DNA from: a virus
Taxonomy: Duplodnaviria > Caudoviricetes
Virus record (IMG/VR): IMGVR_UViG_3300033407_000089
Location: 1-30,048 of that record
Reading direction: 5' to 3' (one strand)
DNA: 30,048 nucleotides
Below the pieces are notes generated by a model. The model did no database searches. It worked only from the letters and a program-made list of their open reading frames with translations, and was not told the DNA's origin. The position numbers and the translations under genes are program-made. Below are positions 1-30,048 of the stretch, one piece after another (position 1 is the first letter of the stretch; every line of letters begins with the position of its first letter).

Positions 1-154
1 TGAGGCAATAGTTGCCAAAAAAGACCCACTTCGCGCAAATTTAGGAAATCTGCAATTAGTATGCAGAGGGTGTTAGGTTTTGCGATATGATGTCAGTATT
101 TTTCCGATGCGCGGCGTGTCCCTGTCCACCACAACACCCCCGCCGCGATGATCG

Positions 155-997
155 TCACCCATAACGCCGATTCTCAACCACCACCATCCACCATAACAAC
201 ACCGTGATACCCGCAGCCAGCTTCGGGTATTTGCACGCTACCACCGTGATTGTCACGGGCAAGGTATACCCGGCGATATACGGCACGAGCATCGGTGTCG
301 CACCAGCCGCCAAAAACTCATCATCCTCGCGCCATGCCGTCCATAATAGCCACAGCCCCACAGGTATTAAGACCGGCCATGGGGCGTAATTCCACACCAT
401 CTCGTTTGTCTTCGCCTGCTGGATCACGCGCAGCGGTGTCAATCCCCACACCGCAACTGTGACCAAGGCCACAATTGGCAATAAGACAAGCACCTTCAGC
501 CCACGTCGTTTGATCCAGATCAAGACAACCCCGCCTAATGCTTGTGGCTTGACGGCAATCAACGCCGTCCCAACCACCGGTGGCAGCAAGAATCCAACCA
601 AGGGTAGCCATTCGATATTGTTGGTCGTCATCTGTACGAAGAAGGGTGGACAGAGATAAACCGCCAAGATGCCGATTATGCCCACCCTGTACTTGTACAT
701 CAGCACCATCGGGATACTGAAATTGAGCATCAGGTTGACGGCGTTCGCGAGCCGCAATGGCAGCCAAATATGCGGCACTAACAATAACGAAAAGGGTATC
801 CCGATAAAATCGACGCGATCATAATGGCGTAGATCACGAGCGGCTCGATAAGCATTGCGCCAATCGATGCCGACGGGCAGCCGATAAAAAATGAGGGTCA
901 AGGTGAGGAATACAAAAACGAGGGCGACTAGTCCTTTCCAGTCACCCTCGTCTCGAATGCGGCGTAAATCGATGAGCTTCTTACCAGTCAAGCCCAT
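155..997 (-). CDS. Multi-TM GT-C fold glycosyltransferase, GT87/DUF2029-like
   Basis: Many hydrophobic segments. Motifs 'GIDWRNAY', 'NNIEWLPLVGFLLPP' and 'AVKPQ' resemble GT87-like membrane glycosyltransferases. Start placed at ATG 997, which gives a short overlap with the upstream gene, rather than 1063. Confidence 0.6.
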   Translation of the reverse strand: MGLTGKKLIDLRRIRDEGDWKGLVALVFVFLTLTLIFYRLPVGIDWRNAYRAARDLRHYDRVDFIGIPFSLLLVPHIWLPLRLANAVNLMLNFSIPMVLMYKYRVGIIGILAVYLCPPFFVQMTTNNIEWLPLVGFLLPPVVGTALIAVKPQALGGVVLIWIKRRGLKVLVLLPIVALVTVAVWGLTPLRVIQQAKTNEMVWNYAPWPVLIPVGLWLLWTAWREDDEFLAAGATPMLVPYIAGYTLPVTITVVACKYPKLAAGITVLLWWMVVVENRRYG

Positions 998-2465
998 ACC
1001 GCCGATTTTGCTTCTGTGAATACTCTTCGCTAAAAAATACTCGCGAACTTTCCCACTGGTCATCGAAGGCGCTTGACCACCCTACGTCCTTCGAGGTCGC
1101 GTTATGATCGGGTCCGAAATAAGCAGCCCATGGTGATAGCTCAACGTTGTAGATGTAACTCCACTGTTCCCACTTGGCTTTGACCGCAGCCGTGCCGTGC
1201 GGGTTCAGATTATGTCGCCATGCCTCTGTACCCATGATCGGGATTCGATCCAGTCGCGAGAATGGTAGGTCGTAGTCACGAGCCTCTTGTTCGTTTTCCC
1301 ACAGCGCACCGGGTTCCTGCCCCTCCGTCTCGTAGAAATTAACCCCGGCAAAGTCGAAGTGACCGTCGTAGACCGCCTCCCACAAGTCCCGCATCGGGCC
1401 GTTCCCATTGTGTAAATGGGCGATATTGAGTAAGCCCGGCGTGACCAGAACGTCACTATCCTCGGCATGAATCATATCGGCGACCTCATGCAAGAAACTG
1501 ATACCCGCCGCTTGTTGCTCGTCAGTGGCCTTGCCTTGATACTGTGTCGTCATCTCGTTGGCAACCCCATAAGCGAATACATCCCGACTTTTGAGTGCTC
1601 TCACCAATTTTTGGGCAAAGGGCAACATGCGCTGCCGATACTGCTTGGTAGTGAAGTATTCGGGCGTGATATAGCCGTTGCGGTAAAACGGCACGTCTTC
1701 CTCAAAGTGATGCGGTGCATCGCTGCCATAGACACAATCCACTAAGGTGATAAACGCAGTCAGACGGCCTTCGAGCAAATTCAGGGCTTCATGGATGCGC
1801 TCAATCAACCACTCATCATCGTGTCCGCGCAACGGGGCATACAGACGAATGCAATTGAAGGCGTTGCGGAACTTCAACCGATCAAGGGTGAAGTTCACAT
1901 AATGCATCGTTGAGTGTTGGAAAGGTTCAATGCCCTTACCCAAGAAGGCCAGCGGTCGCATGTTGGCCATGCGAATGGGGTGTATCTTGCCGTCTTTGGT
2001 GAAGGTCGGTACGACTTGCCCGTCCATCACGAAATCGGTATAGCTCCACCTGCCTGACGGTTTCGTGCCACCACTGCCACCATTACCACCCCCGTAATCG
2101 ATTCCCTCGACCGACATATAACGTCGTGCATAGTCGGGTTCGCCGGGGGCATTGATCGGCGCTTCGGCGGCCCATTTGCCGGCATGTTGATGGTCACCTT
2201 GGATACCGCGCCAGCGATAGCCGAGCAAATCGACATATTCAGCGTCCACGTCGATGACCTCACCTTGCTTGAGGCCGCCTGTTTGGGCAACCTGTCCGCT
2301 TGGCGACTCGCGTACATTGAGCAAGGTCTCAACCGTCGCCTTTTTGGTACTTGGCGGATCGGGATCAGGGTCAGGTTTAGGATTGGTGTGCAGCGGCCAG
2401 ATGTCAATGATTTGACTGGAGCCGTCTTCAAAATGAATAATCTCCTGCTTTGAAATCACAGGCAT
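981..2465 (-). CDS. SH3-like domain + clan GH-A (GH5-like) glycoside hydrolase, in the endolysin position
   Basis: N-terminal 'LLNVRESPSG...LKQGEVIDV...YRWRGI...GKWAAE' is SH3b-like, followed by a Gly-rich linker. The TIM-barrel-like part has 'FNCIRLY', 'VFAYGVANE' (acid/base Glu) and 'IMGTEAW' (nucleophile Glu). Directly follows the holin-like gene. Confidence 0.65.
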   Translation of the reverse strand: MPVISKQEIIHFEDGSSQIIDIWPLHTNPKPDPDPDPPSTKKATVETLLNVRESPSGQVAQTGGLKQGEVIDVDAEYVDLLGYRWRGIQGDHQHAGKWAAEAPINAPGEPDYARRYMSVEGIDYGGGNGGSGGTKPSGRWSYTDFVMDGQVVPTFTKDGKIHPIRMANMRPLAFLGKGIEPFQHSTMHYVNFTLDRLKFRNAFNCIRLYAPLRGHDDEWLIERIHEALNLLEGRLTAFITLVDCVYGSDAPHHFEEDVPFYRNGYITPEYFTTKQYRQRMLPFAQKLVRALKSRDVFAYGVANEMTTQYQGKATDEQQAAGISFLHEVADMIHAEDSDVLVTPGLLNIAHLHNGNGPMRDLWEAVYDGHFDFAGVNFYETEGQEPGALWENEQEARDYDLPFSRLDRIPIMGTEAWRHNLNPHGTAAVKAKWEQWSYIYNVELSPWAAYFGPDHNATSKDVGWSSAFDDQWESSRVFFSEEYSQKQNRRYGLDW

Positions 2466-2468
2466 TGT

Positions 2469-2879
2469 TTATTTACTCCCCTCGTTCTGTTTGTCCAAGA
2501 TTACGTCATTGCGCTTTTCCAATTCGGCAATGACCGCATTCACGAGTGCCGTTTCCACTGGGTCTGGAATATCGTAGCCCGTGCGGGCTTCTAGTTGGTC
2601 GATCCCCTTTTGGAGGGCTGTTCCGATGACGCGGGCGTTTTTCCGAATATACTCTCGACCGGACGGCATCCCAAACAGGGTCATGCCAAAAAAGATAATG
2701 AGGACGACGAAAAGCTGTGCGTAAACAATATCGACATAGGCGACGAAGTAGGCAGCCAACACGGTGACGACTGCACCTAAAACAACCTCATCGTCAAGCA
2801 ACGTTATCACCGGCCTCAGGATTGGGCTTTGCACTATCGTTTGGCGTAATTCCCGTATTCGTTGGACGATCTGTTCCAT
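2469..2879 (-). CDS. Holin-like membrane protein (2 TM)
   Basis: Two hydrophobic helices (aa ~32-70) and a charged C-terminus. SD AAGGAG lies upstream of ATG 2879. Sits between the tail genes and the hydrolase. Confidence 0.55.
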   Translation of the reverse strand: MEQIVQRIRELRQTIVQSPILRPVITLLDDEVVLGAVVTVLAAYFVAYVDIVYAQLFVVLIIFFGMTLFGMPSGREYIRKNARVIGTALQKGIDQLEARTGYDIPDPVETALVNAVIAELEKRNDVILDKQNEGSK

Positions 2880-3537
2880 CGTTAATCTCCTTTAATAGGT
2901 CTTGAATTTGGGTTTGTTCCTCAATGAAGTGGGTTACCTTCACCGTTAAAATTTGCAGTTCGTCGGCAGTTGCCAGTGCTTTAAGGCTATCTGTCAATGC
3001 CGATAAGGTTGGTCTCAGTTTATCGAAGAGGGCATCAGTAGATGCCTGCACCAGATTAGGAAATTCATCAATTCTTTTCTGGATACTATTCACCTTCCCG
3101 TCAAGGACGTTGAGGTACGCATTTTGTTCCCCACGAAAGGATTGTAGTTTGGTATCAATTGCCTCATGGCGACCCGCCGCCTTGGTCTCATGTTCAGAGA
3201 TCAGTGACCCATGATTCTGTGTGCGTTGCACCAACTCCATTTGTACACTACCAGTGCGTTCCTGTGTGTTAGCGATAACGCCCATTTGGCTTTGGATGCC
3301 ACGTAATACATCGTTCTGGGCCGCAAAACTTGAGGCGGCTAATTGGATGACGTTATTTAACGAATCAGTATCCGATTTCTTTTCTTCCGCACGCGACTTT
3401 TCGGACTCGCGTGCGGCGTTGATTTCCGCCATCCGTTGCTGGTGAAAATAACGCAACAAGATAATGCCTCCAACAATCGTGAGAACACTGATAGGGAGTT
3501 GCGTCAATGTTTCAGTTAGCCAATCCTGCAATGTCAT
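2794..3537 (-). CDS. N-terminal TM + long coiled-coil protein (lysis-region hypothetical)
   Basis: One TM ('LPISVLTIVGGIILL') followed by heptad-rich helical sequence. SD GGAGAGG upstream. Overlaps the next gene by 86 nt. Confidence 0.6.
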   Translation of the reverse strand: MTLQDWLTETLTQLPISVLTIVGGIILLRYFHQQRMAEINAARESEKSRAEEKKSDTDSLNNVIQLAASSFAAQNDVLRGIQSQMGVIANTQERTGSVQMELVQRTQNHGSLISEHETKAAGRHEAIDTKLQSFRGEQNAYLNVLDGKVNSIQKRIDEFPNLVQASTDALFDKLRPTLSALTDSLKALATADELQILTVKVTHFIEEQTQIQDLLKEINDGTDRPTNTGITPNDSAKPNPEAGDNVA

Positions 3538-3571
3538 TCTCTGCCTCTCCGGGCGTGTTATAATATGTTTG

Positions 3572-3630
3572 GCTCACCCATACGCCCAATGTGTGGGTGA
3601 GCTATTGTTTGCGATGTTATGTTCGCAAAC
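3572..3630. promoter_or_regulatory. Two adjacent inverted repeats between the tail and lysis modules
   Basis: gctcacccatac(3572-3583)/gtgtgggtgagc(3591-3602) and gtttgcga(3607-3614)/tcgcaaac(3623-3630), within a 114-bp intergenic gap. Confidence 0.5.
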
Positions 3631-3651
3631 CAGTGATCTTCGCGGACTCCT

Positions 3652-4155
3652 TCATTCGCCGTTCTGAAGCTTTGGAAATACCTTATTGCGTAATGCTAAA
3701 ACACCCCAACCTTCGGCGCGTCCCTCAGCAGCCATGACTTGAATAACGTCTAACATACCTTGTATGACGGGTAGTGCTGTTGCGAGGTTGGTGATACCCA
3801 AAACGTCGATTTGTAACTGCTCAATGACTGTCTTGATATTGCCATCGTGCCATGTCAATCCCTGCTGGATTGTCCAATGCGCCCAGTTCGGGATATCGCC
3901 AAACGCCTGCTCTGCACCCGCTGCAATATCCAACCAACTCACTCGTACGGTATCAACAACTATTCGTGCGTCCTGTTGTTGTTGTATCGTCAGTGCTACG
4001 TTTGTGGTGATGGTTAATACGCCGTCCCTAAACGATAGGCTGCTTATCGTTGCAACTTCGTTAAGTGCAGATTGGAGTTGTGCTAAGGCCCCAATTCCAT
4101 CCGCCAATTCGACATTTTCTAATACGTATTCAGGCATTTCATTATCCCCAGACAT
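3652..4155 (-). CDS. Hypothetical tail-associated protein (possible fibre chaperone)
   Basis: 167-aa ORF directly after the fibre-like gene. Function inferred from position only. Confidence 0.5.
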   Translation of the reverse strand: MSGDNEMPEYVLENVELADGIGALAQLQSALNEVATISSLSFRDGVLTITTNVALTIQQQQDARIVVDTVRVSWLDIAAGAEQAFGDIPNWAHWTIQQGLTWHDGNIKTVIEQLQIDVLGITNLATALPVIQGMLDVIQVMAAEGRAEGWGVLALRNKVFPKLQNGE

Positions 4156-5809
4156 GACCTGTCATTGCTGATTTTAGTGTTACACTCGCGCCGTTGTCGC
4201 CAAATATGGTGCTTGTTCCGCTCTGCACCTTTTGGAGTACAGGCGCTTCGTGTTCGCCCTCGCTCGGTATTTGGTGATAGGCAAACATTGCTGTAATCAG
4301 TGTGCTTGTACCGCCGCCGCCGATGAAGGTATCGGCGGCTGAAACAGTTGTGCTATCAATTCCAACGCTGATAAACGTGCTTGCGGCGGTATTGAAGGTA
4401 TTGAAACCGCCCAATAGCCATACCTGTTTTGGACGGCTTGACTGAATGAAGCTCACTTTGTTGGAGGTCTGACCTCTTAATTGTTCGAAAGTAGTTGATG
4501 TTGTTGTCCACAAATTCGTGTCATCATGCAAGTACAGTCGCAACTGCACTTGATTGTACTCGTTTGAAATATACCGAGTCGTTGCGCTACTTTCAGTCTG
4601 TCCACTCACCCCCGTTGTGCGAATTTTACCAATCCATAACTTGGAGTGGTCACTCGCCATAACCTTTACGCCGTCCTGCGTGCCAAGTGCGGTGGCCCGC
4701 GTGGTGTCGTTTGTCCACGCCACAAATTCAAGTCGGTAATCCGCGCCGTCGTGGTAGAAAAACACATCATAAGGTGTGTTGGTGGTACTCGGCACACTCG
4801 CGCTGATTTCTTCCCACTGGTGGGTTTGCCACTCGCCAAGCGTGGTGTTAAACAGCTTGGCATACCCGGTATCCAGTGCGTTGCCGTCCTGGTCTGTCGG
4901 CGCACAATATACAGTCGTCACAGCGGTCTGATCCGCAGTCGGAGTCGGGTCGCCGGATACAGGTGTCAGTCGGCCCCCAAAGAAGCCTGCGTAGATGCCG
5001 TCGTTAGCACCGATTATTCGCGGTGCAGCGTGACGTGGCACAATGTCGGTTTTGGCAAGTTGTGTCAGTCCTTCGTGCAGGCGCACATGACCTAAACCAG
5101 CCACACCTTCGGCCACCGTGTTGACCCCACTTTCAGCAGGTCGCGGTAAAGCGGCAATATTAAATTCATCACCATCGGTGACTTGCATGGTACCTGCGAT
5201 GTCAATTCCCACCATCACATATTTGGCTTTGCCTGCGGTGACAGGTATGTAGGAAGCCAGATCGCCCAAGACTTTTTCATGGGTGTAATAAAGCGTATTG
5301 CCCACCCACCATGCACCCTCACTGACCTTGATCTCGGTGCCGTCACCCGGCATCAGTCGCAGTTCCACAACCTGCGACATGGTTACCTGTTTGGCTTTGA
5401 ATAACTCAAACTGTAGGTTGGTGGCATTACCTGCGACGGCATAACTGGTAATCGGATCACCCGGACCGATGATGGCTACATAGGGCTTACCCGCTTTACG
5501 AGCGCAAGTCACCGGAATTTCAGGTTGGTTGTTGGAATACACCAGCCCGTCCCACTCGTTGACGGCTTCGAGCACGTCGGTAGGATTATTAAAATTATCG
5601 ACCTTGCGTACAAAGAAGGTGCGAGGCAAGCTTTGTTCGGCTTGAGGCACGATAATGCGTCCGTTGCCGTCACCTAACATGGCCTCAAATTGGCCGGTGG
5701 TGCCAACTTGGCGCACCAACCGCGTGAGCGATGCTTCCAACGCCTGTTGATATTGAATCAGGGTTTGCTCAATATTTTGCACTGGCACAAGGTCACTACG
5801 CCTACCCAT
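4142..5809 (-). CDS. Tail fibre / receptor-binding-like protein
   Basis: Thr/Ser/Gly-rich, beta-type C-terminal half ('GGRLTPVSGDPTPTADQTAVTTVY...'). Coupled to the upstream tail gene by TAATG. Confidence 0.6.
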   Translation of the reverse strand: MGRRSDLVPVQNIEQTLIQYQQALEASLTRLVRQVGTTGQFEAMLGDGNGRIIVPQAEQSLPRTFFVRKVDNFNNPTDVLEAVNEWDGLVYSNNQPEIPVTCARKAGKPYVAIIGPGDPITSYAVAGNATNLQFELFKAKQVTMSQVVELRLMPGDGTEIKVSEGAWWVGNTLYYTHEKVLGDLASYIPVTAGKAKYVMVGIDIAGTMQVTDGDEFNIAALPRPAESGVNTVAEGVAGLGHVRLHEGLTQLAKTDIVPRHAAPRIIGANDGIYAGFFGGRLTPVSGDPTPTADQTAVTTVYCAPTDQDGNALDTGYAKLFNTTLGEWQTHQWEEISASVPSTTNTPYDVFFYHDGADYRLEFVAWTNDTTRATALGTQDGVKVMASDHSKLWIGKIRTTGVSGQTESSATTRYISNEYNQVQLRLYLHDDTNLWTTTSTTFEQLRGQTSNKVSFIQSSRPKQVWLLGGFNTFNTAASTFISVGIDSTTVSAADTFIGGGGTSTLITAMFAYHQIPSEGEHEAPVLQKVQSGTSTIFGDNGASVTLKSAMTGHVWG

Positions 5810-8800
5810 TAAAATAACCTCATGCCGTTCACGGGGAAGTCACTGATGGCAACAGTGAAATCCCCGGCCCGGTTCTTTAGGGTGGCCCCACCATCACTGG
5901 AGAAGAAAATGCCGTCTTGTCCGGTCAACCACATACTGCTTAAGCCTGTGTGGTGCAAGAAGGTCAAATCAACATCCTCTTGAACAATCATCCATGCGCC
6001 GGTCTCATCGCGGAAAAGTAATTTGATCGGCGCTTCCTCGTCGGATTCGTCACGGGCTAAACAACGCATGATATTCGGGTTGCCGCCAAAGGTCTCTAAT
6101 GTATTGGGGCCATCCATGACGGCATAAGTTACCGACGAGATGACTGGTGTGATGTCGGTGAGATTGGATACGCTGCCGTCTGCTAAATCGATCTCGCCCC
6201 ACTGGATCGTCACCCCACCATCTGCAGCGTGGAAACATGCTATAAATTCGAGCGCGTTGCCGTCGTTGTTGAATATTGACGAATCACTAAACCGCCGATA
6301 GGGAATTCGCAGACAACTAAAGTAGGAACTACCTGCATCCAAACCCGATGCAGTACTGAATGCCCCATCATAGGCGGTGGCGTACTCAAGATCGGGTCCG
6401 TTGGCAGCTAAGACGGCTCCACCAGCGAAGTCGTCACAGTCAGCCACATCGACGCCCGTGCCGTCGCCAAAGGTTGCCGTGCTGATGGTATCACCCTGAT
6501 CGTCAGTATAAACAAGGATGCCACCAGCATTTGGGTCACCATAATAAATTGGATACAGGTCGATGACGGTCGTACCAACCGTATCTTTATTACGCCGGAA
6601 GCCCGCATTTTTAGTTTCTGTCGCGGGCAAGAAAGTGTCCCACTCGACAAAGTCACCAACTTGGGTTTCGCTCATGCTGACGGCAGCGAACACTGTATTG
6701 TTGGCAAAGATAAAGCCGTCGGCATCATAAATGTCAACCAAATTACCTTCCGGTCCCACGTTCCACAATACCGGGTCCGGTGTCGGATTATCCGAGCCCA
6801 ATGAAGATCGGTTACGAACAACAACCGTTGCGCCATCAAGGGTGACGGTAAACTTAAGCCCATGTATCTTGTCGTCATTGCCGCCGACGGGAACAACGCC
6901 CCAGTCATCGACCCAAAACGGAACACCATCCCCGGTCAGGGATACGGTATCGCATTTGGCCCCGATGTAATAATCCGGGCTGCCCGTCTGTGATCCGAAT
7001 GCGAGGATACCGCCAGAGCCGCGCACCGGACGGAAAAAATTTAATACGCCGTCGATGGTTTGTTTGTCCTCAAAGACAGGACTTGCAACCAATAAATCAT
7101 TGCAATATTTGAGTACTGTTTCTTCCTCGACCGTGTCGTAATCCAAGACAAAACCACCAAGTTTGCCCGCTGGATCAATCGTCAGGCGTGGGCTAGCTGG
7201 ATCAAGGATGAAATCTTTTAACAGATCGGCGACGGTGTAAAGATGATGCCATGCCGTATCAACCCGGCTGTACGACAGCCCCAGTGCTGAGTTTGAATAA
7301 GCGATGACTGAGCCTTCGGTCTCCTCGCTCTGAGGTTGGTAGATGTCTTCGAGCCAATCGGTCGGCCACGTCCACGGCAGGTCTGAATCGTAGGAAAAAT
7401 AAAAGGTGCCGTCGAAGTCATATGAGGCCGCGCTATTGTCACGTGGGTAGATGATCGTCTCACCCGGTGCATTGACTCCACTTGCTTCTCCCTCTAGGGT
7501 GAAGGTTGTCATATCCACCCCATTTTCGTCATGGGTGAGGGATACCTCGATGACGGCACAGCGGCGTTGAATCGCTTCACCTGTTGGTGATTCATCAGCG
7601 TCTACGTCAATGTTCACCCAATACCCGGCAGCAGGTTCAATGACATCGTAATTGCCCACGCAGTTAAAGGTAATTCGCCCGTAGGGATTATTACGACGGG
7701 CCAGCTCGTCCGCCGCGATCCGATTCAAATCGTCCTGATCAACAGGCAATAAATTCAGCAGCGAGACTTCTTGTGTCGCCTGCCCTGTCACACGCCCCGG
7801 TGAAAATGAATGCACCACGCTTTGGGTTAACCCGGACACTAGTCCATTGGCTCGCACCCGTCCAACAACCGGTCGTAGATGAAAGCTTGGTACATCGGCA
7901 GCTTTGCCGTCTTGGGATGTCAGCACCATACGCTCGATGAGCGCATCCCGTTCGGTCGGGTTCAGGCGCAGCGGATCGCGAATGATACGTAGTGTGCCAT
8001 TGCTTTCCTGTGTGACCTCCCCGCTGATACGTGCGACGATTTCATTTAGCTGATCGACAAAGTTGTTGCTCGATACTTTCCACGCAGGCGCAGTGTGGGT
8101 GATGCCCGACGGCTCGAAGTCGAATAGGTTGAGCAAGGTCGAGTGCCAGTAGAGCAAATAAAAAACGACAAAATCGACAGTCGATAAGCCTGCCACAAAC
8201 TCCGTCCACTTGGTGGGTTCGTCAACCACCACCAATGCTTGTGAGTAAGAGACGGTATCTTTGAGGATATCGAGCGGACTGGCAACCTCAAAACTGGTGG
8301 TGATGTCGATACTACGGTCGATGGCGGCGATGCCCCCGCTACCTGTCTTGGCAAAGCCCACAAATTGTTTACTGGCTGAGGCGATATCGTTCCCGCCCCA
8401 CGACGGCGTTGACCACAGGATCACCATCGCATTATTGGGCAGGTCGTAACTGGTCAGCGGATCAAATAAATCAACCGTCGCTCGCCGTCCACCTCGACCG
8501 CGACTATCCGAGCTAAAGTCACGTATTTCAATGGGGGCATAGGTCGTCTTATTATGGGCATACACATGGCGTTGAGCCGTGATGGTAGCCCCGCTCGATA
8601 AAGTCACCGTGCAACTGATAACCCGATGCCCGGCCGGAAACGTCGCCGTCCAAGATTGTGATGCGGCATTACCGACGGTAAATGAGCCGTCATCGATGTC
8701 CCAGCTATAAGACGATACTGTTTCCGACAGCCATGGCAGGGCAGTTGCCGTCTTAGAGACCGTCAATAATCCTGTGTCCGGGTCAACGAAATCGGCGATG

Positions 8801-9312
8801 TGCTGCCCAATCTTAAGCACGGGCGGCGGCTTGTCTTTGTTCTGGTCATCGTAGACAATGTCGTAGTCTTTGAAAAATGTTCCACTGCCGTCTAAGTAGA
8901 CAATCCGTGAAAAGACCGACCAGAGGTTATAGTCATTGATGATGGTGACGTGTAGGTTATCACCTAGCGATTGCAGTAAGCCCGTTGGTTTGAGGCCAAA
9001 ATCGCCGTTCGATAATTCCTGTATATATAACGTGTCCGCTGCGGGAGTCTTGCGTACCCGGTGGATACCCACGTCGTTGGCTCCTGCCGTCGTACCCAGC
9101 CACACTGTCATGTTTTTATTGACACTGCCCCAACCCGCCGAGGTGTTATCGACGGCGAGTTCAGCTAAAGGACGGGTAAAGGCGACTTGATTAACCTGTG
9201 CCGTGGCCACCGTCGACTGGGGAATAATGGTGAGATACCACGTCGTCTTGTGGCGCTCGGCCCGATCCCGCAGACTGGCTAGTTCGCCCCCGCTAAGTGC
9301 TACATAACTCAC
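5809..9312 (-). CDS. Large tail tip/hub protein with a C-terminal beta-propeller-like region
   Basis: 1167 aa, second gene after the tape measure. Asp-box-like motifs 'YTDDQGDT' and 'FSSDGGATL' in the C-terminal half. Confidence 0.65.
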   Translation of the reverse strand: MSYVALSGGELASLRDRAERHKTTWYLTIIPQSTVATAQVNQVAFTRPLAELAVDNTSAGWGSVNKNMTVWLGTTAGANDVGIHRVRKTPAADTLYIQELSNGDFGLKPTGLLQSLGDNLHVTIINDYNLWSVFSRIVYLDGSGTFFKDYDIVYDDQNKDKPPPVLKIGQHIADFVDPDTGLLTVSKTATALPWLSETVSSYSWDIDDGSFTVGNAASQSWTATFPAGHRVISCTVTLSSGATITAQRHVYAHNKTTYAPIEIRDFSSDSRGRGGRRATVDLFDPLTSYDLPNNAMVILWSTPSWGGNDIASASKQFVGFAKTGSGGIAAIDRSIDITTSFEVASPLDILKDTVSYSQALVVVDEPTKWTEFVAGLSTVDFVVFYLLYWHSTLLNLFDFEPSGITHTAPAWKVSSNNFVDQLNEIVARISGEVTQESNGTLRIIRDPLRLNPTERDALIERMVLTSQDGKAADVPSFHLRPVVGRVRANGLVSGLTQSVVHSFSPGRVTGQATQEVSLLNLLPVDQDDLNRIAADELARRNNPYGRITFNCVGNYDVIEPAAGYWVNIDVDADESPTGEAIQRRCAVIEVSLTHDENGVDMTTFTLEGEASGVNAPGETIIYPRDNSAASYDFDGTFYFSYDSDLPWTWPTDWLEDIYQPQSEETEGSVIAYSNSALGLSYSRVDTAWHHLYTVADLLKDFILDPASPRLTIDPAGKLGGFVLDYDTVEEETVLKYCNDLLVASPVFEDKQTIDGVLNFFRPVRGSGGILAFGSQTGSPDYYIGAKCDTVSLTGDGVPFWVDDWGVVPVGGNDDKIHGLKFTVTLDGATVVVRNRSSLGSDNPTPDPVLWNVGPEGNLVDIYDADGFIFANNTVFAAVSMSETQVGDFVEWDTFLPATETKNAGFRRNKDTVGTTVIDLYPIYYGDPNAGGILVYTDDQGDTISTATFGDGTGVDVADCDDFAGGAVLAANGPDLEYATAYDGAFSTASGLDAGSSYFSCLRIPYRRFSDSSIFNNDGNALEFIACFHAADGGVTIQWGEIDLADGSVSNLTDITPVISSVTYAVMDGPNTLETFGGNPNIMRCLARDESDEEAPIKLLFRDETGAWMIVQEDVDLTFLHHTGLSSMWLTGQDGIFFSSDGGATLKNRAGDFTVAISDFPVNGMRLF

Positions 9313-9755
9313 GTGATAATGACTCCATCGGTGAAACTAAATAAGACGTTCTGATACCCGCCTTCTTGAATCGGGTAGTCAGCAGGTTCATGTAGGATGC
9401 ATTGCAGGTAGACCGGGTTGCCATCACGGTCATAGGTTCGCACCGTGATGGCAGCACTGGGAACGCCCGACGGCAAGAACGTTGTGAACCAATAGGTCGT
9501 CATGCCCAGTGTGAAGTTGCCAAATCCCCAATCAAAGAAATAAGTACCTAAGTTGCGGGAGTGTCCACTAAATGAGCGTTCGACACGCACACGGGGGATA
9601 CCCGGAGCCAAACGCATATCCGGTGCTGCCCAACGGAAACGCAAATCCATATCACTTTGTAAAGGGAAATTGCGGATGATGTCGTCGTCGGTGAAGTCAA
9701 CAACATCATGTAGTCCGGCTTTGATGGCCTGATCACGACCACGTTGAGTAGGCAT
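9309..9755 (-). CDS. Distal tail (Dit-like) protein
   Basis: 148 aa, immediately after the tape measure and translationally coupled on both sides. Call is positional. Confidence 0.5.
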   Translation of the reverse strand: MPTQRGRDQAIKAGLHDVVDFTDDDIIRNFPLQSDMDLRFRWAAPDMRLAPGIPRVRVERSFSGHSRNLGTYFFDWGFGNFTLGMTTYWFTTFLPSGVPSAAITVRTYDRDGNPVYLQCILHEPADYPIQEGGYQNVLFSFTDGVIIT

Positions 9756-12640
9756 TATTGTTCGCGCTCCAAGACTCGTTGTACCACCTGTACGGTGATG
9801 TCGCCGATCTTTTGGACATGTTGATTGAGGCGATTTTCAAGAGCTGCCATATTGTTGGTATCCACACCTGTGATGCTGATCGGGGCGCTGACACTCACAT
9901 TGGTTGAGGGCGGGGCAATACCGGCCCGCTTGACGGCAGTCTCTAAACCCTCACTGGGTTTGAAGGGCAGAATTAATTCGTGTTTAAAGGGGGTCTCTTC
10001 GCCCATCTCGGCTTTAATATGGTCACGAACAATACCGCCGTCAGCGAAACTCAAACCAAAGGCGCTACGCCCGGAACGATTGGCGCTGCTGCTTTGCCGA
10101 CGGCCTGACGAACTCCCTGTATTACGCAGCCCAAGACTTCCGCCAGAGGCAAGTTTTACGGTTGTTGTGATCAGGTTGGCAATACCCTTGGTGGCCTCAA
10201 TGGCCCCCATGTGCAATAATTTGATGCCGATTAACTCGGCGGCAAGTTGGGCAATCCTTTGTTGATGAACGTTCTCCTGTGCCTCGCGCTGGCGCATGGC
10301 ATCTTCTTGTCGCCACTTATCACGGGTGGCTTGTAATTCAAGCTCCAGTTGTTGTGATTCCTTGAGCACGATCTGCCCGGTCTCGCGCTCGGCCTTGACT
10401 CGCTCCTGTCCTTGTTGGCGAATCTCCTGAACCTGCTGTTCGGATTGTTGGCGGCGTTCCTGAAGCTCCTGATTAAGTTGCTGCTCACGCTCGCTGGCTT
10501 GATCCTCGAAGCTGCGTTTTTCACGCCGCTCTTGTTTATCGAACTGGCGTTCAGATTGCTCAAGGGCTGCCACATCGTTATCGAGTGCCGCCTCAAACAA
10601 GCTATCGTTTTTGTCCTCTTCGATGTCTTGTAGACGGCGATGAAATTTCAGGAGGTCGCGTTCGCTCTCACGTTGGTATTTATCAGTGAGTTTGATCCGT
10701 TCGTCCTGCGACTTTTTGAGCGCTTCTTTTTCGCGGGCGGTTGTTTCCGTTTGGAGTTTGACGAGCTGTTGCCGTCGCTCTAACGCTGCCTCACGATCCT
10801 TGGCCGCGGTGATGTGGTTTTGCAGGTCAGCTTCGACACCGGATCGTTCCGCTTGGCGGGTTTCCTCGATAGCACGTTTTTCAAGGAAGTCGGTGTACTC
10901 GGACTGGGCATCCGCTAATTTATTTTCAAGTGCCGTTCGTTCCTCAAGTCGTCGGTTAGATCGCTCAAGGGCGGCTTCCTCATCGGCAAGCTGCTGGGTT
11001 CGGTCATCGGCAGCTTGGGCAAGCGGCAACCACTGCTCATTAAGCTCGACAATGCTTTCGTTTAAATTATCGGTTTCGGTAATGAATGCTTGAACTTGGT
11101 CAATTGACTCTTGTTGGGCATCCGTTAACTCACCATGTACTGATGCCTGCCGTTCAATCTCGGCAAGAAACAAGGTGATGTCATCAATCTCTCTGAAGTC
11201 CAGATCACGACCGAGTTGATCCTGTAGCTGAAGATTAACATCACGGGCAAGACGGCCGGTTTGGTGTTCAAACTCGGCGAGTAGGTCACCAAAAGTTTCG
11301 GTAACTACCGTGCGAGTGACCTGACGGCGCTGCTGTAGCTGTTGGATTTCTTGTTCAACCGCATCAGCGCCCTGCTGGTACAGCCGCATCCAGTTGATGG
11401 AGCTGTCTATTTCTGCCGCGATACCACCGCTTACCGCTAATAGGCGTTCGCCTGCCGCGACCTGCTGTTCTAATTCTGCCGTCTCAAGTTCGAGTTGTCG
11501 GTTGCGTCTACGCTCGGCTGCTTCAATATCGACCAATGCATCGCGAGCGTCATTGATCTCCGTTCGCATACCACGAATTTCGGAATTAACCGCATCCAAG
11601 TCCTCTTGAGTTTCAGTCAGTTCGGCATCGCCGAATAGTCCCCCAACAGGCAGTGCCTCATATATCTCGCGGCTGGCATTTAAAATGTCGGACTCAGCAC
11701 CTAATCGGGCTTCATAACTACTCTTGACGGCCTGCTGAACCTCAATATCCCGTTCGCGCTGTTCAATTAAATCGCGTAATTCCTCCGCCGACATCTGGTG
11801 TAACTCAATTTCGCGACCGGCTGCTTCGGCAATGTCGCGATTGCGTTGAGCAGCTTCCCGATTGGACTTGTTCGCCAAACTGGTAGCTGCCTCTAAAGCC
11901 AGCATTCCTACGGATGCAATACCGATGGCTTTGGATGCTGTACTGGCATTAGACCACAAATCTTTGATCGCGCCGCCTAGTCCGCCACTCTGTTTGATCC
12001 CTTCGCGGAACCTTTGGTTGAGGGTTCCGAATGCGGATGACAGGATAGGCAATTGCTCGGCAGTTGCAAATAAGTCACCAACAATCGACAATCCACTCGC
12101 CGCACCACCCAACAACCCGCCCGCACCACCAGCGCTACCGGTTAGGCGGCCAATTACGCCGGCCCCACCAATGCTATTGAGCGTCCCTGCCAGCGTTTGT
12201 GCGCCAGTATCAATGTCGCCTATAAAACCAATGGCGGCCCGTCCCGACTCGCGTAACTCAACTGGAATCTTGGCGATCTGAACCTGTAGGTTGGCAACCG
12301 TATCTTCGACTTGAACCAGTTCGTCGCGCACATCCCGGTAGGGGCGTGTTAACTCATCGGAAGGTTTTGCCAGCTCTGCCCGTAACTCACGCGCCTTTAA
12401 CTCGTTTTTCTCAAGCTGCAAACCCAGCGAGGCGAGCGCCGTCTCAGAAGCCCGAACACGCTCGGTACCCACTGACAGCCGTCCGAAACCACCCTTCTTG
12501 GCAAAGGCATCGATCTCGCTGCCAATGCGTCCGACAAGGGCGTTGGTCTGGGCCAGTTCTTTTTGGGTTTCTTTACTACCGACAACACCAAGGTCAATGT
12601 TGGCCTCGACCGTGTTGTCACTACCGCGAATGCGTCCCAC
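9755..12640 (-). CDS. Tape measure protein
   Basis: 961 aa with Ala/Gly-rich stretches and long E/Q/R coiled coils. C-terminal 'FADGGIV...MGEE...ELILP' motif typical of tape measure proteins. Follows the frameshifted chaperone. Confidence 0.9.
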   Translation of the reverse strand: MGRIRGSDNTVEANIDLGVVGSKETQKELAQTNALVGRIGSEIDAFAKKGGFGRLSVGTERVRASETALASLGLQLEKNELKARELRAELAKPSDELTRPYRDVRDELVQVEDTVANLQVQIAKIPVELRESGRAAIGFIGDIDTGAQTLAGTLNSIGGAGVIGRLTGSAGGAGGLLGGAASGLSIVGDLFATAEQLPILSSAFGTLNQRFREGIKQSGGLGGAIKDLWSNASTASKAIGIASVGMLALEAATSLANKSNREAAQRNRDIAEAAGREIELHQMSAEELRDLIEQRERDIEVQQAVKSSYEARLGAESDILNASREIYEALPVGGLFGDAELTETQEDLDAVNSEIRGMRTEINDARDALVDIEAAERRRNRQLELETAELEQQVAAGERLLAVSGGIAAEIDSSINWMRLYQQGADAVEQEIQQLQQRRQVTRTVVTETFGDLLAEFEHQTGRLARDVNLQLQDQLGRDLDFREIDDITLFLAEIERQASVHGELTDAQQESIDQVQAFITETDNLNESIVELNEQWLPLAQAADDRTQQLADEEAALERSNRRLEERTALENKLADAQSEYTDFLEKRAIEETRQAERSGVEADLQNHITAAKDREAALERRQQLVKLQTETTAREKEALKKSQDERIKLTDKYQRESERDLLKFHRRLQDIEEDKNDSLFEAALDNDVAALEQSERQFDKQERREKRSFEDQASEREQQLNQELQERRQQSEQQVQEIRQQGQERVKAERETGQIVLKESQQLELELQATRDKWRQEDAMRQREAQENVHQQRIAQLAAELIGIKLLHMGAIEATKGIANLITTTVKLASGGSLGLRNTGSSSGRRQSSSANRSGRSAFGLSFADGGIVRDHIKAEMGEETPFKHELILPFKPSEGLETAVKRAGIAPPSTNVSVSAPISITGVDTNNMAALENRLNQHVQKIGDITVQVVQRVLEREQ

Positions 12641-12643
12641 TAG

Positions 12644-13455
12644 CTAAAAGGCTCCGTCTTGTTCATGTTTGTCAAGGATATGCTGCACGATGCCTTCGGT
12701 CTTATCGATGTCGTGCTGAAGCATATGATCCGGGTAAAAAAGTTCATCGAGCGTTTTGGGTTCCACACCATAACGCATCTTGTAATCAAAGGCTTTCCAT
12801 GCGATGGTGCTGCCATAATAGAAACCAAAACCGCCCTTCATCTCATCCGGGGGGATGAGTTTGCGAGGGCGTTTTTTGTCGTCACGTTGCTGGACGATGA
12901 TCTTGGCGTAGTCGGTACCAATCGCTAACTGTTCGCGCTGGAATCCCCATCGTCGTTGGAAGAGATCACTTTTGGGCTGAGTGCTTGCACTCGCTCCTCG
13001 TCGGTTAGGAGTTCCGCCGGACGGCTCTCAATCGGGATACTGGTCACGCGCTGATCTAAGAAGCCGCTAATGATGACCTCCCATTGGGAGATGTCGGCTT
13101 CCATCCGCACCGCCCAACGCTCCATTTGGGTCATGTCGCCCCATTTTTGAAGCTTATCGGCCAACCAGACCAGACCGGGTTGTTCGTCGCCCTTCGGATG
13201 CCATTCGCAGCCATTGAATGTTACACAGAATAGACTGAAGTAATCGGTGTAATTTTCGATCTCATCAAATACACCGTTGGCATAAGCCGGATCGGTCTTA
13301 AGAGTCGCCCGCAGATCTTCGGCCATTTTCTTAGCGGCGATGCGCTTGAGCATTGAGTTTGGCTCAAACGTCATCAAGAGCCGTCCCTCATAGGCAGATA
13401 CCGTGAAAATGTTGGTTGGTTGCAGGATTGCCAAATCTTTAGATTTGCTGTCCAT
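12644..13455 (-). CDS. Tail assembly chaperone, long (gpGT-like) form via -1 frameshift
   Basis: In-frame slippery heptamer C CCA AAA at 12976-12970. The -1 frame reads PKSDLFQRRWGFQREQ...LIPPDEMKGGFG without a stop and joins the 12644..12841 ORF. Confidence 0.85.
12925..13455 (-). CDS. Tail assembly chaperone, short (gpG-like) form
   Basis: 176-aa acidic ORF between the tail tube and the tape measure, with the slippery site near its 3' end. Confidence 0.8.
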   Translation of the reverse strand: MDSKSKDLAILQPTNIFTVSAYEGRLLMTFEPNSMLKRIAAKKMAEDLRATLKTDPAYANGVFDEIENYTDYFSLFCVTFNGCEWHPKGDEQPGLVWLADKLQKWGDMTQMERWAVRMEADISQWEVIISGFLDQRVTSIPIESRPAELLTDEERVQALSPKVISSNDDGDSSANS

Positions 13456-13754
13456 TAACCATTGTCCTTGTTGGTCTTACCTGATGAGGACGTGGCGCTT
13501 GGTGCGGCGCTCGGCGGCGTTGGGGTGGACGACTTCTTGGCAGGCAGGATTTTATACTCGCCTTCCTGTGGCACTCCCGCCGGAAAGGCAATACAGTACT
13601 TGTTGCCGATCCGTCGCGTTGCGTGGACAACAGCCCGATTATACGGCTGCCCGTTCATGAACTTACGCGGACGTGTGTTCACCGAGCCGTCGGGGTTTAA
13701 GGTCCCGACACGGGGATCGCCCTCGGTTAAGGTGAATTTCGATTCATCAGCCAT
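13455..13754 (-). CDS. Small hypothetical protein with a Pro/Ser/Thr-rich tail
   Basis: SD AGGAGG upstream of ATG 13754. Coupled to the chaperone gene by TAATG. Confidence 0.7.
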   Translation of the reverse strand: MADESKFTLTEGDPRVGTLNPDGSVNTRPRKFMNGQPYNRAVVHATRRIGNKYCIAFPAGVPQEGEYKILPAKKSSTPTPPSAAPSATSSSGKTNKDNG

Positions 13755-13803
13755 GGTTTAGTTCCTCCTGCTTCAGCAGATTATTGGCTTTATGATTTCA
13801 GGT

Positions 13804-13837
13804 AAAAAACGTAAAGACTGGTGGATACCCACCAGTC
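13804..13837 (-). terminator. Intrinsic terminator after the major tail gene
   Basis: Minus strand GACTGGTGG-GTAT-CCACCAGTC (perfect 9-bp stem) followed by TTTACGTTTTTT. Confidence 0.75.
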
Positions 13838-13840
13838 AGT

Positions 13841-14704
13841 TTATGCCGCGAGTGGGAAGTGTTCAGGCACTTCGTACAGCAGCGTTTCCACATCGTCGGC
13901 AGCGCCAATGGCGGCCTTCGTCAACAAACCTGTGTCTGTCGCGAAGGACGTTGGAGCTGTCGGCACGCTGTTGATAGCGAAGTGGTTGGGGGTGGCATTG
14001 GCAGTGACCACTGCGCTGGCCGGCAGGTAGACGGGCGTAAAGGCTTGAGCAATGCCGTCACCAATATTGGTGAAAAGCACCAATGGCAAGTCGGTCACAA
14101 TCTTATAACTATTGAGGCGACCATTCGGGGCATTGACGGCCATATCCGCAAAAGCATAACCGTGCAGGTCGTACGGCGTGCTGTGGACAATCAAGTTCAG
14201 ATCAATCGTCTTCTTGGCTTGGTAACCCCAATTGCTCTCTGTCGCCGTTCCAGTGGATAGTGATGTCACCAAGTGGCGATACATCCGCGCACCAGTCACC
14301 ACGTTCTTCGCCTGCTGGGTGAGCATGATGCCGATCTGCGGCAACGTAATGGCTGTGCCTTCAGTGCCATAATGCGGCATTTCGGTGTTGTAGGCGGTAT
14401 CAACCGCCATGCCGTGAATCCAACTGATAAAGCCGTCATCTTCGGTTTCGAGGGTGACTTGTAGATTCCGTAAACGGGTGTCACCAAAGGCCAATTGATC
14501 ACCGACGGCATCACTTTCGAAATACTCGACCGCCGTCAACTCACCTTTGTTAAGGGTCGCATTCGACACCCAAGGGATGCGATAGGCTGGTAGCAAAGAG
14601 CCAGCAGCAGGGAGCATACTTGTGGCATTGCCAATCGCCTGACCCAGCGCATTGACGCGCCACACCAAGGCTTGTGAAAAGCCACCAACAATCGATTCAG
14701 TCAT
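13841..14704 (-). CDS. Major tail tube protein
   Basis: 287-aa beta-rich Thr/Ala protein with SD AGGAG. Followed by a terminator and located upstream of the chaperone and tape measure. Confidence 0.7.
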   Translation of the reverse strand: MTESIVGGFSQALVWRVNALGQAIGNATSMLPAAGSLLPAYRIPWVSNATLNKGELTAVEYFESDAVGDQLAFGDTRLRNLQVTLETEDDGFISWIHGMAVDTAYNTEMPHYGTEGTAITLPQIGIMLTQQAKNVVTGARMYRHLVTSLSTGTATESNWGYQAKKTIDLNLIVHSTPYDLHGYAFADMAVNAPNGRLNSYKIVTDLPLVLFTNIGDGIAQAFTPVYLPASAVVTANATPNHFAINSVPTAPTSFATDTGLLTKAAIGAADDVETLLYEVPEHFPLAA

Positions 14705-14713
14705 GATATTCTC

Positions 14714-15235
14714 CTAAGAACGAAAAAGGTCTAATGGGACGTTGAGAAACCAATCGATACCTAGATAGATGGTGCCACTCACGGGTCGGGTGATCATCCC
14801 GCTATCTCGGAAGGTTAGGTCGTACAGGTTGAGGGCGGGCAGTGGGTCGGGTACATCAGGATGAATACCACCTTGTATCCGCAAACTACCACGCCGCAGG
14901 TAAGCACCCCTGAACTTTCCAAACCATGGCTCTAGACGATTCATGGACATCATGCCCAGATCACCGCTGTCTTCAGCTTCAGCAGTAAATGGTTCTCGGC
15001 AAAAATGGGCGATGATACGCCGATTCATTGGAGCACTACCCGGACTATCGCTGGTCTTGGGTATTTCACTAGGCATCTCACGCATTGTATGAAATACGAA
15101 CGGACAATCTGTGAGGTCAGGCGCAATCGACGGCGGATACCGATACACACGATTGATACCCGTTATCTCTTTATGGTAGGCGATCAGGCGATCCATCAAG
15201 ACTGACTCGGCATTTTCAACCGTCATGATCGTCAT
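14714..15235 (-). CDS. Tail terminator/completion-like protein
   Basis: 173 aa immediately before the tail tube gene. Call is positional. Confidence 0.5.
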   Translation of the reverse strand: MTIMTVENAESVLMDRLIAYHKEITGINRVYRYPPSIAPDLTDCPFVFHTMREMPSEIPKTSDSPGSAPMNRRIIAHFCREPFTAEAEDSGDLGMMSMNRLEPWFGKFRGAYLRRGSLRIQGGIHPDVPDPLPALNLYDLTFRDSGMITRPVSGTIYLGIDWFLNVPLDLFRS

Positions 15236-15238
15236 GGT

Positions 15239-16099
15239 TTAGTCCCCCACTGTCCGTAGACGTGCCGAACTACGTTGCATCGCTGCGAACAAGCGCTGGA
15301 TGTCTTTGGGTAGTTCAGTCATGTCAATCGGGATTTCGAAGTCGCCGATCTGGGCTTTACCAATAAATGGACTGGATTTCTGGGCTAACACCCAGTCAAG
15401 GAAACGTTTCATCGCCCGCACAATACGTGGCTCGAAGTGATGCCGCTCAATCGTCGCGCCATTTAGATGGGTGGCAGCCGTACTGCCGTTGTGTCCACGC
15501 ACCACCGTCAGGTCGTTACCAGTGACATCATCGACAAGTACGTATTCGCTACCGACCTTCAGTAGCATTCCTGACTCGTAAAGCGTGCCGTCAAGCACCG
15601 TGAACGTCGTCGTATTCGTGTCGCTAACATCGGCATTGAGTTCACCCAGCGCCGCCCAACGCCCACGATAACCCCATGTACCAGTGACCGAGATACTTCC
15701 CTTGGTCGGCGTATTATTTGCCGGGGCTGACCACTGCGCTTGATCCGGGTTAAGCCATAACGTGTGCGCGGGACTGCTATTGAGTGGCTCCAAGACGGCA
15801 GCCGCCGTGACATCAACTCCATTGCCGTTGAGTAATGTCGTCAACGTCATCAGGTCATCGTCAAGCAGCAGGCTTACCCCTTGTAGATGACCACCATTAC
15901 GGCGTTGCAATGGGGTGTAGAGGCGTGTCTCAATGCGCTCGTCAAAACGTCGATTACAAAAGCCCTCACCCTGTACTGCGGCGGCGCAGTCGTAAATGTC
16001 GGCTTCCCATTGCGTGCGGGTATCCGCATTCAATGAGGGCTTGTTTTTGTAGGTGGCGTACTCGGATGCCAACAGGATCGGGGTGATCTGATCAGGCAT
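15239..16099 (-). CDS. Head-tail connector (adaptor) with an inserted beta-domain
   Basis: N-terminal 'FCNRRFD', middle 'ISVTGTWGY' and C-terminal 'LPKDIQRLF' fit adaptor proteins. Carries the insert 'TTTFTVLDG...GSEYVLV...LTVVRGHNGSTAATHLNGATI'. Confidence 0.65.
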   Translation of the reverse strand: MPDQITPILLASEYATYKNKPSLNADTRTQWEADIYDCAAAVQGEGFCNRRFDERIETRLYTPLQRRNGGHLQGVSLLLDDDLMTLTTLLNGNGVDVTAAAVLEPLNSSPAHTLWLNPDQAQWSAPANNTPTKGSISVTGTWGYRGRWAALGELNADVSDTNTTTFTVLDGTLYESGMLLKVGSEYVLVDDVTGNDLTVVRGHNGSTAATHLNGATIERHHFEPRIVRAMKRFLDWVLAQKSSPFIGKAQIGDFEIPIDMTELPKDIQRLFAAMQRSSARLRTVGD

Positions 16100-16508
16100 T
16101 GGCTTCTAGGTAGGCTACAGCGGTATCAATGTGTTGCTGGGCTTTCGCCACGCCCACGCCGAGGCTAGCAGCCAGTAATTCAGCCGTCGAGTTAGCCAGA
16201 TCGTCAAAGGTGAAAATCTCCAACTCGTAGAGTTTGTTGGCCGTTGCCTCACCAATACCATCCAAGACGGCAAGGTCATCACGGGCCGGTGACGTAGGCG
16301 GTACAGGATCGCCGTCGCCTGTTTGGTTCGCCGATGTACTTGCTGCCGGGGGTACACCATCAAGCCAATGGGCCCGTCCGGTACTAACCAGAAAATCGGC
16401 GTGCTGGGCAACCAGCGGATTCCTTTCGGTTTCATGCTCACCCGGCGGAATGAATTGCTCGTTCGTCTGACGACCACGATATCCGACGGTTACTTTAAGT
16501 CTTGCCAT
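16092..16508 (-). CDS. Helix-hairpin-helix domain protein
   Basis: 'DDLAVLDGIGEATANKLYELEIFTFDDLA' and 'LGVGVAKAQ' form an HhH pair. Start reassigned to ATG 16508 because SD GAGGAG lies upstream. Confidence 0.75.
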   Translation of the reverse strand: MARLKVTVGYRGRQTNEQFIPPGEHETERNPLVAQHADFLVSTGRAHWLDGVPPAASTSANQTGDGDPVPPTSPARDDLAVLDGIGEATANKLYELEIFTFDDLANSTAELLAASLGVGVAKAQQHIDTAVAYLEANA

Positions 16509-16530
16509 GGGAAATCTCCTCTTGAATAGC

Positions 16531-16560
16531 AACAACCCCACCGCGAACGATGGGGTTATT
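16531..16560 (-). terminator. Stem-loop after the major capsid gene (terminator or mRNA stabiliser)
   Basis: Minus strand AATAACCCCATCG-TTCG-CGGTGGGGTTGTT: 13-bp stem including G-U pairs, UUCG loop, weak U tail. Confidence 0.65.
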
Positions 16561-16583
16561 AGTCTCTTGAATGCTGTCTACAA

Positions 16584-19025
16584 CTAGACTGTGATGTTGT
16601 AGGTAACGGCAGCGGCTTCTGCGTCACGGTAAGCCAAACCAACACGGATGTACATCACCAACTCAGTGGTATCCTGTTTGGGATAACGTGTGACTTCGGA
16701 TTCGGTGTGGCGTTTCCAACCCAGTCGCCATTGATCGGGACGCACAGAAAGGATACGTCCCTTGACGTTATTGGATGGTGTGCCGGATATAGCACCTGTG
16801 GCATCAGCGAGTCCCATCTGTTCAGAGGGGAATACCGTACGACCCCAGACACCCTCAAACTCACCATTTTTAAATGTCATGGCCTTGTGGGTATCAGCGT
16901 CTTGGAGTTTCGACAGCGCCAGTGTCGCATAGTAGGTCAAGTTGTCGATGATATACATCATCTTGTCCTTCTTGATGGCGTTCTTACCATTCACTCCCAT
17001 CAACTTCAGGAGTTCGAGATAATCCGTTTCATCAAGTGCGCCGGCTGCATCGCGGGCATTGTCACCTGCGGCACCCAAAAGCGCCAATTTCAAAAAGCCG
17101 TCAAAGGCTGTATATGACGGCAGTGACCCATCCGCAGTTGCAGTTGGTGTGCCGTCAATCAGGTTGATGTTGGTGTTGAGCGTAAGATCGGTATCTCCGT
17201 TAATCATGAGGTATTCGATCTGATCTTGATACGCCTCGTCCATCTTGCGCTGCGCTTCCGGCAGTGCATTGATGATCGAATCCTCGTCTTGCTCACCCGA
17301 CCAATAAAGGACAGAGCCAATTTTTTTGACTTTTAAGTCTCTTTCCCCGGTGCTGTACTTCGATGAAGTCAATTGAGCCAAAGGAATCTTCGAGTTAGAT
17401 TCAATGTCGGTCGTTTCCGGCACAACATAGAAGATCGGATCGGAGCCTTCTGTTGAGAAGTTCCATGTGTTCGTGCCGTCAGGGATTTCGATTTCCAACA
17501 TGCCCCGTTTGAGGACTTCTTGGTACATCGAGTCTTGACGGATGACTTCCCACATATTCTCATCATAGGCAATTTTCACCCACTCCGCGCCACCCCCAGC
17601 TTGGGTCGTGTTGATGATTTCGTCGGCACGACGGCCCACGATAGACCGGTACGAACGCCGCCCTAACTTGGCACCTTTGCCAATTTCTTCACTGACACGA
17701 CCTGCTACAACTTCATAGAAGCGTTTCGGCATGGGCTTTACCTTGCCGTCGCGGTCAGCGCGATACAGGAGGTAATGCCAGTGTGCGCCGGAAATCAGGT
17801 GGCGAGTGGACAGATGATCGTAACGCAAGTCTGTGACATCGGTGATGCCACTACCACTCGCTGCGCCGCTGCCACCAGTATTGTCGGCATGGTCATCATC
17901 AGTGTCAGTGGAACTCATCATTTGGTTACGCAACTTCGTAACCTCGTCACGCAGGATGGCGAATTCATTTTGAATTGCCGTGTTCGGATTGGTAGCGCCA
18001 TTGCCTTCACTGCGCTGCTTAAGTGCGGCAGTCAGCAGTTGTAACGCGAGTCCCAGATTCGGATCGCTACCATTGGTGCGACCGCCGTCATTGGAACCAC
18101 CGCGTTTGGTGCTGCTGCCATCGGTGTTACGTTGAGTGGGTAGAGGTGCAACCCCTTGTTGTTGTCCCTGTTGTTGGCTTAACATGCCGTCTGAGGGTTC
18201 GTCTGGCGTTTCTTGAAGCAGTTGCTTGACGGCTTCAACACCGCCAAGTTCATCTGCGAGTGCCATCAACAACTCTTCCGGGGTTGCCGTACCCGTTTGC
18301 ATTAATTCTGCCACGGTTGGCATATTGCCCTCCAGATTTGATGGGTTAACAAGTTTGTCCAGCGTCAATGACGCTCTTCTACTCGCCGCGCCGTCGGTAG
18401 CCTGATTGCTACCCTTGACATGGCGGCGGTTAAAGATCAGCCCCAAGCTTCGTGTCTCACGCCCGAGAGTTACCTTAGGCATGGTGCGTTCGCATGGATT
18501 CTTGGTGAGGCTGAGTTCTCCAATAATCCAGCGTAGAAATTGTCCTGTTTTTGAAAACTTAGAAAGGTAATCGACGGCTCCTGACGACGTGGCCAGCTTG
18601 CGTCGTTTAATCTCATCAGCTACCCGGTGGTAATACTTCGAGTCCTTGTGGAGGTAGCCTTTAAAGGCGATACCCTTATCGTCTGTCCACACCTTGGTAA
18701 CTTTGCCGATTTCGCCTTGGACTTCTGGATCCCTCCCATGTTCGTACCAAATGCCGACGGGTAAGTTGTCCAAGCCCATCACGGGCGGATCATTGGGGTT
18801 GAACCACGTCCCGTAACAGTCACGTGACTCCCAGACGGCGATGTAGCCGTCGATCCAGTCTTTGTCTGTATCGCGACTGTAGGGATCAAATCGGACAAAT
18901 AAGGACGGGTCACATGACGGCGCTTCCCGCATCTGACATGAGCAAGGCTTATTGTCGCCGTCGGACCGCTGCATAGTTACGGTGTTACTGGTGGGATCCC
19001 AGTTGAAAATGACATTAGGGGGCAT
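16584..19025 (-). CDS. Prohead protease - scaffold - HK97-fold major capsid fusion
   Basis: N-terminal protease motifs 'WYEHG...IGKV...DDKGIAFKG...ATSSGA...ELSLTKNP'. Low-complexity/coiled-coil middle. Capsid-like C-terminus 'KKIGSVLYWSGE...EYLMINGD...VWGRTVFPSE...YIRVGL'. Confidence 0.88.
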   Translation of the reverse strand: MPPNVIFNWDPTSNTVTMQRSDGDNKPCSCQMREAPSCDPSLFVRFDPYSRDTDKDWIDGYIAVWESRDCYGTWFNPNDPPVMGLDNLPVGIWYEHGRDPEVQGEIGKVTKVWTDDKGIAFKGYLHKDSKYYHRVADEIKRRKLATSSGAVDYLSKFSKTGQFLRWIIGELSLTKNPCERTMPKVTLGRETRSLGLIFNRRHVKGSNQATDGAASRRASLTLDKLVNPSNLEGNMPTVAELMQTGTATPEELLMALADELGGVEAVKQLLQETPDEPSDGMLSQQQGQQQGVAPLPTQRNTDGSSTKRGGSNDGGRTNGSDPNLGLALQLLTAALKQRSEGNGATNPNTAIQNEFAILRDEVTKLRNQMMSSTDTDDDHADNTGGSGAASGSGITDVTDLRYDHLSTRHLISGAHWHYLLYRADRDGKVKPMPKRFYEVVAGRVSEEIGKGAKLGRRSYRSIVGRRADEIINTTQAGGGAEWVKIAYDENMWEVIRQDSMYQEVLKRGMLEIEIPDGTNTWNFSTEGSDPIFYVVPETTDIESNSKIPLAQLTSSKYSTGERDLKVKKIGSVLYWSGEQDEDSIINALPEAQRKMDEAYQDQIEYLMINGDTDLTLNTNINLIDGTPTATADGSLPSYTAFDGFLKLALLGAAGDNARDAAGALDETDYLELLKLMGVNGKNAIKKDKMMYIIDNLTYYATLALSKLQDADTHKAMTFKNGEFEGVWGRTVFPSEQMGLADATGAISGTPSNNVKGRILSVRPDQWRLGWKRHTESEVTRYPKQDTTELVMYIRVGLAYRDAEAAAVTYNITV

Positions 19026-19027
19026 CT

Positions 19028-19582
19028 TTAAATCCTCTGCTTGAAGCGTTTGATACCGTCAATCACTGCGTCGATAAAGACGCTATATAAATCACCGAGC
19101 ATTGCCGTCACCGACTTATTGACAGGTGTCCACGTACCTTTGTGGTATTCGGCTTGCTCGGTCGCCTCGTCACCGATCACTAGTGGCGCATGGGGAACTT
19201 TTGTCCCCACGACGGCTGCTACCCCTTCGGGTATCAACTTGACATCGCTCGTCCAGCTTGCTCCTAACGTCCCTTTACGAACATACGGCACGTCAACATC
19301 GCCTGCGCCCAGTCCAGCGAAGAAACCGCGCTGCTGCTTTTCGCTGACGAAAGGACTATCAGTGATGGTGTTGCCAGCGCTGCTGACCCACTCATGAGAT
19401 TTAGACAGTGGCTTGCCCGACGGCGTGGGATACTCAGCAAAAGCCGTCTCAGCAACTACCGCCATCTTGTGAGTGGCATCGAGCGCGATGTCATCGCGTA
19501 CTACTTGCGGAAATGTCATCAGTGTTTCGAAGACTTTTTGAACATCATCCATCGTGCTTGATGCACGGCGCGATCTTCCCAT
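19028..19582 (-). CDS. HK97 gp10-like morphogenesis protein
   Basis: 'YVRKGTLGASW...VVGTKVPHAPLV' resembles the gp10 / Mu gpG-type signature (R-TG-L--S...VGTN--YA--V). Confidence 0.6.
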   Translation of the reverse strand: MGRSRRASSTMDDVQKVFETLMTFPQVVRDDIALDATHKMAVVAETAFAEYPTPSGKPLSKSHEWVSSAGNTITDSPFVSEKQQRGFFAGLGAGDVDVPYVRKGTLGASWTSDVKLIPEGVAAVVGTKVPHAPLVIGDEATEQAEYHKGTWTPVNKSVTAMLGDLYSVFIDAVIDGIKRFKQRI

Positions 19583-22500
19583 TAAGCGGCTGGTCTCCTA
19601 AAACATCGGCACTTCGGATGGGCTAACGAGGTAACGACCTTTCTAATGTCACCCGACTTACGAGGAACAATGATCGCCCACCCGGTACGGAAGTTGGCGC
19701 GTTTGCCATGAACCCGACGGCATATAGGGCATACATGTGTATCCCTGACTGTTTGCCAAATAGCTTCCTCTAGTCCGGCCCGATCCCATCTCGCAAAGGC
19801 CCCCTCATTGAATGCCCGGATCGATTCAGACTGAGAAATTGAAGTCGCCCGATTAAGTAACGCCCCTGTCGGTGTGGAGGTCGTTGCCAAGATAAAGGTC
19901 ATTTGTTGCTCAAGGCGCGGCAGCGACCAACCTTCTTCGATAGCTTTGGTGATCGCACGGCGTATCTTCTCGACCGTCGTTGTATTGATTTGACGGATAA
20001 GGCTAAAGCCATACGAACGCACGAAATCGACGGCATCTTTGGAGAACAACTCCCAATCGACATTGAGTGTTAATCCATCATCCGCCCGCGGACGGGCTGC
20101 CGTCTCTCGTTCCAGCGCCTGTTGACCGCTGGCCGCACCAGCCAGTAACACTTGACTGAGATCGGCGGGATCGTCCTTCGTACCCACCCACGCATCAATA
20201 AGGTTGGTGGTAGCCGATTTATCCCCTAAGAATTCGGGCGCAACTTCGAAGGCAGCCGCATCGCCGTCTTCAAATGCACCAATCGCCTGCTTCAGCAGAT
20301 CGCCACTGACGGCGTGCTGATACGACAGCCAGCTTGTACCGATGCCTTTTTCCAAGTCATCGAAGTTGCGCCAATAGGCTTCGTATTGCTCTGGTGTCGC
20401 CCCGATCGGTTCGGGTGGCTCGCCAGCGCGAATCCAGTTGCGAGCAACGCGGAAAACCTCTGATGGATTCCAAAAGCCGCGTAACTCGTCACGGACGTAG
20501 TTACTCAAATAGTCCGGGATGGATTTGGTGGTGAAGTCGGACTCGTGCCCATGATGTTTGACCCGGTTAAGCCATGCATTCAATTCGCTGACCACGTTGT
20601 CGGTACGTTTTGCCCGCTGCGCGATATTGGCTTCCATGTCTACACGTTTGATTGTCGCCCAGTCACCGCCGGGCTCGTCTTGACGACTGACCTCAATCGC
20701 CGTCGGCTGCACTTTAAATTTGGCCTCGAAGGGTATGAGTTTCACCTTCTGAGGGGCATAACCAATGGTGACGTGTGGCTTATACTGCGACGGCATTGAA
20801 TAGGCCGAGGGAGTCAGCCCCGCGACAACGGCAGCCTGATATAGACCATCTTGGAATTCAATCAGGTTGTTATTTTTCTTGATGCGGAAATGAATGGCGT
20901 GGTCGCCAATCTTATCGAAGCTAGCCAAGCTCCCTAAACCAAGCGATAACACTGGCGGGTTTTCAAATTGGGCGGCAGCAGCTTCTACGAAACCGCGTAT
21001 CTGGGTCATGGTCGCAACGGGTATATGCAACACTGTGACATGGAACTTATCTGGCTCTGTCCAGCGCACCTCAATGCCGCGCTGCATTAAGGTGCGCTGC
21101 AACCCAATGAGGTCAGGCTGATTTGCCAGCGACAATGTCACCGATAACTCGGTGGTGCGTTCCGGCGCTGGTTCCTCACGTTCCGCAGCGGGGGCATCGC
21201 CTGACGGCGCAGGCAGAGATGCTGCTGCTGGCGGCGGTAGTGGCGTGTTAGGCGGTTGTTGGAAATTGAGTGAGCCGAATATCGGTGGCTCGTTCATGGT
21301 ATAGGACGGATCAAGGTCGAACACATAACCGTCGGCGGTGAGGTCGGGCGGTGCACCAATGTCAACTTGCGCCTGCGACCGCTTTATCAACCCGGCCTGA
21401 AATGCGGCAATGGCATCGTCCGGGTTACGCTTGACAACGATTTCGATAGTCTGTCGCCCGGTATGTTCCCGGCCCTCGTTATAGGTCCATAACCCGGACT
21501 CGACATTATCGCGTGCCAATTGGCTGCGGTCGGAGGTGGCGTACAGGATGCTATCAATCTCGGAACGATCAAGAATCAACTGCATCGGCGCATCGAGTAG
21601 CGGGAAGTCCTTCTTGACCCATTGCTCGTTGAGAAAGCCCAAGATCAATTTAGCCCGCGGGATGCCTGTATATTCGGTGAATGTACTAATGATCTGACGA
21701 TAGGTGTTCTGGGACGAGAGTGCATCGGCGGCGACTGATAGACCCACCATGACCGGATCGACATTAAATGCCATCAGCGTTTCGCGATTGAGCATACTCT
21801 CGAAGTCAGTCATCGCCAGATCAGCCGGTGATGCCTGAATCGGTTCCCAACGCCATTCACCTGTTGAGTTTTGACTGGCGACGATCAGCGTCTTAAAAGC
21901 GTTGCGCGAACCTTTAAGCTCTTTGAGGTCTTGCTCGACCTTCGTGATTTCATCTTCGTTGACCACCCCACCCGAAAAGGTCAACAAGCCGTCGGGTCGC
22001 GTGCCATTAATGAAGAATGACTCGGCATACCGGATCAAGTTGTACTTGGCATTGATCTGGTGCATCACCACTTCAAATGGCGATACGCCGTCATTAAGCA
22101 CCAGTGGGTTAAACAGATGCCCGAAAATCATATCCTGTCGGGGGATTTCTTCCTGACGGCCAAAAATCCGAAAACTCGCAATATGATGCTTGCCGTCGTG
22201 GTAGTAGGTTCGCAGTGTCACATCAAGCGGATTGATCCATTCAAGCTGCGATGGGAACCCGTGTCGGTTGCGAACCTTACGAAGAAAGAACTTGCCCCAG
22301 ATTAGGAGACTAGCCTCAATCCACCACATAAACTGGACAGACTTCGCGATGAATGTATCCAACGGGCTATGCTCAAGTGGATTGCGATCCATATCTGCCG
22401 CGATGATAGGCAATTGCGAAACGTGGGTCGCCCGCACATTGAGGGCTGCCCATCCAGTCACCCCTGCTGAGTACGCAGCAGCAAGGACGGCATCCGAGTA

Positions 22501-22683
22501 CCCATAGGCATTACTCAGCTCGCTGCGCCACGCACTGGCGACGGCATTGCGTGTACTGTGCAGCGGGACGGCTTCTTGACCCGCTCGCAGGATATAGGCC
22601 TCAGGCGCGTAATACCGTGCGACGACTTGACTGGTTGACGCAGGTGGCGCTGCTCGGACGTTTTCGTGTGTGTCGTATGGCAT
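19582..22683 (-). CDS. Portal + 2H phosphoesterase + MuF (minor head protein) fusion
   Basis: aa ~60-420 is an HK97-family portal ('LLIWGKFF', 'LEWINP', 'GVSPF', 'FFINGTRPDG', 'FNVDPVMVG', 'TYNEGRE'). A Pro/Ala linker is followed by two HxT motifs (H548 'FHVTV', H637 'PHVTI'). The C-terminus is MuF-like ('SESIRAFNEG...WQTVRDTHVCPIC...AHPKCRC'). Confidence 0.88.
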   Translation of the reverse strand: MPYDTHENVRAAPPASTSQVVARYYAPEAYILRAGQEAVPLHSTRNAVASAWRSELSNAYGYSDAVLAAAYSAGVTGWAALNVRATHVSQLPIIAADMDRNPLEHSPLDTFIAKSVQFMWWIEASLLIWGKFFLRKVRNRHGFPSQLEWINPLDVTLRTYYHDGKHHIASFRIFGRQEEIPRQDMIFGHLFNPLVLNDGVSPFEVVMHQINAKYNLIRYAESFFINGTRPDGLLTFSGGVVNEDEITKVEQDLKELKGSRNAFKTLIVASQNSTGEWRWEPIQASPADLAMTDFESMLNRETLMAFNVDPVMVGLSVAADALSSQNTYRQIISTFTEYTGIPRAKLILGFLNEQWVKKDFPLLDAPMQLILDRSEIDSILYATSDRSQLARDNVESGLWTYNEGREHTGRQTIEIVVKRNPDDAIAAFQAGLIKRSQAQVDIGAPPDLTADGYVFDLDPSYTMNEPPIFGSLNFQQPPNTPLPPPAAASLPAPSGDAPAAEREEPAPERTTELSVTLSLANQPDLIGLQRTLMQRGIEVRWTEPDKFHVTVLHIPVATMTQIRGFVEAAAAQFENPPVLSLGLGSLASFDKIGDHAIHFRIKKNNNLIEFQDGLYQAAVVAGLTPSAYSMPSQYKPHVTIGYAPQKVKLIPFEAKFKVQPTAIEVSRQDEPGGDWATIKRVDMEANIAQRAKRTDNVVSELNAWLNRVKHHGHESDFTTKSIPDYLSNYVRDELRGFWNPSEVFRVARNWIRAGEPPEPIGATPEQYEAYWRNFDDLEKGIGTSWLSYQHAVSGDLLKQAIGAFEDGDAAAFEVAPEFLGDKSATTNLIDAWVGTKDDPADLSQVLLAGAASGQQALERETAARPRADDGLTLNVDWELFSKDAVDFVRSYGFSLIRQINTTTVEKIRRAITKAIEEGWSLPRLEQQMTFILATTSTPTGALLNRATSISQSESIRAFNEGAFARWDRAGLEEAIWQTVRDTHVCPICRRVHGKRANFRTGWAIIVPRKSGDIRKVVTSLAHPKCRCFRRPAA

Positions 22684-22946
22684 CAGGCGCTACGTCGCGA
22701 TCCTTGTTTACGAAGTGCTAGTTTGGTAAGTAGACAAGCCGTGTCGTGGCTAATCTGCCCGGACTTGAGCAAATACAAACGATGCTCTGCCGAATCGACT
22801 GCCTTCCGCAGTTCCTCGCGAGCCTGTTGGTCGCGTTGCCGCTGGGCATTGGTAATATGACCTTCAGGTTTGGCTTTGGGTCCGACCGAAGCGCTGGCGC
22901 GTTTGTTGGTCGGTCGCCGTCGGGGTTTCTGTTTAACTGCCATCAT
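22683..22946 (-). CDS. Small basic hypothetical protein, first gene of the head operon
   Basis: SD GAGGTG upstream of the ATG. Coupled to the portal gene by TGATG. Confidence 0.65.
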   Translation of the reverse strand: MMAVKQKPRRRPTNKRASASVGPKAKPEGHITNAQRQRDQQAREELRKAVDSAEHRLYLLKSGQISHDTACLLTKLALRKQGSRRSA

Positions 22947-22956
22947 TCACCTCAAT

Positions 22957-22993
22957 AAAAAACGCCGCGCAGCTTGTGAGACCACTCGGCGTT
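22957..22993 (-). terminator. Terminator/attenuator-like hairpin directly upstream of the head operon
   Basis: Minus strand AACGCCG-AGTGGTCTCACAAGCTGCG-CGGCGTT followed by TTTTATT, ending just before the SD of the 22946 gene. Confidence 0.6.
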
Positions 22994-23223
22994 GATAGAT
23001 TTCAAAGTACTTTAGTCGCGATAAGCTAAGTTATCATGGGGCAATGTCTACAGCCCGTATTTATCATACGGATGTAGCCAATCATAAAATGCTACCACTG
23101 CCGCTAGTAAAAAAAGATGATCACTGATCCTAATAGGCATCCATAAAAGGCAATTTGTAGCGCGTGGCTCAATTCATGCAGTTGCATAATTTTCCCCGTA
23201 AAGTTGATTCTATTACTGTGTTG

Positions 23224-23514
23224 CTAAGGAACTGACGCGAGTGCAATAACGTGTTTCAAGTTACCGTTTTCGTCGATTTCGAAGTCATAACCAAGCGCCT
23301 GCATCCTGTCGGCCGATTCGGGTGCGACAATAACAGTTGACTGCGCTTTGAAATGCCCACAACAACAGCCAACCGTTACGATGCCTTTATCGTTCATTGC
23401 CTGAACGTAATCAGCAATGCAGGCATCAACCGCGATAGGATGCCAGCCGTCTGTAACATAAGGATTGTTGCGCCGAACGACGTGGATGACTTGATGCATT
23501 CCCCATTGGCACAT
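23224..23514 (-). CDS. Hypothetical protein with a 'VDACIADYVQAMN..GIVTVGCCCGH' motif
   Basis: 96 aa, abutting the stop of the upstream gene. The Cys/His cluster suggests metal binding. Confidence 0.65.
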   Translation of the reverse strand: MCQWGMHQVIHVVRRNNPYVTDGWHPIAVDACIADYVQAMNDKGIVTVGCCCGHFKAQSTVIVAPESADRMQALGYDFEIDENGNLKHVIALASVP

Positions 23515-23949
23515 TTACAAGCTTCTGAACTTTTTGCACTCCGTGCAATCTGAAGACGGCCCGCGGTAGTCCCAACGATAGAACAAGGGCGGCTGGACTA
23601 CCGCGGCGTTATATGCTTCAATCCCTTGCTTCAGTGTATCAACGTGGATTTTCGTCCACGGATCAATCCATACAAAGCCTTCCGCATCTGGGTTGAAACG
23701 AAGGGTATATTTGACCCCGTCTAGCTCGACAGGCAACATCTGTCTGTCCATACGAACAGCAGACGGCAAATGCTTGTCACCTGCTATGTCAACAGGGGGG
23801 AATTTTTGCCCCCCTGTTGATTGATCACCCCTCGCAAATGCGACCCCTGACGACTGTCCAAAATCGCGGCGAGTACGTATCAAATTCCACAGGACAGCAG
23901 CCACCAAAATGATGATAAATGTGGCAACTCCAAAATAGACAACGGGCAT
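23515..23949 (-). CDS. Hypothetical protein with an N-terminal TM and C-terminal CxxC
   Basis: Start reassigned to ATG 23949 (MPVVYFGVATFIIILVAAVLW), just after the stop of the 23954..24193 ORF. Confidence 0.6.
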   Translation of the reverse strand: MPVVYFGVATFIIILVAAVLWNLIRTRRDFGQSSGVAFARGDQSTGGQKFPPVDIAGDKHLPSAVRMDRQMLPVELDGVKYTLRFNPDAEGFVWIDPWTKIHVDTLKQGIEAYNAAVVQPPLFYRWDYRGPSSDCTECKKFRSL

Positions 23950-23953
23950 CGGC

Positions 23954-24193
23954 TTACCACCGAAACGACTTCGTGCCGTCTTTGTCAACAAAAGCGACGT
24001 TGCCAAGGACGGGTACTTCAATCCCGCCGGCCCAATTGCCGACCTCGCTGCCGGCACCATATGACCATTCGCGATGCGGCAGGACGGCACACGCCAGACG
24101 GCGGACAACAGCCCGTGCACGCGAGGCAATAGCCCGTGCACGCGAGGCAATAGCATAATGAACAACCCGGAGTGTACTGATTAATTGAGGCAC
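23954..24193 (-). CDS. Small hypothetical protein
   Basis: SD AAGGA upstream of GTG 24193, directly after the terL stop. Contains AIASRAR twice. Confidence 0.55.
   Translation of the reverse strand: MPQLISTLRVVHYAIASRARAIASRARAVVRRLACAVLPHREWSYGAGSEVGNWAGGIEVPVLGNVAFVDKDGTKSFRW
24110..24154. repeat. 21-bp perfect tandem duplication
   Basis: agcccgtgcacgcgaggcaat at 24110-24130 and 24131-24151, followed by agc. Confidence 0.95.
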
Positions 24194-24207
24194 TGGAGGT
24201 TCCTTTT

Positions 24208-25776
24208 CTATACTAAACGGCTAATGATCTTGGTTCTGAACTGGTCACGGAAGGCTAATAGCACCGCGTCTCCACAGTCGGTCGAACGACCGATGCGTTT
24301 CTTGATGTCCTCTTTAGATTCGACTGCATATTTACCGCCCTGCAACTTATAACGCGGCGTACACAGATCGACCCGTAACTCCCGATCCGGCGGTAAAGCG
24401 ATGTTTTCACCACTCTCTGGATCCAGCATCTCGCGGAACTTCCAGAAGGTTTCCGAGCGCAGGTTCACAAACTCGAACATGCCGCTTTTATCCCGCATGG
24501 TCGATTTGGACCCGTTGTTTACTGAGATGACCGTGACACCCTTGACCGCTTTGAGTTGGTCATAAGCCGAGGCCCCATACCCCACGCCATCAATGTAAAT
24601 CTTGGCACCCGGCTCGTGGGCATCCAGCACGTACTTGGCCGTTGTCGGGCCGTCAGGCGTGGCTGTGCCCGGATACTTGATCAGGCGGTCGACATAGTTG
24701 CCGTAGAGCGGCGCGATTACTGTTTGATCTTGTCCGCCATAAGCAACGTCGACACCCAGCGCACGCTGGGCAACATCGGGGCGTTCTGTTCCCAACGCTT
24801 CACAAAGGGTGTGAATATCCTCCCAGCGCTTTTGGGCCAACCGTACCCACTCGGTCGGGATGACCTGCCACTGGTCATCATCCAGACCAATACCGAAGTC
24901 GCCATACAACAACTGAGATCGTAATGGTTCGCCCAGCGATTGCAACACCGACTTGTAACCCGTGGCCAGATAAATCGGGTTGTCATCAATACGGGCTGGA
25001 ATGAACGTTCGACTGCGCGGATAGATCGTTTCAACGATTGTTTGACCGCCGCGTTCAATCTCAAGTTCAAACGGCTCTGCGCCGTCAACTTCGGTGTCCA
25101 CCCCGTCGATACGAGTGAACCAGCGCAGCTCACCGGGTTCGGCAGGATTAGGATGTTCCGGGTTGAGCCACGGACCCCAATACTCGATGACCCATTCACC
25201 CTCGACATCCGACGGCGGGTTGCCCGTGCAGATAATACGGGTGCGTTGTCCGGGGATCGGCGTTCGTAACCACCCCGATAGGTACAGATACATGTCAAGT
25301 GTAAAGTGTGTGATCTCGTCGAAACCTTTGAGATCGTGTGCTCGACCCTGATACTTCCGCACATCTTTAGGATACTCGCTCCCGCCCCACTCCAACATGC
25401 GTTGACCGGGTATATCTCGCCACACATAATCTGAGCCGTTGTAACGGGCCGTTGAGCCGTCGAGCACATCGCGACTATCGTCAATGAGCTGACGCAATTG
25501 TGTAAGCTCACGACGGAAGATGATTGATCGCCGGTGCTGAGTGCTGGCCGCCCCTAAGAGTAACCAACTTTTACCGCCACCGGCTGCCCCGCCGAAAAAC
25601 AATTCATCGGCTTCGGATTCGAGAGCGGCTACCTGCGGGCCGTCGAGGGGTTGCCATAGGTGCGACCCGCTAAATTGTTCGAATAAATCGTCGACGACTT
25701 CCGCGGCGACCGCGACTAAATCAGGTTTCGGATTCTTCGCCACTAACCGTCTGCCCAAGAAGAACCTGCTTGGCAC
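24208..25776 (-). CDS. terL: Terminase large subunit
   Basis: Q-motif 'PLDGPQ', Walker A 'FGGAAGGGKS', Walker B 'GFDEITHF', coupling motif 'CTGNP', and RNase H-like nuclease 'LGVDVAYGGQD...STDCGDAV'. Alternative GTG start at 25743. Confidence 0.95.
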   Translation of the reverse strand: MPSRFFLGRRLVAKNPKPDLVAVAAEVVDDLFEQFSGSHLWQPLDGPQVAALESEADELFFGGAAGGGKSWLLLGAASTQHRRSIIFRRELTQLRQLIDDSRDVLDGSTARYNGSDYVWRDIPGQRMLEWGGSEYPKDVRKYQGRAHDLKGFDEITHFTLDMYLYLSGWLRTPIPGQRTRIICTGNPPSDVEGEWVIEYWGPWLNPEHPNPAEPGELRWFTRIDGVDTEVDGAEPFELEIERGGQTIVETIYPRSRTFIPARIDDNPIYLATGYKSVLQSLGEPLRSQLLYGDFGIGLDDDQWQVIPTEWVRLAQKRWEDIHTLCEALGTERPDVAQRALGVDVAYGGQDQTVIAPLYGNYVDRLIKYPGTATPDGPTTAKYVLDAHEPGAKIYIDGVGYGASAYDQLKAVKGVTVISVNNGSKSTMRDKSGMFEFVNLRSETFWKFREMLDPESGENIALPPDRELRVDLCTPRYKLQGGKYAVESKEDIKKRIGRSTDCGDAVLLAFRDQFRTKIISRLV

Positions 25777-26230
25777 GATACCTTGTCAGTGCCAACTGCA
25801 AGAAGTCACCAATATGCTGTCCATTGGCTTCCATGACGGCTTGCAACTCCATGAGATACTGTGTCGTCTCATCCGTTAAGCCCAACTTGAGGACTTCAGG
25901 CTCGTTGAGACCGTACAATTTGATCTCTTGTTCATTGAGCTTCAACCAGCGATCTACTGCCATAAAGTTACCCTGCATCACCATATGGGCAATCGCTAAC
26001 CGCGCTACATTGATGCGTTCAGCCATCAGCCGTCGATACTGCTCGGCCGTCGCCGCCTCTTGTTTATTGAGTTGGTCAAGTGCTTTTTTTACATCACTCG
26101 CCGCCGTCGTGTGGGTTACCCCTAGCGCCTCGCCGATATCCCGATACGACGCACCACGCTTGCGAAGCTCCAAGGCCTTAACGCGCCGCTCGGTGGCGTT
26201 CAATTTGATCGCATCACTTCGTTTGCCCAC
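25721..26230 (-). CDS. terS: Terminase small subunit (HTH)
   Basis: HTH 'ALELRKRGASYRDIGEALGVTHTTA'. Overlaps the terL start. Confidence 0.75.
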   Translation of the reverse strand: MGKRSDAIKLNATERRVKALELRKRGASYRDIGEALGVTHTTAASDVKKALDQLNKQEAATAEQYRRLMAERINVARLAIAHMVMQGNFMAVDRWLKLNEQEIKLYGLNEPEVLKLGLTDETTQYLMELQAVMEANGQHIGDFLQLALTRYRAKQVLLGQTVSGEESET

Positions 26231-26248
26231 TACCCGGTGTAAACCTTT

Positions 26249-27049
26249 CTATAAGTCAAGTTGGTAGGCCTGCAGGCCCATATCAGTTAGTCGTTGCAAG
26301 ATGACGGCAACATAAGCCGGTGACAATTCCATCCCGTACCCGGTGCGTCCCAGTTGCTCACAAGCCACCAAGGTTGTCCCCGTGCCACAAAATTGATCCA
26401 CCACGCCGTCGCCGCGGTTGCAAAAGTTTTGAATCACCCACGTCGGCAGATGCAATGGAAACGTCGCCGCATGAACATCGGCGAATTCATTATGTGAATT
26501 ACCAGCCGCCATGTAAACATTCGACACCGATCCGCGGGCAAAACTAGCCGTCTGGATCGCTCTGCTCGGCTGATCGCCCTGCCCGAATAGATACATGAAC
26601 TCAAACTGTGAATTCATGACTTGCTTACCCATCGCCGGTGCAGCATTCGTTTTATGCCAGACGGCCACATCGGCAAAGTGATCGCGGAAATGGTGAAGGT
26701 AGTCGATGAGTGTCCGTTTGTTGCCCGCCACACTCTGAATATTGACGATGGCGTATTGGCAATGGCGCAGCGCCTGCGTCGTAAACCCGATCAATAGCTT
26801 CAAATAATCCCCATCGGTCAGGTTGTCATCGTTGTTGACATATTTACTGGCCGCACCATCAGGCTGGCTATTGAGATGTGAACTCTCGCCAACGTTATAA
26901 GGTGGTGACGTGAAGGCAATCGCGGGCGACTCATAGGCAACAAGGGTGTTCATATCGGCAGGACTCGTACTGTCACCGCACATGAGACGATGAATACCAT
27001 CACTCGTGCGACTGAGGATCTCCCAGACTTGACCCGGCTCGACACCCCA
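26249..27049 (-). CDS. DNA N4-cytosine/N6-adenine methyltransferase, beta class (catalytic portion; 5' part lies in another frame)
   Basis: 'AFTSPPYN' (motif IV) precedes 'HAATFP' and 'DQFCGTGTT' (motif I). The frame continues upstream of ATG 26983 as WGVEPGQVWEI...HRLMCGDST. Confidence 0.85.
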   Translation of the reverse strand, partial: WGVEPGQVWEILSRTSDGIHRLMCGDSTSPADMNTLVAYESPAIAFTSPPYNVGESSHLNSQPDGAASKYVNNDDNLTDGDYLKLLIGFTTQALRHCQYAIVNIQSVAGNKRTLIDYLHHFRDHFADVAVWHKTNAAPAMGKQVMNSQFEFMYLFGQGDQPSRAIQTASFARGSVSNVYMAAGNSHNEFADVHAATFPLHLPTWVIQNFCNRGDGVVDQFCGTGTTLVACEQLGRTGYGMELSPAYVAVILQRLTDMGLQAYQLDL

Positions 27050-27420
27050 CGGGCCCGTAACTCGTCGGCCCGATCCGTTTGCGGACCCACATCCTCGCCA
27101 GTCGCCGGCACGACGGTTATATCAACTCCGGTTTGCGCTGCGACGGCTTTGACCAGCTCGCGGCGTTCAAGGTTAAATGAACCTCGCACCAAACGGTGCG
27201 TGCCGTCGTTATCCGTTTCGATATCGGTCTGCCAGTCCACACCAATTACCTTCCATACCGAAAATTTTTTCCCGTAAATACTTTCGGCAAGGTATCGCTC
27301 TGCGTCGTCGTAAGTAGCAAACACGCGACTACCCACGCCCTTGATGGTTTTTCCACCACGAGCAGCGGCTTGCGCGATAGCCATCTCGCAAAGTCTGGTA
27401 TTGGTAATTAGGTAAGTCAA
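26950..27420 (-). CDS. Hypothetical ORF, probably the N-terminal part of the methyltransferase gene
   Basis: Overlaps the stop of the upstream gene (TTGA). Its '...PQTDRADELRA' segment runs naturally into the MTase frame if one base is restored near 27050. Confidence 0.55.
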   Translation of the reverse strand: MTYLITNTRLCEMAIAQAAARGGKTIKGVGSRVFATYDDAERYLAESIYGKKFSVWKVIGVDWQTDIETDNDGTHRLVRGSFNLERRELVKAVAAQTGVDITVVPATGEDVGPQTDRADELRARGVSSRVKSGRSSVARVMVFIVSCAVTVRVLPI

Positions 27421-27806
27421 CCCGATCTCCCAAGCAACTTGCGTGCCTCCCTGACCTTGGTCGGGGAGGCGCAGACGATTCCCGAATCGACCATTGCGGT
27501 TGCGATGACATCCGGCGACCGCAAGAACTTCTCTTTACTTGGCGGATAATAATATGTGCCGTCGGGTTCCAGACGATTTGCAATCTCCTGTACGTCGTGC
27601 TGGAACTGCTCGACAATGGAAAACTTACGAGGGGATCGCGACACATCAATGATTTCCGTCGGCTCGTCAACCCGGCGGAGTAACTGGGACTCGACTTCGC
27701 GATAAGTGTCTTGTTTGCCGCTAAGATAGTTCAAGACGGCATAAAGCCACTTGATGTTCTCAGGGGGTACTGCATTCCCATGTTTGTCAACAATAGTGGT
27801 TTTCAT
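27417..27806 (-). CDS. Hypothetical protein, first gene downstream of promoter P2
   Basis: 129-aa ORF. No clear SD. Confidence 0.65.
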   Translation of the reverse strand: MKTTIVDKHGNAVPPENIKWLYAVLNYLSGKQDTYREVESQLLRRVDEPTEIIDVSRSPRKFSIVEQFQHDVQEIANRLEPDGTYYYPPSKEKFLRSPDVIATAMVDSGIVCASPTKVREARKLLGRSG

Positions 27807-27943
27807 ATAGGCGTGTGTATAGATTCGCTTGGGGTCTATTGAATCGCTGCTGCGCTAACAGCGTGTGGGTGTGAAGCGCATGTGGTCAATTGGAGCAGAG
27901 ATAGGGGGTCAAACGAAGCTTTTTTCAGTCGGGCTTAAAAAAC

Positions 27944-27972
27944 AGTATATCAGCATAAATGTTCTAATGCAA
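27944..27972 (-). promoter_or_regulatory. Sigma70-type promoter P2
   Basis: -35 TTGCAT (27972-27967), 17-bp spacer, extended -10 TGaTATACT (hexamer 27949-27944). Confidence 0.75.
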
Positions 27973-27982
27973 CTGCTCCAAC

Positions 27983-28010
27983 AAAAAACCCCCGCTGGCC
28001 GACGAGGGTT
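27983..28010 (-). terminator. Intrinsic terminator closing the putative small RNA
   Basis: AACCCTCG-TCGGCCAG-CGGGGGTT followed by TTTTGTT. Confidence 0.75.
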
Positions 28011-28118
28011 CGTTCCTATCTCAAGTCCGACTACTGCCTGATCAGGCTGACAGAATAACTTCCACTCACCTGCTCCTAGTGACCACCACCAAGGTTCAGG
28101 CAAGGCTCCATCAAGCCT
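27983..28118 (-). ncRNA. Putative ~136-nt structured small RNA of unassigned family
   Basis: Bounded by promoter P1 and a terminator. 5' hairpin AGGCTT/GAGCCT, closing stem TGCCTGA/TCAGGCA, and internal hairpins. No convincing ORF. Confidence 0.6.
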
Positions 28119-28124
28119 ATGCAT

Positions 28125-28153
28125 ATTGTAAGACATACTTGAGTCTAGCACAA
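28125..28153 (-). promoter_or_regulatory. Sigma70-type promoter P1
   Basis: -35 TTGTGC (28153-28148), 17-bp spacer, -10 TACAAT (28130-28125). The predicted +1 is A28118, the first base of the 5' hairpin. Confidence 0.6.
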
Positions 28154-28169
28154 GGTTTCTAGGTTGGGA

Positions 28170-28201
28170 GAAACAGGTCGGCAAAATTACCGACCTGTTT
28201 C
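28170..28201 (-). terminator. Terminator-like hairpin after parB
   Basis: Perfect 12-bp stem gaaacaggtcgg/ccgacctgtttc beginning 4 nt after the parB stop. Confidence 0.8.
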
Positions 28202-28204
28202 AAT

Positions 28205-29401
28205 CTACTTGAGCGATTCCTTGAGCAGCGCAAGGTTGCGAATCGCAAGGTCAATGTCCTCTAACAGCTTTTGCCTTACCGAATCATCAACATTATATGC
28301 ACCTTGTCGCATCTTGGTTATGTTACGAAGGGCACGTGATGCTGGACCTGTCAGGATCGAGTCGCCTTGTTGCCACACGGGACGGCGTAACTTTCGCGCA
28401 TTCTCACCTTTGTCTACCGTAGAAATTTCTACGGTATAACCAGCAGCAACGTTTGCCAACTCAATTAAGGTCGAGTTGTCGCCCCTTGACTCTTGTACTA
28501 AGCCTTTGACAACACCATGCGACCAATTAAAATCGTCGGCAATCTGCCATACCTCGTCGGGCAACCTAAGCAGTGCTCGATACTCCCGAATCATCTGCGT
28601 ACTTGACAAACCCGTTGCTTGTAGCAAATCTTCACCCTTGCCTCGCGGAATTCGCCACTTGTTGCCATCCGACACCTGTGCATAAAATTCTCGATCCGAG
28701 CCGTCGGCACTCACCGCCTCATGATAAGGTTTAAAGTTATCACGACCGATTAGCTCCATAATTAGAATAGCGAGCTGGCGTGCCTTGCCAATCGCATTGA
28801 GGTCATTACGAGCCGTGTTCTCGGTCGCTTGCCGCCAGATGTCGTGTTGTGGAACCTCGCGGGCTGGTATCCGCAGCCAGTCGTTGCCGCCATACCAGAA
28901 GTTGAGCAAGTGGTAGGCGAACCAGCGCCGCTCGCCCGTCTCAAGTTGATACAACTCACCATCCGGGACAACGGTGATCGGGTTGGTCAACCCTTGCCGA
29001 TGAATAGACGAAGCAAGTTGTATCAGCCCAAGTAGAACCGTTTCAAATGGGCCACACTCGTATTCATCATCCCGAATGTCCGTGCCGGCATTCATGAAGC
29101 TACCGAGATCAAAGTTGCTGCCGCGCTCACCGCCGATCAGTTGTATCCAGTAATCGAATATATCCGACAACGTTTCAGGGTTGCCATTCCACTGAGCGCG
29201 TATCACCGACGGCAATACCCGTCGCGGCTGAGATCGATCCGGGACAATCGCAAAAATATCCACTGGCTCGACCGCAATGTACCCGGCAGATGCTTGCTCA
29301 ATCTGATCCATGATACCACTGCTGTAGATTTTCTTATCAGTCTCTCGTAGCGTATCGCCTTCTTCATCCCGTTTAGCATACCGGTTACGCTTGCTGCTCA
29401 T
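28205..29401 (-). CDS. parB: ParB-family partition protein (CTPase)
   Basis: 'SQPRR', 'LASSIHRQGLTNPITV', arginine patch 'ETGERRW' and 'ENTARNDL'. Coupled to parA by ATGA. Confidence 0.9.
   Translation of the reverse strand: MSSKRNRYAKRDEEGDTLRETDKKIYSSGIMDQIEQASAGYIAVEPVDIFAIVPDRSQPRRVLPSVIRAQWNGNPETLSDIFDYWIQLIGGERGSNFDLGSFMNAGTDIRDDEYECGPFETVLLGLIQLASSIHRQGLTNPITVVPDGELYQLETGERRWFAYHLLNFWYGGNDWLRIPAREVPQHDIWRQATENTARNDLNAIGKARQLAILIMELIGRDNFKPYHEAVSADGSDREFYAQVSDGNKWRIPRGKGEDLLQATGLSSTQMIREYRALLRLPDEVWQIADDFNWSHGVVKGLVQESRGDNSTLIELANVAAGYTVEISTVDKGENARKLRRPVWQQGDSILTGPASRALRNITKMRQGAYNVDDSVRQKLLEDIDLAIRNLALLKESLK
28415..28436. promoter_or_regulatory. Perfect 22-bp palindrome within parB, candidate parS
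   Basis: taccgtagaaa|tttctacggta is fully self-complementary. The parS role is inferred. Confidence 0.55.
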
Positions 29402-30048
29402 CCCAGCATCCTTTCAACCGTATCTACCACTGGCTCGAACTCGTGCTTAGCGTTGCCCGACGGCTCAAAGACATAAATCGGCTCTTTAAGGAAGGCAGCA
29501 TCGACCCATGCTGTTCTCTCGTGAATAGGCTCAAAAACCAAGTCCCCATAACGTTCTTGGAGTTTTTCAAGCGCGTAGGTATGACCAACTGTGTTGCCTC
29601 GAAACATCGTTGGCAGGATCATCATATGTTGAATTTCACCACCAACTTGCTTCTGCTGAACCTCGCTCGCTTCAACGACATGTTCAATGGTGTCGTCAAG
29701 ACCTTCAAGGCTCCACTCTTCACATTTGGTCGGATAGATCACGTAGTCGGTCGCCATGTAAACCATGCTATCGAGTAACGACGGTGTTGGCGAGGTGTCG
29801 ATGATAACCACGTCGAAAATCGTTCGAACCTCATTCAGTCGCTTTTTCAATCTGAACACATCTGAAATCGTCTCGGCGATATTGCGCGTCTCAACATTCG
29901 ACGGCACAAGGAATAACTCACCAGCATGTGTTTCTTTTCCCTTCATTGTGAACACCTCACGCGGGATCGGAATTAAGATCGATTGCCATGCCATTCGACG
30001 GGCGAGCAGATCGTAGATGCCTGCCGATTTTTGTTGGTCTAGTCCGCG
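29398..30048 (-). CDS. parA: ParA-family partition ATPase, 5'-truncated by the window edge
   Basis: Frame is open to the window end (RGLDQQKSAGIYDLLARRM...). Motifs 'LFLVPSN', Walker B 'DVVIIDTSP', 'ILPTMF' and 'EPIYVFEP'. Confidence 0.92.
   Translation of the reverse strand, partial: RGLDQQKSAGIYDLLARRMAWQSILIPIPREVFTMKGKETHAGELFLVPSNVETRNIAETISDVFRLKKRLNEVRTIFDVVIIDTSPTPSLLDSMVYMATDYVIYPTKCEEWSLEGLDDTIEHVVEASEVQQKQVGGEIQHMMILPTMFRGNTVGHTYALEKLQERYGDLVFEPIHERTAWVDAAFLKEPIYVFEPSGNAKHEFEPVVDTVERMLG

Follow-up and report, generated by a model that had tools for sequence, protein, structure and literature searches.

The CA RNA of phage N15 and the CI RNA of phage P4 are grouped together as small RNAs that pair with a leader through several separate segments. 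CI is processed from a primary transcript, and its targets lie both upstream (seqA) and downstream (seqC) of it (PMC4825925). The C4 RNA of phages P1 and P7 is cut by RNase P from the transcript of its own target, and its b′ loop covers the ribosome-binding site (PMC5320573); further features of C4 and CI used for the comparison below were taken from PMC8201110. IsrK, encoded in the Salmonella prophage Gifsy-1, has its own terminator and lies upstream of a regulatory gene, on whose leader it acts in trans (PMC4825925). In E. coli, tisB/IstR-1 and dinQ/AgrB each consist of a LexA-controlled message with a long leader and a neighbouring small RNA complementary to it far from the start codon, and IstR-1 acts on tisB by blocking a standby site that is distant from its start (PMC4147584). 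It has also been reported that host LexA boxes occur in phage promoters leading to lytic functions, such as promoter P1 of GIL01 and those of LexA-controlled antirepressors, for which no small-RNA layer is mentioned in the part of that account drawn on here (PMC4551915).

The locus described here shares features with each of these systems. If functional, it would work like IstR-1, IsrK or C4, yet it belongs to none of these families. With the balance lying close to even, it is probably a lineage-specific trans-acting antisense RNA directed at an SOS-controlled leader, whether the effect is repression or activation.

The window (i.e., the whole stretch of DNA analysed) is a virus record of 30,048 bases from soil, and its minus strand carries parA, parB, methylase, small terminase, large terminase and portal genes. 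The stretch is present in three soil runs (probable DNA runs, from two studies), the contigs of which are identical inside the interval. The top homologues of ParB are 39–49% identical to it, several of them being named from Anaerolineae/Chloroflexota, and 14 of the 15 genome loci of ParB homologues are titled Anaerolineae, Phototrophicaceae, Chloroflexota or a bacterium without a name. From the parA/parB module and these titles it is inferred that the host is likely an Anaerolineae bacterium (Chloroflexota) and that the phage is likely temperate. The features are as follows, in the order in which the minus strand is read:

28205..29401, minus strand: parB (398 aa), following parA; partition module, recognised by homologues
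28170..28201, no strand: 32-bp palindrome following parB, either terminator or DNA-binding site (z −7.65)
28148..28159, minus strand: LexA-like box 1, GAAA-CCTT-GTGC, covering the −35 of P1 (rank 3 of 60,070)
28125..28153, minus strand: predicted promoter P1, TTGTGC-17-TACAAT, modest (rank 64 of 60,040)
27983..28118, minus strand: predicted 136-nt small RNA (z −1.81)
28070..28086, minus strand: block A, the first 5 nt being the predicted loop of hairpin 28095–28075
28009..28032, minus strand: blocks B, C and D, 24 contiguous nt right before the terminator
27983..28011, minus strand: intrinsic-terminator-like hairpin (28011–27986) with U-run, from the terminator scan
27973..27981, minus strand: block E, repeating the 3′ half of A in sense orientation, directly adjoining the −35 of P2
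27944..27972, minus strand: predicted promoter P2, TTGCAT-17-TATACT with TG extension (rank 1 of 60,040)
27953..27964, minus strand: LexA-like box 2, GAAC-ATTT-ATGC, within the spacer of P2, with the 2+12+3 register seen in host lexA promoters
27882..27938, minus strand: 5′ part of the P2 leader with targets B′, D′, C′ and A′, C-rich and G-poor
27807..27885, minus strand: conserved 3′ leader element without Shine-Dalgarno (SD) sequence
27417..27806, minus strand: ORF129, phage protein family without a name, candidate regulator, mostly helical model
24208..27420, minus strand: DNA methylase (split reading frame), small terminase and large terminase, downstream genes

Several observations concern the neighbouring genes themselves. 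A perfect palindrome lies at 28415–28436 within the 3′ coding part of parB, and palindromes with arms of at least 8 bp occur in 23 of 36 distinct homologous segments and in 0 of 36 control segments from the same genes (loci L007–L051; the 36 are what remained of 45 loci once duplicates and short or incomplete entries had been removed). The palindrome has a different sequence from phage to phage, and in some loci (L028, L033) it is also seen again outside parB; it is likely each ParB's own parS site written into its gene. Around 27050, the methylase region contains the ORFs 27420–26950 and 26983–26249, and since the methylase-like sequence starts in another frame than the upstream ORF, the gene looks split by a frameshift; no insertion or deletion is listed there in the contigs of the three runs.

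The two promoters of the interval had been proposed in an earlier note, which was made from the letters of the window alone, and they fare differently. A hexamer matrix and a box motif were trained on recA/lexA loci from genomes of the order of G003; by this matrix P2 comes first in the whole window, but P1 is placed only modestly, and a generic sigma-70 scan found neither. An unseeded motif search in 68 distinct host recA/lexA upstream regions gave GAAC-N4-GT(T/G)C, which we take to be the Gram-positive type of LexA box; no paper on an Anaerolineae version of this box was found in the literature search. Among the recA/lexA loci L104–L177, the right half GTGC occurs in 24 of the 72 pattern-matched LexA-type boxes of this order, and the box keeps fixed promoter registers there, namely 5+12+0 at recA and 2+12+3 at lexA.

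Both promoters carry an imperfect version of the box. Box 2 stands in the same register as in 9 of the 13 lexA promoters listed and is weak in score: its box-only value of 6.0 (training, 14.1) is reached by 109 of 60,040 positions and by 2 of the 300 best promoter-like sites; its motif score of 9.1–9.4 (ranks 8 and 10) is below the training 10th percentile of 12.1, and its right half ATGC is found in 0 of the 72 pattern-matched sites. Box 1 scores 11.9 against the same percentile and lies ahead of an alternative extended −10 (28147–28142) in the recA register of 7 of the 8 promoters listed; box and alternative −10 together rank first, and the box-only score is equalled or beaten at 5 of 60,040 positions. 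The promoter in this register has no −35, and the A at position 4 of box 1 occurs in 0 of the 68 training sites. Since both boxes are imperfect and the P2 box has the lexA register, SOS (LexA) control is likely for P2 and possible for P1. The small RNA itself may be off in the lysogen, because box 1 outscores box 2.

The predicted small RNA would fold into a 5′ hairpin, a three-way junction, a single-stranded segment with B, C and D, and the terminator. The inner terminator that had been read between this RNA and P2 was recovered by the terminator scan. As for the other terminator, read upstream of P1, the palindrome at 28170–28201 does exist, but its U-run is short and a look-alike is found inside a gene at 23789–23820, so that it may be a protein-binding DNA site rather than a terminator. 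Both palindromes are 32 bp long with 12-bp arms and have the outer 6 bp and an AT-rich 8-bp centre in common. The Rfam comparison that had been suggested for the interval yielded no match for the small RNA, nor was any found in the window with gathering and E-value thresholds, up to E 10; the 91-codon frame 28184–27909 has no Pfam match. Two other identities were rejected. An invertible switch between A and A′ left no joint in the contigs of the three runs (contigs drop rare forms), and for a box C/D or TIGR-like guide RNA the motifs can be seen by eye, the flanking stems form no k-turn, and no Nop-domain protein was identified among the 14 ORFs scanned in the window.

The four complementary blocks that had been claimed between the small RNA and the P2 leader were found at their coordinates with the pairing as claimed: A (28086–28070 with 27898–27882) at 15 of 17 positions, B (28032–28021 with 27938–27927) with 10 Watson-Crick and one G-U pair of 12, C (28022–28015 with 27905–27898) at 8 of 8 and D (28014–28009 with 27917–27912) at 6 of 6. 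Among them, A, B and C were also listed by an independent repeat search. A fifth block, E (27981–27973), which had been missed, is complementary at 9 of 9 positions to 27898–27890. The longest perfect run between small RNA and leader is 8 nt, and the 24 contiguous nt of B, C and D all match within the first 40 nt of the leader. In the folding model, the GUGGU seed of block A is a hairpin loop and block B is accessible on both the RNA and the leader side, with net energies after opening costs of −9.1 kcal/mol for B and −4.0 kcal/mol for the half of A that lies in the loop. Block D (net +6.4) and the 3′ half of A (net +2.2) are buried in this model.

Whether such pairing exceeds chance depends on the measure. 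The cofold against shuffles that had been proposed is not significant at full length (136 × 131 nt, −16.6 kcal/mol; 166, 71 and 45 of 300 shuffles equally good). With the first 60 nt of the leader it reaches −22.7 kcal/mol, which beats leader shuffles (0 of 300; 1 of 563 for the best of 5 windows) and natural 60-mers (0 of 1624 as good), but with the small RNA shuffled instead, 54 of 1028 do as well. Perfect 6-mer coverage in a 60-nt leader window is equalled by 1 of 5000 shuffles (104, 124 and 1142 of 5000 at k = 5, 7 and 8), the colinear chain score by 0 of 600, and block A by itself by 21 of 3000. When the same geometry is slid over the window, one other place of 5948, a coding one, equals the coverage; within the window the RNA finds its best 60-nt target in the P2 leader, though only just, at 44, with three other 60-nt windows at 40. 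These statistics were picked once the blocks had been seen, and the observation came from a scan of many windows. As to base composition, 47 of the 136 nt of the small RNA are G, and the leader tract 27911–27866 holds 20 C and 5 G in 46 nt. From the shuffle outcomes across the cofold, coverage and chain tests it follows that the complementarity is above chance and that part of it is due to composition.

An incidental pairing has to be weighed at this point. The locus would then be an SOS-controlled promoter region followed by a conserved SD-less leader, and the blocks would reflect a G-rich RNA lying next to a C-rich leader, or descend from an ancient inverted duplication at this place. The full-length cofold, the RNA shuffles, the near-equal windows, the coding position and the post hoc choice of statistics all speak for this, as does the conservation of the leader solely in its non-target part, described below. 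Independent promoter and terminator signals delimiting both partners argue the other way, together with the 6-mer clustering, the chain score and the concentration of 24 contiguous nt of the RNA on the 5′ end of the leader. On balance we regard it as unlikely, though deserving real weight.

The gene behind the leader, ORF129, stands before terS-terL here and in both homologous loci, L180 and the prophage-like region of genome G076. Its family has 18 representatives, one of them named from an Anaerolineae assembly. The protein of 129 aa is non-hydrophobic and has no significant Pfam, PHROG, PDB or fold match, known antirepressors included; in its model (pLDDT 81.4, pTM 0.54), the last two helices resemble a helix-turn-helix on visual inspection only. 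In L180, which has the closer homologue (39% to a near relative), the gene lies directly before terS, terL and portal; in G076 it is followed by a 230-aa gene, terS and terL. No SD is found at ORF129 or at its L180 homologue.

The last 79 nt of the leader agree with L180 4004–4082 at 64 of 78 positions with 2 gaps (0 of 1000 shuffles), and the coding DNA, much less conserved, at 231 of 328 with 88 gap positions. Two alternative, mutually exclusive helices can be drawn in this part, 27880–27875/27856–27851 and 27863–27859/27849–27845, each with one double change in L180, which in two sequences is no proof of structure; the conserved element could be an RNA switch, or equally a DNA site such as a late promoter. 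Repeated ACACGC-like motifs are seen in the 79 nt of both sequences. The 5′ target part, which stops 76 nt ahead of the AUG of ORF129, is not conserved in L180 (202 of 1000 shuffles), and L180 has no P1 RNA (777 of 1000 shuffles), no P2 and no LexA-like box; the small RNA binds its leader at just −3 to −8 kcal/mol. Thus the conserved core, as read from these alignments, is the SD-less 3′ leader with ORF129 ahead of the packaging genes, and in this phage a set of predicted elements stands before it: a pair of promoters, a LexA-like box on each, an RNA with a terminator, and the targets of that RNA. L180 also has two long hairpins followed by a U-run at 4130–4213, where the intergenic region starts (whole region z −3.2), possibly an unrelated small RNA or terminator. 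In the window, 19582–22683 encodes one 1033-aa protein in which the portal is fused to a 2′-5′ RNA ligase-like (2H) domain and a Mu gpF-like domain, and the portal-like protein of L180 has a C-terminal extension of similar look.

The conservation that had been expected of the RNA-target pair was seen in neither ORF129-homologue locus. Searches by blastn and nhmmer in 51 loci found no homologue of the pair; 5 and 382 genomes gave short matches only, and phages and plasmids gave no genuine homologue. A 15-nt pattern had 12 matches, all unrelated, and a gapped A..A′ pattern had 0 matches in viral contigs; a leader pattern matched 13 of 201 genomes, close to the reversed control and none of them with ORF129. 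In open-licence literature, no paper joining Chloroflexota/Anaerolineae prophages with LexA and a small RNA was found.

Set against the described systems, the locus is close to tisB/IstR-1 and dinQ/AgrB in its likely LexA-controlled message, long leader and neighbouring complementary RNA. Unlike them, however, the two genes are in tandem and not divergent, the complementarity is in four short blocks instead of one 21-nt block, the target is a 129-aa phage protein instead of a small hydrophobic toxin, and the promoter of the RNA may itself be LexA-controlled. A type I toxin-antitoxin pair was rejected on account of the non-hydrophobic protein, the tandem genes and the shortness of the longest perfect run. 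With IsrK it has in common, by sequence prediction, a short RNA with its own terminator and complementarity to a downstream leader; the differences are that a separate strong promoter makes the target, that no upstream ORF coupling was found and that the phylum is another. There is also no Rfam match, ORF129 is not recognisable as an antirepressor, and predicted binding lowers the accessibility of the initiation region from 0.80 to 0.68 in the folding model, which is contrary to the opening expected of IsrK.

As with C4 of P1/P7, a likely temperate phage with ParAB carries a predicted structured RNA with short separate blocks, one of them, A, having its 5′ half in a predicted loop. A C4 antisense RNA was nevertheless rejected: no C4-type Rfam match exists, no ribosome-binding site is covered, and the RNA is apparently not cut from the target transcript, a promoter and terminator of its own and a separate target promoter being predicted. 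The likeness to P4 CI lies in the multipartite leader pairing and in premature termination as a possible outcome, with which the C-rich tract and a host Rho are compatible only; CI was rejected as well, for the target is downstream only and no upstream target appears among the inverted repeats or best targets. The earlier note had proposed an RNA-based lysogeny, immunity or late-gene control by analogy with C4 and CI. A trans antisense role does fit the anatomy of the locus, but the C4/CI-type immunity reading fails on the points just given.

For the preferred trans-acting antisense RNA, the form that we put forward tentatively is a two-layer lock on the waking of the temperate phage, in which LexA represses P2 and the P1 RNA damps leaked P2 transcripts. 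Since P2 carries a likely LexA switch, the small RNA would likely be a second lock. Host LexA would repress the strong predicted promoter P2, and the predicted 136-nt RNA, if made from P1 and stable, would bind the first 57 nt of those P2 transcripts that leak through; block B would capture the leader as it emerges, at +1 to +11, and the pairing of block A would start from the GUGGU loop. The duplex would cover a single-stranded pyrimidine-rich tract 76–131 nt before the AUG, likely a ribosome standby site for the SD-less ORF129, and the untranslated C-rich RNA would be ended by Rho (present in 5 of 5 host-order genomes tested) or degraded, so that methylase and terminase expression would also be cut. 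DNA damage would free P2, whose output would outrun the RNA and thereby set a threshold. As the start region is not opened by predicted binding, repression is favoured over structural activation. In favour of the lock are the cofold with the first 60 nt, the place of the P2 leader as best target, the energies of B and of the loop half of A, the first rank of P2 with its box in the lexA register, the lack of an SD at ORF129 and its L180 homologue, the Rho of the host order and the precedent of IstR-1 on tisB. Evidence against the repressor lock is that no homologous pair was found in the loci, genomes and contigs searched, that the small RNA binds the L180 leader weakly, that the full cofold is not significant, that the RNA shuffles include equally good ones, that block D and part of A are buried, that box 1 outscores box 2, and that both boxes fall below the 10th percentile of training.

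If box 1 works, RNA and target rise together, and IsrK-like activation becomes as natural as repression. In such an activator, DNA damage would co-induce RNA and target, and expression would need both boxes vacated; the RNA would shield the 5′ end through block B and mask the C-rich tract from Rho. Box 1, which ranks first together with the alternative −10 in the recA register, is in keeping with this, as are the C-rich tract and the Rho of the host order, and IsrK, likewise in a prophage, activates a downstream message in trans (PMC4825925). The A at position 4 of box 1, the missing −35 in that register and the lack of a predicted gain in start-codon accessibility weigh against it, and so does a 5′-3′ leader pairing at chance level (107 of 1000); we take an activator to be rather unlikely. 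A more specific version, quite unlikely in our estimate, is an RNA-coupled SOS gate of Chloroflexota phages not described before, in which the first of two tandem LexA-controlled promoters would make a licensing RNA that must grab the nascent 5′ end to license the SD-less leader and the lytic-regulator family behind it.

The blocks may be regarded as DNA instead. Block A is a 17-bp quasi-palindrome with both mismatches within the 5-bp centre, its motif occurs exactly twice in the window, about 30–55 nt past each predicted start, and E adjoins the −35 of P2; A and A′ could thus be sites at which a dimeric phage regulator, be it ORF129 or a repressor, binds; E would be a half site, and B, C and D would be chance. 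But these last three blocks are then left unexplained, neither L180 nor the 40 kb surrounding the G076 prophage contains the motif, and structural comparison matched the ORF129 model to no known DNA-binding fold, so that we consider such sites improbable.

Finally, the late operon of phage lambda has the layout promoter, short RNA and terminator at pR′/tR′, and the P1 RNA might similarly be a cis attenuator or antitermination element, its blocks pairing only in read-through transcripts. In G076 (L099 1917–2160; G076:C5), a terminator-like hairpin, a consensus LexA-type box (rank 4 of 79,974) and some 100 nt that contain small hairpins stand ahead of the ORF129 homologue; another terminator-like hairpin comes directly before its SD, so expression would need read-through. 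The leader there shows a weak colinear likeness to nt 1–83 of the small RNA (16 of 2000 shuffles, local), and three sub-threshold Rfam hits were taken as chance. We hold this reading very improbable, since 2 of 3192 windows, both at unrelated places, exceed the local score, the global alignment does not reach significance (185 of 2000 shuffles), the G076 interval has no host-type promoter by the hexamer matrix, and the targets, being downstream of the terminator, could not prevent termination in cis.

The LexA-like boxes, the rank of P2 and the conserved 3′ leader are additions beyond the earlier note. Two leads can be tested regardless of the role of the RNA, namely the ORF129 family and the conserved leader that lacks an SD. 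If the antisense reading is true, a host DNA-damage repressor and a phage small RNA would act together on one leader, an arrangement arisen independently of C4, CI and IsrK, and it would show how the decision to wake is made by phages of Chloroflexota, a phylum whose phage biology has been little described.
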